Shown here piece after piece: positions 1 through 64,000 of a DNA stretch of 64,000 bases. Every line of letters starts with the position of its first letter. Position 1 is the stretch's first letter. The DNA lies in NCBI GenBank assembly GCA_032128875.1, contig JAVLKG010000009.1, positions 128,001 to 192,000 on the forward strand, written 5' to 3'. The DNA is from Candidatus Melainabacteria bacterium 17Bon1m. GTDB taxonomy: Bacteria; Cyanobacteriota; Vampirovibrionia; Obscuribacterales; Obscuribacteraceae. The translations under genes were made by a program, and so were the position numbers. Under the pieces are notes generated by a model. The model did no database searches. It was not told the DNA's origin and was given only the letters and a program-made list of their open reading frames with translations.

Positions 1-1
1 T

Positions 2-1618
2 GCCGCTGTCTCAATAGTTGCTTTACTGCGGCAACAGGCGATTTTTCAACTTGCACTATTAATGATTGGTGGTGCTGGCTTCATAGGATTATTGGAAAGC
101 AAAATCAGTTTTGCACCCACGATCTTGCAAAATTTTCCAGCGATGCGAATTGGTACCGCACGTATCGTGGAAGAAGTCGTAGTACTAGCCGTTTGGTTCT
201 TTTTGGCGCAAATTAGCATTCGCGTAATTACTGCTGCCAAAGGTTCAGCGCTCATACCGCAGTCCAAAAATCTTGTTATTGGCTGCTTCGCCTTAGCAGG
301 ATTGAGTTGGTTTGCGGCTGCTCACTTTGATCGCAGCAATGGAGAGTGGTTTTGCGATGTACGTACTCAGGTGCAGACAATTTCGCAAGATGCTGCAGTC
401 CCTCCCGCGGCAGAGTTAGCGTCTTGGCTTAGTGAGACGAAAGGCGCAAACTGCCTGGACCCGAAGAACACTGTTTTTGTACTCTTTGATTGTGAGCACG
501 ATATGGGGCAGCCGGCTGTTGCCATCAATGTCAACCGTGTTACTTGGCGTACCGTCGCATTGCCTTGGAATCAAGTGCTTGGAAAAGAAGGCGATATCTC
601 TACCATTATGAATATGCAAGGAAGCGCGATGACCAAAGATTGGCGAAGCTTTCGCCAATGGTGGGCGATTCCTATTCCCCGCGGTCTTCTAAAGCCGGGA
701 GCCGCAAACGAGATTGCCATAAATTTTGAATTTGCTGAAGCAACACCGCCGGTTCGTGTGTTCGGCGACTACTTCCCTACTGAAGATACTGAAACGCTCA
801 ATCTGCCTTCCTTCGATTTCTTTTCCTGGACACGCGGGTTTGCTACCTACGATACGCGAGACACTCGCGTCTACACATTGATACCTGGTTTGGCGAAAGT
901 GACGAACCCTGCGCTCTGGTTTGTTCGCACCACAGAAACGAAGGATCTTTCCACTGAGCCTGGTCTGCAGACTGGAGCCTATCGAATTCGCTTTGCTATA
1001 CCGCGCGCACCGGCAACACAAGCGTCAGCGACAAAGGAGCCCGCAAAGCCTGAGCAATCAGAAGGAAAGTCTGAGCAATCAGAACCGCCAAAAACTGAGA
1101 AGCTAGACTCTCTAAAACCTGAGCAATTTGAAGAGTTTGCACCTGTCTCACTTGCGAAGCGACTCGATGAGGTCACTATAGATGGTGGCAACCCACTTTC
1201 ATATCAGGTGTTTAAGGAGAGTCAAAAACTGCCCACCAATATTCACAAAGGCGCAATTATCGACTTTGGGTGTTTGATCAAATCCGATCGAAAACGGCAA
1301 GGTGGACCGATTTCGGTAATCCTCGAAGGAACAAACGACAAGGGTGAGTTGGAGAAATACAACTTTCCCTGGCAACCAACAGCGGTAAGCTATGACGTTG
1401 GTTATCGTCGTTTTCACGCTTCGTACATCATTCCTGATCGAATACTTGGATTAAAGAACCCTGCCGTCAGAGTGGTGGTTTCTCCCTTTCCTATCGACGA
1501 ACTTGTGTTGAACAAGAAAAAGGCGATACACGAAGTGCTTATCGTTAAGGATGCGAATCTGACTCTCTATTCGCCCTTACCGCTGCCATCCAATAATCCC
1601 GATTGGATGATTTTCTAG
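2..1618 (+). CDS. Partial (5'-truncated) membrane protein with a large soluble C-terminal region; possibly the C-terminal part of a GT-C/surface-glycan protein
   Basis: The frame is open from position 2 (the ORF track starts at internal Met 62). Hydrophobic N-terminal segments are followed by a long soluble region with a Pro/Glu/Lys linker. It converges on the SGNH gene. Confidence 0.6.
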   Translation, partial: AAVSIVALLRQQAIFQLALLMIGGAGFIGLLESKISFAPTILQNFPAMRIGTARIVEEVVVLAVWFFLAQISIRVITAAKGSALIPQSKNLVIGCFALAGLSWFAAAHFDRSNGEWFCDVRTQVQTISQDAAVPPAAELASWLSETKGANCLDPKNTVFVLFDCEHDMGQPAVAINVNRVTWRTVALPWNQVLGKEGDISTIMNMQGSAMTKDWRSFRQWWAIPIPRGLLKPGAANEIAINFEFAEATPPVRVFGDYFPTEDTETLNLPSFDFFSWTRGFATYDTRDTRVYTLIPGLAKVTNPALWFVRTTETKDLSTEPGLQTGAYRIRFAIPRAPATQASATKEPAKPEQSEGKSEQSEPPKTEKLDSLKPEQFEEFAPVSLAKRLDEVTIDGGNPLSYQVFKESQKLPTNIHKGAIIDFGCLIKSDRKRQGGPISVILEGTNDKGELEKYNFPWQPTAVSYDVGYRRFHASYIIPDRILGLKNPAVRVVVSPFPIDELVLNKKKAIHEVLIVKDANLTLYSPLPLPSNNPDWMIF

Positions 1619-3129
1619 TTATTGTTTTGTTCTTTGTCGTCGACTAAAGCCTTGAAGAACGGCTGACCTTGCTCTGCGACATACTTGTGACCATGCGCAG
1701 TCAGGTGCATGAAGTAGAAAATTTTGTCTGCTTCTTTCTTTGGCATCTTATCTATGGGAGCTTGCAGGTCGAGGAATGGTATTCCATGAGATTCACAGAA
1801 AGGCTTGATGGCTGCGATTTCCTTATCGTAGGTCAGGTCCATAACACCGATGTTGTCGGCTGTCTCTGTGAGTGCCAGCTTGCTCGGAGAAATGGCGACT
1901 GCAAATTTTGCGCCCTTCGCCTGGCATGCTTTGTTCATGTCTTCAAAGAGTGAATTCACCGTCTTGTGCATCAAATTGAAGTACACGGTCTTTCTTTTCT
2001 CTTCCGCTTCTTTTTCTTCTGCGGCACGTTTTTCTTCTTCTGTCCGTGCCTTAGCAACTGGGAATTCGTTCAATGACGGAACATTGATGATGCTTGAATT
2101 GACTGACGGATTCATCGCGTCGGCATTGCCATGTTTTACAACTGGCTTGGCGGCTTTGCTTTTCGCTACAGTTTTTTGGTCTTCGAAAAACTGAATCTTG
2201 AACGACGACGATTTCGAGTCTAGCTTCAAGGCTTTTACAGCCTCAGCCATTACTGTTTTCGGAGTGAGCTCAGTGATTGCCTTGATGTTAGCCTGAACTG
2301 TTTTTACCGGGTTGGTGAAGAAGCCATTGACCGCTCTATAAATAGGATCATTGAAGCTCGCTTGAGTTTCCCAAGCCGAGATCAATCCCCATATGCGGCT
2401 GTTTTCTCTTATCCAACTAATTGAGGTAAGGAATTTGCCGCGCGGTGATTTCATCCACGCCTTTACTGATTGGTTGTCGATAGTGAGCGGTTGGTTCGGC
2501 AAATGAAGAGCGTAGGGACGAACGTTTGTAATCGTTTGATCCGGCGGTGACCAATTTTCGAAAAGATCTCTGTGGCTATAGAAAACAACGACAGCATCCG
2601 GGCTGTAATCCAAAACCTTGCCCTTCAGTTGGAGGTCTTCTTGTGCGGTCGAATAGCCGGAATTGCCGAAATTGAGGATCTGCACATCCTTACCGCTTGC
2701 ACTTTTCTTGATTGTTTTTTCGAGCAATTGACCGAATGTTTCTTCCAGCGGAACTTGCAGCGCTTCTACCATCGAGTCGCCCAGGAGCGCGATGCGGTAT
2801 ACGCCTGCTGGTTTTTGAATTGTAAGTCCGGGCTCTCGCATGCCATCGGGTCCGAAGTAACTCACGGCATAGCCTTCAGAGCGCCAGGTAACGCGCTTGT
2901 TGTTCATGTGCACGAAACCGTATTTCGGATCGAGCCTGTAAATTTCTTCTTCCCCTAGCTTTGCTTGCGATAAGGTGAATTCGACCAGAAGAATTGCGGC
3001 GATTTGCCAGGCGATGATTGAGAGTGCCAAGGCGACTCCTTTGGTCAGCTTCGAGCGGAAATTGCCTGAAGGTGGCGTCTTTTCCACACTCGTCTGTTTT
3101 TCAATTTTTGGCGGTGCTGCAGTAGTCAT
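1615..3129 (-). CDS. SGNH/GDSL-family protein, probable extracytoplasmic O-acetyltransferase partner of the MBOAT
   Basis: N-terminal TM anchor, block I 'LLGDSMV', block II 'NFGNSGYS', C-terminal His 'FMHLT'. Lies 9 bp downstream of the MBOAT gene. Confidence 0.75.
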   Translation of the reverse strand: MTTAAPPKIEKQTSVEKTPPSGNFRSKLTKGVALALSIIAWQIAAILLVEFTLSQAKLGEEEIYRLDPKYGFVHMNNKRVTWRSEGYAVSYFGPDGMREPGLTIQKPAGVYRIALLGDSMVEALQVPLEETFGQLLEKTIKKSASGKDVQILNFGNSGYSTAQEDLQLKGKVLDYSPDAVVVFYSHRDLFENWSPPDQTITNVRPYALHLPNQPLTIDNQSVKAWMKSPRGKFLTSISWIRENSRIWGLISAWETQASFNDPIYRAVNGFFTNPVKTVQANIKAITELTPKTVMAEAVKALKLDSKSSSFKIQFFEDQKTVAKSKAAKPVVKHGNADAMNPSVNSSIINVPSLNEFPVAKARTEEEKRAAEEKEAEEKRKTVYFNLMHKTVNSLFEDMNKACQAKGAKFAVAISPSKLALTETADNIGVMDLTYDKEIAAIKPFCESHGIPFLDLQAPIDKMPKKEADKIFYFMHLTAHGHKYVAEQGQPFFKALVDDKEQNNN

Positions 3130-3138
3130 TTTGCCCCA

Positions 3139-4662
3139 CTAAAATTGGAAATACACAAAAGGAACCGCCTCGGTCGGTCGCGCAGCGAACATCAGTAAGC
3201 ATGCGGCTGTCCAAGATGCAAACCGAACCGGCCAATCGAATGTTTTTCCGTCTTGCGAAAGTCCCAAAGTCTTGGCTACAGACATGAGAAATTCCGATTT
3301 AGATACTTTGTCAGTCAATAACCAGAAAGCAAAGTACAAGCAGGCGATGTAGATTACACCTGACTTTTCGACGGTGGAGTAGAGCGTGCATGGCCCGTGG
3401 AAGTTGAGCATGCTGGTGAGCATATTCATTGCATGCGGCATATCAGGCGCACGGAAAACTGCATAAGTAATGATGATAAATAGAACCACAGCGCTATGGG
3501 AGAGGAGAATGCCAGGCTTCGATTCACACAGAGCGTTAAGCGTTGGAGATTTTTTGAGCAGCCCTTTCCATTCGCGATTTACGCACAAACCAATGCCTTG
3601 CGCTGCGCCGAAAACAATGTAATGCCAGCTAGCTCCGTGCCAGACACCGCAAGCGACCATTGTGATGAAGAGGTTTCGCCACTGCAAAAGCATGCCGGTG
3701 CGATTGCCGCCCAACGGAATATAGATGTAATCCCTGAGCCAGCTTCCGAGTGTCATATGCCATCTGCGCCAGAAATCAGCCAGATCGCGTGACAGATAGG
3801 GGAGGTTGAAGTTTTCCGGGAGCCTGATGCCGAGCAGTAATGCCGAGCCTCTGCCTATGTCCGTATAGCCGGAGAAGTCACAATACACTTGAATGAAAAA
3901 GCCGACAGCGGCAATCCATGCGTCAGGCGCAGAGAGTAGCTGCGTTGTGCTGAAGGGCGCTGCCACGACGTAACCCAGCGGATCAGCGATAGCAACCTTT
4001 TTGAATAGTCCCTGAACGATAAGTCTCGAAGCTTCGACAAACTGATCTTTATCGAGCGGCGTAGGGGTGCGCAGCGTCTCGGTAAACTGCTTGTATCGTT
4101 TGATGGGACCAGCGATTTGAGACGGGAAAAATGAAGCGAATGCGGCGAATTCCATAAAGGAACGCATGGGTTTGTCGCCGCGATAAACATCAACGATGTA
4201 ATGGACGAATTCAAATATAAAGAATGAAATGCCGAGTGGAAGAATGACGCTGTAGACAGGAGCGTCCCAGGGATTGGCCGCGGCGACTTTGAAGATGGGG
4301 AACGCATTCATCTGGGTGATGAACAGGTTGTATGCATTGACCACTTGCTCCATGATCCAGCTTGCGTACTTGTAGTAAACAAGCAAGCCGACGTTGAGCA
4401 GAACACCAAGAGCAAAAACGCTATTGTGCAGCAGCGATTTGTTTGCGCCGTCCACCGGGCGAGTTTTATCAATCGCAAAGGCAATGCCAAAATTGAAGGC
4501 CGTCAGAGCAAAAAGAAGCAGACCATAAATCGGCAACCAGCTCATGTAGAAGAAATAGCTGGAAAGCACGACAATTGCCAGTCGTGCACCGCCCGTAGTG
4601 CGCCAGTAAAGGAAGACAACTATGGGCAGGAAGATAACGTATTGGAGGCTGCTAAAAATCAA
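3139..4662 (-). CDS. MBOAT family O-acyltransferase (AlgI/PatA/DltB-like)
   Basis: Motifs 'LPLGISFF', 'IAGPI', 'YCDFSGYTD', 'ENFNLPY', 'FWRRWH', 'YIPLGGNR', 'GVWHGA' and C-terminal 'FVYFQF'. TTG start with AGGA 8 nt upstream. Confidence 0.93.
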   Translation of the reverse strand: MIFSSLQYVIFLPIVVFLYWRTTGGARLAIVVLSSYFFYMSWLPIYGLLLFALTAFNFGIAFAIDKTRPVDGANKSLLHNSVFALGVLLNVGLLVYYKYASWIMEQVVNAYNLFITQMNAFPIFKVAAANPWDAPVYSVILPLGISFFIFEFVHYIVDVYRGDKPMRSFMEFAAFASFFPSQIAGPIKRYKQFTETLRTPTPLDKDQFVEASRLIVQGLFKKVAIADPLGYVVAAPFSTTQLLSAPDAWIAAVGFFIQVYCDFSGYTDIGRGSALLLGIRLPENFNLPYLSRDLADFWRRWHMTLGSWLRDYIYIPLGGNRTGMLLQWRNLFITMVACGVWHGASWHYIVFGAAQGIGLCVNREWKGLLKKSPTLNALCESKPGILLSHSAVVLFIIITYAVFRAPDMPHAMNMLTSMLNFHGPCTLYSTVEKSGVIYIACLYFAFWLLTDKVSKSEFLMSVAKTLGLSQDGKTFDWPVRFASWTAACLLMFAARPTEAVPFVYFQF

Positions 4663-4666
4663 AGGC

Positions 4667-4700
4667 TTGATCCTTGATCCCTGATCCTTGATCCCTGACT
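4667..4700. repeat. Heptamer tandem repeat (T/C)TGATCC x4 plus a partial copy
   Basis: TTGATCC TTGATCC CTGATCC TTGATCC CTGACT read directly. It covers the RBS of the MBOAT gene on the minus strand. Confidence 0.85.
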
Positions 4701-4838
4701 ACTCGGCTATCGGCTCGAAGCTCAAACCAGTTGAGGCTGTAGGAGGTCGGCAAACGAGCTCAGGTAAGTATACAAGTGGGGCTTCTGCCGTGTATGCCAA
4801 GTCCTTAATCTTTGACTTTGAAACCTCCATTTACAAGC

Positions 4839-4949
4839 GTAGGAGCGATGCCATGCATTGCCCCGACTAAGGGCGTTTTCGCAGGATTGGTTGAAGTTGT
4901 TTGGCCTATCGCTGAGGTAGATCCGGGCGACGTATGGCGTCACCCCTAC
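4839..4949. repeat. Inverted pair of GTAG-type REP palindromes (REPIN-like)
   Basis: GTAGGAGCGATGCCATGCATTGCCCC at 4839 and GGGCGACGTATGGCGTCACCCCTAC ending at 4949. Confidence 0.8.
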
Positions 4950-5136
4950 AGTGATTCGATGCGATTAGATATTGCTTATTCTGCAAGAAAAACTTATCGA
5001 TATTTCGCCTGTATATCGACTGAGATCGAGTAAGACTCTGACTCTGGCTACTCGCGCTTGAAATCTCGGAGGATCTTCCGTATCTTCGACTAGGGCAAGA
5101 ATTTCGCCTTGATTAGCAACCATTAATCACGACGGC

Positions 5137-5166
5137 TTGACCATATTATTAATAGATTAGTAGTAT
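5137..5166 (+). promoter_or_regulatory. Putative sigma70-type promoter of the pyrimidine catabolism operon
   Basis: TTGACC (5137-5142), 18-nt AT-rich spacer, TAGTAT (5161-5166). Confidence 0.45.
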
Positions 5167-5173
5167 CTTCACA

Positions 5174-5365
5174 CTACAAATAGATACCCGTCAGATCGAC
5201 GTAGTTGGCATCCGGTTCAACAACCATTTGGTGCTTACCAATCTTTCCTGGCGGGGGAATTTTGTTTGCTGAGAGTAGCTGCAATGCAGCTTCGGGCGAA
5301 ATTCTCCATAAGTTTGTAGCGGTGCCACTTACGTAGATACGGCCATCATTTTCAACTGGAGGTTG
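5174..5365 (+). ncRNA. Candidate structured cis-regulatory 5' leader (riboswitch-like)
   Basis: Nested complementary segments 5174-5181/5312-5319, 5187-5194/5248-5255, 5254-5268/5293-5307 and 5278-5283/5287-5292, plus an SD-sequestering hairpin at 5353-5365. Confidence 0.45.
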
Positions 5366-5368
5366 CCT

Positions 5369-6679
5369 GTGCCTTCCCATCTAAGCCGCGAAGAGCTAAA
5401 GAAGAAGCGTGATAAGTACATCATTCCGTCCGTCAAGCAGCTGTATGCTGACGCGCCCAATTTCGTGCGCGGCGAGAAGCAATTTCTCTATGACGAGAAG
5501 GGCAAAGAATACCTCGACATGTTCGCCGGTATCGTTACTGTCAGCGTCGGGCATTGCCATCCGAAAGTTGTCGAAAGAACAGTTGAACAAGTAAAAACTC
5601 TCCAGCACACATCGACTTCATTTATGACTGAGCCGATGGTTGAGTTGGCGGAAAAATTGGCTGACATAACACCAGGCAATCTTTCCAAATCATTTATCAC
5701 CAATTCCGGTACGGAAGCGAACGAAGCCGCAATTAAGCTGGCAAGACTTTCCTCCGGCAGACATGAAGTGATTGCTCTCGAGCATTCGTATCACGGCGAA
5801 TCGCACCTCGCCAACGCGCTTACAGGCAACCATAACTATCGCCCGCAGTTGCAGCCTGCAGCCGGCATCTTCTTTGCCGCTAATGCCTACTGCTATCGCT
5901 GCCCATTCCAGAAGCATCCGACAAGCTGCCATCTGGAATGCGCAAAAGATGTAGAGCGTGTGATTCAAACTCAGACTTCAGGCAAGCCGGCGGTGATGAT
6001 TGCCGAACCTATTCAAGGCGTCGGCGGAGCCATCACACCGCCAGATGAATACTTCAAAGAAGTGAAGAAGATTCTGGAAAATTATGGCGTTTTGTTTATC
6101 TCTGACGAAGTACAAACCGGCTTCGGTCGCACGGGCAAGCACATGTTCGGTATTTCAAACTGGGGTGTGCAACCCGACTTCATCACCATGGCAAAAGGTC
6201 TGGGCAACGGCTTCCCCATCGGTGCGTTTATCACCACACCTGAAATTGCAGAAGCCAACCAAAGACCTCAAATCAACACCTTTGGCGGCAACCCTGTATC
6301 GGCAGCCACCGCTTCGGCAGTCATCGACGTGATCAAAGAAGAGAAGATCATGGAGAACGCTAAGGCAATGGGCGAATACCTTTTCGAAGGTCTACATGAC
6401 CTCAAGAAAGATTTCCCGTTTATGGCCGACATTCGTGGCAAGGGCTTGATGGTTGGCATCGAAATTGCTGACGAGAACAAAAACCAAATGGTTGCTGAAA
6501 CACAAAAGATCGTTGAAGCTGCTAAAGATGACGGCGTAATCCTTGGAAAAGGCGGACTTTGGGGCAACGTCATTCGACTGAAGCCACCAATGATCATCAA
6601 CAAGGGTGACATCGATACCACACTGAAAACCATGCGCAAAGCGATGGAATCAGTGAAGAAAGTTGCAGTCACGAAATAG
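5369..6679 (+). CDS. Class-III PLP aminotransferase, AGXT2/PYD4-like (probable beta-alanine transaminase)
   Basis: 'YLDMFAGI', 'GHCHP', 'NSGTEAN', 'SYHG', 'EPIQG', 'DEVQTGFGRTG', 'MAKGLGNG'. GGAGG at 5358-5362 favours GTG 5369. First gene of the pyrimidine catabolism cluster. Confidence 0.88.
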   Translation: MPSHLSREELKKKRDKYIIPSVKQLYADAPNFVRGEKQFLYDEKGKEYLDMFAGIVTVSVGHCHPKVVERTVEQVKTLQHTSTSFMTEPMVELAEKLADITPGNLSKSFITNSGTEANEAAIKLARLSSGRHEVIALEHSYHGESHLANALTGNHNYRPQLQPAAGIFFAANAYCYRCPFQKHPTSCHLECAKDVERVIQTQTSGKPAVMIAEPIQGVGGAITPPDEYFKEVKKILENYGVLFISDEVQTGFGRTGKHMFGISNWGVQPDFITMAKGLGNGFPIGAFITTPEIAEANQRPQINTFGGNPVSAATASAVIDVIKEEKIMENAKAMGEYLFEGLHDLKKDFPFMADIRGKGLMVGIEIADENKNQMVAETQKIVEAAKDDGVILGKGGLWGNVIRLKPPMIINKGDIDTTLKTMRKAMESVKKVAVTK

Positions 6680-6689
6680 CCGAGTAAGT

Positions 6690-6785
6690 GTAGGGGCGAC
6701 GCATGTCTATCGCCCTGTCCTGAGTGTAGGGGCGACGCCATCCGTCTCCCAGTCCAAAGTGTAGGGGCGATGCCATGCATCGCCC
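6690..6785 (+). repeat. Three tandem GTAG-type REPs, period about 35 bp
   Basis: GTAGGGGCG-initiated palindromes at 6690, 6726 and 6761. Confidence 0.85.
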
Positions 6786-6810
6786 GGTGCAAAATCCAAG
6801 AGGAAAGAAA

Positions 6811-7698
6811 ATGTCGAATACTGTACGTTGCGGTTTGATTCAAACAAAGAACGCAATCGTCGCGCCCAATGGTGGCACCGACGCAAAGACAATCGAGAAA
6901 ATCAAAGACGCCATGTTGGAGAAGACTCTCAAGCTGACCAAAGAAGCGCATGAGAAGGGCGTCAAGATTCTCTGCTTCCAAGAACTGTTCAACGGACCAT
7001 ACTTCTGCGCAGAACAACAACCCTGCTGGTACGACCTGGCTGAAGCTGTTCCTGATGGTCCGACCATCAAGAAATTACAAGGTCTCGCAAAAGAGTACTC
7101 GATGGTTCTGGTTGTTCCTGTTTACGAGAAAGAACAAACCGGCGTCTATTACAACACTGCTGCAGTGATTGATGCCGATGGAAAGTATCTCGGTAAGTAC
7201 CGCAAGACGCATATTCCGCAAGTCAACCCCGGCTTCTGGGAGAAGTTCTACTTCCGTCCAGGCAACCTGGGATATCCGGTTTTCCAAACTCAATACGCAA
7301 CAATCGGTGTGTACATCTGCTACGACCGCCACTTCCCGGAGGGCGCACGCGCTCTGGGGTTGGCTGGTGCAGAAATCGTATTCAATCCGTCGGCTACCGT
7401 TGCAGGTTTGTCCGAATACCTGTGGAAGTTGGAGCAACCGGCACATGCTGCTGCCAATGGCTATTTCGTCGGCGCCATCAACCGCGTCGGCACAGAAGAG
7501 CCATGGAATATCGGAGAATTCTACGGACAAAGTTATTTCTGCAACCCGCGCGGACAGATCGTTGCGCAAGCATCGCGTGATAAGGAAGAGCTGTTAGTTT
7601 CCGATTTGAATCTCGACGAGATCAAAGAAGTTCGCAATACGTGGCAGTTCTACCGCGACCGCAGACCGGAAACATACGAACCCCTGGTCAAACTCTAA
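6811..7698 (+). CDS. Beta-ureidopropionase (nitrilase/CN-hydrolase family)
   Basis: Glu-Lys-Cys triad 'FQELF', 'YRKTHIP', 'ICYDRHFPE'; 'FWEKFYF'. ATG 6811 follows GAGGA. Lies between the aminotransferase and preTA. Confidence 0.9.
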   Translation: MSNTVRCGLIQTKNAIVAPNGGTDAKTIEKIKDAMLEKTLKLTKEAHEKGVKILCFQELFNGPYFCAEQQPCWYDLAEAVPDGPTIKKLQGLAKEYSMVLVVPVYEKEQTGVYYNTAAVIDADGKYLGKYRKTHIPQVNPGFWEKFYFRPGNLGYPVFQTQYATIGVYICYDRHFPEGARALGLAGAEIVFNPSATVAGLSEYLWKLEQPAHAAANGYFVGAINRVGTEEPWNIGEFYGQSYFCNPRGQIVAQASRDKEELLVSDLNLDEIKEVRNTWQFYRDRRPETYEPLVKL

Positions 7699-7703
7699 GT
7701 ATC

Positions 7704-7869
7704 GTGGGGGCGCGTTGCACGCGCCCTCTATACGCGGGGGCGTGTTCCACACGCCCTCTATTGTAGGGTCGACGCCATGCGTCGACCGGTCCGAAAAAAG
7801 GAAATCGTGGGGGCGTATTGCATGCGCCCAACAGAATGAGAAGCGTAGGTGCGATGCCATGCATCGCCC
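7704..7869 (+). repeat. Five tandem GTRG-type REP hairpins with variable stems
   Basis: Units start at 7704 (GTGG), 7734 (GCGG), 7763 (GTAG), 7807 (GTGG) and 7845 (GTAG), each followed by a GC-rich palindrome. Confidence 0.85.
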
Positions 7870-7969
7870 GGTATGAAGAGTCCAAAAGGTATCCCAGCAA
7901 TTAAGAACGTGCCGACGACATTCGTTGCGTCAGCTCACAAAGTTAAGTCACTGCAAAAGAGAGCAAGCA

Positions 7970-9454
7970 ATGGCCGAACATTACAAACCAGTAAAGTACA
8001 AAGCGTGGGAAATGAATCTGGAAGAGCGCTTCCAGGAAGTTTTTCCGCCTTTGTCAGAAAGAGAGGCGGTTTTGGAAGCTAACCGCTGCTTATATTGCTA
8101 CGATGCACCTTGCATGGTGGCATGCCCAACCCACATCGATATTCCAACGTTCATTCGCAAAATTTCAACCGGTAACGTAACCGGCTCCGCCCGCACCATT
8201 ATGGAAGCCAACCTGATGGGTGCGTCCTGCGCCAGAGTTTGTCCGGTGCAAGAATTGTGCGAAGGTGCATGTGTTTTAGAGCATGACGAAAAACCGATCA
8301 TGATCGGACGATTACAGCGATATGCGATGGATTATGCCGACGAGAAGAAAATCAAATTCTTCAATAAGGGCAAATCCCTCGGCAAGAAAGTCGCTGTTGT
8401 CGGCGCCGGACCAGCAGGTCTTACCTGCGCAGGCGAACTCGCGAAGATGGGCTTCGAAGTCACTTGCTACGAAAGAAAAATGTGGCCGGGCGGCTTGAGT
8501 ACTTACGGCATTGTTGTCTTCCGTGAGCCAGTCGAAGTCGCACGCGCAGAAGCTAAGAAGATCGAAGACCTCGGCGTCACGATGAAGACAGGCGTGACAA
8601 TCGGGGAAGATATTCAGTTTGATCAACTGCTGAAAGATAACGACGCTGTATTTGTCAGCATCGGGCTGGGCAGTGTTCCCAACATGGACATTCCCGGTGA
8701 AGATCTCGATGGCGTTGTAGACGGATTGGAATTCATCGAAGAAACAAAAGTCAAACCGCTTTCCGATATCAAATATGGAAACCGCATTTGCGTAATTGGC
8801 GCCGGCAACACAGCGATCGACTGCGCGACTATTGCCAGACGTTTGGGCTCCGAGCGCGTGACCATGATCTATCGCCGCTCCGAGGCTGAGATGCCTGCAT
8901 ATCACTTCGAATATCAGTTCGCACTTGGCGAAGGTGTCAGCTTTAGTTTTCTCACCCAACCTGTTGAAGTGCTCTCGAACAACGGCAAGGTTGATGGACT
9001 GAAGTGCGTGCGCATGGACCTCGGCGAACCTGATGAATCGGGCAGGCGTGTTGCCGTTCCGGTTCCAAATTCAGAATTCGTTGTGCCATGCGACATGGTC
9101 ATTAAAGCCATTGGTCAGCTCAAGCACACACCATTCATCGCCAAACTTGGCGAGTACGGAATCAAAACCGTAAAAGGCTACATTGCAGTCGACGGAAAAA
9201 CCAACCGCACCGCGCACGAGAAAATCTTCGCAGGTGGCGATTGCATTCGCAGCAAGGGCGAGGCTTCTACCGTCATGGCTACACAGGACGGAAAGATTGC
9301 TGCTCGCGCTATCTACGAGCAATTGACCGGCAACCGCATTCCCGAAGGCACTCTCAAGAAGTCAACCGACATGACTATTGAGCCTGCGATGGAGAAGGGC
9401 TATGCATTGCATGAGCATAAGCCACGCGTCCATGCGACTGCGCCGACCAAGTAA
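7970..9454 (+). CDS. preT: Dihydropyrimidine dehydrogenase NAD(P)/FAD/Fe-S subunit (GltD-like)
   Basis: 'EANRCLYCYDAPCMVACP', 'CARVCP', 'CEGAC', two GxGxxG/A Rossmann motifs and 'AGGD'. Directly upstream of preA. ATG 7970 taken as the start. Confidence 0.9.
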   Translation: MAEHYKPVKYKAWEMNLEERFQEVFPPLSEREAVLEANRCLYCYDAPCMVACPTHIDIPTFIRKISTGNVTGSARTIMEANLMGASCARVCPVQELCEGACVLEHDEKPIMIGRLQRYAMDYADEKKIKFFNKGKSLGKKVAVVGAGPAGLTCAGELAKMGFEVTCYERKMWPGGLSTYGIVVFREPVEVARAEAKKIEDLGVTMKTGVTIGEDIQFDQLLKDNDAVFVSIGLGSVPNMDIPGEDLDGVVDGLEFIEETKVKPLSDIKYGNRICVIGAGNTAIDCATIARRLGSERVTMIYRRSEAEMPAYHFEYQFALGEGVSFSFLTQPVEVLSNNGKVDGLKCVRMDLGEPDESGRRVAVPVPNSEFVVPCDMVIKAIGQLKHTPFIAKLGEYGIKTVKGYIAVDGKTNRTAHEKIFAGGDCIRSKGEASTVMATQDGKIAARAIYEQLTGNRIPEGTLKKSTDMTIEPAMEKGYALHEHKPRVHATAPTK

Positions 9455-9461
9455 TACAGCC

Positions 9462-9486
9462 GGGCGGCGCGTGGCGTCGCCCATAC
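9462..9486 (-). repeat. Single REP (reverse orientation) between preT and preA
   Basis: GGGCGGCGCGTGGCGTCGCCCATAC. Confidence 0.65.
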
Positions 9487-9498
9487 AGGAGTTTACAA

Positions 9499-10836
9499 AT
9501 GGCTGATCTTTCGATCAATTTCAATGGCATCAAATCTCCCAATCCATTTTGGTTGGCCTCGGCACCACCGTCCAATTCTGGCTATCAGGTTCAAAAGGCT
9601 TTTGAAGCAGGCTGGGGTGGAGCTGTATGGAAGACTGTCGGCGCGCCGGTTATGAATGTGTGCAACCGATATGGAACCATCGACTATAAAGGTCGAAAAA
9701 TTATTGGTTTGAACAACGTAGAACTGATTTCCGATCGTCCTCTCGACGTCAACTTGAAAGAGATGCGCGAGACGAAGAAAAACTTTCCTGACCACGCAGT
9801 GATCGCTTCGGTCATGGTCGAGTCGAAGAAAGAAGCCTGGCAAGAAATCATCAAGCGCATCGAAGATACCGGTGTTGACGGCTTCGAACTAAACTTCGGC
9901 TGCCCTCACGGCATGTCTGAGCGCGGTATGGGTTCTGCTATGGGGCAAGTTCCTGAATACACTTGCATGGTCACTGAGTGGGTAATGGAAGTTGCCACCA
10001 AGCCTGTAATTGTAAAACTGACTCCGAACGTCACAGACATCGTGCATCCCGCAAGAGCTGCTGTAAAAGCGAATGCGTCTGCAATTTCGCTAATCAACAC
10101 CATCAACAGCATCATGGGTGTTGATCTCGATACTTTCGAAATTCGACCAAACGTCGGCGGCAAAGGGGGGCACGGTGGATACGCCGGACCTGCGGTTAAG
10201 CCAATCGCGCTTCACTTGCTCTCGTCGGTCGCGTCGGACGAAGAAGTTCGCAAAGCCGGCATTCCGATTTCAGGAATGGGCGGTGTTGAAACATGGCAGG
10301 ACGCCGTTGAATTCATGTTGCTCGGCTCGACCAGTGTGCAAGTCTGCACCGCAGTTATGCACTTCGGCTTCCGTGTCGTGGAAGACATGATCGATGGTAT
10401 GTCTAACTGGATGGATGAACGCGGGTTCAAGACCTGCACCGATTTCATAGGTGCATCGCTGCCTCGCATCAGCAGTTTTGGCGATTTCGATTTGGGCTTC
10501 CAATCAGTAGCTCGCATCGATCACAATAAGTGCATTCAGTGCAATTTGTGCTTCATTGCTTGCAATGACACTGCTCACCAGTGCATCGACTTGAAAGACA
10601 TGAAGTTGACCGACGAAGTAACCGAAAGACTTTGGCCGGTTGTGCGTGAAGAAGACTGCGTCGGATGCGCTCTTTGCGCCAGTGTCTGCCCCGTTGATGA
10701 TTGCATTACGATGACTGAAATCGATACAGGCAGACCGCATATCACGTGGAATCAACTCATCAAGGAAAAACCGGAAGTCCTGCAGTGGGACAAAATGGTC
10801 GAATACCGCGAGAAGAACCACATTCACATTCATTAG
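9499..10836 (+). CDS. preA: NAD-dependent dihydropyrimidine dehydrogenase subunit PreA
   Basis: 'NPFWLASAPP', 'GWGGAVWKT', 'GLNNVELISDR', 'LNFGCPHGM', 'KLTPN', 'INTINS', plus a C-terminal 2x[4Fe-4S] region (CIQCNLC / CVGCALC). Confidence 0.95.
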   Translation: MADLSINFNGIKSPNPFWLASAPPSNSGYQVQKAFEAGWGGAVWKTVGAPVMNVCNRYGTIDYKGRKIIGLNNVELISDRPLDVNLKEMRETKKNFPDHAVIASVMVESKKEAWQEIIKRIEDTGVDGFELNFGCPHGMSERGMGSAMGQVPEYTCMVTEWVMEVATKPVIVKLTPNVTDIVHPARAAVKANASAISLINTINSIMGVDLDTFEIRPNVGGKGGHGGYAGPAVKPIALHLLSSVASDEEVRKAGIPISGMGGVETWQDAVEFMLLGSTSVQVCTAVMHFGFRVVEDMIDGMSNWMDERGFKTCTDFIGASLPRISSFGDFDLGFQSVARIDHNKCIQCNLCFIACNDTAHQCIDLKDMKLTDEVTERLWPVVREEDCVGCALCASVCPVDDCITMTEIDTGRPHITWNQLIKEKPEVLQWDKMVEYREKNHIHIH

Positions 10837-10844
10837 GGTTGTGC

Positions 10845-11411
10845 ATGCGGCTCAACCTCTTTCGTGAACAAGCACGTAGCAAATATTTGTTGCTGCCCAT
10901 CATTTTCATGATGGCATTTTGCCCGTCTGCATCTTTTGCAGAAGGTGAGTTGCCATCGAGAACTTCGGAGGAGGCGGCTAAGCGCGGGTTGCTAATAAGA
11001 AAGCTTTTCCCAATGCCTGATGTTTTTGATTGGGAAAATCATGAGGTGAGTTTCAAGGAATGTTGGTACGAAAAGCCAGCCCCTGGTGGCTATCACAATC
11101 TGCTTTGTTTTCGACTAGTCGTTGATCAAAGCACCACACAAGAACTTGAAATTCAGAAGAGTTCTGATCGCTCGATGGAGTTTCGCGAGGAAGGCTCCAA
11201 AGGAAAAATATTGCTGACAGGAACTCATATAAATTATCCGTTGCGTAATTTCAAAATCAAACAAATTCGCAAGGGCATGGGTGAGATCATGCACTGGATT
11301 GAAATCAAAGAACCTGATACTAAGCAGTTAAAGCTGCGGATTTACACCATGAATCACAAAACTGATCTAACAAATAGATCTAACGTGGTTTTGACTTTTG
11401 ATGATCTTTAA
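10845..11411 (+). CDS. Hypothetical exported protein
   Basis: ATG 9 nt after the preA stop; signal-peptide-like 'YLLLPIIFMMAFCPSASFA'. Confidence 0.55.
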   Translation: MRLNLFREQARSKYLLLPIIFMMAFCPSASFAEGELPSRTSEEAAKRGLLIRKLFPMPDVFDWENHEVSFKECWYEKPAPGGYHNLLCFRLVVDQSTTQELEIQKSSDRSMEFREEGSKGKILLTGTHINYPLRNFKIKQIRKGMGEIMHWIEIKEPDTKQLKLRIYTMNHKTDLTNRSNVVLTFDDL

Positions 11412-11424
11412 AAGGACGTGAGCA

Positions 11425-12795
11425 GTGAAAAAAGTACTGGCTTTCCTGTCTACGTTGCTTAGCGGTATCTTCTTAGGATCTTGTAGCTCCGGAGTAGATG
11501 AGATGGTTGATCCTGACAGGACGGCCCGGGAAAGCGAAAACGGGTCTGAGATCAAAGTTGCAGTAACACTTCCAATGGCAAGCTGCGCAATTCCCGTCAA
11601 AGAAACAAATTCGGATGTCGAAAAAGACCTTGCTATAGCGATAGAAAAGCATGCTCCGAGCTCGTTGAAGACATTGACGCTAGAGATGCTGGAATCTCCT
11701 CTAATGAAGGTCGAAGTTTGGCCAAAGGAAAGAATTCCTTCAGAACTTTTGAGTCTGCTTGAATATACAGGTTCCACAGCTGAAGAAAAGAAGACTGTTC
11801 GCGAGGCAAAAAAATTTATCGTCATCCATGCTATTGGTAGACCGGGTTGGCCACCATTGCACGAATTTGGCATTAGGACTGCGGCAGCATCGCTTGCGTT
11901 GGAACTAAAAAGTACAGTCTTAGATTTGTATATGCCAGCTTTTGTACATCTCGATCAAGCTTTTGAAACTTTACCGCCTAAAGAAGACCCACCGAAATTA
12001 TCCAGCTGGCTTAAAGTCCTTACGTCTTCGGGAGAAAAGGGAATTTGGCTGACATCACGAGGTTTGGCGAGAGTCGGATTGCCCGAGTTGCAGTCAATTG
12101 ACGTTCCTCCCCAAATAGAAAATTCTTTGACTTATGTGATGACAGGATTGGCGTGGAAGATCATTAAAACTGCACAGGTTGCATTGCATCAAGATACAAA
12201 AGAACTTTCCCTGTCAAACGTGATTGAGGTCACTGACAAAGATATTGATGAAGCGTTTGGCAAGAAGGTCACAACAAAAACAGATACTGCAGCTAGCTTT
12301 CACTTGAAGATAAAGAAGGGAAGCGACGGGGCGGACTACCTAACTATTGTTAAGCCCGGCGGAGATAAGCGAACCAATGGTGTTTACCTCGCTGACCAGA
12401 TGCGTCAATTGATGGGCGCTTCCTCTGAGCCTCTAATTGAAACAACAAAGACGGATGAAATGGAAAAAGCAATGGCACTTGCGGTTGCCGAGTTGCCGAT
12501 GATTCGTGAGCGCTTTATCAGTGGCAGACTGCCCAATAATGGAAAATTGATATTGAAATTCAAAGTTACTCGGGGCGCAGATAGAGAGTATCTCTGGGCT
12601 TCAGTGACCGCGTGGAAGGAACTCGATAAAATCGACTGTTATTGCGGCAATGATTCTCGATTTGATCCCAAGCTCCGAGCCGGTAAGCAATTGACCCTAA
12701 GTCTTGATTCAATTGTCGATTGGGCTGTGATGGTTAATGATGACATTGTCGAAGGCGCTTACACCAATAAAGTTTTGGAGCAAGAGAAAAAGTGA
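11425..12795 (+). CDS. Lipoprotein with C-terminal DUF2314 (YegJ-like) domain
   Basis: Lipobox 'FLGSC'; C-terminal 'DEMEKAMALA...EYLW...IVDW...GAYTNKVL' pattern typical of DUF2314. Confidence 0.7.
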   Translation: MKKVLAFLSTLLSGIFLGSCSSGVDEMVDPDRTARESENGSEIKVAVTLPMASCAIPVKETNSDVEKDLAIAIEKHAPSSLKTLTLEMLESPLMKVEVWPKERIPSELLSLLEYTGSTAEEKKTVREAKKFIVIHAIGRPGWPPLHEFGIRTAAASLALELKSTVLDLYMPAFVHLDQAFETLPPKEDPPKLSSWLKVLTSSGEKGIWLTSRGLARVGLPELQSIDVPPQIENSLTYVMTGLAWKIIKTAQVALHQDTKELSLSNVIEVTDKDIDEAFGKKVTTKTDTAASFHLKIKKGSDGADYLTIVKPGGDKRTNGVYLADQMRQLMGASSEPLIETTKTDEMEKAMALAVAELPMIRERFISGRLPNNGKLILKFKVTRGADREYLWASVTAWKELDKIDCYCGNDSRFDPKLRAGKQLTLSLDSIVDWAVMVNDDIVEGAYTNKVLEQEKK

Positions 12796-12808
12796 TTGGA
12801 CTAAGAAA

Positions 12809-12844
12809 TGAGTTCATCCGTTGCTTTCGCATAGAATGAACTCA
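12809..12844. terminator. Hairpin between convergent genes
   Basis: TGAGTTCAT ... ATGAACTCA inverted repeat. Confidence 0.5.
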
Positions 12845-12893
12845 CTCGCCGTTATAACTTAAGTCCTACGGATTAGCCACTAAGCAGTAGCAA

Positions 12894-13511
12894 CTACGCT
12901 GTCACTGCTTGAAACAATTGGTCAATCGTGGCTTTGGCTGCAGCTTCTGTTGCTGCTTTGGTTTCTGGGTCTTTGCCGTAAGCCTTAACGAAAGTGATAT
13001 CGGTGATTCCAATGAAGCCCAAAACTCCACGCAAATATGGTTCGACAAAATCCATACCCTTCAATGGTTCCTGCGAATAGTCGCCAGCGCTAGCGGTGAC
13101 TACCACCACTTTTTTGCTTTTCAGTAAGCCCTGTGGTTTACCACCTTCGAATGTGAAGGTTCGTCCCGGACGCACGATTGCGTCGATATAAGCTTTCAGT
13201 ATCGCTGGAATGGAGAAGTTGTACATTGGTGCGCCGATTACATAAGTGTCGGCCTCAAGCAATTCCTTCATAAGCTCATCCGGCAACGATAGCAAAAGTT
13301 TCTGCGCTGCTGTGAGTTTATCCTCAGGCGTATTCATCGCAAAAATTAGTGATTCTGTAGCGAAAGGAACATTGGTTTCACTCAAATTGCGATTGATGAT
13401 TTTGCCGTTAGGATGTGCTTCTTGCCATTTGTGAGCGTAATGAGAGGTTAGTCCTCTTGTTACGGAAGTGTCGCTCAATCCACTAGAGTCTATGCGCAAT
13501 AATGTAGACAT
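12894..13511 (-). CDS. azoR: FMN-dependent NADH-azoreductase / quinone reductase
   Basis: 'MSTLLRIDSS', 'PMYNFSIPAILKAYID', 'GRTF', 'YLRGVLGFIGITD'. ATG 13511 is preceded by GAGG. Confidence 0.92.
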   Translation of the reverse strand: MSTLLRIDSSGLSDTSVTRGLTSHYAHKWQEAHPNGKIINRNLSETNVPFATESLIFAMNTPEDKLTAAQKLLLSLPDELMKELLEADTYVIGAPMYNFSIPAILKAYIDAIVRPGRTFTFEGGKPQGLLKSKKVVVVTASAGDYSQEPLKGMDFVEPYLRGVLGFIGITDITFVKAYGKDPETKAATEAAAKATIDQLFQAVTA

Positions 13512-13644
13512 TTTGATTTCCTCAAGTCGCCAAATATTTGAACAGTCGCGTGAAGTTGTGGCGGACTCGAAGTCCGTCCTTCTGCTTCTAAAACCCATTA
13601 GATGCTTCTGCTTTTCGCTGTTCGCTGCTATGATGGTACTTGCA

Positions 13645-13662
13645 ATAGACCAAACGGTCTAT
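13645..13662. promoter_or_regulatory. Perfect palindrome matching the NemR-type TetR operator TAGACC-N4-GGTCTA
   Basis: ATAGACC-AAAC-GGTCTAT in the azoR/araC divergent promoter region. Confidence 0.6.
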
Positions 13663-13719
13663 GCGCTTTCGTTCGGTTTTTATGTCTAGTCGTTCAAAAG
13701 TTGGCTCGATGGTGAATTT

Positions 13720-14658
13720 ATGGACTGTTTGTCCGATGCACTAAACAGAATACGTTTTAAGAGCTATATACATTGCAATAGCGAATTTACTGCACCGTGG
13801 GGTTTGCGCATGCCTGGATTTCAGGGACATGCTGCCTTTCTCGTTATGTTGCGGGGCGGTTGTGTGGTGTCGTTTGAAGATTCGAAAGACACGTATTCTT
13901 TGGCCGCCGGTGAAGTGATGCTGTTGCCGCGTGGCTCTGGCTGTGTAATTCAAGATAATGCAACTAGCGCCGTTTCTGATTTTTTTGATGTAAAACCTGG
14001 CCCGGGTCCAAGGGGAGAAATTTGGCATCATGGTGGAGGTGGTGCTCTCACATCCATTTTGATGGGATGTTTCGAGTTTGACATGCGTGTCAAGAATCCA
14101 CTAGTGGAGAGCCTTCCGGGGGTTATGTACCTTAAGGCAGAACAACTGCAATCCGAGCCGTGGTTGGATACAACAATGCGTTTTCTTGCGTCTGAGACAG
14201 CAAGCAATCGTCCTGGCTCAGACATACTGGTCGGACGTTTGACTGATATGCTTTTCATTCAAATAGTTAGAGCCTTTATGACTCAACACAAAGACTGCGC
14301 CGGCTCTACGGGCTGGTTGAAAGGCCTAGCCGATCCAGAGATTGGTGCTGCACTCCGCTTGATTCATGAGAAACCATCGGCACCATGGACAGTGGCTACT
14401 TTGGCCAAGGAAGTTGGAATGTCTAGAACAACTTTTGCAGTAAAGTTTGCAAACCTCATGACGTCGACACCAATGGACTACCTCACCTCATGGCGCATGC
14501 AAGAGGCTGTGAGCTTAATGGAGCAAGGTGAGGAGAGTGTTTCCGCTATTGCTTCCGCAGTCGGGTATACATCTGAGGCTGCCTTCGCGAAAGCATTTAA
14601 ACGTGAGATCGGGGCGGCACCTGGCGCTTTTAGACGAAATGTTTTGACGCGTGCGTAA
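13720..14658 (+). CDS. AraC-family regulator with cupin_6 N-domain (RclR-like)
   Basis: 'FTAPWGL', 'ADPEIGAALRLIH..P..PWTVATLA..VGMSRTTFA', 'VGYTSEAAFAKAFKR'. Confidence 0.92.
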   Translation: MDCLSDALNRIRFKSYIHCNSEFTAPWGLRMPGFQGHAAFLVMLRGGCVVSFEDSKDTYSLAAGEVMLLPRGSGCVIQDNATSAVSDFFDVKPGPGPRGEIWHHGGGGALTSILMGCFEFDMRVKNPLVESLPGVMYLKAEQLQSEPWLDTTMRFLASETASNRPGSDILVGRLTDMLFIQIVRAFMTQHKDCAGSTGWLKGLADPEIGAALRLIHEKPSAPWTVATLAKEVGMSRTTFAVKFANLMTSTPMDYLTSWRMQEAVSLMEQGEESVSAIASAVGYTSEAAFAKAFKREIGAAPGAFRRNVLTRA

Positions 14659-14876
14659 GGTTCGCTTTACAGCTCGCCGTTTTCGTAGTGAGCGGACTGT
14701 CATGTTAATGCGCTGTCTGCGCTATAACATTCTCTTTCTACCCCATGGTGGAATTACCATTGATCTCGGGCGCGCGTAGATATATCTTCTACGCAGGAAA
14801 CATCCTCCGTCGCCATTCTTAACCCTTCAAATTGCCGGACAAGTGGGCTGCCGGCGAACCTCAGGACGTGCCGAAA

Positions 14877-15302
14877 ATGTTGAATTTCATTCTCAGTATC
14901 TTCTCGATCACTACCAATAGAGCCGCAATGCCGTTGCTTGCAGCTTTTGGAATCTTCATCACAGCCTGCATTCCAAGCATTGCGGCAGACGCTTTCACGG
15001 CAGGCTGCAATCAGTACAAGCTCGGTAAATTCCCTCTGGCCAAGGCTTTCTTCGTCAAAGCAGTACAAGATGAGCCGACCAGCATCGCAGCGCACTACCA
15101 GCTTGCGAATACCTACTTCCAGCTTGGCGAGTACGACAATTCAATTTTTCAGTACAACGCTTGTCTAAAACTCAATCCAGACATCAGAATGCGGTCCTTT
15201 TGCGTGGGAGCCCTGGCGCAGATTTACAACTTGAAGCGCTCCAGCGCTAACAAAGTGGCTTCCAGCAATACGTCGTCAGCATCGACAGTCAAACAGTATT
15301 AG
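14877..15302 (+). CDS. Small exported TPR protein
   Basis: Signal-like segment followed by TPR 'AHYQLANTYFQLGEYDNSIFQYNACLKLNP'. Confidence 0.7.
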   Translation: MLNFILSIFSITTNRAAMPLLAAFGIFITACIPSIAADAFTAGCNQYKLGKFPLAKAFFVKAVQDEPTSIAAHYQLANTYFQLGEYDNSIFQYNACLKLNPDIRMRSFCVGALAQIYNLKRSSANKVASSNTSSASTVKQY

Positions 15303-15388
15303 GTTAGGTCGCCAGTCCGGCGCTGATGTTGCCAGATGGAATCGGATTAAGTCCCAAGCCCTCCGTTTGTCCGCCGTCAAGAGCTGTC

Positions 15389-15415
15389 TGTTATAATTAG
15401 CTGACCCGAGCGTCA
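15389..15415 (+). promoter_or_regulatory. Extended -10 promoter and putative TetR operator of the efflux operon
   Basis: TGtTATAAT at 15389-15397 followed by TGAC-N6-GTCA at 15402-15415, overlapping the predicted start site. Confidence 0.6.
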
Positions 15416-15490
15416 ATGAATTCTGGCTAATCTATTTATATAGCCGAACTTTGCTGGCTCATCGGCTCTTATGCAGTGATAGCGCAGAGT

Positions 15491-16207
15491 ATGTCGGACC
15501 TTACCTTAAACCAAAGCGCAGATGTTTCTACCGACCTGATTTCAGTTCGGATGCGCAAACCTGTGGGCCGACCGAAGGACGAAGATCTGCCGGCGCGTCG
15601 CAGGCAGGAGATTTTAGAGGCTGCAGGATTTTTCTTTGCGCGTCTCGGTTACCCTAACTCCGATTTGAAGCTGCTTGCCGAAGAGCTGGGTGTTGCAAAA
15701 GGCACTCTGTATCGGTATTTCCCGAGCAAGAAAGACCTGTTTCTCGCCACCGTCGATAATTGCATGCAGCAACTTAGCGAACAAGTGACTATTGCTACGG
15801 CACAGGTCAAAGCTCCCCAGCACCGTGTGGCGCATGCGCTGCGAGCATATTTTCGTTTCTTCGATGCGCACCCCTATGTGGTCGAGTTGATCGTACAAGA
15901 GCGCGCCGAGTTTAAAGATAGACCTCTACCAGCGCCTCTGGACAAGGATAATGGTGGTATCTGGCGACAGCACTTCAAAGATCTGGTTGCGTCGGGCAGC
16001 CTGCGTGAGGTGTCTGAAGATAGGCTGGTAGAGACGATGAGCAGCCTGCTATACGGAGTGATTTTCAACAAGTACGTCAGTGGTTCTAGCGACACACTAG
16101 AATCAAAAACTGAGGACGTGCTCGACATTGTTTTCAACGGTCTGATGAAAGAGAAAAATTGGGGCAGTCAAAAAGGAAGCCATGGAAGTGAAATCGACAG
16201 TCAATGA
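15491..16207 (+). CDS. TetR/AcrR family regulator
   Basis: 'RRQEILEAA..FF...GY', HTH 'LAEELGVAKGTLYRYFPSKKDLF'. Start uncertain (15476/15491/15551). Confidence 0.92.
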   Translation: MSDLTLNQSADVSTDLISVRMRKPVGRPKDEDLPARRRQEILEAAGFFFARLGYPNSDLKLLAEELGVAKGTLYRYFPSKKDLFLATVDNCMQQLSEQVTIATAQVKAPQHRVAHALRAYFRFFDAHPYVVELIVQERAEFKDRPLPAPLDKDNGGIWRQHFKDLVASGSLREVSEDRLVETMSSLLYGVIFNKYVSGSSDTLESKTEDVLDIVFNGLMKEKNWGSQKGSHGSEIDSQ

Positions 16208-17633
16208 GACCGGCTCTGTGAGCCAGCCGCAAGCGAAGCCGCCTTCCGACGGTGCGGGCGCCCACACACAGTCTCAACCTTTTTATAAGAGTCGCAAGAC
16301 GATTATTCTCTCGCTAGTGGCGATCCTTGCTTGTGCAGGTGTGGTGATGTTCAACCAGGCGCACAATGGACAAGAGGCAAAGACACAAGCGCCCGAGCCA
16401 GTAATCACAGTCACGACAGAGAAGGTTGCTCCTCATCTGATGAAGGGAGTTGTCCAGGTCAACGGAACTGTTTGGGCTTGGGATCCGCTCACAATCGGGT
16501 CGGAAGTAAATGGACTGAGAATCGAATCGATTGCGGTTGATGACGGAGACAAGGTAAAACGAGGGCAGGTTCTTGCTCGCCTCAATGCATCGGTTTTGAA
16601 CGCGCAATTGGCGGAAGAGAAAGCAAAGCTGGCAGCGCAGCATGCAACTTTGAAGAGAACCATTCAGCCTAACCGTCCCGAAGATCTGGTCAGCTTGCAA
16701 GCTGCCGTTTATCAAGGCGAATCTGCAGTCGCTGAAGCCGAAACCATGCTGGTCAAGGCTAAAGCAAACTTGTCCAATGCGCAGCACAATGCAGAACGCT
16801 ATCGCGGATTGGTGACGCAGGGTGCAGTAAGCCAGCTCGAAGCCGACCAAAAAGACACGGAAGCAAAAACAGCAGATGCCGAGACTCGCAACGCAGAGCA
16901 AAAGGTGCGGACCGCGAAATTCCAGCTAGAGCAAGCGAAACAGCGTTTGATCATGGGGCAGCAAGGCGGGCGCAAAGAAGACGTAGACATATCGCGTGCG
17001 ACGGTCGCTCAGATGCAAGCGAATGTGCAGAGGCTTGAAGCGCTGGTTGCGCAGTCTGTCATCAAGGCTCCGTCCGATGGATTTATCTTGCGTCGTGATG
17101 CCCACCTTGGCGAAATCACAGCAGTTGGCAAAGCGCTTTTCCTGATGGTCAGAGACAACCGATTGGAGCTTCGTGCGCAGGTTGCTGAAGTGGATTTGCC
17201 GCTTATTCATCCAGGGCAGAAAGTTGAAGTGACTGACTCGACCGCCTCAAACTATAAAGTTCAGGGCACAGTGCGGGAAGTCAGTCCGATGATTGATCAG
17301 GACATGCGGTTAGGAACCGTGCGCATAGACCTGCCGGTTTCGGAAGGAAAGCAAACCCATATTTTCAAGCCAGGTAATTTCGCCCATGCGACCATTGATA
17401 TTGGCGATCGAACACCGCTTGCGGTGCCGAGTTCTGCGATACTAAGTCGAGAGAATAAGAGTTTTGTCTACGTTGTAAATCCGGATAACACTGTCTCGAC
17501 TCGCAATGTGAAAACCGGTGAGAGAGCGGCGGGGCATGCGGAAATCTTGTCGGGCCTCAACGCCGGGGAAACTGTAGTAGTGCGTGGTGCCGGTTTTTTG
17601 AAAAACGGTGATTTGGTCAGGGTAAGTCAGTAA
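16182..17633 (+). CDS. RND efflux membrane-fusion (periplasmic adaptor) protein
   Basis: TM anchor, 'VDDGDKVKRGQVLARL', long coiled coil, 'IKAPSDG', 'EILSGLNAGETVV'. Confidence 0.92.
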   Translation: MEVKSTVNETGSVSQPQAKPPSDGAGAHTQSQPFYKSRKTIILSLVAILACAGVVMFNQAHNGQEAKTQAPEPVITVTTEKVAPHLMKGVVQVNGTVWAWDPLTIGSEVNGLRIESIAVDDGDKVKRGQVLARLNASVLNAQLAEEKAKLAAQHATLKRTIQPNRPEDLVSLQAAVYQGESAVAEAETMLVKAKANLSNAQHNAERYRGLVTQGAVSQLEADQKDTEAKTADAETRNAEQKVRTAKFQLEQAKQRLIMGQQGGRKEDVDISRATVAQMQANVQRLEALVAQSVIKAPSDGFILRRDAHLGEITAVGKALFLMVRDNRLELRAQVAEVDLPLIHPGQKVEVTDSTASNYKVQGTVREVSPMIDQDMRLGTVRIDLPVSEGKQTHIFKPGNFAHATIDIGDRTPLAVPSSAILSRENKSFVYVVNPDNTVSTRNVKTGERAAGHAEILSGLNAGETVVVRGAGFLKNGDLVRVSQ

Positions 17634-17639
17634 AACACA

Positions 17640-20600
17640 ATGAACTGGAATCTCTCAACCTGGTCTATCAAAAATCCAGTACCCGTCCTGGTTCTTTTCC
17701 TTGTGCTCATGGTCATGGGCTCGCTGGCTTTTGTTGCGCTCGGCATCGACGAAAACCCAAACATCGATGTGCCTGTGGCGTCCGTCACTGTCACGCAAAT
17801 GGGCGCTGCGCCGTCTGAGTTGGAAACGCAAGTTACTAGAAAAATCGAAGACGCTGTTTCTGGGATCGGCAATGTCAAACACATCATGTCGACCGTCAAC
17901 ACGGGCGCTTCAACGACAAGCATCGAGTTTGTCCTGGGCACCAACACAGACCGTGCCGTCAACGATGTGCGCGACGCCATCGCTAAGATCAAACAGGATC
18001 TACCGGACGCAATTGACGAACCTATCATTCAGCGCGTCGACTTTGTAGGTGGTCCTTTCGTCAGTTATACGGTCGCCAGCCCAACTCTTACACCTACCGA
18101 GATTAGTTGGCTCGTCGACAATGACATAGGCAGAGCGCTGCTTTCGGTGCCTGGCGTCGGTCAGGTTCAGCGTGCCGGGGGTGTCGACCGTGAGATTAGA
18201 GTCGACCTTGATCCGACTCGATTGGAGGCTGTCGGTGTAACAGCTGACATGGTCAATGCGCAAATTCGAGCGCTCAACATCGACCTTCCCGGTGGCCGAG
18301 GAGAGATTGGCAGAGCAGAGCAATCGATAAGAACTCTCGGCAGCGCTCACACTTTGGAGCGCTTGAGCGAGACGGAAATTCTGCTTCCGCAAGGCAGGCA
18401 TGCGCGTCTCGATACTTTAGGTAAGGTTACCGACAGCGCGTCGGAAACGCGTCAAATGGCTATTATGGACGGCAAGCAGGTCGTCGTCTTTTCCATTGTT
18501 CGCAGTACAGGTAGCAATCTCGTCGATGTGGAAAAGGCTGTTGACAAGCGGATGACGGAGTTGCGGAAGTCGCTGCCTAAAGACATCCAGATCAATAAAA
18601 TTCGCACCAATGGTAAGTACGTGAAAGAAGCATATGACGCTTCTCTCGACTCACTGATAGTCGGCGCGCTTTTGGCCGTTGCCGTCATCTATATCTTTCT
18701 GAAAGACTGGCGTGCCACCTTTATTTCGGGCTTGGCAATTCCACTTTCTGTCGTTCCTACATTTGCTGTCATGCAATGGGCAGGTTTTACGTTAAACGGC
18801 ATGTCGCTGCTTGGCTTGGCGCTGGTAATCGGGATTCTTGTTGATGATGCGATCGTTGAGATTGAGAATATCGTTCGCCACTTGAAGATGGGCAAGCCGC
18901 CTTTGAAGGCGGCAATCGAAGCCGCCGAAGAAATCGGAATGGCGGTTATCGCTACTACCATGACTGTCATAGTTGTTTTCGTGCCGGTTGCATTTATGGG
19001 CGGCATTCCTGGCCAATTTTTCAAGCAGTTTGGTCTGACTGTGACTGTAGCTGTTCTATTTTCATTGCTCGTTGCCCGAATGGTGACACCGATGATGGCA
19101 GCTTACGGCATGAAGGATATGCCGGAGCACAAGGGACGCGGCAGGCTCATGCGTCTCTACGAGAAGATGCTCATTTGGGCTCTGAATCGCCGACTCATCA
19201 CCGTTATTGCTTCGATTGTTCTCTTTGTTGTGAGTATCGCGCTCTTCAAGTCGATGCCTACTTCGCTTATCAGCAACGTCGATAGAGGCGAGTGCCTCAT
19301 CAACGTAGAGTTGCCACCCGGAGCAGTGCTTTCTGATACGGAGCGCGCATGTGATCAGTTGACCAAGATTGTCTCCAAGCATAAGGAAGCTAAAGCTGTG
19401 GTTGCCTTTATCGGCACGCCGACTGCGTCTCGCCGTAGTTCTGCGGGCAATCAGGGCGAAGTAAACAAAGCCAGCATTTACATTACGATGGTGCCTAAAG
19501 ACCATCGCAAGATCTCACAGCAAGATTTCGAGGAGTTGTTGCGTAAGGAAATCAAAGTGGTGCCTGGTGTGCGCCTGACTTTCTCGCGCTCGTCTGGTAT
19601 GACTGGAAAGCCTGTCCGTATAGCTTTGACCAGTAACGACTCAGCCGAGTTGGAAAAGACCGCGGAGACTCTCATTGACGAGATGCGCCCTATCAAAGGA
19701 TTGAGCGATGTCACATCCAGTGCTTCGCTGCTCCGTCCTGAGATCCTGGTCAAACCTGATTTCGAGCGTGCCGCTCGTGTTGGTGTTTCTGTTATGTCAA
19801 TTGCAAGAACAGCGCTGATCGCAACATTGGGTGACTCTGATGCAAATCTTGCAAAATTCGATCTGAAAGACAGACAGATCAATATTCGAGTTCAGCTCGA
19901 TCCTCAGTATCGCAATGACATGGCGACCATCGGCAACCTGAAAGTTCAGGGTAATAATGGACGTCTCGTTCCTCTAAAGAGTGTGGCGGCTGTCGAGTTC
20001 GGTAGTGGACCTTCACAGATAGATAGATATGACCGTGAGCGCCAGGTCACGGTGGAAGCCAGCCTTGATTCGAAACTGACCTTGGGTGAGGCGCTCAAGA
20101 AAGTTCACCAGTTGCCTGCATTCAAAAACATGTCGAAGTCCATTCACGAGCAACCACTCGGTGACGTTGAAATTCAGCGCGATGTATTCAACGGATTTGG
20201 AACAGCTATTGGAGCCGCCGTCTTGCTCATTTACGCTGTGCTTGTGATTCTCTTCGGTGGTTTTTTGCACCCGCTCACTATCATGATGTCGCTGCCCCTC
20301 TCCTTGTGCGGCGCACTGATTGGGCTTGTGATGTTCAATCAATCCATTGGTCTTTATGCCTTAATCGGCATAACCATGCTCATGGGCTTGGTAACTAAAA
20401 ACGCTATTTTGTTGGTCGAGTACGCGATTGTCTCCATGCAGAATGGACTGCCGCGGCGTGAAGCCTTAATTACGGCGGGCGAGACGCGGATGCGACCAAT
20501 CTTCATGACTACAATCGCGATGATTGCAGGTATGCTGCCAATCGCATTCGGTATCGGAGCCGGTTCTGAAGCTCGGGCGCCAATGGCTATTTCAGTCGTT

Positions 20601-20783
20601 GGCGGTTTGATCACTTCCACCTTGCTGACACTGCTCGTAATACCTGTGGTGTTTACTTATATCGATGATTTCCAAACTTGGTTAATGCGCGTCTTGCCTC
20701 ATTCCCTGAAAGGGCCCTCGGCGCACGCGGTCGGACAAGTAACGTCCGGCAAAAAGGATGCGGAGAAGCATACAGTTGTTTGA
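17640..20783 (+). CDS. RND efflux permease (AcrB/CzcA family)
   Basis: 1047 aa; 'GILVDDAIVEIENI', 'KNAILLVE', 'RMRPIFMTT'. Confidence 0.96.
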   Translation: MNWNLSTWSIKNPVPVLVLFLVLMVMGSLAFVALGIDENPNIDVPVASVTVTQMGAAPSELETQVTRKIEDAVSGIGNVKHIMSTVNTGASTTSIEFVLGTNTDRAVNDVRDAIAKIKQDLPDAIDEPIIQRVDFVGGPFVSYTVASPTLTPTEISWLVDNDIGRALLSVPGVGQVQRAGGVDREIRVDLDPTRLEAVGVTADMVNAQIRALNIDLPGGRGEIGRAEQSIRTLGSAHTLERLSETEILLPQGRHARLDTLGKVTDSASETRQMAIMDGKQVVVFSIVRSTGSNLVDVEKAVDKRMTELRKSLPKDIQINKIRTNGKYVKEAYDASLDSLIVGALLAVAVIYIFLKDWRATFISGLAIPLSVVPTFAVMQWAGFTLNGMSLLGLALVIGILVDDAIVEIENIVRHLKMGKPPLKAAIEAAEEIGMAVIATTMTVIVVFVPVAFMGGIPGQFFKQFGLTVTVAVLFSLLVARMVTPMMAAYGMKDMPEHKGRGRLMRLYEKMLIWALNRRLITVIASIVLFVVSIALFKSMPTSLISNVDRGECLINVELPPGAVLSDTERACDQLTKIVSKHKEAKAVVAFIGTPTASRRSSAGNQGEVNKASIYITMVPKDHRKISQQDFEELLRKEIKVVPGVRLTFSRSSGMTGKPVRIALTSNDSAELEKTAETLIDEMRPIKGLSDVTSSASLLRPEILVKPDFERAARVGVSVMSIARTALIATLGDSDANLAKFDLKDRQINIRVQLDPQYRNDMATIGNLKVQGNNGRLVPLKSVAAVEFGSGPSQIDRYDRERQVTVEASLDSKLTLGEALKKVHQLPAFKNMSKSIHEQPLGDVEIQRDVFNGFGTAIGAAVLLIYAVLVILFGGFLHPLTIMMSLPLSLCGALIGLVMFNQSIGLYALIGITMLMGLVTKNAILLVEYAIVSMQNGLPRREALITAGETRMRPIFMTTIAMIAGMLPIAFGIGAGSEARAPMAISVVGGLITSTLLTLLVIPVVFTYIDDFQTWLMRVLPHSLKGPSAHAVGQVTSGKKDAEKHTVV

Positions 20784-21690
20784 GAAGTTCAAATTCGTCG
20801 TTTTACTGCAAATTCTTGTGTTTGCATTTCTAATTGCTCAGAGTGCATTTGCCTCTCGCAGCAATGACAATTCTGCTTCTCGTGCAACTGGCAATGCGGC
20901 AGCAGCCGTAAAGATCCAGCCTAAAGTGAAAGGACCGGAGCAGGTGTTTTCTGCCAAAGGCATGAAAGGCACAGAGGGTCTTGTGCTGAAGCAGGAGTAT
21001 CGATTCATCGGTAAATGTACGACATATTTTTCGCCATTGGGAATTGCTGTCGAGTCAAATAGTCTCTCTATTCTGTTCAATGCAAAAACGCAGAATCTGT
21101 GCGTTTACAGCGATGACACGAAGAAATTTTACTCTTGCGATCCGGAAACATGGAAGAAAAAGTCCAAAGTCATGTTCCAAACACCAAATTACCACCCGAA
21201 GATGACTCCCTGGAAATTCTTGAAAAATGAGAGTATCTGCGGGCTGGAATGTAAGGCGTTCAGGCGTACTTCATTCTCGACGAACTTCACCAACGAAGAC
21301 ACGATTTGGGTCACTCACGATATCAAATTGACTCCTGACGCTCGTTCGTTGCTGTATTCACTTTTGAAAGTTACCGACTCCGTACCTGATGGCGTGCCGC
21401 TCAGGCACTCACTTGCATCCAAGCACAAGCCGATAGTCGATAAGAAGGCCGACTTTCTTGGACGGCACCGTGTCCGAAAAGTAAAGGATACTGACCACGT
21501 CGATTACGAGACGTATTCTATTCAGAAGATCAAAATCCCCGTGAGCAAGTACATAATGCCTTCCGGCTACAAGAGAGCGGAAAGCGAAATGGAAGTCTTC
21601 TTCAGCACAGACGATGCCATGGGCGATCTTGATGTTCCTGATTTCAGCATGGAAAAAGGCACTAAGAATTTGCAGCAAAAGTTCAAATAG
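20758..21690 (+). CDS. Secreted protein, DUF4412-like (copy 1)
   Basis: Signal peptide; 'ESICGLECKAF..', 'TIWVT', 'GVPLR', 'KIPVSKYIMPSGYK'. Overlaps the RND stop. Confidence 0.6.
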   Translation: MRRSIQLFEKFKFVVLLQILVFAFLIAQSAFASRSNDNSASRATGNAAAAVKIQPKVKGPEQVFSAKGMKGTEGLVLKQEYRFIGKCTTYFSPLGIAVESNSLSILFNAKTQNLCVYSDDTKKFYSCDPETWKKKSKVMFQTPNYHPKMTPWKFLKNESICGLECKAFRRTSFSTNFTNEDTIWVTHDIKLTPDARSLLYSLLKVTDSVPDGVPLRHSLASKHKPIVDKKADFLGRHRVRKVKDTDHVDYETYSIQKIKIPVSKYIMPSGYKRAESEMEVFFSTDDAMGDLDVPDFSMEKGTKNLQQKFK

Positions 21691-24031
21691 ATTTTGTTGC
21701 CACCGGCGGTGGTGCATGATACAAAATCAGCCAGCAGCCGATCCGCTGTTTTATAGCGTCTAAATAGTCGCCCCGGCTCCAAAGCGCGTCCGCGTACTTC
21801 ATTATCAAATAAGTTCTTCTCGGGTTGTCTTCGCCTATTGCTGCTGCCAGCTCCGAGTTGGCATCTTTCAGGTATTGGAATGATTTTTCCTTATCTCCAG
21901 TTCCGGCAAAAATATTTGAAATTTTCAGGTCGCACAGAGCTACATTCTGCCCGTGTTCATCGAGATTTTCTCTCCACTTGGCCTTGGCCGACTTGTAGAG
22001 TTTGTAGGCGTAACCGAACGATTGCTGTGTGTTGTAGGGAACAATCAAATCTGCATAGCGTGCGGCGGTGATGGGATAGCGCGGCGAGTCATCAAATTTT
22101 CCCCACCGTTCAAAGGCGCCTTGATAGCTCTCCTCGGCGCGGTCCTTTTGTCCCATGAAGTTGTAGCAGTCGGCTAACATTGATTCTGCGTCGCCTTTCG
22201 ACTGCACGCTCACAGGCCACTCGCTGCTGTCTAACGCGCCTCTTAAAGACTTCTCGGCGTCTGCGTATTGCTTTAGTTCGTATTGAACTTTGCCCGTGTA
22301 GAAAAGCAGATTTGGATAGTTGCTGGAGTACTCGCTTATGTATTTCCTTGTGTAAACAGTTGCCTTAGACAGTCCACGGAGCGCATCTTCGAGTCGACCC
22401 GCTCTTTCAAGTGCCAGTGCCGTTTTTGTTAGAGTCGATACGAGTTTGCCTGGCGTAATGGCACCCTCTTCGACCAGCCGTGTGCCTTTGTTCATGTAAA
22501 GTTCCATCTGCGAACAGGCAAGAGCCATTCTATTTTCCGCATCGTTGACCGGTGGTTTCGGCCCTATCCAATCGAGTATTGTTGCGCTCAACCAGGGAGA
22601 ATTGGTGGTTAAATCCAGGAATGACATAGTCAACCAGGCTGCCGTTATCACCATCAGCGATACTACAATTCCGGTGACACCTAATACCTTTTCTCTGGTA
22701 GTCAGCTTAAGTCTCTTTGACCAGAGAAGCGAAAACTTCGCTTGTGCCTGATTGAGCGCGCTCTTATCGCGGGACATATAAAGCTGTGTAAGACCGTTCC
22801 TTAGCAGCCTCATTGATTGAATACGTTCGTCGCGTTTTGGCTCGAGGCATTTGAATACGATTGCTTCAAGCTCTGCTGGAATATTGGAATTCGGCACGAC
22901 AGACTTGAAATGTGCTGGTGTCTCCGAAATGTGCTTATGCAAAATTTGCAGGGTTGACTCGCCAGTGTGCGGTGGATTGCCCGTAAGCGCCTCATACATC
23001 AAGCAACCCATTGAGTAAACATCAGACCGCTCGTCAAGCTCTCCACCCAAGCATTGCTCAGGGCTCATGTAGTGCGGAGAGCCAAAAACGTCACCTGTCT
23101 GAGTCAATTTTGCTTGCGTATGCCCATCTTGCGTTAGCACCTTGGCGATGCCGAAGTCCACGAGCTTTGCGATTTCTGCCTCATCTCCGTCGTGCGAAAG
23201 TATGACGTTGCTTGGTTTCAAATCGCGGTGAATGACGCCCTTTTCGTGCGCGTGCGTCAGCGCTGCCGTCAATTGAACGAAAATATTCAGAGCTTCCGTG
23301 TATTCGAGCCTGCCTTTCTCTTTGATGAAGGCGGAAAGCGAGCGACCTTCAAGGAGGTCCATTGCCATAAAAGGCAGCCCACTCTCAGTGGCACCGACGT
23401 TGTACACCTTAACTATGTTGGGGTGGTCGAGGTGGCTGGCGGCAGTTGCTTCTTGTTGAAACCTTTGCACGCTGAGCGGATCAGCAGAGAGGTGTGGCAT
23501 CAACACCTTAAGTGCGACAAACTTTTTGAGCCGTCGATCGCGAGCCTTGAAGACAACGCTCATGCCACCCTTGCCGATGTTTTCCGTTACCTCATAGCGC
23601 TCTTCAACAACCTGACCAAGTAGCTCTAGGCGGGGATCTACAAGCGATGCAGGCGTTCTGAGAGCAGCTGGATTTCCTGACAGCTCGATTGTTCTGGTTG
23701 AATCATTTGGCGCGTAAGAGTTAAGCGGCAGCTCTTCTTCGTCGAGTTTTAGGTCGTTGTCCTCGAGTTTTAAGCTTGACGTATCTTCCTCGGACGCAGA
23801 CGCAGAGTTTCCGTTAACCGACTTGCCATTTATCGACTTGCCATTTATCGACTTGCCATTGGTAGCATCTTTGCCAGTGAGTTCTTTATTTGAATTCGGA
23901 GCGTCAGAGAGGGGCGTGCCATCCTGCGGGCAAAAACGCATGTCTGCAGGATACCCAGCTTCGCAGGTTGGGCACTGCTTTGCGAGTACGTTTTTGCCTT
24001 CCGCTCCTAGCGCTGTTGGCTCGTCCGACAG
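21683..24031 (-). CDS. Ser/Thr protein kinase: zinc ribbon, Hanks kinase, TM, extracytoplasmic TPR
   Basis: 'IGKGGMSVV', 'ALKVL', 'HRDLKPSN', 'DFGIAK', 'GSPHYMSPEQ'. The frame stays open upstream of Met 23941 and adds 'CPTC' to complete the zinc ribbon. Likely start is CTG 24031. Confidence 0.92.
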   Translation of the reverse strand: MSDEPTALGAEGKNVLAKQCPTCEAGYPADMRFCPQDGTPLSDAPNSNKELTGKDATNGKSINGKSINGKSVNGNSASASEEDTSSLKLEDNDLKLDEEELPLNSYAPNDSTRTIELSGNPAALRTPASLVDPRLELLGQVVEERYEVTENIGKGGMSVVFKARDRRLKKFVALKVLMPHLSADPLSVQRFQQEATAASHLDHPNIVKVYNVGATESGLPFMAMDLLEGRSLSAFIKEKGRLEYTEALNIFVQLTAALTHAHEKGVIHRDLKPSNVILSHDGDEAEIAKLVDFGIAKVLTQDGHTQAKLTQTGDVFGSPHYMSPEQCLGGELDERSDVYSMGCLMYEALTGNPPHTGESTLQILHKHISETPAHFKSVVPNSNIPAELEAIVFKCLEPKRDERIQSMRLLRNGLTQLYMSRDKSALNQAQAKFSLLWSKRLKLTTREKVLGVTGIVVSLMVITAAWLTMSFLDLTTNSPWLSATILDWIGPKPPVNDAENRMALACSQMELYMNKGTRLVEEGAITPGKLVSTLTKTALALERAGRLEDALRGLSKATVYTRKYISEYSSNYPNLLFYTGKVQYELKQYADAEKSLRGALDSSEWPVSVQSKGDAESMLADCYNFMGQKDRAEESYQGAFERWGKFDDSPRYPITAARYADLIVPYNTQQSFGYAYKLYKSAKAKWRENLDEHGQNVALCDLKISNIFAGTGDKEKSFQYLKDANSELAAAIGEDNPRRTYLIMKYADALWSRGDYLDAIKQRIGCWLILYHAPPPVATKSI

Positions 24032-24145
24032 ATTTTGGTTCCCCTGAAGATCTCAGTTTCTACATTCCCCCTTTACGATCTTCTATCTCTCAGAACGTAG
24101 TATGATGCCAGGCGGGCTAGTTTTTAGGAGCTTTTTTTCGAGACA

Positions 24146-25123
24146 ATGCGCCGCCAGTTTTTCACATTTATCAGTTTTTCTCTGCTGGTATTGCCTTTCT
24201 TGGCGACCAGCCAGGCGCAAGCTGCCGCACCGGAGAAAAACGCTGTCGCGGCGAAGACAACCGTACCGGCAAAAGTATCAGGTTCTACCGGCACGACCGC
24301 CGCTAAAACTACCTCTACAACCCCTGGTAAAACCCCCGCTAACACATCCGCACCCGCAGGCAAGAAAGAGACCGAAAAGCAAGCTGCTGCGGGTGGACCG
24401 CCCGCGCCCGGTTGGGAGCTGCAACAGTGGCATCGGATGGCGGGTCGCATCAGGTTGGTTTCAACCAAGTATGGTGGGAAGTTCGAAACCACTCACTACA
24501 CTCTTCTGAAGCCTCTGCCCGGCGACAAAATGTATTTCTTAAATCAGCAAACCAAGCGCTATGTTAACTACACAGCCGAGACCTGGCGCAAGAAATTCAA
24601 CTTCTATCACAAGGATCCGGGACGCTCAAAAGACTCAGGATTCACAGAATTTTCTCCTTGGAAACGGTTGGGTGATGAAAAGATTGCTGGCTTAAAGTGC
24701 GGGCGTTTTTCTCGCATGCGCACTAACAACCTGCCGGCGCCCAATGACAAGACTTACACTGAAGAATGGTCTTTCTGCAAAGAGCTGACTGTTCCGCCTG
24801 CACTGATTGAGCTCTACAAAAAGACGCTCTATTTGCAATATGACGCCAAGCTTGGATTTCCAATGCGCGTTCGAGAAATTCGCGAATGGAATGGCAAACA
24901 TGCCAAGAAAGTGGAACTCAGTTACGACACTCTCAAATACAACAAAGGCAGCTTCCCTCAGTCATTCTTCGAGATGGGCAAAGACTATAAGCAAGTCAAG
25001 GACGAGATGTCTGTGCTCATGGATGAGGGTGGGGACATGCTGGGCGGCGATGCAATGGGTGCAGACGGCTCGATGGGCGGTCTAGAAATGAACGAAGAGT
25101 TGAAGCGCAGACTGGGCAAGTAA
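24146..25123 (+). CDS. Secreted protein, DUF4412-like (copy 2)
   Basis: Signal peptide, Thr/Ala/Pro linker, 'EKIAGLKCGRF', 'GFPMR', 'FPQSFFEMGKDYKQV..EMSV'. Paralogous to 20758..21690. Confidence 0.65.
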   Translation: MRRQFFTFISFSLLVLPFLATSQAQAAAPEKNAVAAKTTVPAKVSGSTGTTAAKTTSTTPGKTPANTSAPAGKKETEKQAAAGGPPAPGWELQQWHRMAGRIRLVSTKYGGKFETTHYTLLKPLPGDKMYFLNQQTKRYVNYTAETWRKKFNFYHKDPGRSKDSGFTEFSPWKRLGDEKIAGLKCGRFSRMRTNNLPAPNDKTYTEEWSFCKELTVPPALIELYKKTLYLQYDAKLGFPMRVREIREWNGKHAKKVELSYDTLKYNKGSFPQSFFEMGKDYKQVKDEMSVLMDEGGDMLGGDAMGADGSMGGLEMNEELKRRLGK

Positions 25124-25125
25124 CA

Positions 25126-27543
25126 CTATCTTTCGACTTTCGGAACTTGCCTTGAATAGTCCATCTTGAGCAAAATTGCGTGAAGCGGATCGCCTTGCTT
25201 CCACATGTAATCTGCGTATTTCTTTTCGGTGATGCAGGTAATCAGCAGAGAGCCGTTAGACTTCAGCGCCTTCAGCGCCGCTTCGTAACTGGCTTTTGGA
25301 TCTTCCTTGAGAGTTTCTTGAATCTGGGCCACTTTTAAGTATGCAAGAGCCTCATTATCAGCCGATTTGAGAGCACCCCATCGGGCAGCAGCATCGGTGT
25401 AGTAGTCCTTGGCTTTGGGCAAAACTTCGCCTTTTACCAGGCAGTCGCCAGCATGACTCATCAAAAGAGCATAGCCTTCCGTACCCTGAAACTGCCGTGC
25501 TTCCTCAACGTATTGCCCAACTGTGAGCGGAGTCATGTTTGCCCACTCGAGCGCTTCTCCATGAGTCGAGGCCAAAAAGTGCCTGTAAGCGCTAATCGCA
25601 TCGGAAAATTGTCCGATGTAATAATAGGATTCTCCGGTTTGAACGATGCAGTTCATGATGTTTGATGCCTTTTCGCCGTATACAAAACTGCCGGCGCGTT
25701 GCATGTATATGGTGTATTCTCGCGCGGCAAATGCGTAATCTCTGGCGTTGAAGCACGCCTCTGCGTACTGCCGACGCAGAGCCATTGAAGGCAAGCACAC
25801 TTCGCCGTTGATCAGTTTGCTGCATTCGAGCGCTAACGAAAACGCCTTTTCGGCTTCTTCCCAGCGATTGCACTTTGCCATATCATTGCCCCAACTGACC
25901 ATTCGCTCCAGGGTGTCAGCGTCGATTGATTGCGGAGAATTTCTCAAAACTCCTTCGCAATGAGCAACGTCATTTTGATAAATGGAAAGCGCCCACTGAC
26001 CGACCTTGCCCGGTCTGGGTGGTGGTGGCGTTTTCCATGTCACAGTTTGCTTGAAGACTTCGGATTCATCGGCGAAAGCGTATTGCGAAACCAGATATGC
26101 ACAAGCCGCGAAAAGTGCTACCAGCGAGACAGCCAGAGCACCGAACATAATGAATTCGCTCTTCTTGCGCGGTCTTCTCTTTAGTACGAATAATTCCCAG
26201 CTCGTAACTATACGTCCGAGGAATGAGCTTTTGCGATAGAAAAATATCTTCTTAAGCTCTTCATGTACGGCTTGCATGCTCGCTGGCCGCGCAGCCGGTT
26301 CTTTCGCCAAGGATTTGAATATGAGGGCTTCCAAGCGCTGCGGAACGCTGATGCCGAGCTTCAGACTTTTGAAGTCTTTGGGAACTTCATTCATGTGGCG
26401 GTATAGAACTTCCAGCATATTATTGCCGGTGTGAGGCGGCGTGCCGCAAAGCGTCTCGTACATGAGGCAGCCCATCGAATAGATGTCTGCCTTGGCATCG
26501 AGCTTTTCGCCTTTGCACTGCTCTGGACTCATGTAGAGTGGGCTGCCAAAAACATCTCCAGTCTGAGTGAGACTGACGGCATCGCGGCCTTCGTGCGGAA
26601 GTAATTTCGCGATCCCGAAGTCGACGATTTTGCAAACGTCTGACTCGCCGTTTTGCTCACACAAAAGGACGTTGCTTGGCTTCAAGTCTCTATGGACAAT
26701 GCCTTTCTGGTGAGCGTGGCTAAGAGCTGATGCCAATTGAATGAAAATGTTCAACGCTCGATCCACTGGCAGATGTTTCTCTTTTTTGATTAGAGATGCC
26801 AGAGAGCTGCCCTCAATCAAATCCATTACCAGAAATGGTTGACCGCTTTCTGTTTCACCGTAGTTGTGAATGCTAACAACATTAGGGTGGTTCAAAGAGC
26901 TGGCGGAATGCGCTTCTTGCTGAAATCGAGCCATGCTATGCGACTGAAGCATAAGGTGCGGAAGTAGCATTTTCAGTGCGATGAATTTATCAAGCTTCAG
27001 ATCCTTCGCTTTCAACACGACACTCATGCCACCATATCCGATGGCGCTAACAATCTTGTATTGGTTGTTTACTACTGTCCCAATCAGCTTGTTAGCGGCT
27101 TCTCGCGCAAAGGTTGCCGGAGCGCTGCCGTCTGATGATTCCAGGTCCCCTTCTTGGGTTTGCCAATCTTCTGTTCCGAAAGCATCTTCGAGAACTTTTG
27201 TTTTTGTTTCCTCCTGCGTGTCTAATGCTTTCTGCTGAGCGAATGCTTTGCCGGAGTTGCCATTCTTTCCCTTCTCACCATTTTTGTCAGTGTCAGACTT
27301 GCGGGTAAGTGGTTCTTCGTGCAGAATCTGCGCCATTAGAGAACCGGCTGACAGCGCCAGCGGCGACTCATCAGCGGGTTTCATTGCCGCTATTTCTTTT
27401 GGGAGCGCTTTGGTGTTTGCCGCATTGAACTTCTTTTTCTTTACCTTCTCTGGTGGCGGAGCTACCAGGCGTGTTCCGTCATTTGGACAAATTTTGGTCG
27501 CAGACGAAAAGCTCTGCCCACATTCGCTGCAGGTGTTTTCCAC
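25126..27543 (-). CDS. Ser/Thr protein kinase: zinc ribbon, Hanks kinase, TM, TPR-like
   Basis: 'CSEC..KICPNDG', 'IGYGGMSVV', 'HRDLKPSN', 'DFGIAK', 'GSPLYMSPEQ', TM 'FIMFGALAVSLVALF'. Start uncertain (GTG 27543 chosen). Confidence 0.92.
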   Translation of the reverse strand: MENTCSECGQSFSSATKICPNDGTRLVAPPPEKVKKKKFNAANTKALPKEIAAMKPADESPLALSAGSLMAQILHEEPLTRKSDTDKNGEKGKNGNSGKAFAQQKALDTQEETKTKVLEDAFGTEDWQTQEGDLESSDGSAPATFAREAANKLIGTVVNNQYKIVSAIGYGGMSVVLKAKDLKLDKFIALKMLLPHLMLQSHSMARFQQEAHSASSLNHPNVVSIHNYGETESGQPFLVMDLIEGSSLASLIKKEKHLPVDRALNIFIQLASALSHAHQKGIVHRDLKPSNVLLCEQNGESDVCKIVDFGIAKLLPHEGRDAVSLTQTGDVFGSPLYMSPEQCKGEKLDAKADIYSMGCLMYETLCGTPPHTGNNMLEVLYRHMNEVPKDFKSLKLGISVPQRLEALIFKSLAKEPAARPASMQAVHEELKKIFFYRKSSFLGRIVTSWELFVLKRRPRKKSEFIMFGALAVSLVALFAACAYLVSQYAFADESEVFKQTVTWKTPPPPRPGKVGQWALSIYQNDVAHCEGVLRNSPQSIDADTLERMVSWGNDMAKCNRWEEAEKAFSLALECSKLINGEVCLPSMALRRQYAEACFNARDYAFAAREYTIYMQRAGSFVYGEKASNIMNCIVQTGESYYYIGQFSDAISAYRHFLASTHGEALEWANMTPLTVGQYVEEARQFQGTEGYALLMSHAGDCLVKGEVLPKAKDYYTDAAARWGALKSADNEALAYLKVAQIQETLKEDPKASYEAALKALKSNGSLLITCITEKKYADYMWKQGDPLHAILLKMDYSRQVPKVER

Positions 27544-27761
27544 AGTAATACTGCCGGGGTCTTCTACCAAAGTTTCAAACCAAATTTCGGACCAAAATAA
27601 AGTGGCGGAATGTAGTTTATCGGCCGCAAAGGAGCGGACGCTATCACTTGGATATCTTGCCCGCAATCCCAGGCTAATTAATCATCAGCTCTGATTTCAT
27701 ATAAGCCATGCGATTATTGTTTAGAGTAATTCTTGAATAGAGCCAGATTGAACTCTCGGAC

Positions 27762-28871
27762 ATGGAGGAGAAAGTGGACGGTCATACGGACAGGCGCCAA
27801 GAGGCTATATCTGTGCCGTTCTTCTACCGCTGGCTACGGTCTCTTGTCTTTGAGATGGACCCCGAAGAAGCTCACACGCTAGCCGTTCAGCTTGCTCCTG
27901 TGGCAGCTGCGATGAGCCCAGGAGCGTTTCAAGACCCATGCCTGGCGACCACGGTTGCTGGGGTTAAATTTGCGAACCCTGTGGGGCTGGCGGCTGGTTT
28001 TGACAAGAATGGTCGCTTGACCAACTGCCTTTCGAGGTTTGGATTCGGATTTGCGGAGATAGGCTCCATAACTGCGCAGTCCACCAATGGAAATCCCAAA
28101 CCCCGTCTTTTCCGTCTGGTGGACGACGAAGCCGTGATCAACCGCCTCGGACTCAACGGTGACGGCGCTTCTGTGGTGGCTCAAAGACTTGAAGGAGCTG
28201 GCTTTTCGCTGCCCGTTGGCGTCAACATTGCTAAGACCAATCTTCCCACAATCAAGGGTGAGAAAGGCGTTGAGGATATGTTGCAGTCATTTGAATGCAT
28301 TAGAAATCTCCCGCTCGCCTTTGTAACTTTGAACGCTAGTTGCCCGAACACACACGAAGGCATTATGCAGGAGAGTGAAGAGCTCGATCAGATGCTGGCA
28401 GGCGTGCAGAGATTGAATGAGCGAAAACTGCCTGTTCTTCTAAAGCTGTCGCCGGACAGCACAGACGAATTGCTGGAAAAATTTGTAGACAGTGCGTGTA
28501 AGTATGGCATCAGAGGCTACGTTTTGGGCAACACCACGACCAAACGAGACGGATTGAGTACTGCACCCAGCACAGTTGCCGCGATGGGCAATGGCGGGTT
28601 GAGCGGAAAACCGCTTAAACAGAAAGCTCTAGAACTCGTGAAGCGTGTTTATAAGATCAAACGCAAAGAGCAAGACATTATTGGCTGTGGCGGAATCTCC
28701 AGCGGAGCCGATGCATTTGATTTCATCGCTCATGGTGCTAATGCTGTCGAGCTATACACAGGGCTGATTTACGGTGGGCCTGATTTGCCTTGCAGAATCA
28801 ACAGACAGTTGGCGCAACTTCTGAAGGCAAAAAATCTTACGGTGGAAACCGCTGTGGGTACCAAGGATTAG
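27762..28871 (+). CDS. pyrD: Quinone-dependent dihydroorotate dehydrogenase (class 2)
   Basis: 'NPVGLAAGFDKN', 'GNPKPRLFRL', 'INRLGLNG', 'NASCPNT', 'KLSPD', 'GGLSG'. Confidence 0.95.
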   Translation: MEEKVDGHTDRRQEAISVPFFYRWLRSLVFEMDPEEAHTLAVQLAPVAAAMSPGAFQDPCLATTVAGVKFANPVGLAAGFDKNGRLTNCLSRFGFGFAEIGSITAQSTNGNPKPRLFRLVDDEAVINRLGLNGDGASVVAQRLEGAGFSLPVGVNIAKTNLPTIKGEKGVEDMLQSFECIRNLPLAFVTLNASCPNTHEGIMQESEELDQMLAGVQRLNERKLPVLLKLSPDSTDELLEKFVDSACKYGIRGYVLGNTTTKRDGLSTAPSTVAAMGNGGLSGKPLKQKALELVKRVYKIKRKEQDIIGCGGISSGADAFDFIAHGANAVELYTGLIYGGPDLPCRINRQLAQLLKAKNLTVETAVGTKD

Positions 28872-29047
28872 GGGATTGAAAACAGTAGGGGTTGAAGCAG
28901 TAGGGGTTGAAAACAGTAGGGGCGGCGCATGCGGCTCCCTGCCAGGGCGGCGCATGCGCCGCCCCTACTAGGTATGAAGCGCCGCCCCTACTAGGTATGA
29001 AGCGCCGCCCGTACTAGGTATGAAGCGCCGCCCGTACTAGGTATAAG
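28870..29047. repeat. Inverted REP pair flanked by tandem amplifications of both REP ends
   Basis: Left: TAGGGG(A)TTGAA..CAG x3 (15-17 bp). Core: GTAGGGGCGGCGCATGCGGCTCCC..GGGCGGCGCATGCGCCGCCCCTAC. Right: 23-bp GCGCCGCCC(C/G)TACTAGGTATGAA x4 (28956-29047). Confidence 0.9.
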
Positions 29048-29078
29048 CCCACTTCTATGAGATTAGAAAACGAGCAAC

Positions 29079-30161
29079 TTACGCAGATATTGTTTCTGCA
29101 GAAGTCGGCTCGGCACCTTCTGTAGTGTCATCTGCATTGAGAGGCTTGAGATAAAACTCTTGCGCAAGAAATTGCAATGCCGCAGCACACGGAACAGCTA
29201 TTAATGCGCCAGGCAAGCCAAGTAGCGTTGCTCCAATCAGTATGGAAAACAAAACCAGAAGCGGGTGCAACTCGACTTGTTTGCCAAGCAACTGCGGAAC
29301 GATGAAATTACTTTCAAGCCATTGTTCTAAAGCGAAGAGAAGAAAAACAAAAACTGCAAGCAGTTCTGATTGGTTGAAGGCAACCACCAGGGACAATACC
29401 ATCGCAATTGCCGAGCCAACGAATGGTACAAGATTGAAAAGCCCAGCCAGAGCGCCAAGAACCAGCGAGTATTCTACCTTTAGAAGAGTCAGCCCTGTGC
29501 CCAGAAAAAGAGCTACGGCGATGCTCACTAGCATCTGCCCTCTCACGTATCCACCCATGCGAGCACCCAGTGGACGAATTAGTCCGCCGATTCGAGCGCG
29601 GTTGGCTCGAGGCACCCAGAGTAAAAGTTTTTGCCAGATGTCGTTTGCCTCAACTACAAAATAGGATGTCAGAAAGAGCACAAGCAGTGCGTTAGCGAGC
29701 GCTCCCATAAGCCCGGCAGTCAGACTGAGCGTATGCTTTGCCACGTTAGGCGCAAACTGTTTTAGCCGCTCCGGATCGATCTTCATATGATCGCCATCGG
29801 ACCCTACGTACTCCGTCAAAAATGGAAACTTCGCAGTCAGCCCTTGGATGTATTTGGGAATACTGTCATACAGCGCTAATGCTTGCTCTTTCATCGGCGG
29901 GAAAAGTAAGTAAGCAACCGCCGAGTAGATCAAACCAGTGAGTATGAAAATCGAGATGACTGTGACCGCACGTGGAATCTTCTTTTTCTCTAGCCACTCT
30001 GCGACGGGAGCAATTGCGGATGCTAGTGTGATTGCCATGAGCAAGCAGACGACCATGATGCGTAGCTCAAAAATCAGCCAGCAAATGAAAGCCCCAAGAA
30101 ATAGATAAAAGACGCCAAGCGCAGCTCGTAATCCCGGACGGTGTCTAGGAAATTTTGTCAT
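29079..30161 (-). CDS. AI-2E (PerM/UPF0118) family transporter
   Basis: 'GGYVRGQ', 'NLVPFVGS', 'QWLESNFIVPQLLGKQVELHPL', 'GALIAVP'. Confidence 0.92.
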   Translation of the reverse strand: MTKFPRHRPGLRAALGVFYLFLGAFICWLIFELRIMVVCLLMAITLASAIAPVAEWLEKKKIPRAVTVISIFILTGLIYSAVAYLLFPPMKEQALALYDSIPKYIQGLTAKFPFLTEYVGSDGDHMKIDPERLKQFAPNVAKHTLSLTAGLMGALANALLVLFLTSYFVVEANDIWQKLLLWVPRANRARIGGLIRPLGARMGGYVRGQMLVSIAVALFLGTGLTLLKVEYSLVLGALAGLFNLVPFVGSAIAMVLSLVVAFNQSELLAVFVFLLFALEQWLESNFIVPQLLGKQVELHPLLVLFSILIGATLLGLPGALIAVPCAAALQFLAQEFYLKPLNADDTTEGAEPTSAETISA

Positions 30162-30164
30162 GCG

Positions 30165-32675
30165 TCAATTCACCTTTAGAATTCGGCTGGGCAGTCCAAT
30201 CATGTTTCCAGTTCTGTCAAGAGCAACCACGACGATGTGACGGGTCTTCCCGTCATTGTAGACCTCTGGCGGTATGTTGAAGTTGCCCTCAGTTTGCTGA
30301 AAATGAAGCCAACTTTGCACATTTCCAGTAAGTGATGGTTCTTGCGAAACAAGTTTTTTCTCTTGCGGTGTTACTTGCAAATTACGATATTTTTTCAGCG
30401 CATTTGCATCCGACAGATTGTCGAACACTGTGTTTGGCTGGGATATCAAAACCAGCAATGCCGCAGCGTCTCTCACATTTTTGACGTTGAACCGGTATTG
30501 GTTTTGCCCAGAAACTTTCAAGAGATCCGGAACACATTCGGGCAGTGAAATCCCCTCAATAGACTGCACGTCAACGTAATAAGGGGAGTTCTGAAGTGCG
30601 ATTCCGACGCCTTCTACGGGACCACCAAGCTGCCATTCTTTATTGTCAAGCAAAGGGCATTCGTAGATGTTGTCACCGGTTCTAACAATCGGCGCTGTCT
30701 TTTCGCCGGAGAGCACGGTGTTTTTTTGCTTCCACTTAAAGCGAACCAAATGAAGCAGTCTATCAATCGGTTGATTTGCTTCCACTGTCATTTTGATCCT
30801 AACGAGCGGCGTGTAGAGTGGATTGATCTCCTTAATTGGTTTGAAAACCTGAAGTCCTTCGCTCGCCGGATACAAACGCATGCTATTGACTTGTGTCACC
30901 ACCTGCGGTTGCTCTTTGCAGAAGACAAACCATTGTTTGCCGTCAGTAATTTTGGTGGCAGCAGGACTAATGTTGCAGTCCTTTATGCCATTGAAGGAGC
31001 AGCTGAATCCGGTGTTTGCTGATGAATCAGTTGAGCCGTTCAATGGATGCAGCTTGAGGTCTGATTCACTGAAGTAGAGCAGCTGAGGAGATTGGTTGTT
31101 TTTCGCAACTTCATTCGGCAAGTTAGTGTCTTGTGCCTTAAAATCGAAATTGTTGCCTTCGTCGCTCACTGAAAACGGTGGTGTTATCATCGTTTTGAAA
31201 TATTGCGGTCGCGCCAAGACTGGAGCGCCGTGAAAGTCTGACGGCAAATTGAGAAGGGCGAACCTTCTTTCTGGGTTTTGCTGATGGAGCGTTGACACTT
31301 CCTGTCTCAGCTTCTTGAGCATCTCGCCAGCGCCAGAGAAGGCTGTCATATTACTATGAGAGAGCGCGCAGAAGACGACAAGCGTAAATGCAAGAAAGCC
31401 GACTCCGACGGTTGCAGATAGTTTTGTCGATATTTTATCGATGGAGTCTTCGCTCGGTACAAACGCGAAAGCTAGAGCCAATGCCAATGGCGCCGAAGAG
31501 AGAAAGAACAGCCGTGCACCGCTCAGATTGTTGGCAATGTTCCAAATTTGGAAAGTTGGCAATAGTGAAATAGCGCCAAACAGAAAGAAAGCAACGAAAT
31601 AACGAGTCAATAAAGGCGTCGCCAGGCATCTGAGACCAGCAAACACGGCTGCCGCGATATAGGTAGTAAAGCCTATCGTCATGAGTCTTTTGCTAGTTGG
31701 CAGAATTTCTTCGTTGACCGGAATCATTACTTTCAGAAGCGCCGCTCTGTTTGCAAAGTTAGCAAATAAGGTATCGAGCCCTACTATTGCTCCACCTGCT
31801 CCACCTGACCCATAACCTCCAATTGCACTTCCCAGTACGATTGTTCTTATCAACGCAAACGCGCCGAGAGTGAGCCAAAGAAGCCAAAGGGTGCGCTGTT
31901 CGAGCGGTGAAGGGATGCGGAAGAACCTCGCCCATGGTTTTTGATTGCTTGCGATGTTCGCGTTATCTGGAATCAAAAACGCAAATACTGTTGCAACCGC
32001 GGGCAGGGTCACTGCCATTTCTTTGCTCAAAAGCGAAAGTGCAAAGCAAACAACAGAAAGCCAGATGTATGGCTTCTCTTCAATGAGCTTAAGCCGAAGA
32101 AAATAGTATAGCGATGCCAGATAGAAAAGAGTACAAAGCAGATCGACCCGCCCGATGATCCATGCAACTGACTCGACGTGCAAGGGATAGGCTGCGAATA
32201 ACAATGCCGCCCATATGGCTGTCGCCGCACGCATTCTGTTGCCAAATGGACCGCAAAGCTCTGACGCGATCAATGCCACAAAAAGACAGCAACAACTAGT
32301 CAGCAGCAGGTTGGTAATGTGAAACCCAATTGCGTTTGTTTTATAAACAAGAAAATCGGTGAGGAGCGATAGCGAAATCAAAGGGCGGTAACTGAGCATC
32401 AGGTCAGAGCGACCCCAGTTGCTGTAGAAGTTTGCAAGAAAGTCGTGCCAATCACCCTTGCTGACTGCGCGCGCTACATAATCAAGGTGCAGCCAGTCAT
32501 CATGCAAAAATCCTATTGTCAAAGACGGCCAGAAGATTGTGAAAATCAGGATAGCTGAAAGCACAGTCGCAAAGACAATTTGTGTTTTAACCGATAGAAA
32601 GTCCAGCTTTGCCGGCTCGAGATCGAGCCTGCTCAGGTCGTGCTTCGGTGCTTCGGCGGTGGCAGGTGTCGTCAT
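30165..32675 (-). CDS. GT-C superfamily (TMTC/PMT-like, GT39-type) membrane glycosyltransferase
   Basis: 'GFLHDDW' DD motif, 'YRPLISLS', 'FHITNLLL', 'PLHVESVAWIIGR.D', 'LLSKEMAVTLP'; many TMs, then a soluble C-terminal region. Confidence 0.75.
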   Translation of the reverse strand: MTTPATAEAPKHDLSRLDLEPAKLDFLSVKTQIVFATVLSAILIFTIFWPSLTIGFLHDDWLHLDYVARAVSKGDWHDFLANFYSNWGRSDLMLSYRPLISLSLLTDFLVYKTNAIGFHITNLLLTSCCCLFVALIASELCGPFGNRMRAATAIWAALLFAAYPLHVESVAWIIGRVDLLCTLFYLASLYYFLRLKLIEEKPYIWLSVVCFALSLLSKEMAVTLPAVATVFAFLIPDNANIASNQKPWARFFRIPSPLEQRTLWLLWLTLGAFALIRTIVLGSAIGGYGSGGAGGAIVGLDTLFANFANRAALLKVMIPVNEEILPTSKRLMTIGFTTYIAAAVFAGLRCLATPLLTRYFVAFFLFGAISLLPTFQIWNIANNLSGARLFFLSSAPLALALAFAFVPSEDSIDKISTKLSATVGVGFLAFTLVVFCALSHSNMTAFSGAGEMLKKLRQEVSTLHQQNPERRFALLNLPSDFHGAPVLARPQYFKTMITPPFSVSDEGNNFDFKAQDTNLPNEVAKNNQSPQLLYFSESDLKLHPLNGSTDSSANTGFSCSFNGIKDCNISPAATKITDGKQWFVFCKEQPQVVTQVNSMRLYPASEGLQVFKPIKEINPLYTPLVRIKMTVEANQPIDRLLHLVRFKWKQKNTVLSGEKTAPIVRTGDNIYECPLLDNKEWQLGGPVEGVGIALQNSPYYVDVQSIEGISLPECVPDLLKVSGQNQYRFNVKNVRDAAALLVLISQPNTVFDNLSDANALKKYRNLQVTPQEKKLVSQEPSLTGNVQSWLHFQQTEGNFNIPPEVYNDGKTRHIVVVALDRTGNMIGLPSRILKVN

Positions 32676-35227
32676 TTGCTTTCCACCACCCCGTTTTTGT
32701 CTGCGTTTTTCCTTTTGAAATATGCAGGTGTGACTTGAAAATTGATCGGATTGGAAACATAACCGAGAGGCTTATCTCGGGCATCCATAGCGAGTATGCG
32801 AAACTCATAGTAGCCAGGCACTTTCAATGCCTTTAGAGAAACGACTGCATTCGTCGAACTTAAATTATCCAACTTACCCGAATCGAAAGCCTTATCAGAT
32901 GGAGCTTTGTCGCGCAGTGTGCCAGTGTAATGTTCAAACCATGACTCCGGCCGGCTAATTTCGTACCGCACATATTTCGCTCCTTTGATTCTTGTCGCGT
33001 CGTAAATGAGCGGTCCGAGGTCTTTGTTTATGTAGAGAGTTCCGTTCGAGTCGATGTACGTTTTGGTCCCAGGTGCAAAGGATAGAGTCGGAATCTCATC
33101 ATCAGCGTTTATGAAGCGTACTGATTTGACGTTTATCTTGCATGGTTTTTCCGACGTGTTGAGCGTGAGTCCGGTGATTTTGCCTTCGCCCACCCAACTC
33201 TTTAGCTCCCCAACCGAGAAGCGGTAAGTGTTTTCGCCAGGCTTGAGAGGTTGAACAGACTCTCTTTCCTGAGCATAAATCGGATGCGTAGCTCCAGCCC
33301 ATCCCAAAACGAGAATCGCGTTTTCCGGAAGTTTTTTGTCGGGATCTTTCGGTTCTACTTTCAAAGTTACATCGAGAAAATCAAAGTCGGTCGATGGTGC
33401 GTCGATCGCCGGAGACTGGAAAATCTGATTTGCGTCTTCTAAGACAGCGTTTCCTCCTGCCAGCTCAAATGTTTGACGAGGAGCGCAAAGCGCAATCGAA
33501 TGCCAGCCTTTCATGGGCAGCAGTTTTTGTTCTGTGCTATCCCAAACAAAAACGCCGGCGAGATTCTTGTCGGCGAGCAGGTTTCGAAGCCTGGTTCTGC
33601 CAATCAAATTTGCATCGCCAAATGTCACTGGTTCAAACGTAATTATTCGCTCGCTAAGATCTTCCTTTGTCAGAGGAGGCTTCAATGTCACACCAAACAT
33701 AGAGGCGTTGTACAGCATGTGCGCGCCCTTTTGATGTGGTGGCAAATTCAGCAGAGCCACTTTCATGTCTTTGGGACGTCCGGTGAGTGCCGCTTCTACT
33801 CCTGCTCTCAAACTGTTGACGCCTCTCGAGGCTTCTACCCACGGTTGATTATTTTGTCGAGCGATAAAGGCATAGGAAATGGTGAAAAGAGCCGCCAAAG
33901 CCGTGCTCAGGAGAGGCAATAAGGAAATGTGCCCGTGATTTTTCTTTTCGTCTCCCGCGCCGAAAATTAAAGAAGCAATGATGAGAACAACCGGCGCTGT
34001 CGCCAGATAAACGAAGCGACCCCCCTGCAAGATTGCGGTGATGTCGAAGACTTGAACTGTCGGCGCCAACGCGATGACTAACCAGATTAGGCCTAAAGGA
34101 AGAAATGGTGAGATTGAGAAAGGAAATGCGCTAATTTTTCGCTTAGACAAAATTGCTCTTGCAACAGCGATTACGAGAGCAGCCCCTGTCATTAGTTTGA
34201 AAACAAGCCTGATCTTGTCGGATGGTTCGGTCACAAAATCGTTGAATGGAAGAAGCAGTCGGGTGAGGCTTCCCCCCTCAAACCAGCGACGAAAGAGTGA
34301 ATCTTTTAGACCTTCACCAACCGAGCCGCTATAGCCGCCGAATAATGTTCCTAAAACGACTGCGCGGAAGCCGAGATAGAGCAATAGCAGAAGGACGTGC
34401 CATTTGGTCGCTTTGAGTGCTTCTCTGAACGCTTCTACAAAACCGGCGCGCCATCCTGTGTCACTTTTGTTTTTTTGATGGTCAGAGCTGGAAAAGGCGT
34501 GGTTTATCAGCTCGTAAATGAAGATGGTCGGCGGCAAGGTAATCGCCATTTCTTTGGACATGAGCGACAAAGTGAACGCAATCAGGCTCAATACCTGCGT
34601 TGCTCCTGAACGTTTCTTCGCACCGTGCCTGCTCAGCAAATAGAGCCAGAGCGACAAGAAGAGAAATGTAGTGCAAACGCTATCGACTCTCGCAATAATC
34701 CAGCTCACAACCTCGGGATGCAGCGGGTGGCAAGCGAAAAGAGACGCCGTCAAAAGCGCTGTGGAAAACTTCGCGCGTTTGTCCAGAGCAGGGAACATGC
34801 ACAGGAGAGAAAGGAACAGAAAAACGGAGCTGAGCGTCTGGTAGAGGAAGTTGGAAATGTGAAAACCGTCGGGGTTTGCGCCCCAAAAGAGGTAATCAGA
34901 GGCAAGGGTAATGGAAATGAGTGGACGATAAAAACAAGTTCCGAGCGTCTGCATCCAATTCGAGTAGAAATTTTTCCACAATAAATGGGCATGCCCATTG
35001 AAGACGGATTTCAAATAATCGACATGGGCGAAATCGTCCGCTAGAAAATATCCGCGCAAACTATCGCTAAAGGCAGCGAAATTGAGCAAAACAATGATTA
35101 AGACAGCAGCCAAAATCAACAGCAACGAATCCTTTGCGGGTTCGTTTGCCGCGGCCGCCCTGGTGTTTAAACCGTCTTGGGAGGTTGACTGCTGAATGTT
35201 TTCTATCACCGTGAAGGATGTCTCCAC
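32672..35227 (-). CDS. GT-C superfamily (TMTC/PMT-like) glycosyltransferase, paralogue
   Basis: 'GYFLADDF', 'FYRPLISIT', 'HPLHPEVVSWIIAR.D', 'LMSKEMAITLP'. ATGA overlap with the next gene. Start uncertain (35227 or 35305). Confidence 0.75.
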   Translation of the reverse strand: METSFTVIENIQQSTSQDGLNTRAAAANEPAKDSLLLILAAVLIIVLLNFAAFSDSLRGYFLADDFAHVDYLKSVFNGHAHLLWKNFYSNWMQTLGTCFYRPLISITLASDYLFWGANPDGFHISNFLYQTLSSVFLFLSLLCMFPALDKRAKFSTALLTASLFACHPLHPEVVSWIIARVDSVCTTFLFLSLWLYLLSRHGAKKRSGATQVLSLIAFTLSLMSKEMAITLPPTIFIYELINHAFSSSDHQKNKSDTGWRAGFVEAFREALKATKWHVLLLLLYLGFRAVVLGTLFGGYSGSVGEGLKDSLFRRWFEGGSLTRLLLPFNDFVTEPSDKIRLVFKLMTGAALVIAVARAILSKRKISAFPFSISPFLPLGLIWLVIALAPTVQVFDITAILQGGRFVYLATAPVVLIIASLIFGAGDEKKNHGHISLLPLLSTALAALFTISYAFIARQNNQPWVEASRGVNSLRAGVEAALTGRPKDMKVALLNLPPHQKGAHMLYNASMFGVTLKPPLTKEDLSERIITFEPVTFGDANLIGRTRLRNLLADKNLAGVFVWDSTEQKLLPMKGWHSIALCAPRQTFELAGGNAVLEDANQIFQSPAIDAPSTDFDFLDVTLKVEPKDPDKKLPENAILVLGWAGATHPIYAQERESVQPLKPGENTYRFSVGELKSWVGEGKITGLTLNTSEKPCKINVKSVRFINADDEIPTLSFAPGTKTYIDSNGTLYINKDLGPLIYDATRIKGAKYVRYEISRPESWFEHYTGTLRDKAPSDKAFDSGKLDNLSSTNAVVSLKALKVPGYYEFRILAMDARDKPLGYVSNPINFQVTPAYFKRKNADKNGVVESK

Positions 35228-35528
35228 TTCTAATTTCCGTCGATTAGCGAAGTGCGAATCAGGCGCTCGCGGGCGTCTTGGAGAATCAGGACAATTTGGT
35301 CTCATTGCTCAAGACGGTCCGATTATGACTTGGATCCGCTCTGAGTGCGTGAGTTAGACATCAGCAGGGGTAGCCAGATTGCACTTTTCTTGTTAGAAAA
35401 ATAATAGGAGAGTAATTGAATTAGAAGTTTAAGGACCATCTGCCTGAGCAGGCAACCAGGTAAGCTTTAGTACCTAGCCAAGTGGTGAATTCTAAAGAAC
35501 GGAAGACCGTAGTAATTTGCTGGTATCT

Positions 35529-36965
35529 ATGAAAGACCACATCACTGACGAATCGACGCTGAAATTCCCGGATGGCTTCATCTGGGGCGCTGCCACGTCG
35601 CATTTTCAGGTGGAAGGGCATCCGACCGAAATTAAAAACAAGCTGTCTGATTGGTCCAAGTGGGCTTCGATTGCCGGCAACATCGCCGATAGCACGACTG
35701 CGGATGCCGCCTGCGACTTCGTTTCGCGATATCTGGACGACATCGAGCTCCTCAGCGGGCTGAATTTGGGCGCTCTGAGAATCAGCTTGAATTGGGCGGT
35801 CTTATGCCCTGACGACGAAGAAACTCGCAGTGGACAAAAGCGCCTGAGCCTCAATCCGGAAGGCGTTCAATACTATAAGAAATTGCTCTCGACCCTGAAG
35901 GGCCGTGGCATTACAACCTTCGTAACCCTCTTCCACTTCTGCCTGCCGCAGTGGCTGGCTGAGGAGGGTGGTTGGTTGGGACCACGAACCGCTGAGGAAT
36001 TTGGACGTTTTGCCGAGTTGGTGGCTGGTGAGCTGGGCGAGTATATAGACTACTGGATCACGATTAACGAACCGCTTCCGTACGCTTATCAGGGCTACGT
36101 TGAGGGCTCCTGGCCTCCCGGTCAGAAGCATCATTACGTCAACGCCTTCCAATGCGTACACAACATGTTGCAAGGCCATGCACTTGCATATCATGCGATT
36201 CACAAGATCATTCCGACAGCACAGGTCAGCTTTACCAATCACTGGCGCCCGTTTGTGCCCGTCAACAAGTGGAATCCGCTCGACAATCTTGTCACCCACA
36301 TGCGCAATCGTGTCTTCAATCACCTGTTTCCCAATGCGATCAAAACAGGTGCGATGGATTTTCCATTCCCGCTGACGCTGCGCACTGCGATTAAAGAACT
36401 TTGCCGTCCCATCGAAGGTCTCAAGGGGACAATGGACTATAGCGGCGTCAACTACTACACGCGCGACCTTTCGCATCACAGCCTGGAAGCGCCTTTTGAC
36501 GTGTTCGGAAGGAGCAGTCGCGGACCAGATACGGAAGTGAGCTGCATGGGCTGGGAAAGTTATCCTGACGGTCTCTATGAAGTTCTCACAAATGAGTTGC
36601 GGCAATACTCCAAGCATGCCGACGGCAGAGATTGTCCGATTATCATTACGGAAAACGGCTTTGCCGACCTATTTCCGGCGCACCTGACTGAAGACGGTGA
36701 CTGGTCGCTTGCCGATGATTACCGCATCAAATACATGATTTCGCACTTGAAAGCGATGCACAAAGCGATTAAGAAGGGCGCCAACGTCAAAGGTTATCTT
36801 TATTGGTCTTTGCTTGATAACTTCGAGTGGGCTGAGGGGCTTAAAGCCCGATTTGGCTTGGTGCGCGTTGCTTTCCCGACTCAAAAACGAACTCTGCGCA
36901 AGAGTGCCTATGTGTATGCCAAAATAGCTTCTAGTAATGCGCTGGACAACGGATCGGGCTATTAG
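35529..36965 (+). CDS. Glycoside hydrolase family 1 (beta-glucosidase-like)
   Basis: 'FPDGFIWGAATSHFQVEG', acid/base 'TINEP', nucleophile 'ITENG', 'WSLLDNFEW'. Confidence 0.95.
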   Translation: MKDHITDESTLKFPDGFIWGAATSHFQVEGHPTEIKNKLSDWSKWASIAGNIADSTTADAACDFVSRYLDDIELLSGLNLGALRISLNWAVLCPDDEETRSGQKRLSLNPEGVQYYKKLLSTLKGRGITTFVTLFHFCLPQWLAEEGGWLGPRTAEEFGRFAELVAGELGEYIDYWITINEPLPYAYQGYVEGSWPPGQKHHYVNAFQCVHNMLQGHALAYHAIHKIIPTAQVSFTNHWRPFVPVNKWNPLDNLVTHMRNRVFNHLFPNAIKTGAMDFPFPLTLRTAIKELCRPIEGLKGTMDYSGVNYYTRDLSHHSLEAPFDVFGRSSRGPDTEVSCMGWESYPDGLYEVLTNELRQYSKHADGRDCPIIITENGFADLFPAHLTEDGDWSLADDYRIKYMISHLKAMHKAIKKGANVKGYLYWSLLDNFEWAEGLKARFGLVRVAFPTQKRTLRKSAYVYAKIASSNALDNGSGY

Positions 36966-36981
36966 GACACTCAGCAAATTT

Positions 36982-38985
36982 ATGAATACAAAAATAAAGG
37001 CGAAGTTCTTTCTTCCTTTGGCTTTTGCCCTGCTTTCCGTCTTTGCAGTTCTGGCGCCTGATCCCAATTTTCAAACAGCGCAATCAGCCCGCGCCGCCTC
37101 GTCCGAGGGTGCCAAGCACACAACATTACGCATGGTCGCGGATGTTAAGGAAGTGGTCCCCGGATCAACATTCATGCTCGGAGTCGAGCTGACCATGCAG
37201 CCTGGATGGCACACGTATTACAAAGAATCCGGCGATGCAGGCATGCCGACTTCAATCGAATGGGTGTTGCCGCCAGGCTATAAGGCCGGCGAACTTCTCT
37301 GGCAAAAGCCACACAAGTTTGATGACGGCGGCATTGTCACATACGGGTATGCAGACAAAACAGTAATTGCTGCCAAAGTCACCGCACCGGATACGATACC
37401 GGACGGAGAACAGAAACTAGTCGCAAAAGTAAAATGGTTAGAGTGCAAAGAACTTTGCATTCCCGGTTCTGGCGAAACTTCCATGAGCCTGCCGGCAGGT
37501 AAGAAAGGCGCTACTGCCGCTCCTGGCGACACTGACCTGTTTAAGGATAGCGGATTTGATGGAAAGGTCTCTGACATAACAGCGGAATCGCATGGCACTG
37601 CTGGTGGTGACGGCGGAAGCACCTCTACTGGTTCTTCCGGCACGACCGCACAAAATTCCAGTGCCGGTAGCATTCTCGATCGCAACCTGACACCCGCTGA
37701 TACGGGTGGAACCATGCCGCCTTATATGTATTTCGCGCTGGCTGTTCTCGGTGGTTTTATCCTCAACTTCATGCCCTGTGTCTTGCCTGTAATCGCGATC
37801 AAAATCATTAGCTTGATGGAGCAAGTCGACGATGAGCCAGGTCGCGTTCGTCTACAAGGTCTCGTTTTTGCTGCCGGTATACTCTCTTCTTTCCTAGTCT
37901 TAGGCGGTGTTGTACTGGCAGCCCGTGAGGCTGGACAGTCAGTAGGCTGGGGATTTCAAATGCAGTACCCGCCATTCGTAATCGCGATGGCGACTATCAT
38001 CATGATTTTCTCGCTTAGCTTATTTGGACTCTTCTACGTCACCGTCAATCCGGGGCAAGCTCAAATCGACAAACTTGCCAGCAAGGAAGGACTGACTGGA
38101 ACCTTCTTCAAAGGCGTTCTGGCGACTGTTCTTTCTACGCCCTGTACCGCGCCTGCGCTGGGACCGGCAGTCGGTTTTGCATTTGCGCAATCGCCCATTG
38201 TTATTCTCGGAATCTTTGAAGCCGTGGGTTTGGGAATGTCTTTGCCTTACCTGCTGCTTACTATCAATCCAAACTGGTTGCGCTTTATTCCAAAACCAGG
38301 CGTATGGATGGAAAAGTTCAAAGAAGCCATGGGATTCGTCCTTCTTGCCACCGTCGCCTGGCTGTTAAGTGTCGTTGGTGCACAAGTGGGAGCTAGCGGA
38401 GTTCAATCGGTTGGCTTTTTTCTTACTGGTATCGCTTTTGCAGTTTGGGTTTCTGCTCGATTCACTGACTTGTCTTCAACTACTCAGCGAAAGGCAGTTG
38501 TATGGTCGATTTCAGGTGTTATTTCGGCGGTTTGCTTGTATGTCTTCGTTCTTTCGCGTCCAGACCTGATGGGTAATGTGCCTTCAGAACCTGCGACAGC
38601 CAAAACCGCTGTCACTGAGTCTGGTATCACCTGGCTGCCGTTCAGCATTGATGATTTGGACAAGAATATTGCAGCGAACAAGACTATTCTTCTGGATTTC
38701 ACCGCAGACTGGTGTCTCACTTGCAAAGTCAACGAGAAGACAGTACTAGACAGTGCTCCGGTTGTTGAGCAGCTTAAAGCACTGAATGTGGTGACAATGA
38801 AAGCTGACTGGACTCGAAGAGATGAAACCATCTCTAAGCTGCTTCAGAAATTTCAACGCTCCGGAGTGCCGCTCTATGTGGTCTTTCCAGCAGGCAAAGG
38901 ATCGTCGCCTATCGTTCTTCCTGAAGTAATCACGCCTCAACTTGTCGTAGACAAATTGAAAGAAGCAGGTCCAAGCAAAGGTTAA
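36982..38985 (+). CDS. dsbD: Thiol:disulfide interchange protein DsbD
   Basis: N-domain 'GWHTYY..WLECKELC', TM domain 'LNFMPCVLP' and 'STPCTAP', thioredoxin 'DFTADWCLTCKVNE'. Confidence 0.92.
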   Translation: MNTKIKAKFFLPLAFALLSVFAVLAPDPNFQTAQSARAASSEGAKHTTLRMVADVKEVVPGSTFMLGVELTMQPGWHTYYKESGDAGMPTSIEWVLPPGYKAGELLWQKPHKFDDGGIVTYGYADKTVIAAKVTAPDTIPDGEQKLVAKVKWLECKELCIPGSGETSMSLPAGKKGATAAPGDTDLFKDSGFDGKVSDITAESHGTAGGDGGSTSTGSSGTTAQNSSAGSILDRNLTPADTGGTMPPYMYFALAVLGGFILNFMPCVLPVIAIKIISLMEQVDDEPGRVRLQGLVFAAGILSSFLVLGGVVLAAREAGQSVGWGFQMQYPPFVIAMATIIMIFSLSLFGLFYVTVNPGQAQIDKLASKEGLTGTFFKGVLATVLSTPCTAPALGPAVGFAFAQSPIVILGIFEAVGLGMSLPYLLLTINPNWLRFIPKPGVWMEKFKEAMGFVLLATVAWLLSVVGAQVGASGVQSVGFFLTGIAFAVWVSARFTDLSSTTQRKAVVWSISGVISAVCLYVFVLSRPDLMGNVPSEPATAKTAVTESGITWLPFSIDDLDKNIAANKTILLDFTADWCLTCKVNEKTVLDSAPVVEQLKALNVVTMKADWTRRDETISKLLQKFQRSGVPLYVVFPAGKGSSPIVLPEVITPQLVVDKLKEAGPSKG

Positions 38986-39446
38986 AGCTTGGAGATTTCT
39001 TCCAGCACTTTTGCGTTTTCCGGCATGCCTTCATGAACGTATTGAATGATGCCGTTCTTGTCGATAAGGAAAAGCACGCGGCTTGCTGTATTTTTGTCTT
39101 CTGCAACAACGCCGTATTTGCGACCAACTTCATGAGTGTGGTCGGCGAGCAGGTGCTGTTTCAAATTGAACTTGGCAGCAAAGCCTTCGTGACTCTTCAC
39201 CGAATCTGTTGATACACCGAAGACGACAGTGTCTGCGCTTTCAAACTTAGAATAGTCTTCAGTGATGGCGCACATTTCTTTTGTGCATCCTGGTGTGTTG
39301 TCTTTCGGATAGAAAGCCAGCACGACATTCTTTTTTCCGAGGTAGTCGGAAAGGCTGATTTTGCCTTCGGGAAATGCTTCACAGGTAAAATCTGGTGCCT
39401 TTTCGCCAACGCGAGGCAATGCGACAGCTTCTCTTGGTGACGTCAT
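38982..39446 (-). CDS. bcp: Peroxiredoxin BCP/PrxQ
   Basis: 'VLAFYPKDNTPGCTKEMC', 'GVSTD'. Confidence 0.9.
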   Translation of the reverse strand: MTSPREAVALPRVGEKAPDFTCEAFPEGKISLSDYLGKKNVVLAFYPKDNTPGCTKEMCAITEDYSKFESADTVVFGVSTDSVKSHEGFAAKFNLKQHLLADHTHEVGRKYGVVAEDKNTASRVLFLIDKNGIIQYVHEGMPENAKVLEEISKL

Positions 39447-39603
39447 AGCTAAATCCCTCTCTTTCTAGGATTGAAAGGCATAATTGTTGCACTGTCACAT
39501 AGTTGGCGCGCGATTATTTAATGTCGAAGAGACTAATGGTTACCGAAAACTTCAGCGAGGTTTTGCGGATTCACTGTTCCGAAGATGTTGGAACTTCTAA
39601 AGC

Positions 39604-39633
39604 AAGAAGCTTCCGCAAATGCAGAAGCTTCTT
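39604..39633 (-). terminator. Hairpin downstream of the Roadblock-domain gene
   Basis: AAGAAGCTTC ... GAAGCTTCTT. Confidence 0.5.
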
Positions 39634-39656
39634 TGAGGCTTTGGATTTCGATTTGA

Positions 39657-42035
39657 TTAACCGTTGATGGTTTCTTGAATTGCTTCGACGAGATTGTCGA
39701 GACCACCGACAGAGAATTGATCTGCAAACACCGCGAGGATGCCGACATCAACGTCGGTGAGGATTGTAACCTTGAGCTCGCCCTTCAAATCAGTGAGCAA
39801 GACCATCTGTCTCAACTTGCCGATTTCGAGCTTGTTGGTGCCGAGGTTACTGGTGCTGAGCAGTGCAGTAGAAAGCACGCCCAACGTGTCTTTATCCATG
39901 TCTGAGCGGGTCGAGGCGGCAATCACGAGACCGTCGTGACCGACAATCAAACTGCCGTAAACGTTAGGGAAAGTGTCGATGTGATTCAACAACGCTTGAA
40001 TGCCTTCACCACGCGCAGCGCTGATGACTCTTGCGGTGGCAAGATTCGCACCGATGGTTCTTTGCTCTTCTTCTGCTTTGATGATGCTTTCCACAACGGA
40101 AACATCGAGAAGCAGCTTGCCGACAGTCTTCATGGTGCCGACGGAATCAGCCCCTGTTGTCGGCTCGGCTGCAGACTTGTTGGAAAGGCGTCCAAACTCT
40201 TTGAGTTGATTGGGCTTAGTCGGCTTGCCATCAGGACCTACAGGTGGGGTCGCAGCTTCTTGCATGGCATTGAGATCCGGCTTGGCAAACATTGCTGTTT
40301 CTTTGACCGGCTTGGCAAGATCGTTCGGCAACGGAGTTGCTGCAGCGGCAGCTGCGGCTGCGGCGGCTGCTGCTTCTTTCTGCGCTACAACTTCCAATTC
40401 ACCAGTATCGGTGACAGGTTTTGCTTTTCCTGTTCCTACTTCTCTTAGAGCTTCTTCTGGTGCTAGATTCGAGAAGATCTCTTCGATGTCCTGGTCAACG
40501 CCGTGTTCGAAGAGAGGCTTGTCTTCATCTTCGTCGTCGTCAAGTCTCCGCGACGGCAATGTCTTTTCTGCTTTTTCTTCAGTCTTGGCTGCTGGTTCGA
40601 ATGAAATGTCTTTTCCAGCACCGGACTCGCGGGCCTTGGCAAAGATTGCATCGATATCGGCAGCTTCTTCCTCTTCTTCTTTCTTCTTCGCAGCGGGCGC
40701 GGAGCCTACTTCGCGAAGAGCCTCTTCAGGAGCGAGGTTTTTAAAGATGTCGTCGACATCACTGTCGAGATTTTCGTCGAAGAGCGGTTTGTCCTCGTCT
40801 TCGTCATCATCGAGGCGACGCGAAACAGGTTCGGGCTTGGGCTCGGGTTTTGGTTCCGGCTTCGGCTCGGGTTTCGGTTCCGGCTTCGGCTCAGGTTTTG
40901 GTTCCGGCTTGGGCTCTGGTTTTGGTTCCGGCTTGGGCTCAGGTTTTGGTTCCGGCTTGGGCTCGGGTTTTGGCTCCGGCTTGGGCTCGGGTTTCGGTTC
41001 AGGTTTCGGCTCCGGTTTGAACTCAAAGCGTTCCGGCTCTGGCTTGGGTTCTGGCTTCGCCTCTGCTTTTGGTTCTGGCGCTTCCAGGCTCGGCATCTGG
41101 TTTTTGGTGATGGCGCCCATCAAGCGCGAACCAAGATCCATATGCGAGCTGCTGCTCGCAGGCTCTGCTGCTGCTGCCGTCGGCTCTGGCGGAATTTCCT
41201 CGGCAACACCTTGGTCGCTTTCCATTTGGGTAAGCGGTTCGTCCATAATCGAAAGCGGCTCATCATCTAGTCTGTCGAGGATGTCCTTCAAACTTTCTTG
41301 ATTTGCTGCTTCGTCTTCCGGGCGATGGCCACCGGTACCACTGGCGCTCAGCGCCTGCAGTTTGGTAAATGTGCTGGTGCTTTTTCTCTTCTGTGCTTGC
41401 AATCGAGTTGCTGTAGCAGAAGCGGCGGATCTTCTCTCGTCGTCGATTTCTTGAACGGGAGATTTCGCTGGTGGTTCTGGCTTTGCTGGCGGCTTTTCTT
41501 CTTCAGCATCTAACTTGTCCAGAATTCCGCGCAGCTTGGTAGACGACGTCGCGGCTTTCGCCTTGGTCTTTCCGAGTTTGATTGCGCCTTTCGATTCGGA
41601 TTGTTCTTGAACAGACTCTTCTTCGCCCGTGTCAGTACCTGCCGAATAAACCGACAATGGCTCGAGCCTAAAAAGGGCGACGGCGGCACCGATACCAAAC
41701 ACAGAGCTTACGACGAGCGGCACGACAGGCAACGTGAGCTTCATTGGCGCTACAAAAGCAAAGTGCCCGCCAATTGCAACTCCCAGTGCAGACAAAACGA
41801 GTATGGATACAAAACCTACGCCTGCAACCTGAAGTAATTGGTTGAGGCGTCCATTCTCAAAACATATACGGCTGAAAAGCAACGCAGCGCCGAGCTGTGC
41901 AAGCACCAGTGTCGCGGCGTTGACGCTGAAGGTCAAATCTTTCCAGGGCGACTGTGTGCCTCCGAAAGTTAGAAGGAGGGCAAGCACGATGGCTGCGCTG
42001 AACCAAATCCAATTTCGAACGACCAGTTTGTACAT
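39657..42035 (-). CDS. Membrane protein with a long acidic/proline-rich linker and a C-terminal Roadblock/LC7 (MglB-like) domain
   Basis: About 4 N-terminal TMs; (KPEP)16; C-terminal '[19 protein letters not shown]...LGVLSTAL...GKLRQMVL...GILAVFA'. Confidence 0.8.
40827..41018 (-). repeat. Coding 12-bp tandem repeat, (KPEP)16
   Basis: 192 bp of 12-bp units with synonymous variation. Confidence 0.9.
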
Positions 42036-42161
42036 TTAAAAGATCGGTCCTTGAGATCTATATAAAAAACTAAGTTCAATATACCCTGTCACACAGGGTT
42101 TACGGTGCAAACTGAACAGGTTTGAAGACCGAAATCGCCCCTTGAAAGCGCTGTTTCGTTA

Positions 42162-42614
42162 TTATCTGTCGCTGTCGCTACGATTATGCCTCTTGCGAGA
42201 GCCTGTGTGCGAGGCGCTCAGCACGATAAGGGCTTTTGCGACGGAAATTGCCGATACGTTGACGGTCAACAAAAATACCCAATTTATGTTCAAAACCGGC
42301 GCCTGTGAGCCTGGGCGCAGTCGTATGGAAGTGAACACAGCGTCGTTTACGAGATGTGTAAGCCCGGCGGTCGCACCGGCGAGTGCCAGAATGACAAGAG
42401 ATAATTTGATGACTTGAATGGGCGAGGCTTCACCGTAGAAAAGAACGGCGGCAGCCAGGCTGGCACCGACTTCGATGACTAGAAGCGGCAGCAGAGGCAC
42501 TTCCAAACAATTGGCATGGAAAACCTTGGGCAGCCCGTAGTTCAGCCCGATGACAAACAAGATAAGCGCCGCCAAAAGCGGCCAAGACGTCCGTATAGTC
42601 AGACGATACATCAA
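42162..42614 (-). CDS. Hypothetical small membrane protein
   Basis: About 4 hydrophobic segments; directly downstream of pheT on the same strand. Confidence 0.5.
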   Translation of the reverse strand: MMYRLTIRTSWPLLAALILFVIGLNYGLPKVFHANCLEVPLLPLLVIEVGASLAAAVLFYGEASPIQVIKLSLVILALAGATAGLTHLVNDAVFTSIRLRPGSQAPVLNINWVFLLTVNVSAISVAKALIVLSASHTGSRKRHNRSDSDR

Positions 42615-42638
42615 AACTCCACGCAGAAATCTACGTTA

Positions 42639-45233
42639 TTACAGCCTGAATGAAGCGCCTAGCCTGGACTGCAGACTTTCTCTGATTTTTGCCAGACGCT
42701 TGTCGACCTCTTCGGTGGACAATGGCTCCTGATCGCCGGAGAAAAGCAGTCGATAAGAAAGGCTTTTCTTACCGTCGCTAAGCTGGAACAAGCTGACTAG
42801 ATCGACCTGCTTGAGGGTACCTCCTGCAGCTGATCGAATACAAGATTCTACAGAAGCGTGGTCGAGAGCCACATCCACATCTGCGGTCAGATCGCGAGAG
42901 AGTGGCTGGGTCGAAGGCAATTGCGAGAATGTCGGCGCTACTGTCAATTTCTGTATCTGATCGATATCCAGTTCGAATACAGCTGCGCGCTCGGTGAATT
43001 TTAAGCTGTCGGTAAACCCTGGATGCAATTCGGCGACGAAGCCGAGCCTGACTACTTGTGCCTCAGGAGCGTTGGCTGTGACGTTTGGATTTTTCGACCA
43101 GATGATCTCGCAGGCTCTAAAAGGATGCAGACATCCAGGCAAACGATTGGAATGGAAGAATTTGACGCGCGCTAAATCAACGCCGGCCTGCAATAGCAGT
43201 TGCTCGACGACACCTTTGGCGCGATAGAAGTCATGCGATTCTTCAGCCACCGTTTCATACTTGGCTGCGGCATCAGGCGCTGCAGTTGGTTTTGTCTGCC
43301 ACAAGCTGGAGGAGCGTTTGCCCATGAGCAAACCGGCAACCTTGGTGCGCTCTTCCACGCCCGTTTCGCCACGCTCTTGCTTCACCTCTTTTGCATCTTT
43401 TTTCAGATAAATGCGTCCAATTTCAAAGAGAAAAACATCTTTGTTGCCGTGGTCGTAGTTGTAGGCAGCAGTCTGGGTTAGACCAGGTATCAAGCTCTGG
43501 CGCAATACTTCGTGGTCTTCTGAAAGCGGATTGAGCACTGCAACCAGTCGCTCTTCATTTTCGAGAGTAGCTAAACCATGCGGATTATCTTCTCCTTTTT
43601 TGCTCTCGCTGCGCACCAAACTTGATATCCAAGCTTCGCTCAAGCCTGATGCCAAAAGCGATCGCTTGATTTTGTTGAGCGTTTGGTTCGGCGCTTGCGG
43701 CGGAATCGTGTTGGTCGGCATTACGCTGGGCAATTTGTCAAAGCCGTAAATACGAGCGATTTCTTCTATCACGTCTATTTCGCGTGTCACGTCGGCAGAC
43801 CTGAAACTGGGCACTTTGACGGACAACTGATCGCCTTTTGCTTCATATCCGAAGCCGAGCGGCTCGATGAGTTTGCCCGCTGCATCTGCTGTCAAATCAA
43901 TATCCAGCAGTTTTTTAACTCTGGGCATGCGCACCGATACGACGGTTTTCTCAACTGTCTCTTTGCCCGACTTTGCCATCTCCGCAAAGCCTGCACCGTC
44001 TTTAGTGGCGCTGCAATATTGCATTATCAGACTGGCAGCCCTGTCAGAAGCTGCGATAACGGACTCTACATCAACGCCTCGCTCGAATCTCAGGCTGCTG
44101 TCGCTGGACAATCCGAGCAGTCTGCTTCCTCTACGCACGCGCGCTTGCGAGAATGCTGCCGCTTCAAGAGCAATGGTATGAGTGTCGTCGGAAATCTCAG
44201 AACCTTTGCCGCCCATGACTCCTGCGACACCGAGTACTTCATTTTCGCCGGCGATTACAAGAACTTCGTCTGTGAGTTTTTGCTCTCTTTCGTTGATGGT
44301 GACGAGGGTTTCACCGGCCTTGGCGCGGCGAGCCTGTATAACTTTGCTCTTTAGTTTGGAAACATCGTAAGCGTGCAGAGGCTGGCCCATTTCATGCATC
44401 ACATAGTTGGTGATGTCGACGATATTGTTGACTGAACGCACGCCGATTGCTTCCAACTTGCGAACAATTTCTTGAGGTGACGGACCGACCTTCAACCCTT
44501 CTATATAACGGATGGTGAGAAGGGGGCAATCTTCTTCACTTTCAATACGGGTAGTTATGGCTTGCTCAGGCTTGATTAGCTTGCCGTGTTTGCTCAGATC
44601 CGCAATTGCGACTTTCATTGGGCGACCCGTCAAAGCAGCAACCTCGCGCGCCAGTCCGATTACAGACAGTGCGTCGCCTCTGTTCGAGCGAGAACCTACG
44701 TTGAGAACGGAGTCCGAACTGAGTTCTAAAACTTCTTTTGCATCGGCACCAATCTTGATGCCATTGCCTTTGATCAAGATCTCTTCCAGGTCGGACAGAA
44801 TGAGAATTCCGTCGACATCAAAGCCTTGCAGTCCCAGTTCTGAAGGCGAGCAGAGCATGCCGTTTGAAGTGACACCACGAATTTCGGAACGCTTGATCGG
44901 AAGTGGGCTGCCGTCCTTTCTATTAATTACGATTGCACCTGGAAGTGCCACCGGAATAATATGTCCAACTTCTATATTCGACGCGCCGCAAACAATCTCG
45001 ACCGGCTCTGCGTCCTCTTTGAGAAGCACTTTAGTCAGGCGAATTTTGTCGGCATTAGGATGCTGGTGAATTTCGAGAATTTTTCCGACTACCAGAGGGC
45101 CTGTAATGTTGGCACCAACGGTGTGAATGTCTTCCACCTCGAAAGCGTTCATTGTCAGCTTTTCAGCTACTTCTTCAGGCGAAATCCCTGAGAGATCGAC
45201 AAATTCACTCAACCATTTGTATGAAAGCTTCAT
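42639..45233 (-). CDS. pheT: Phenylalanine--tRNA ligase beta subunit
   Basis: 'MKLSYKWLSEFV', 'HPNADK', 'IVCGASN', 'VDITNYVM.E.GQPLHAYD', 'RFERGVD', FDX-ACB C-terminus. Confidence 0.97.
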   Translation of the reverse strand: MKLSYKWLSEFVDLSGISPEEVAEKLTMNAFEVEDIHTVGANITGPLVVGKILEIHQHPNADKIRLTKVLLKEDAEPVEIVCGASNIEVGHIIPVALPGAIVINRKDGSPLPIKRSEIRGVTSNGMLCSPSELGLQGFDVDGILILSDLEEILIKGNGIKIGADAKEVLELSSDSVLNVGSRSNRGDALSVIGLAREVAALTGRPMKVAIADLSKHGKLIKPEQAITTRIESEEDCPLLTIRYIEGLKVGPSPQEIVRKLEAIGVRSVNNIVDITNYVMHEMGQPLHAYDVSKLKSKVIQARRAKAGETLVTINEREQKLTDEVLVIAGENEVLGVAGVMGGKGSEISDDTHTIALEAAAFSQARVRRGSRLLGLSSDSSLRFERGVDVESVIAASDRAASLIMQYCSATKDGAGFAEMAKSGKETVEKTVVSVRMPRVKKLLDIDLTADAAGKLIEPLGFGYEAKGDQLSVKVPSFRSADVTREIDVIEEIARIYGFDKLPSVMPTNTIPPQAPNQTLNKIKRSLLASGLSEAWISSLVRSESKKGEDNPHGLATLENEERLVAVLNPLSEDHEVLRQSLIPGLTQTAAYNYDHGNKDVFLFEIGRIYLKKDAKEVKQERGETGVEERTKVAGLLMGKRSSSLWQTKPTAAPDAAAKYETVAEESHDFYRAKGVVEQLLLQAGVDLARVKFFHSNRLPGCLHPFRACEIIWSKNPNVTANAPEAQVVRLGFVAELHPGFTDSLKFTERAAVFELDIDQIQKLTVAPTFSQLPSTQPLSRDLTADVDVALDHASVESCIRSAAGGTLKQVDLVSLFQLSDGKKSLSYRLLFSGDQEPLSTEEVDKRLAKIRESLQSRLGASFRL

Positions 45234-45330
45234 TGCGGTAACGCCCTTTGTGTCCTTTGAAATCTTGAGATTTAGCTGGTTTGAGATGTATTTCGTGTAT
45301 CGAGTGCGACAACTGTCGGCTCGATTGTTT

Positions 45331-46371
45331 TTAGAATTGGCTCAGGAATTTCACGTCATTGGTGAAGAAATTGCGGATGTCTGTGACACCGTATTTCAGC
45401 ATTGCCAGCCGCTCAACGCCCATACCGAATGCGAAGCCGCTCCATTCTTCCGGATCAATTCCGACCGCTTGCAAAACATTAGGGTCGACCAATCCGCAAC
45501 CCAAAAGTTCTAACCACCCGCGGTGACCGCAAGTGCGGCAACCACTGCCCATGCAAAACGGGCATTGGCTGTCCAATTCAGCAGATGGCTCTGTGAATGG
45601 AAAGAAGTCGGGGCGAAGTCTGGTTTTGAGAGGCTTGCCGAAAAGCAAACGGATAAACTCATTGAGAGTCGCGCTCAGTTGTCCGAAGGTAACATCCTTA
45701 TCGATAAGCAAGCCTTCGACCTGGTGAAATAGCGGGTATTTGCGAGCGTTGACTTCTTCGTTGCGATAAACGCGTCCGGGAGAAATGATTTTCAACGGCG
45801 GCTTTTTATTTTCCATGACACGAATTTGCACTGTCGAGGTTTGACTGCGCAAAAGTACTTGCGGTCCGACGTTGGTATAGAACGTGTCTTGCTCATCTCT
45901 GGCCGGGTGACTGAGCGGTGTATTCAAAGCATCGAAATTGTAATAGTCGGTCTCGACTTCCGGACCTTCGGCAACTTCGTAACCCATGCCGTAAAAAATG
46001 CTGATGATTTCTTCTGTGACTTGAGTGAGCGGATGCAGGTGCCCCTGGGCGATTGCGCGTCCAGGCAAAGTCACATCGATGCCTTCGTCTTTGAGGCGAG
46101 CGTCCAGTTCACTCCTGTAAAGCGTGTTCTTTTGCTTTTCCAGAGCGCCTTCTACTTCTTGCTTTATCTCGTTCGCCAGTTGTCCAATGCGCGGACGGGC
46201 AGCTTTATCGATGTTCGAAAGCCCTCGCATAATGGTGCTTAGCGAGCCTTTCTGCCCGAGATACAGCAGCCTCAATTCTTCCAAAGCGGCTGAAGTTTGT
46301 GCCTGGGTAAAATCTGCCAGGGCTTTATCCTTCAGTTCTTTCAGCTCTTTTTCTAAATTTTCAACACTCAT
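45331..46371 (-). CDS. pheS: Phenylalanine--tRNA ligase alpha subunit
   Basis: 'HPARDEQDTFY', 'SPGRVYR', 'FHQVEGL', 'FFPFTEPS', 'GFAFGMGVERL'. Start at ATG 46371. Confidence 0.97.
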   Translation of the reverse strand: MSVENLEKELKELKDKALADFTQAQTSAALEELRLLYLGQKGSLSTIMRGLSNIDKAARPRIGQLANEIKQEVEGALEKQKNTLYRSELDARLKDEGIDVTLPGRAIAQGHLHPLTQVTEEIISIFYGMGYEVAEGPEVETDYYNFDALNTPLSHPARDEQDTFYTNVGPQVLLRSQTSTVQIRVMENKKPPLKIISPGRVYRNEEVNARKYPLFHQVEGLLIDKDVTFGQLSATLNEFIRLLFGKPLKTRLRPDFFPFTEPSAELDSQCPFCMGSGCRTCGHRGWLELLGCGLVDPNVLQAVGIDPEEWSGFAFGMGVERLAMLKYGVTDIRNFFTNDVKFLSQF

Positions 46372-46825
46372 CAGATTCTTTGCAACCCTTCCAAAGCGCA
46401 ATCGCTGGATTGAGACTCGTCGCCAAGGCGCTCGCCTATCTCGCCGCACAGGCGCGCAATAACCGTCGCCCGGACAATTCTGCCAGCAGATTTCTAACAG
46501 TAACAGAACAGCATATAAGATTCTGAACATTGCCCGGCGGTCTTTGCGTTTCTACACTTGCGGCTCTCTGTCAGGCATTGATAGTGCTGCAAGCGTAAGA
46601 ATTGTCTCCTCTCGGCAGCGCTTGCAGCCAGCGCGGTGCCAGGCACGTGGCTTCATTGCCCAAAAAACTTATATGGCTGGAGCTTCCTTTCAAATGGCGT
46701 AAAATTCAATTAGAAGTGGCGCTGTAAAGAAAGCTAAATAGAGAATTTGGCTAAGAATGCGATAACAACGTGCAGTGCGCCCGAAAAACTAAACGGAATC
46801 CCTCACGACAATCAGGTCTAACCGC

Positions 46826-47302
46826 TTGGCTAGAACACGTTTCAGGAGAAAACCTGGATACACGATCCCGACTACGAGAGTGTCAGTAATCGTGATTTCG
46901 CCAGACAGAAAAATATTGTTGGTTCGCCACCGCAAGGGCAATCGGCAATATTGGGTATTGCCGGGCGGTCGGCTTGAATATGGCGAAACCTTTGCTGAGT
47001 GTGCGGTTCGGGAGATCAAAGAAGAGACTGGATTGGATGTTGAAGTGGTTCGCTTCCTTTTCCTGTCCGAAGCAATCGCCCCCGACCGCTCTAGGCACAT
47101 TGTCAATGTTTATTTAAAGGCAAAAGAGATAGGCGGCGTCATGAAAGTCGGCAATGAGCCGGTTCTTGCCGGGGTCGACTACATACCCATCGATGACCTT
47201 GAGAAAGTAACGCTCTTTCCGCCGGTCGCTGAGTACATTCTGAAAAACCTGTCACTCGGTGACCCGGACGGCATCGAGTACCTTGGCAATCTCTGGGTGT
47301 AG
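46826..47302 (+). CDS. NUDIX hydrolase
   Basis: Nudix box 'GGRLEYGETFAECAVREIKEETGL'. Confidence 0.92.
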   Translation: MARTRFRRKPGYTIPTTRVSVIVISPDRKILLVRHRKGNRQYWVLPGGRLEYGETFAECAVREIKEETGLDVEVVRFLFLSEAIAPDRSRHIVNVYLKAKEIGGVMKVGNEPVLAGVDYIPIDDLEKVTLFPPVAEYILKNLSLGDPDGIEYLGNLWV

Positions 47303-47458
47303 TAGAATATTGCGTCTATATGTCGGGACCGACGTTCTGTTTTGATGCATCCGCATCCAGCTCAGGTTCCCGGTGGCTATGCGCCAACACAGAGACCTAT
47401 CGACGCGCGCATTATGAGTTTTGTCTCAAATTGTCGCTTCAACCGCCTGGAGGAAAAA

Positions 47459-47605
47459 ATGGCACAGCAACGTGGAATGAAGCGAGCTGAAAAAGTACTG
47501 GCTCGCAAGCAAAAGAAAAGAGTTCAAGCTAAAGCAGCAAATATTCGCCGCGCCGAAAGACAGGCTGATGGTGTTGAGAAAGAAGAAGTGAAGGCTGAAG
47601 GCTAA
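47459..47605 (+). CDS. Small basic protein (48 aa), unknown function
   Basis: GGAGG-N5-ATG; MAQQRGMKRAEKVLARKQKKRVQAKAANIRRAERQADGVEKEEVKAEG; followed by an intrinsic terminator. Confidence 0.7.
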   Translation: MAQQRGMKRAEKVLARKQKKRVQAKAANIRRAERQADGVEKEEVKAEG

Positions 47606-47629
47606 ACTCGACTCTTCAACTGAGTTTTA

Positions 47630-47656
47630 GAAACCGCTCTTACCGGGCGGTTTTTT
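47630..47656 (+). terminator. Rho-independent terminator
   Basis: AAACCGCTC-TTACC-GGGCGGTTT followed by a T tract. Confidence 0.75.
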
Positions 47657-47669
47657 GTTGCGAATTTTT

Positions 47670-47790
47670 GTATGGGAGCCGCATGCGATTTCTTCATAAA
47701 AGGGGAGCCGTATACGGCTCCCTGCCAGGGACGCGCATGCGCGTCCCCTACGAGCGCATGTAAATGCGCGTCGCCTACGAGCGCATTTAC
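47670..47790. repeat. REP cluster with a 27-bp tandem duplication of the CTAC end
   Basis: GGGAGCCGTATACGGCTCCC and GGGACGCGCATGCGCGTCCCCTAC; ATGCGCGTC(C/G)CCTACGAGCGCAT.. at 47737 and 47764. Confidence 0.75.
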
Positions 47791-49103
47791 ATATGGTCGC
47801 CGAAAGAAAACGTGATTCCGTTGACGACGACTTCCGAACCTTGCGATGCTCCAGCCTGCAGCAGAGCGTCGATGACTCCCATTGCTCGCAAGACATTAAA
47901 CATATGCGCCAGGGATTCCGGCTCCTTGAGGTTGGTGACCTCGACGATTTTCTCGGCGCGATGACCAGTGAGGAAGAAAACATTCTTCTTTCTCATGATC
48001 TCAAAAGAGTCATCCGGTCTTTCCGAGGCTGCTTCGTCACTGATTACGATCGATGGATCGACCACGGGCTCGGGCGATTTGAACTCTTCCAGTTTGCGGG
48101 TCAATATGGCAATCAACTCTCTTACGCCGATTTGTCCTTGCGCAGATATAAGATGAACGCCCTGAAGTCTTTCTTCCTTTCCTTTGTACTGTTTTTTGAG
48201 AAACTTCTCGACCCTTTGTTTAAGGGCTTCAGCTTCATCCGCATCCATAAGATCTATTTTGTTGAGTGCCACCAAACGCGGTAGCTCCTTCAATTTGTCG
48301 CTGAAGAGATCGAGTTCGTTGAGGATTGTTTTCATATCTTCTTCGATCGTCTCGGAGCTGCTGTCCACCATGTGTACGAGCACTCTTGTGCGTTCGATGT
48401 GGCGGAGAAAATCGTGTCCCAATCCCACGCCACTCGAAGCTCCTTCAACGAGCCCCGGAATATCGGCGACGACGAAGGCCTTTCCAGATTGATCGTATGC
48501 CACACCCAGATTGGGTTCTAAGGTCGTGAAAGGGTACGCCGCAATTTTCGGTTTGGCATTGGAGATGACTGATAAAAGTGTCGATTTGCCCGCGTTGGGC
48601 AGGCCAATCAAGCCGACATCGGCAAGCAATTTCAATTCCAGTTCAAGAAGTCTCTCGACCCCCCTTTCTCCCGGCTCGCAATAGTAAGGCGAACGCTTGG
48701 TGGGGGTGGCCATCATGCTGTTGCCCCGGCCGCCGCGCCCGCCCTCGGCAACAAGTGCCCTCTGACCGGGGGCTACCAGGTCGGCAATGACGTGCCCGTC
48801 ATTCCTGTCCCGGATAAGAGTACCGACTGGCACCCTGATGACGAGATCCTTGCCCTGTTTGCCGTGCTGGTTCTTGGTACGGCCTCGCTCGCCGTTCTCA
48901 GCCTCAAAAATCGCTTTGAAACGAAACTCTACGAGCGTAGTCAGGTCGTTTGTCGCCTCAATATAGACATGAGCCCCTCGCCCCCCATTGCCCCCGGCAG
49001 GACCCCCTAGAGGCTCGTATTTCTCTCGTCGCCAAGCGATGGCACCGTTGCCGCCGTCGCCGGAACGTACGCTGATTTGGACGTGATCTATAAATTGGCT
49101 CAT
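47787..49103 (-). CDS. obgE: GTPase Obg/CgtA with C-terminal OCT domain
   Basis: 'GDGGNG..WRREKY.P.GGP.GG.GG.G', 'GLPNAGKSTL', 'YPFTTLEP', 'DIPGLVEGA', 'NKID'. Confidence 0.97.
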   Translation of the reverse strand: MSQFIDHVQISVRSGDGGNGAIAWRREKYEPLGGPAGGNGGRGAHVYIEATNDLTTLVEFRFKAIFEAENGERGRTKNQHGKQGKDLVIRVPVGTLIRDRNDGHVIADLVAPGQRALVAEGGRGGRGNSMMATPTKRSPYYCEPGERGVERLLELELKLLADVGLIGLPNAGKSTLLSVISNAKPKIAAYPFTTLEPNLGVAYDQSGKAFVVADIPGLVEGASSGVGLGHDFLRHIERTRVLVHMVDSSSETIEEDMKTILNELDLFSDKLKELPRLVALNKIDLMDADEAEALKQRVEKFLKKQYKGKEERLQGVHLISAQGQIGVRELIAILTRKLEEFKSPEPVVDPSIVISDEAASERPDDSFEIMRKKNVFFLTGHRAEKIVEVTNLKEPESLAHMFNVLRAMGVIDALLQAGASQGSEVVVNGITFSFGDHM

Positions 49104-49136
49104 AAGTTGTAAGTATCAGTGACAGATAACCATTAG

Positions 49137-49210
49137 AGATCTTGACCTAAGATCTTGATCCTTATGATTATCAGATCTAGATCTTTTAAAGTAATAGATA
49201 TACTGAGATC
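49137..49210. promoter_or_regulatory. GATC/AGATCT cluster in the obgE/PC4 divergent intergenic region
   Basis: GATC at 49138, 49151, 49157, 49174, 49180 and 49207; four of them lie within AGATCT. Confidence 0.45.
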
Positions 49211-49332
49211 AGTTAAAGATTGTCTTTCAAGTGGCAGATTGAAGAAGGAAATAGACCCGTTTAGAGTCTTGAGTCGCCGATAAATCGGTTAAGAACAAAA
49301 CTCTCAGACTTAGTGGTGAGGAGGAACATCCA

Positions 49333-49800
49333 TTGGAAGAGCGTATCACTGTTCATGAAAAGGCTCGAGGCGAGACGATTAACGTCTACATCGGCGAGTA
49401 TCGCGGAACAAAATATCTTCACATCCGGGAATGGTATCTCGACAAAGATCAAGAAGAGAAGCCTACCAAAAAAGGTGTGGCACTACCGGTGGAGAAATGT
49501 GAAGCATTGAAAGATGCTATTTCGCAAATCGGTCCATCCGACGGATCTCTTGATGAGAGAGTTACAGTGCATGAAAAGGCTCGCGGTGAGTCGATCAACG
49601 TCTACGTTGGTGAATATCGCGGTACCCGATACCTGCATATTCGCGAGTGGTATCTCGATAAGGATCAAGAAGAAAAGCCGACCAAGAAGGGTGTTGCCAT
49701 TCCTATGGAAAAGGTGGACGCGCTTACCGATGCCATCGACCAATTGGTGCCGGCAGAGAAGGCTGAAAAAGCTGAGAAGCCAGAGAAGAAAAAGAAATAG
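49333..49800 (+). CDS. Tandem double PC4/p15 (YdbC-like) ssDNA-binding domain protein
   Basis: Two 72-aa repeats, each 'EYRG..YLHIREWY.DKD.EEKPTKKGV.(L/I)'; GAGGAGG RBS before TTG. Confidence 0.85.
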   Translation: MEERITVHEKARGETINVYIGEYRGTKYLHIREWYLDKDQEEKPTKKGVALPVEKCEALKDAISQIGPSDGSLDERVTVHEKARGESINVYVGEYRGTRYLHIREWYLDKDQEEKPTKKGVAIPMEKVDALTDAIDQLVPAEKAEKAEKPEKKKK

Positions 49801-49832
49801 TTCGACTCAGCTCTTCTAGGAATCCCCTCAAC

Positions 49833-50717
49833 TTGACCAATTCGCTAAAACCGAATTTAGTCTTGCGCCGATTGTATGGGATAGGTCTATCCCTGGCAGT
49901 CTCGCTGTCCGCAATTACAGCTGCCGATTGCGCCGAGCTTTCGCTATCTTCCTCCTCTGCGAAGCAAGGGCAACCGATAGAAGTTATCTACAAGACAGAG
50001 ACGGCTGAGGATTCACCGACTTTCACGTTCGCGCGACAGACTTATAAATTGTTTCCATCTCCTGGCGCTGAAGGCGGAGGAGATGGACAACATATATACA
50101 AAGCTATTTTGGCGCCTTCTCTCGAACTCGACCCCGGCGTCTATACACTCAAGAACGACAATGCCTCGACGAAGCTGAAAGTATTGGACGGCAAGTTTCA
50201 GATGCGCTATTTGACTCTGCCGAAGTCAAAAGACAATTTCAATACATCGCCGGGGGAGGAAGAAGCGGTCAATGCCGCGAAAGAGACTTGCTCTCCACAG
50301 CGATTTTGGACTGCCGATTTCACCCGCCCCTCAAAGGCTAGAACCTCGACCCCCTTTGGTGTTCGGCGGACGGTGAATGGCAAATTTCTCAAAGATTATT
50401 TCCATTCCGGGCTGGATTTTGCCGGCGGATTGGGGTCACCTGTAGTGGCATGTGCTCCTGGCGTAGTGGTATTGGCTAGGACTGGTTTTAAACTTCACGG
50501 TAATTGTGTTGCTATAGATCATGGTCAGGGTATCGTGTCGTTCTACATTCACCTGCAAAAACTGCATGTGACCAAAGGACAACAAGTAAAAGCCGGAGAA
50601 TTGATTGGAAGAATCGGTCAGACCGGTCGTGCAAACGGTCCTCACCTGCATTTCAGCATCTATTGCAATAAGGCTGCGAGCAATCCGAGCAACTGGTTCA
50701 CAAACGCTATTAAATAG
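49833..50717 (+). CDS. M23 family metallopeptidase, exported
   Basis: 'HSGLD', 'GNCVAIDHG', 'YIHL', 'GPHLHF'; signal peptide. Confidence 0.92.
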   Translation: MTNSLKPNLVLRRLYGIGLSLAVSLSAITAADCAELSLSSSSAKQGQPIEVIYKTETAEDSPTFTFARQTYKLFPSPGAEGGGDGQHIYKAILAPSLELDPGVYTLKNDNASTKLKVLDGKFQMRYLTLPKSKDNFNTSPGEEEAVNAAKETCSPQRFWTADFTRPSKARTSTPFGVRRTVNGKFLKDYFHSGLDFAGGLGSPVVACAPGVVVLARTGFKLHGNCVAIDHGQGIVSFYIHLQKLHVTKGQQVKAGELIGRIGQTGRANGPHLHFSIYCNKAASNPSNWFTNAIK

Positions 50718-50764
50718 GTTGGGGAAGTTTCATTTCGATGAAACATAATCAACTGTTTTGGACG

Positions 50765-50789
50765 AGGCATCACCGGTGATGCCTTTTTT
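50765..50789 (+). terminator. Terminator-like perfect palindrome with T tract
   Basis: AGGCATCACC|GGTGATGCCT followed by TTTTT. Confidence 0.7.
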
Positions 50790-50870
50790 ATTCCGGCTTT
50801 TCGCCTTGGGCATGATGTGAGTGGTGTGGCACCACTAGAACTCATATGGAAATGAAACATAATCACATAT

Positions 50871-50898
50871 AAAAGAGCCGCCCAGAAGGCGGCTCTTT
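50871..50898 (-). terminator. Rho-independent terminator of yggS-sepF
   Basis: AAAGAGCCGCC-CAGAA-GGCGGCTCTTT. Confidence 0.75.
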
Positions 50899-50926
50899 AC
50901 TGATTCCTGGGATGTCTATCGATTGC

Positions 50927-51439
50927 CTAGATGGTTGTTGCTTTGTTCCAGAATGCATCCTTAATCGCCTTTGAGGAGGTCGATTCGGATTGGATTACCA
51001 CCGAGGATGGTGCGAACAAGAACACGCCTTCGCCGATACGTTGTTGGTGACCGTCGATTGCGTGGCAAGCGCCGGAGAGGAAATCGACTACACGCTGGCT
51101 GTTTTCGTTGTCCAGCATGTGCAAGTTGAGCAACACGGATTTGCGTCCGCGGAGATGCTCAACAATGTCGATAGACTCTTCAAATTGACGCGGCTCGATA
51201 ACCAACACTTCGCTGGCTGCTTGAGCGCTTGGGTGCGTCACGACTTGACTGCCGTAATTGTTTGAAGGCTGTCTGACCGAAGGCGGCTTTACAGCATCCA
51301 TCGGCGCCTTATCCAATGCCAGCTGTCCGTTGGTGGCATAAACTTCGTCAGTAGTGTCGAACAAATCTTCGAAATCTTCTCTGTCGTAGTTGTCTGCCGG
51401 ACCGAACCAAAAACTTTTTAGCTTTGTAACTATGCTCAC
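50927..51439 (-). CDS. sepF: Cell division protein SepF
   Basis: 'EVLVIEPRQFEE', 'SVLLNL', 'QRVVDFLSGA..AIDG', 'VFLFAP'. GTG 51439 follows AAGGAGG. Confidence 0.93.
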   Translation of the reverse strand: MSIVTKLKSFWFGPADNYDREDFEDLFDTTDEVYATNGQLALDKAPMDAVKPPSVRQPSNNYGSQVVTHPSAQAASEVLVIEPRQFEESIDIVEHLRGRKSVLLNLHMLDNENSQRVVDFLSGACHAIDGHQQRIGEGVFLFAPSSVVIQSESTSSKAIKDAFWNKATTI

Positions 51440-51513
51440 TGCGTCCCTCCTTACCCTCTCGCCGAAATAACTTTGCTTTCCTTCCCTTATCCGAAATCCG
51501 CTTGTAGCGGGGA

Positions 51514-52191
51514 TCAAACTTGAAATATTGCTCTGCCGAGTCGGACCATCGTCGATCCTGCTTCTACGGCTTCCAGCCAGTCCGCTGACATACCCATCGA
51601 AAGTTCTTTCAGTTCGAGTGAGTGTTTTTGCGCCAGCTCGTCACGAAGATTTCTAAGTCCGTTGAAGCATTCAAACCATGTATCGCGATCTTCGATCAAG
51701 GGCGAGATGGTCATCAGTCCTTCGATTTTGATGTTGCTCAGCTTAAGCAAATCAGCCATCTCTTTCTTCAACGTCTCTGGGGTGTAACCAGATTTAGTAT
51801 CATCAGTAAGTATCTTAACTTGAATTAGTACTGATTGCACCATATTTTTTTTGCTAGCTTCCAAAGAAATTTCAGAAGCTAATCGAAGCGAATCGACCGA
51901 GTGGATAAGCTGGAAATATCCAACTGCCTTCTTCACCTTGTTGGTCTGCAGATGACCGATAAAATGCCAATTGCAATTGGCGGCAATGCGCTCCGGCAAT
52001 TTTGTGCGCCGATCGATTGCATCCTGGATCCTGTTTTCACCAAATTCGGTGACACCATTCTCGAATGCTTCTTCGATTTGTGTAAGCGAAGCGCTTTTCG
52101 CTACTGCGATTAGGGTGACTTTGTTGCCGCCCATTGCACCTCGGATACGAGCTAGGTTGCTAGCCACACTCATGCCTTCCTGGAGAAGCAA
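51514..52191 (-). CDS. yggS: PLP homeostasis protein YggS/PipY
   Basis: 'LIAVAK', 'FGENRIQD', 'WHFIGHLQTNKVK', 'LSMGMS.D', 'GSTMVRLG'. Start at 52191 or 52173. Confidence 0.95.
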   Translation of the reverse strand: MLLQEGMSVASNLARIRGAMGGNKVTLIAVAKSASLTQIEEAFENGVTEFGENRIQDAIDRRTKLPERIAANCNWHFIGHLQTNKVKKAVGYFQLIHSVDSLRLASEISLEASKKNMVQSVLIQVKILTDDTKSGYTPETLKKEMADLLKLSNIKIEGLMTISPLIEDRDTWFECFNGLRNLRDELAQKHSLELKELSMGMSADWLEAVEAGSTMVRLGRAIFQV

Positions 52192-52511
52192 AGCGATTTG
52201 CGTAAACCCACTCTGCTCTGCTTAAACTGACATTTAAAAACGCCTACTATTAAGCCTCGCAACACACCGCTTTGTCAAGTCAAACAGCGAATTTTTCTGG
52301 AAATTCTGCTCATCGTAAACGAGTGTTTTGATACCACAGAAGCACCATTTTCAAGTTGACGTTCGTAGCCGAAAACCCTTTATTTGCAAGCGTTTTCACA
52401 AAAAGATATAGCGAATGCATTGCTGATGTATATGCGCTTGTTGGTAGTATCTCCAGTGGTGCGCATTATGGGTGGTATCACTGGTATGTTTTGGCTGCTA
52501 TCCAATTGCTT

Positions 52512-53330
52512 TTAGATCTCTTTTAGATCGCGCATAGCGCTAACAATGGCAGCAGCAGCAACTGCCGCAGTCTCCGATCTCAAAATCAATTTTCCGAGAG
52601 ATGCGAAGGTTAGACTTGTTTCAGCTGCGCGCAAAAGCTCGGCATCAGTAAATCCGCCTTCCGGTCCAAAGCAGAGCGATATTTTTTTCGCCAATCCACG
52701 AGCTGCTTTCTCCTTGGAAAGGTGCATGGACAGATGGGGGCATTCGTTGCGTTCTGCAAATATGTATCGCAGATCTTCTGTGCCACTTTCTGAATCTTTT
52801 GCAAGAAGAATGTCGTTCAAGTAGTCGTTGAAATTTTGCGGTGCAACCACCTTTGGTATCGCGAATCTTTCTGATTGCTCGGCCGCTTCTCTGACGATTG
52901 ACTCCCAACGCTCTTTCTTGACATTGCGATTCTTGCCGTCTTTCTTCTTGCCATCTTCAGCGTCGGGTTTTTGAACGGTTCGCTGTGTAACGAGTGGAAT
53001 GATGGTCGTGGCGCCCAATTCAGTAAGTTTTTCCAAGGCCCATTCGAAACGAGAAGGTTTGATAAGCGGCATGGCAACCGTCAACTCGCTTGCTTCTTCA
53101 AGGCTTTGCGACTCTTTACGCTCGATGAAAAGGGCTACGCTATCGCGATTCTGGTTTTCAATACGGCAATGAAACAAATCTCCCTTGCCGTTAAGCAAGA
53201 TTACCGGTGCTCCAATGCCCAGCCTGAGCACTCTTGCGATTTGATGGACCACCTTGGGATCGTCTATTAGGGCGCCCGAGGAGTTCTCGTTGTATGACTC
53301 TGAGTCTATGAAAAACCTAGGTATCTGCAT
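52512..53330 (-). CDS. rsmE: 16S rRNA m3U1498 methyltransferase
   Basis: 'HQIARVLRL', 'EKLTELG', 'EAAEQS.R', 'GPEGGF', 'LG..ILRSETA'. Confidence 0.95.
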   Translation of the reverse strand: MQIPRFFIDSESYNENSSGALIDDPKVVHQIARVLRLGIGAPVILLNGKGDLFHCRIENQNRDSVALFIERKESQSLEEASELTVAMPLIKPSRFEWALEKLTELGATTIIPLVTQRTVQKPDAEDGKKKDGKNRNVKKERWESIVREAAEQSERFAIPKVVAPQNFNDYLNDILLAKDSESGTEDLRYIFAERNECPHLSMHLSKEKAARGLAKKISLCFGPEGGFTDAELLRAAETSLTFASLGKLILRSETAAVAAAAIVSAMRDLKEI

Positions 53331-53455
53331 CTATTTGATATAATCACTGCCTGCTTGCATAGCATAAGCCCTAGACGACCCGCTGGGTAGTTTTCAGGGG
53401 GATATGCCCGCGCAAGACCTGGCGTTGGCACTAAAGTCAAACTGGATTCAGCTGC

Positions 53456-54367
53456 ATGGACTTGAAAGAATGGTTTGCGTCGCGTAAGAAGCAACGTGAA
53501 GCCGAAGAAGTCAAATTACCGCTCGCAACAGACGAATATTGCGCTCTCTGGACGCAATGTTTTCAGTGCCGCGAGCTTTTGTATACCAGTCAATTGCGCC
53601 AAAACCTGCAAGTCTGCCCGAAGTGCCAGTATCACTTCCGCATCGGTGCCATGCAGCGTATCGAGCAACTCGTCGATCATGGCTCATTCCAAGAGATCGA
53701 TGCCCATTTGGAATCAGCCGATCCGCTTAAATTTGTCGATACCGATTCTTATGTAAAACGTCAGAAAGAAGCCTCTCACAAGTCTGGTTTGAGAGAAGCC
53801 GTCATCACTGGTGAAGGCACTATCGATGGTGAGAGAGCTTGTTTAGGCGTGATGGACTTTGGTCACTTTGGCGGTTCCATGGGGTCTGTCGTTGGCGAAA
53901 AGGTAGCACGCATCACCGAATACGCCACCGAAAAGAATCTGCCTTTGATTCTTGTTTCGTCCTCCGGCGGTGCTCGCATGCAAGAAGGCATCTTCTCTCT
54001 CATGCAATTGGCCAAGACCAGCTCTGCTCTGAAGAGCTTTGCTGATGCCGGTTTGCTCTACATCTCGATTTTGTCTGAACCTACATATGGTGGCGTCACC
54101 GCCAGCTTTGCTATGTTGGGCGACATTCAAATTGCTGAGCCCGGTGCACGTATCGGCTTTGCCGGCAGACGCGTAATTGAGCAAACTATCAGGCAGAAAT
54201 TGCCGGCCGACTTCCAAACCGCTGAGTATTTGCTCAAGCATGGACAAGTAGACATGGTTGTCGAACGCAGTAAGCTGAAGGAAAAACTCGCCTACCTAAT
54301 TAAGTTTCACACCAGTGCTAAAAAGCCGCAAACTGCTCCGCAGAAACAGAAAGCGGTGACGAGATAG
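53456..54367 (+). CDS. accD: Acetyl-CoA carboxylase carboxyltransferase beta
   Basis: Zn finger 'CFQC..CPKC', 'GGSMGSVVGEK', 'SGGARMQEG', 'FAGRRVIEQT'. Confidence 0.97.
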   Translation: MDLKEWFASRKKQREAEEVKLPLATDEYCALWTQCFQCRELLYTSQLRQNLQVCPKCQYHFRIGAMQRIEQLVDHGSFQEIDAHLESADPLKFVDTDSYVKRQKEASHKSGLREAVITGEGTIDGERACLGVMDFGHFGGSMGSVVGEKVARITEYATEKNLPLILVSSSGGARMQEGIFSLMQLAKTSSALKSFADAGLLYISILSEPTYGGVTASFAMLGDIQIAEPGARIGFAGRRVIEQTIRQKLPADFQTAEYLLKHGQVDMVVERSKLKEKLAYLIKFHTSAKKPQTAPQKQKAVTR

Positions 54368-54436
54368 TCGCTTAGACGCTCTCAGAAGTTTTGAAACTCT
54401 AAAAGAAAGCTATCAAATAAATAGTAGAGGTGTAAG

Positions 54437-55408
54437 TTGACTGACAAGAAAGCGATTCCCCTGGAATTTGAAAAGCCCCTGGAATTGCTGGCACAGCAAA
54501 TCGAGGCTCTGCAAAAGCAGCTTGTCGACCATCCGGAGCTGGAAAGCGACATCAATCATCTGAAGAAGCAGTACGACAATCTGCGTCGGTCTCTCTATTC
54601 GAATTTGAGCGCCAGCGATCACCTGGCTATTGCGCGCCATCCTCAAAGACCTTATACAAGGGATTACTTCAGCCGCTGGGATCCCAACTGGATGGAATTG
54701 CACGGCGACCGCAAGGGTATGGACGATCCTGCGATGGTGACCGGACTTTTGCACCTCGGCGATATCAAAGTGATTGCCGTCGGTACAGAGAAGGGCCGCT
54801 CGCTTCGAGACAAGCAGCAATGCAATTTCGGGATGCCGCAACCGGAAGGTTATAGAAAAGCTCTGCGCTTGTTCAAACACGCCGAGAAATTCGGACTGCC
54901 TGTGGTGACTCTAATTGACACGCCAGGCGCTTATCCAGGCATGGCTGCGGAAGAACACAACCAAGCCGAAGCAATCGCCGTCAACTTGTTCGAATTATCT
55001 GGGCTGAAAGTGCCGGTAATCGCTATCGTCACCGGCGAAGGCGGTTCGGGCGGAGCGCTCGCCGTTGGCGTCGCCAACCGCATTTTGATGATGGAACACT
55101 CTGTCTACTCGGTAATTTCGCCTGAAGGATGCGCATCTATCTTATGGCGCTCGGCCGACAAGCGCGATGATGCAGCTAAAGCGATGAAGATCACCGCCAG
55201 AGAAATTCTTGACCTGGGGGTCATCGACGAAGTGATCGAAGAGCCGCTTGGTGGCGCACACCACGACTATGATTTAGCTGCAGCCAACGCCAAGAAAGCT
55301 GTGATCAAACAGCTGGAGAAATTGCTGTCGCTGTCGGGTGACGCTGTTCGTGCCGACCGCCAGAAGAAATTCCGCGACATGGGCACCTTCCACGAAGCGA
55401 CAGCTTAG
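54437..55408 (+). CDS. accA: Acetyl-CoA carboxylase carboxyltransferase alpha
   Basis: 'LEFEKPL', 'ARHPQRP', 'ELHGDR', 'DTPGAYPG', 'GEGGSGGAL', 'VISPEGCA'. Confidence 0.97.
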   Translation: MTDKKAIPLEFEKPLELLAQQIEALQKQLVDHPELESDINHLKKQYDNLRRSLYSNLSASDHLAIARHPQRPYTRDYFSRWDPNWMELHGDRKGMDDPAMVTGLLHLGDIKVIAVGTEKGRSLRDKQQCNFGMPQPEGYRKALRLFKHAEKFGLPVVTLIDTPGAYPGMAAEEHNQAEAIAVNLFELSGLKVPVIAIVTGEGGSGGALAVGVANRILMMEHSVYSVISPEGCASILWRSADKRDDAAKAMKITAREILDLGVIDEVIEEPLGGAHHDYDLAAANAKKAVIKQLEKLLSLSGDAVRADRQKKFRDMGTFHEATA

Positions 55409-55422
55409 GGCGTGTTTTATCC

Positions 55423-55442
55423 GGGAAGCTTCTCAGCTTCCC
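55423..55442. terminator. Hairpin between convergent accA and kinase genes
   Basis: GGGAAGCT-TCTC-AGCTTCCC. Confidence 0.55.
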
Positions 55443-55458
55443 TACGAGGCAGACTTAG

Positions 55459-57159
55459 CTACTTTTTTTTTACGCTGTCGTTTTGAGCGCGTCTGTACTG
55501 CTTCAATAATTTCTTGATCTCTTTGGCATCAGCCGTTTTCGGCGGAATTTTGTTGAGCATGGAGATCGCTTCTGAAAAGCGATCGTCGCCTGCGTATGCC
55601 TTCGCGATCTTCAAATAGAGACCATTGATCTTATCCATCTGCGCCTTAGGCAATTTGCCTTTGGAGTCCTTCTTGATGAATTCGATGATTGGAATTGCTT
55701 CGTCTTCTTTGCCGTTTTTGATCAGGTTTTCCGCATCCGCAATTGTTTGCGGCTTGCGAACCGGTGTTACCTTGCTGCTCATCGCACCATTTGCGTAGAA
55801 CATTGCCACCGTCACTAAAACAAGACCAAGCAAAACAGGTACGCCGATGCGCAAGACTCCGCCGATATCGAAGCCCATGCCTTTGGGTGCATTCTTATAT
55901 ACGGCTTGTGATGAGTGTTTTGGTGCTGAATGTTTGGGCGCAGTTTGTCTTTGCTGCGCGGAAGTTGTTTTAAGTTGTGCCGCACTCAATTCCGTATATT
56001 CGCCCGATGCGCGTTGTTGCAATTCTTCCAACGCGCGCGTCGCCAAATCTTTGGTATTCGGCTTGGGCTGAATGAATTCGCGACTGTCTTTGTCTACTTC
56101 TTGTGTCTTGTGGCGTGCCACTGTTCCACCGATGTCTTCGCTGGCGGCAAGCGGACCAGGTTGAAGCACCGGCAGTGGTTGCGAAACCGCAAGCGGATTT
56201 GCCGCTGGTTGTTTTGCCGCTTCAGTTATTGCTGATGCGAGGTCGTCCATATCCTGGAAGCGATCATCTGGATTCTTCGATAATGCTTTGGAGACAACAC
56301 GTTCCAACATCTCCGGAAACTGCAAATCCGGTCGCACTTTATTAATAGGTGTCGGCGGGTCGGTCAAATGCATCGCCATGACTTTCGCCAATTCGTCCGA
56401 CATAAAAGGAACCGTGCCGGTCAAAGTTTCATAAATAACGATGCCGACTGAATAGATGTCGCTTCTGTGGTCGACTTTACTGGACGTGCACTGCTCGGGG
56501 CTCATGTAAGTCGGGCTTCCGCAGACCGTTCCAGTGCGCGTGATTTTGGCGACGTCGGATTCTTCCTGTACCAATCGAGCAATACCGAAGTCCACAACTA
56601 TAGGGAACATCTTCTGCCCGCTGCGTTCAACAAGTACGATGTTTTCCGGCTTGACGTCACGGTGAACAACGCCCTGTCTATGCGCTTCTGCAAGTGCCGC
56701 GCAGACTTGCGACAAAATAGGAATCCCTTCTTCCATAGGCAAATAGCCGCGATCGGCAATCATCTCAGAAAGAGGCGTGCCTCGCAGCAAGTCCATCGCG
56801 ATGTACGGGCGCCCGGTTTTGGGCAGAACGCCGAAGTCGTAGATGGTGATGATATTGGGGTGGCTGAGTCGGCTGGACGCTTTTGCTTCCTGCCTGAAGC
56901 GCTTGATAAATTCCTCGTCGGATACCAGGTAATCGTGAAGTACCTTGATAGCTACTTCGCGTCCGATAAGTTCTTGGATCGCCTTATAGACCGTACCAGC
57001 CGAACCTTGTCCGATTACGGACTCAATGCGATACCGACCTTCGACAACCAGACCCAAAAGCGGATCTTCGCCGACGGTGACCATAGACGAGCCATCGCGC
57101 GGGCAAATATCTTGACCGTCGGTTGCTGTCTGGAAATTGCAGATCAGACAAAGCTTCAT
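55459..57159 (-). CDS. Ser/Thr protein kinase: zinc ribbon, kinase, TM, short TPR-like C-terminus
   Basis: 'CLIC..CPRDG', 'IGQGSAGTVY', 'HRDVKPEN', 'DFGIAR', 'GSPTYMSPEQ'. Confidence 0.93.
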   Translation of the reverse strand: MKLCLICNFQTATDGQDICPRDGSSMVTVGEDPLLGLVVEGRYRIESVIGQGSAGTVYKAIQELIGREVAIKVLHDYLVSDEEFIKRFRQEAKASSRLSHPNIITIYDFGVLPKTGRPYIAMDLLRGTPLSEMIADRGYLPMEEGIPILSQVCAALAEAHRQGVVHRDVKPENIVLVERSGQKMFPIVVDFGIARLVQEESDVAKITRTGTVCGSPTYMSPEQCTSSKVDHRSDIYSVGIVIYETLTGTVPFMSDELAKVMAMHLTDPPTPINKVRPDLQFPEMLERVVSKALSKNPDDRFQDMDDLASAITEAAKQPAANPLAVSQPLPVLQPGPLAASEDIGGTVARHKTQEVDKDSREFIQPKPNTKDLATRALEELQQRASGEYTELSAAQLKTTSAQQRQTAPKHSAPKHSSQAVYKNAPKGMGFDIGGVLRIGVPVLLGLVLVTVAMFYANGAMSSKVTPVRKPQTIADAENLIKNGKEDEAIPIIEFIKKDSKGKLPKAQMDKINGLYLKIAKAYAGDDRFSEAISMLNKIPPKTADAKEIKKLLKQYRRAQNDSVKKK

Positions 57160-57377
57160 GCTTAGGTCCGAAAGGGGATGCCGGGTTTGGGGGTGCCATG
57201 GTAAATGGGCGCGGGCGCCAAATTGCTGGGCACAAGGGACAAAGCCCTTATATTACTTTTAATTACCACAGATACATGGTCACAAACCTAATATCCCAAT
57301 TCGTCTTAATATCATGACTTGTCTTTTCTGATTATCAGAAGGCGCGAATATGTCGCGCGCGTTTTACTAGCAATGAA

Positions 57378-58667
57378 TTGGAAATCAAGTTGGCTAACAC
57401 AAAATCTATGAACCCCGAGGCACAGCAGAATCAAGAAAATTCACCAGGGGCAGACTCTACTGCCGGAGGTGCGCCGGAGGGCGAGGGAAAAGGAAAGAAG
57501 GCTGGTAAAGCCGCGCTGCTTTTGATCTTCTTCACGGTATTCATCGACCTGGTCGGGTTCGGATTGATTATTCCCGTGTTGCCGACCTACGCGCAGCAAC
57601 TGCACGCGGATGATTTTGCAGTTGGTTGCGTGATCGCGACTTATTCAGTTTTCCAGTTCTTCTTCACGCCGATTTGGGGACGGATGTCCGACAAAGTGGG
57701 CAGAAGACCAATTTTGCTTTTCAGCCTTGCCGCCTCAGCTCTTGGATATTTGATCTGGGGCTTCTCCAGCTCGCTGGTGATGCTCTTTGTCTCGCGCGCA
57801 GTGGCGGGCGCAGGCAATGCCAATATCGCAGTCGCACAGGCCTATGTCAGCGACGTCACCACCAAAGAAAATCGAGCCAAGGGCATGGGGCTTGTTGGAG
57901 CGGCTTTCGGCCTGGGCTTCGTGCTCGGACCCGCAATCGGCGGTGGTTGCGTAAGCATGGGCTTCAACTTGCAAACCATTGGTTTCGTCGCAGCTGCCCT
58001 GAGCATCATCGATCTCGTGCTTACGTTTTTCCTCTTGCCCGAACCTCCGCAGCGCAGCAACGCCGGCAATGAGCGTTTCACCAAGGAAAAAAACTTCTTT
58101 CTCAATACACTCAATGATTCCAAGTTGCGCACATCGCTGCTGATCTTCTTTATCGCGACTTTTGCGTTTGCCAACATGGAAGCGACGATCGTTCTTCTGA
58201 CTACAAAGAAGCTGAACTTCGGTAGTTTCGAAAACACAATGATGTTCCTCTACATCGGGTTGCTGATTGTCTTCGTCCAGGGCGGCATGATTCACCGCCT
58301 CAACAAGAAGTACGGTGAGAAGAAGCTGATTGGCATCGGCAGCGTAATGGTGGCTCTAGGGCTTATTCTGACGCCTATTTCGTCCAACCTCTGGGTGTTG
58401 GGCGCTGCACTCTTCTTTCTTGCGGTCGGCAGTGGTTTGAACAACCCCGCCAATCAGAGCTTGTTGTCAAAGCTCGCACCGGAAGACAAGACGGGCGGAG
58501 TGCTCGGTGTGGGTCAGTCACTTTCGACACTTGGACGCATTGCCGGACCGGTTGTTGGCGGTTTTGCTTTCCAATACCTTGGCATGTCCAGCCCCTACTT
58601 CATCGGTGCGGTAGCAATGGTGGTGGCATTCGTTTTGAGTCTGAAACTGCCCGACGCTGCGGCTTAA
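57378..58667 (+). CDS. MFS transporter, TetA/DHA1-like
   Basis: 'DLVGFGLIIPVLP', 'GRMSDKVGRRP', 'AQAYVSD', 'GFVLGPAIGG'. Start may be ATG 57408. Confidence 0.93.
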   Translation: MEIKLANTKSMNPEAQQNQENSPGADSTAGGAPEGEGKGKKAGKAALLLIFFTVFIDLVGFGLIIPVLPTYAQQLHADDFAVGCVIATYSVFQFFFTPIWGRMSDKVGRRPILLFSLAASALGYLIWGFSSSLVMLFVSRAVAGAGNANIAVAQAYVSDVTTKENRAKGMGLVGAAFGLGFVLGPAIGGGCVSMGFNLQTIGFVAAALSIIDLVLTFFLLPEPPQRSNAGNERFTKEKNFFLNTLNDSKLRTSLLIFFIATFAFANMEATIVLLTTKKLNFGSFENTMMFLYIGLLIVFVQGGMIHRLNKKYGEKKLIGIGSVMVALGLILTPISSNLWVLGAALFFLAVGSGLNNPANQSLLSKLAPEDKTGGVLGVGQSLSTLGRIAGPVVGGFAFQYLGMSSPYFIGAVAMVVAFVLSLKLPDAAA

Positions 58668-58766
58668 GACCGAGACAGCGAGCCAACCCTGGCTTGAAAT
58701 CAAGCTTTTGGAATTTTCGTGTTCGGAAATACCCATCAGTTTTAGCGTTTGAAATTTATTAAAACG

Positions 58767-58931
58767 TGTTATAGTCATTGCTATACGTATTTGATGTGGG
58801 GAGGAAAAGACCGCCAAGCATCAATTAATCGGTGCGCCGTCCCGATCTTTGACCATACGGGAACCAAATGGACGACCACCGGTCTTAATACGAAAGGCTT
58901 TAGAGCTTAGCTGCTCCTGAATCGCAAGATT
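58767..58931 (+). ncRNA. Extended -10 promoter followed by a candidate structured RNA
   Basis: TGtTATAGT at 58767-58775; stems 58807-13/58880-86, 58818-22/58831-35 and 58838-42/58870-74; AATC-GCAA-GATT GNRA hairpin at 58920-31. Confidence 0.3.
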
Positions 58932-59062
58932 GACGATTGAAACCGTAGTAATCCGAAAGTTCAAAAACAAGCAGTGCTGCTCGCGGAAACAGCGTTAGAC
59001 AACACAATCTTGATCAAACTTCGCGTTGATACCAAGATTTTAAAAATAGAGATAAGAAGAAG

Positions 59063-59203
59063 ATGGAAAGAGAATACAAAACCAGTCCTAGCTCGACGAG
59101 CATGAAGTTTCAAGAAGTACAGAAGCGCTACAAGCAAGAACTTAATCGCTATCAAAAGCAGATCGAAAAGTCTAAAAGAAAAGTCGAAACCGCACGCAAA
59201 TAG
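59063..59203 (+). CDS. Putative small basic coiled-coil protein (46 aa)
   Basis: MEREYKTSPSSTSMKFQEVQKRYKQELNRYQKQIEKSKRKVETARK; purine-rich upstream sequence; below the ORF-track cutoff. Confidence 0.35.
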   Translation: MEREYKTSPSSTSMKFQEVQKRYKQELNRYQKQIEKSKRKVETARK

Positions 59204-59290
59204 CTCTATCTTTTGCCTTGGAAGTCGATATTTCGTCCGATTTCGGTTTAAATAGAACCTCAATCTAAACGAAAGATCGGACGCAATTTC

Positions 59291-60748
59291 ATGAGGCAGG
59301 AACAAGATTTGAAAGATGCGAGAGCAAAAGCTCGCCACGGTGCCACAGGCGGCGATCCGTTGCAGAGTAGTGCGCGCCGCCTTTGGCAAAACCCGCGCAT
59401 CGAAGCGACACTTTTGCCATACACGCTCCAGTCGACACAGGCTCACCTGCGCATGCTGGGCGACTGTTCGCTCATAGATCCGGAAGTGGCCGAATCACTC
59501 TCGGCGTCTGTTTCGAATCTGCGCGAGCGTGTAAACGGCGGCGAAAACATCCTGCAAAGCAATGACGAAGACGTTCTCTCGGCGGTAGAAAGACATTTGG
59601 AAGAAACAGCCGGCAGCAACGCTGGAGTCGTTCGTTTGTTCTCCACTCCGCGCGAACAGCTTTCCCTCGATACGCGCCTGTGGATGCGTGACACTGCATT
59701 AGCGACAGCCGCAAGTCTTGCGCAGCTTCGCTTCACTCTTTTGGATCTCGCCGACCAACACGCCGAGATTCACCTTCCTACGTATGTGCATCTGAAAAAA
59801 GCGCGCTCGATCATGGTTGCTGACTTCTGGCTTACATACGAATTGCGTTTTGCTCGTGACTTCAAACGTTTAGAAGAAATCCGCAAAAAATTAGACACTC
59901 TTCCTCTTACAGAGAATGTTCAACTGTCTAACGGCAAGGTTATCGATCGCCAAAGAATCGGTCAGTATCTGGGCTTTTACACCATTTTGGAAAACGGCTT
60001 GGATGCGGCGACGGATCGCGACTATCTGATGGAATTCGCCGCGTTTGCTTCCATACTGAGCGTGCACATCTCGCAATTGTCCTCGGATCTTATGACCTGG
60101 TCGACCCAAGAATTTGGCTTTGTGCGCCAGACACGTCCGTTTCATTTCTACGACCAAGAAGTTTCGCACAAGCGCAACCAGGAAGTGCTGGCGGTGCTCA
60201 GATCGCGACCGGCTGCGGTTTTCGGCGATATGCAAGAAACACTCTCTGCAATGAAAGGACTTTCAATAAATTACAGTCAGGATTTCGAAGAGTGTGTCCC
60301 AGCAGCCATCGATATTTCAGACAACATCAATTTCTTGATCGATCTTTTGATCTCTTATTTGCCCAGCCTCGAATTTGATGTCGATGCTTTGAAAGACGCA
60401 TCTAATCCGGTGATCGTCTCGGGTGAGTCGGCAATTCAATTTCTCGTCGACCGCGGCGTCGATAGAAAGAAAGCAGAGAAAGCTGTCGAAGAGCTTGTCG
60501 AATACTGCAAACAAAGACACAAGTCGCCATCTGATATGACGCTCAACGAGTGGACTCAATTCTCGATGGCTTTCGATTCAGATATATACGATGCGATTGC
60601 GAATTCCGAAATGGAGCTCACGACGAGCCACGGCAATGAATGGCTGGCGCTGGACATCGCTCGCAAGATCAAAGAGAAAGTGCAAAGCGCCCGCCTGCTT
60701 GTGGAAGACGACATGACCACCTTAGGCGCCCCGGATCTTCATATTTGA
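59291..60748 (+). CDS. argH: Argininosuccinate-lyase (fumarase/aspartase superfamily) homologue with a degenerate catalytic signature
   Basis: ArgH-like segments 'AHLRML', 'EDVLSAVERHL', 'RLWMRD', 'LPTYVHL', 'DRDYLMEF', 'HISQLSSDL..WSTQEFGFV', 'MKGL..NYSQD', 'LNEW..FS..FDSDIY'. The GSSxMPxKxNP motif is replaced by 'DQEVSHKRNQE'. Confidence 0.7.
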   Translation: MRQEQDLKDARAKARHGATGGDPLQSSARRLWQNPRIEATLLPYTLQSTQAHLRMLGDCSLIDPEVAESLSASVSNLRERVNGGENILQSNDEDVLSAVERHLEETAGSNAGVVRLFSTPREQLSLDTRLWMRDTALATAASLAQLRFTLLDLADQHAEIHLPTYVHLKKARSIMVADFWLTYELRFARDFKRLEEIRKKLDTLPLTENVQLSNGKVIDRQRIGQYLGFYTILENGLDAATDRDYLMEFAAFASILSVHISQLSSDLMTWSTQEFGFVRQTRPFHFYDQEVSHKRNQEVLAVLRSRPAAVFGDMQETLSAMKGLSINYSQDFEECVPAAIDISDNINFLIDLLISYLPSLEFDVDALKDASNPVIVSGESAIQFLVDRGVDRKKAEKAVEELVEYCKQRHKSPSDMTLNEWTQFSMAFDSDIYDAIANSEMELTTSHGNEWLALDIARKIKEKVQSARLLVEDDMTTLGAPDLHI

Positions 60749-60945
60749 GAACGACAAAAACAAGTCGCAGTCTTGCTAAAGTGAATTTCACTGTTTAAGA
60801 AACTCCGACAGAGGCGCTATTTGCCGGAATTTGAGAGCTTGCAAAGGTTTTGAAGGTAAACAAGGGCTATTGTTTACCTGTAGACTATGGGGGTTTACCA
60901 GGTTTTTCTCGTTGGGGAGGGCTTGCGAATGCAGGTCGGTCTTAG

Positions 60946-62055
60946 TTGAAGGCAATGCTTCTGGCAGCAGGCGTGGGTTCTCGCCTCGAGCCTCTGACTA
61001 CACAAGTTCCCAAACCACTCGTTCCGATTGCCAATGTGCCAGTAATGGAGCACATGCTGCGCTTATTGAAAGCGCACGGCATCGATGAGGTCTATGCCAA
61101 CCTTCATTACCTGCCGCACAAGATAACCGAGTACTTCGGCAGCGGCGACAAAGTCGGTATGAAGCTCACTTTCCGCCATGAAGAACAACTCTCGGGTGAC
61201 GCCGGTGGCGTGCGCTCGATGAAAGAACATTTGCTTGATGGCACTTTCATTGTCGTGATGGGCGATCTGCTTACTGATGCTGATTTGACGACAATCATCA
61301 AAGAACACAAAGACAAAAAGGCGCTCGCTTCTATTGCACTAAAAAAAGTAGACGATGTAACGCGTTTTGGAATTGTCGTACAAAACGAAGATGGCTTCAT
61401 CACCGGGTTTCAAGAGAAGCCTGCCGTGGAAGACGCTCTTTCCAATCTTGCCTCAACCGGTATATACATTTTAGAACCGGAGGTTTTTTCGCATATTCCT
61501 GAGACTGGTGAATTTGGATTTGGCAGACAACTGTTTCCGCAGCTTGTTGCTAAAGGCTTGCCTGTACTGGGAATTGAGATGGCGAAAGGAACATATTGGT
61601 CTGATGTAGGTGCAATTCCTCAATACCTTGAAGCAAATTTCGATGCTATTGAAGGCATTGTAAAACTTGCCGCAGATGCATGTGCCGGCGAATCGAAAAA
61701 TGGTGCGCAGCATGGTGGAAAGCCTGCTGGCGGGCGTGTTCTCGGTGCTGGAACAACTATTGATGAAACTGCAAAAATCGATGCAATTTTGATGACAGGA
61801 AAAAATTGCGAAATTGGAGCTCACGCGAAACTTTCGGGACATGTGATTCTGGGCGACAATTGCGTCGTAGAAGAAGGTGCTTCACTGACCAATTGTTTGG
61901 TGTGGGCAAATTCGAAAATCGGAAAGAGCAGCGATTTGAACAGCACCGTTGTTGCAAGTGACACCACTGTTGAGCCGAATTCGCGCCACGACAAGGCAGC
62001 GCTTGTTCCACAAAAAATCGAGCCGAAAAAACTCGCTTCGAACGGCGTTAAGTAG
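60946..62055 (+). CDS. NDP-sugar pyrophosphorylase (mannose-1-phosphate guanylyltransferase-like) with C-terminal left-handed beta-helix
   Basis: 'KAMLLAAGVGSRLEPLT..VPKPLVP', 'GD', 'FQEKP', 'TGIYI', 'WSDVG'; hexapeptide repeats. Confidence 0.9.
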   Translation: MKAMLLAAGVGSRLEPLTTQVPKPLVPIANVPVMEHMLRLLKAHGIDEVYANLHYLPHKITEYFGSGDKVGMKLTFRHEEQLSGDAGGVRSMKEHLLDGTFIVVMGDLLTDADLTTIIKEHKDKKALASIALKKVDDVTRFGIVVQNEDGFITGFQEKPAVEDALSNLASTGIYILEPEVFSHIPETGEFGFGRQLFPQLVAKGLPVLGIEMAKGTYWSDVGAIPQYLEANFDAIEGIVKLAADACAGESKNGAQHGGKPAGGRVLGAGTTIDETAKIDAILMTGKNCEIGAHAKLSGHVILGDNCVVEEGASLTNCLVWANSKIGKSSDLNSTVVASDTTVEPNSRHDKAALVPQKIEPKKLASNGVK

Positions 62056-62065
62056 CGAAAAGCCT

Positions 62066-62122
62066 GGGGTCGCATTGCATGCGACCAAAATCTTGATGGG
62101 CGCGTGCAACGCGCCCCCCCAC
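62066..62122. repeat. Inverted REP pair
   Basis: GGGGTCGCATTGCATGCGACC and GGGCGCGTGCAACGCGCCCCCCAC. Confidence 0.75.
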
Positions 62123-62201
62123 GATCATATAAAACAATTCGCGCGTGCCATCGAGACACGCGCAAATCAAGCTTAGAATCGGTAACTCAGATGGCTACTG
62201 A

Positions 62202-62411
62202 CTATGCTGCATTTTGCTCAGTTTGGGCAGCCTTCCAAATTTCCATCCACAACCAGTAATGGAAGGGATTGATGTCGTTTGCGTCCGTCGGTTCGTCCGG
62301 CTGCAGCAACGAGAGCCAGGTATGCGGATTTGGAAAGCGCTTCGCAAGAGAATAGCAGTCCGCCATCCAGAGAACTTGTTCTGTTTCGGTTGTATTCTGC
62401 TGCATAACCAT
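62202..62411 (-). CDS. Small hypothetical Trp-rich protein (69 aa)
   Basis: GGGGA RBS upstream of ATG; fills the intergenic space downstream of the HIT gene. Confidence 0.45.
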   Translation of the reverse strand: MVMQQNTTETEQVLWMADCYSLAKRFPNPHTWLSLLQPDEPTDANDINPFHYWLWMEIWKAAQTEQNAA

Positions 62412-62606
62412 CGCGGCATTCCCCGTAGTAGCGAGCCAACTGGAAAAATTTCCCGTTGATTTTCCTTTGCAGGGATCGCATCAGCTGTGATGCCCCTGCA
62501 ATTAGGTAATACCCAGTTCTCAAGCAACTAAAACCGGGTCCATTTTGTCATTACACTACAAAATCGGCGTGGGATAACACTTTCGAGTGATGCCACATAG
62601 TGCCGA

Positions 62607-62957
62607 CTAGCCCGGCGGCCAGCTCATTGCACGCCCACCCAAAATATGAATATGCAGGTGGTGTACTGTTTGTCCACCATCATCACCGGTATTCACGATC
62701 AAGCGAAAACCGTTCTGCAACTGCTCCTTCACCGCTATCTCACCGGCTTTTGAAAACAAGTGTCCAATGAGCGACGTGTCTTTTACTTCCAATATATTTT
62801 TTGCATGTCGTTTTGGAATCACGAGAATGTGCGTCGGCGCTTGCGCATTGATGTCGCGAAACGCCACCAGGTGTTCGTCTTCTGCAACTAATTTTGCAGG
62901 TATCTCGCCGGCTACTATCTTGCAAAAAATGCAGTTGGGTTCTTTGTTGTCACTCAC
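62607..62957 (-). CDS. hinT: Histidine triad nucleotide-binding protein
   Basis: 'CIFCKIV.GEIP', 'AFRDI..QAPTHILVIPK', 'GQTVHHLHIHILGG', 'WPPG'. Confidence 0.95.
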   Translation of the reverse strand: MSDNKEPNCIFCKIVAGEIPAKLVAEDEHLVAFRDINAQAPTHILVIPKRHAKNILEVKDTSLIGHLFSKAGEIAVKEQLQNGFRLIVNTGDDGGQTVHHLHIHILGGRAMSWPPG

Positions 62958-63254
62958 TGATCCGATCTCTCCAAATGTCGCGTCAATTATGGCTCAGTTT
63001 GTCCGAAATTTTCTCAACCGATCTCAACTGATATCAGTTATTCGCCACTGCATAACACCGGCAAATGCCTTGGATGGGCGTAGTCAGGGGGAATTTGTTA
63101 CTGCAAGAAAAGTAAAAGTCCAAATCGAACATAAAATAGCAATTTAAGGCTTCAGTTTATGGTAAACCTGTGTAGCTATTCGGGGCATAATGCCAAAACC
63201 GGGAGCATCCCTATATAAGTGCTTTGGGGCGTGCGTTCATAAAGGGGAGAGTAA

Positions 63255-64000
63255 ATGACCAGTGAAACCAACCTTCTGCCGCGCATGGTTACTATGCAGA
63301 AGGCTCTGTTGGCGTCTTTGCGGTTGAAAGACGTTTTGGATGCTGCAGTCTTGCAATTCGCTGAGCTGCTGGGCGGCGCCAAGGTGGCGATTTTCCTTTC
63401 CGACAACGAAAGTCTGGCACTTAAGTTGATGGCGGCGAAAGGATACTCCGATGCTTCCCTTGAGCAAATGAAGGTTTTGCCCTTCTCGGCTGAAAGCTTG
63501 CTCAAGTATGTGGTCCAAAAACGCACCCCGATTGGTGTTCAAAACCTCCAACAGGCGCCCGAGATCAGCAATCAGATTATGCGCCGCGAAGGCAGCAACG
63601 GTCAGATCGCCTTACCTCTTATCTCCGCTAACTTACTAGTAGGTGGGGTTCTCATCGAGGTCCACAATCAGACTTTCCTCAATTACATCGACTTTCTGAA
63701 AGACATCGCCGACATTGTGGCGCTGGCCATCGCTAATTCCATTCTCTTTGGACGCAGCGAGTACGAAAGAGAAAGACTGAGCACCTTGTACAAGACGTCC
63801 TGCGCCCTCTCAGGCAGTGTTCTGGAAGTGGGCGATGTGTTGCAGATTGCGGCAGACACCGCACTCATCCTTGGCAACACGACTACCTGTGCCATTCTCC
63901 TGCTCGATGCAAACAAGCAAGGTTTTCATTTGGCAGCCTTCAAAGGACTCGACGGCAGCAGCCTGGGTGATTTCGAGATGGGCACGCAGAATACTATTGC
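63255..64000 (+). CDS. Partial (3'-truncated) multi-GAF sensory protein
   Basis: Not in the ORF track because it has no stop in the window. GGGGAG RBS, ATG 63255, translation MTSETNLLPR...'IALPLISANLLVGGVLIE'...'DIVALAIANSILF', then the start of a second GAF. Confidence 0.85.
   Translation, partial: MTSETNLLPRMVTMQKALLASLRLKDVLDAAVLQFAELLGGAKVAIFLSDNESLALKLMAAKGYSDASLEQMKVLPFSAESLLKYVVQKRTPIGVQNLQQAPEISNQIMRREGSNGQIALPLISANLLVGGVLIEVHNQTFLNYIDFLKDIADIVALAIANSILFGRSEYERERLSTLYKTSCALSGSVLEVGDVLQIAADTALILGNTTTCAILLLDANKQGFHLAAFKGLDGSSLGDFEMGTQNTI

Follow-up and report, generated by a model that had tools for sequence, protein, structure and literature searches.

In an uncultured genus of Obscuribacterales/Melainabacteria, an operon for reductive pyrimidine degradation is preceded by a 5′ untranslated leader (5173–5368 of the window, the 64,000-nt stretch of DNA that was analyzed). 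The leader opens with a core of ~96 nt that is under strong purifying selection within the genus, and we conclude that this is a real, undescribed, genus-restricted cis-acting leader. The preliminary description had proposed an undescribed cis-regulatory RNA in the form of a three-way-junction riboswitch; the selected core and the absence of a matching Rfam family are in keeping with the first part of that proposal, and the three-way-junction riboswitch is not supported. The locus is layered, with promoter boxes common to five genera, a leader block confined to one genus, and a start region constrained at synonymous sites, and it offers a compact case in which a protein-controlled promoter already in place may have acquired a new cis-regulatory RNA module. 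How the non-photosynthetic relatives of cyanobacteria regulate their genes is, to our knowledge, essentially unexplored, and the finding supplies a well-defined, testable 96-nt candidate. Were the core only an operator cluster or a stabilizing stem, it would be ordinary.

5173–5268, plus strand: conserved leader core of ~96 nt, beginning at the putative transcription start; the part of the leader under selection.
5369–10836, plus strand: operon encoding a class-III aminotransferase, a carbon-nitrogen hydrolase (carbamoyl-amidase type), a PreT-like subunit, and PreA (Pfam).

The leader is housed in a 700-nt gap flanked by a divergent MBOAT-family gene (3139–4662, minus strand) and the plus-strand operon. 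Among the four operon products, the hydrolase is nearest to carbamoyl-amidases, the third is a PreT-like flavoprotein, and PreA scores 651.5 bits with the NCBIfam PreA equivalog (cut-off 335); none of the four genes encodes a dihydropyrimidinase. Calling this a pyrimidine catabolism operon, as had been done from the letters alone, is fair given the PreT/PreA-type assignment by Pfam and the NCBIfam equivalog. The observation that no regulator gene adjoins it also holds, the nearest transcription-factor gene being of the AraC type at 13720–14658.

An alignment of 14 leaders from the genus delimits the core sharply, from the putative start to about +96, followed by a variable stretch of ~30–100 nt and then by an invariant ribosome-binding region. 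Identity of the core to the window sequence is 72–100% across 12 comparisons, vs 41–77% at fourfold-degenerate sites in the first 594 nt of the adjacent gene. The most conserved part is the 5′ 44 nt, with the 3′ half much less so. BLAST searches of 41 related genomes recovered the leader in all 12 other genomes of the genus, and a covariance model of the core retrieved it from 13 of 13 genus genomes, including the window's own, at 84–108 bits. Each genome carries one core locus, except that one has two alleles, each on its own contig, and the context is constant within the genus, with the same promoter upstream and the same gene downstream. The window's genome holds a single copy, its next covariance-model match reaching 19 bits (E = 3.6).

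Outside the genus, the covariance model returned the core from none of 91 genomes of the same family, barring one match at E = 0.054 that lies in coding sequence as judged by eye (frames unchecked), and from none of 148 genomes in a class-wide sample of 151. The distribution is thus one copy per genome in one genus, rather than the recurrence across taxa and genes that marks a riboswitch class. Scans for additional diversity returned the same set: a pattern scan of genome contigs gave 60 loci, of which 13 were true and all came from genomes already in the family set, and a metagenome scan gave four loci, all near-copies of known leaders. A search of 4400–5700 on both strands against Rfam 15, with E up to 10, matched no family; the sole match, to a Plasmodium snoRNA model, lies upstream of the leader and scores 15.4 bits against a gathering score of 45 (E = 6.7).

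5118–5129, plus strand: upstream promoter box AACCATTAATCA, conserved in genera g1 (the window's genus), g4, and g47, with a variant in g7.
5137–5166, plus strand: sigma-70-type promoter with −35 hexamer TTGACC (5137–42), an 18-nt spacer bearing a conserved TTATTAATAGATTAG box, and −10 hexamer TAGTAT (5161–66).

The promoter, TTGACC-18-TAGTAT, has 9 of 12 consensus matches in a consensus scan, and its elements recur at 17–18 nt spacing in orthologous loci. Four other genera (g4, g7, g9, and g47) supplied seven genomes with an orthologous operon, each beside the same divergent MBOAT neighbor. In these, the −35 element reads TTGACC, TTGCGC, or TTGACG, the spacer is 17–18 nt long and contains a conserved box resembling TTAATA(A)TAGAT, and the −10 element is TAGTAT, or TACTAT in one g47 genome. 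The upstream AACCATTAATCA box recurs in most of the other-genus promoters, g9 showing a weak resemblance at best. Within the window's genus it forms the right half of an inverted repeat, TGATTA-N8-TAATCA (5110–5129), and is a candidate activator or UP-like site. The −35 element has been lost from six g1 leaders; in five of the six, an 11-bp insertion generates a TAATAT located 17 nt 3′ of the TTAATA box. Since the promoter is conserved in five genera, transcription probably starts near 5173, in agreement with the start site predicted in the preliminary description.

Conservation of the promoter hexamers together with their flanking boxes in five genera implies a DNA-binding regulator, and on sequence grounds this argues that a protein regulator acts on the operon despite the lack of an adjacent regulator gene. 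At up to three mismatches, the AACCATTAATCA box has no second site in the window's genome, and a regulon search with both promoter boxes returned no further sites there. In the four other genera, the shared promoter is followed by leaders of 87–171 nt whose sequences bear no relation to the core. Nothing in them scored with the covariance model, whose sole rows across these loci were at 9.5–9.6 bits (E ∼ 9–10), with zero rows in the g4 locus.

5177–5184, plus strand: 5′ arm CAAAUAGA of helix P1′, pairing with 5261–5268; 93.5% of cells paired, no covariation.
5187–5194, plus strand: 5′ arm CCCGUCAG of helix P2, pairing with 5248–5255; in the RNAalifold consensus, with six of eight pairs invariant.
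5208–5234, plus strand: apical hairpin GCAUC(C)GG...GGUGC with a variable loop; in the RNAalifold consensus, 96.7% of cells paired.
5248–5268, plus strand: 3′ arm CUGGCGGG of P2, GGAA, and the U-rich tract UUUUGUUUG, which is the 3′ arm of P1′ or the 5′ arm of P3.
5189–5201, plus strand: alternative local hairpin CGUC-loop-GACG, which excludes P2; arms invariant in 14 of 14 leaders.

The core is most consistently predicted to fold as a single bulged hairpin composed of P1′, P2, and the apical hairpin. When cores of 11 genus sequences were folded in isolation, the minimum free energy (MFE) structure contained P2 in all 11 (one with 4 bp only) and the A-rich/U-rich closing helix P1′ (4–8 bp) in 10, in the exact 8-bp register in seven and shortened or shifted in three. 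The U–G pair of P2 is U–A in one leader and broken in two of 14, and five of the seven pairs of the apical hairpin vary, on one side only. An RNAalifold consensus keeps P2 (6 bp), the GCAUC..GGUGC hairpin, and four pairs of the ribosome-binding site. A 23-pair model of P1′, P2, and the apical hairpin leaves 95.4% of cells paired, vs 42–56% when the 3′ partners are slid. The same model contains no double-change pairs, shuffles match it (139 of 500 were as good for percentage paired), and the RNAalifold covariation term is −0.4 kcal/mol with no compensatory changes, figures to be read against the low power for covariation afforded by ~13 near-invariant sequences with nearly invariant stems. Invariant columns are mildly enriched among paired positions (27 of 46, vs 20 of 50 unpaired; Fisher p = 0.10). 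Internal indels of the core occupy loop or linker positions at columns 51–53, 66, and 75, and the inner end of P2 at column 21.

Fold z-scores of the core lie between −0.79 and −2.98 for the 11 genus sequences; those of the window core are −2.04 (plus strand) and −1.69 (minus strand). In the full-length leader of the window, P2 and P1′ each have an ensemble probability of 1–2%, because non-conserved long-range pairing and P3 win. Two sets of alternative pairings are available, namely CGUC/GACG vs P2 and P1′ vs P3, the latter two competing for one U-rich strand. The loop between CGUC (5189–92) and GACG (5198–5201) varies in sequence and is 4 or 5 nt long. This hairpin has two G–C pairs only, and forcing it costs 4–8.5 kcal/mol relative to the MFE.

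5174–81 / 5312–19, plus strand: P1 of the preliminary description, CTACAAAT / GTTTGTAG; strings confirmed.
5187–94 / 5248–55, plus strand: its P2, CCCGTCAG / CTGGCGGG; strings confirmed.
5208–12 / 5230–34, plus strand: its arm extension GCATC / GGTGC; confirmed.
5214–17 / 5222–25, plus strand: its arm extension GGTT / AACC; confirmed.
5254–68 / 5293–5307, plus strand: its P3, a 15-bp G-U-rich stem; confirmed.
5353–65, plus strand: its Shine–Dalgarno (SD) hairpin CAACT-GGA-GGTTG; confirmed.
5312–5319, plus strand: the 3′ arm of its P1, GUUUGUAG; exact string in one of 14 leaders, variants in some others, absent from four or five.
5256–5305, plus strand: P3 hairpin with an AGCUGC-AAU-GCAGCU cap (5277–5291); an optional element.

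Re-extraction of the strings thus located all eight complementary pairs that the preliminary description had named. The assembly itself uses some bases twice, 5254–55 serving in both P2 and P3 and G5208 in both TTGG and GCATC. Its exact structure comes to −43.1 kcal/mol and the best structure with P1, P2, and P3 enforced to −54.1, vs an MFE of −59.0 (5173–5371). In the full-leader ensemble P1 has a probability of 0.00, P2 of 0.01–0.02, and P3 of 0.95–0.98 for 10 of its 13 pairs. Across the 14 genus leaders, P2 and GCATC/GGTGC are kept (96–97% of cells paired), and P1 and P3 are not. The 3′ arm of P1 is gapped in four or five of 14 leaders and its outer C–G pair forms in five of 10; P3 is long in six leaders, present as a shorter related form in one or two, and absent from six. 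The full model pairs 89.4% of cells, vs 88.1% for shuffles, and has four double-change pairs vs a shuffled mean of 4.8, so that its covariation is no better than that of shuffles. With P1 and P3 not conserved and the junction far from the MFE, the three-way junction is abandoned as the conserved fold.

Two general expectations of the preliminary description, a fold better than shuffled controls and a preference for the plus strand, survive in weakened form. Folded with RNAfold, 5174–5365 reaches −58.6 kcal/mol, which is marginal against shuffled controls (z = −2.21; eight of 200 shuffles as good), and the plus-strand preference exists and is small, the minus strand giving −51.9 kcal/mol (z = −1.84; eight of 200).

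5358–5371, plus strand: SD sequence GGAGG (5358–62) and likely GTG start (5369–71); invariant in 14 of 14 genus leaders.
5372–5377, plus strand: CCUUCC in codons 2–3, complementary to the SD; synonymous sites invariant in 13 of 13.

The start region of the operon appears to be structurally occluded in the window's genus, as judged from predicted folds. The likely GTG start at 5369 lies six bases 3′ of GGAGG, and the encoded N-terminus, VPSHLSREELKKK, is conserved. Predicted pairing of the SD amounts to 80–96% in each of the 13 genus leaders, with partners that differ between them; CCUUCC is one predicted partner, at a probability of 0.00–0.91 by species. The majority fraction at third positions is 0.95 over codons 1–10 and 0.88 to codon 20, vs 0.62–0.89 in later windows. 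The specific sequestrator proposed earlier, CAACT/GGTTG, fares poorly: its probability is 0.34–0.42 without coding sequence and does not exceed 0.09 in any of the 13 genus leaders once 30 nt of coding sequence are included.

A simple scan called no plus-strand terminator in the leader. P2 (8 bp) closes a 69-nt domain with large internal loops, and UUUUGUUUG begins 4 nt later. Across 13 species, forcing P2 or blocking its 5′ arm had no consistent effect on how exposed the SD is predicted to be. In four RNA-labelled runs (X1–X4) the locus lies in contigs of 7.9–9.3 kb with flat depth, which is uninformative on transcript start, end, or truncation.

The explanation that we tentatively prefer, granting it slightly less than an even chance, is a cis-acting leader RNA in which the choice between P2 and the CGUC–GACG alternative is set by a sequence-specific trans factor. 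Transcription would begin at ~5173 from the sigma-70-type promoter, and the core, as a genus-specific element, would act in cis at the RNA level. Its invariant CCCGUC could pair either with the distal GGCGGG, yielding P2, or with the nearby invariant GACG, and it would depend on this choice whether 5248–68, the G-rich/U-rich stretch that ends the core, is locked up. The state of 5248–68 may then affect early termination of transcription, the stability of the transcript, or the accessibility of a ribosome-binding site that is already occluded. The factor that flips the pairing would be a protein or a second RNA, and P3 would be an optional add-on. Because the stem sequences do not vary although neutral sites are close to saturation, a trans factor is ranked above a small-molecule ligand; such invariance fits two alternative pairings per nucleotide or sequence-specific macromolecular recognition. 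A precedent for alternative hairpins under protein control is provided by the PyrR-controlled pyr leaders of Bacillus, which operate by protein-dependent attenuation. The likeness lies in the ability of CCCGUC to pair with GACG or GGCGGG, in the U-rich tract after the distal stem, and in sequence-invariant stems that suggest a sequence-specific binder. The differences are that the operon here is catabolic rather than biosynthetic, that the candidate terminator is weak, and that the leader, as we take it, is without a PyrR binding motif.

The strongest competitor, which we consider rather unlikely, places the conservation at the level of DNA: operators in the initial transcribed region would serve the same regulator or regulators as the promoter boxes, through a repressor roadblock or looping, and the RNA helices would be incidental. 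Several features of the promoter speak for such operators. Beyond the boxes conserved across five genera, the −10 hexamer lies between the halves of an inverted repeat, ATTAGTAG-N10-CTACAAAT, an AATAGAT motif occurs in the spacer box and in the first leader bases alike, and the insertion between the AATAGAT copies in five leaders measures 11 bp, or one helical turn. The promoter-proximal 44 nt are the most invariant, a pattern that sites just 3′ of the start would also give, and the lack of covariation is likewise as expected. However, a constrained block of 96 bp is long for operators, and indels of 1–3 nt are tolerated in the predicted loops. The spacing between CGTC and GACG shifts by 1 with the arms unchanged; this retention of the arms while the loop changes between 4 and 5 nt is something that a dimeric DNA operator would tolerate poorly. 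Moreover, the other genera retain the boxes but not the downstream block, and with neither box recurring in the genome at three mismatches or fewer, no regulon backs a dedicated factor. RutR at the E. coli rut operon illustrates transcription-factor control of pyrimidine catabolism, and the present locus resembles it in having conserved boxes at and upstream of a pyrimidine-degradation promoter. It differs in the PreT/PreA reductive route, in boxes without genomic recurrence, in the lack of an adjacent regulator gene, and in a 96-nt transcribed block that has no counterpart there.

A metabolite-binding riboswitch, with the 96-nt core as aptamer and the variable 3′ part as expression platform, is in our estimation improbable. 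The core would then be the aptamer of a new and very narrowly distributed class that senses a pyrimidine or a breakdown product, candidate ligands being uracil/thymine, dihydropyrimidine, N-carbamoyl-beta-alanine, beta-alanine, or a nitrogen signal. The succession of a strongly selected core and a variable 30–100 nt does resemble an aptamer followed by an expression platform, the internal loop holds invariant unpaired bases (GACGUAGUUG), and the negative Rfam search and the lack of an adjoining regulator gene are compatible with a new class. A titles-level literature search found no RNA sensor for pyrimidine bases or catabolites and no prior link of a riboswitch to pyrimidine catabolism. Against these points, there is no covariation even though synonymous sites are near saturation, and sequence-invariant stems are unusual for aptamer helices. 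The core is also limited to one copy per genome, one operon, and one genus, the four other genera with orthologous operons have the same promoter ahead of unrelated leaders, and neither a coupled terminator nor an SD sequestrator was identified.

Riboswitches at nucleobase catabolism and transport genes include purine-type and xanthine/NMT1-type leaders as well as orphan riboswitch candidates. The present locus is similar to them in its long conserved 5′ leader before a nucleobase-metabolism operon, its variable downstream part, and its lack of an adjacent regulator gene. It departs from them in having no Rfam match at E up to 10, no covariation, no identifiable coupled terminator or SD sequestrator, and a range of one genus and one operon. 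If a new aptamer class were nevertheless at work, a single Melainabacteria genus would have gained it by insertion downstream of an older protein-controlled promoter and upstream of an occluded ribosome-binding site, and covariation would be lacking because two alternative pairings lock the nucleotides, rather than for want of structure.

A constitutive element without a switch, either an mRNA-stabilizing 5′ stem-loop or a small RNA derived from the 5′ UTR and ending at 5260–68, would suit a P1′ that starts 4 nt from the putative 5′ end and closes the whole core, a core that ends in a stem followed by UUUUGUUUG, and the lack of a consistent switch output, but we regard it as highly doubtful, given that a mere stabilizer needs no near-invariant loops and stems alike, that a U tract 4 nt from P2 behind a 69-nt hairpin with large internal loops is an atypical terminator and none was called, and that the covariance model detected neither another copy nor a target context in the genome.

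Several other pairings and a coding reading were considered and set aside. The long-range pairing that dominates the MFE of the window's leader (5183–5215/5320–5345) leaves 80.0% of cells paired vs 79.9% for shuffles, has five double-change pairs vs a shuffled mean of 5.7, and lacks its 3′ partner region in five of 14 leaders. A local hairpin, UUGG-UGCUUA-CCAA (5228–41), is replaced in other species by ACUCG-GUGCUUU-CGAGU, which looks like covariation by eye; it requires a one-base register shift and is 61% paired on the alignment. In a four-element model (CCCGUC, GACG, a UUUCC anti-SD, and a G-run SD mimic), the G at column 84 varies among G, A, and C uncompensated, and SD exposure does not track P2. 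A leader peptide was dismissed, as indels in other species break the sole long frame through the core. Finally, a 17-nt complementarity between 5216–32 and 6483–99 matches at 16 of 17 positions in the window, ~15 of 17 in the nearest relative, and 12–13 of 17 in the next two (hand count), a decay that shows the interaction is not conserved.

Leaders of the other genera display pairings of their own near the start codon. In one genus, represented by four genomes, the consensus fold joins a 5′ UUUCC to the ribosome-binding-site GGAGG, with a central hairpin between them, and pairing of a like kind between the 5′ end and the SD is also predicted in a further genus.

In the aminotransferase gene, which opens the pyrimidine-degradation operon, synonymous sites are almost invariant across 13 species from codon 1 to codons 10–20 (5369–5428). 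Codons 2–3 read CCUUCC, a motif complementary to the Shine-Dalgarno sequence. This pattern suggests that the translation start region 5369–5428 is under RNA-level constraint. In sister genus g47, the leaders (L097–L100) are 94–98 nt long. The consensus fold of these four sequences joins UUUCC near the 5′ end to GGAGG in the ribosome-binding site, with a central G+C-rich hairpin enclosed between them, and shows compensatory changes at 2 of its 23 pairs.

Three further features of the window lie outside the leader.

4766–4815: AAGTATACAAGTGG followed, after a gap of about 22 nt, by ATGCCAAGTCCTTAATCTTT; some 100 nt upstream of the MBOAT gene, which is divergently oriented
4823–4857 and 6686–6779: repeat of about 35 nt with the core GTAGGGGCGA[CT]GCC
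10746–12795: two open reading frames downstream of preA

The first, a two-part element, is kept in 17 of the 19 loci examined, representing four of the five genera with the conserved promoter. Read on the minus strand, its sequence resembles a promoter for the MBOAT gene, with TATACT as the putative −10 box.

The repeat occurs as three tandem copies at 6686–6779, between the stop of the aminotransferase gene and the start of the hydrolase gene, and as a single further copy 5′ of the leader (4823–4857). BLAST pieces covering approximately 4830–4865 and 4923–4955 match a large number of contigs, spread over several genomes from the window's own genus, and 6757–6789 is touched by numerous unrelated contigs of X1–X4, the sequencing runs labeled RNA. 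The repeat appears to be a dispersed intergenic element resembling REP sequences. Downstream of preA, the sole family match of the 456-aa open reading frame is a weak one to DUF2314, and the 221-aa frame is without a family match.

Within the leader, 17 nt of the apical-hairpin loop (5216–5232) are 94% complementary to 6483–6499, a site 1250 nt away in the aminotransferase coding sequence. A rough estimate made by hand puts the chance expectation at ∼0.01 for the region. By hand count, the match drops to about 15 of 17 positions in the closest relative and 12–13 of 17 in the next two relatives compared. The match may be the relic of an inverted duplication, or it may simply be due to chance.

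In genome bin G009, the leader and the start of the gene are present as two differing alleles (L006 and L017) on two short contigs (C467 and C412). One belongs to the type that contains the optional hairpin P3, the other to the type whose promoter has the 11-bp insertion; the bin may be mixed, or the region may be duplicated. Leader locus L079, the same locus as L016, comes from a public record whose title names a Planktothrix MAG. The record contains this operon together with promoter boxes typical of the Obscuribacteraceae-like family; its title is at odds with the family to which the genome search assigns it.
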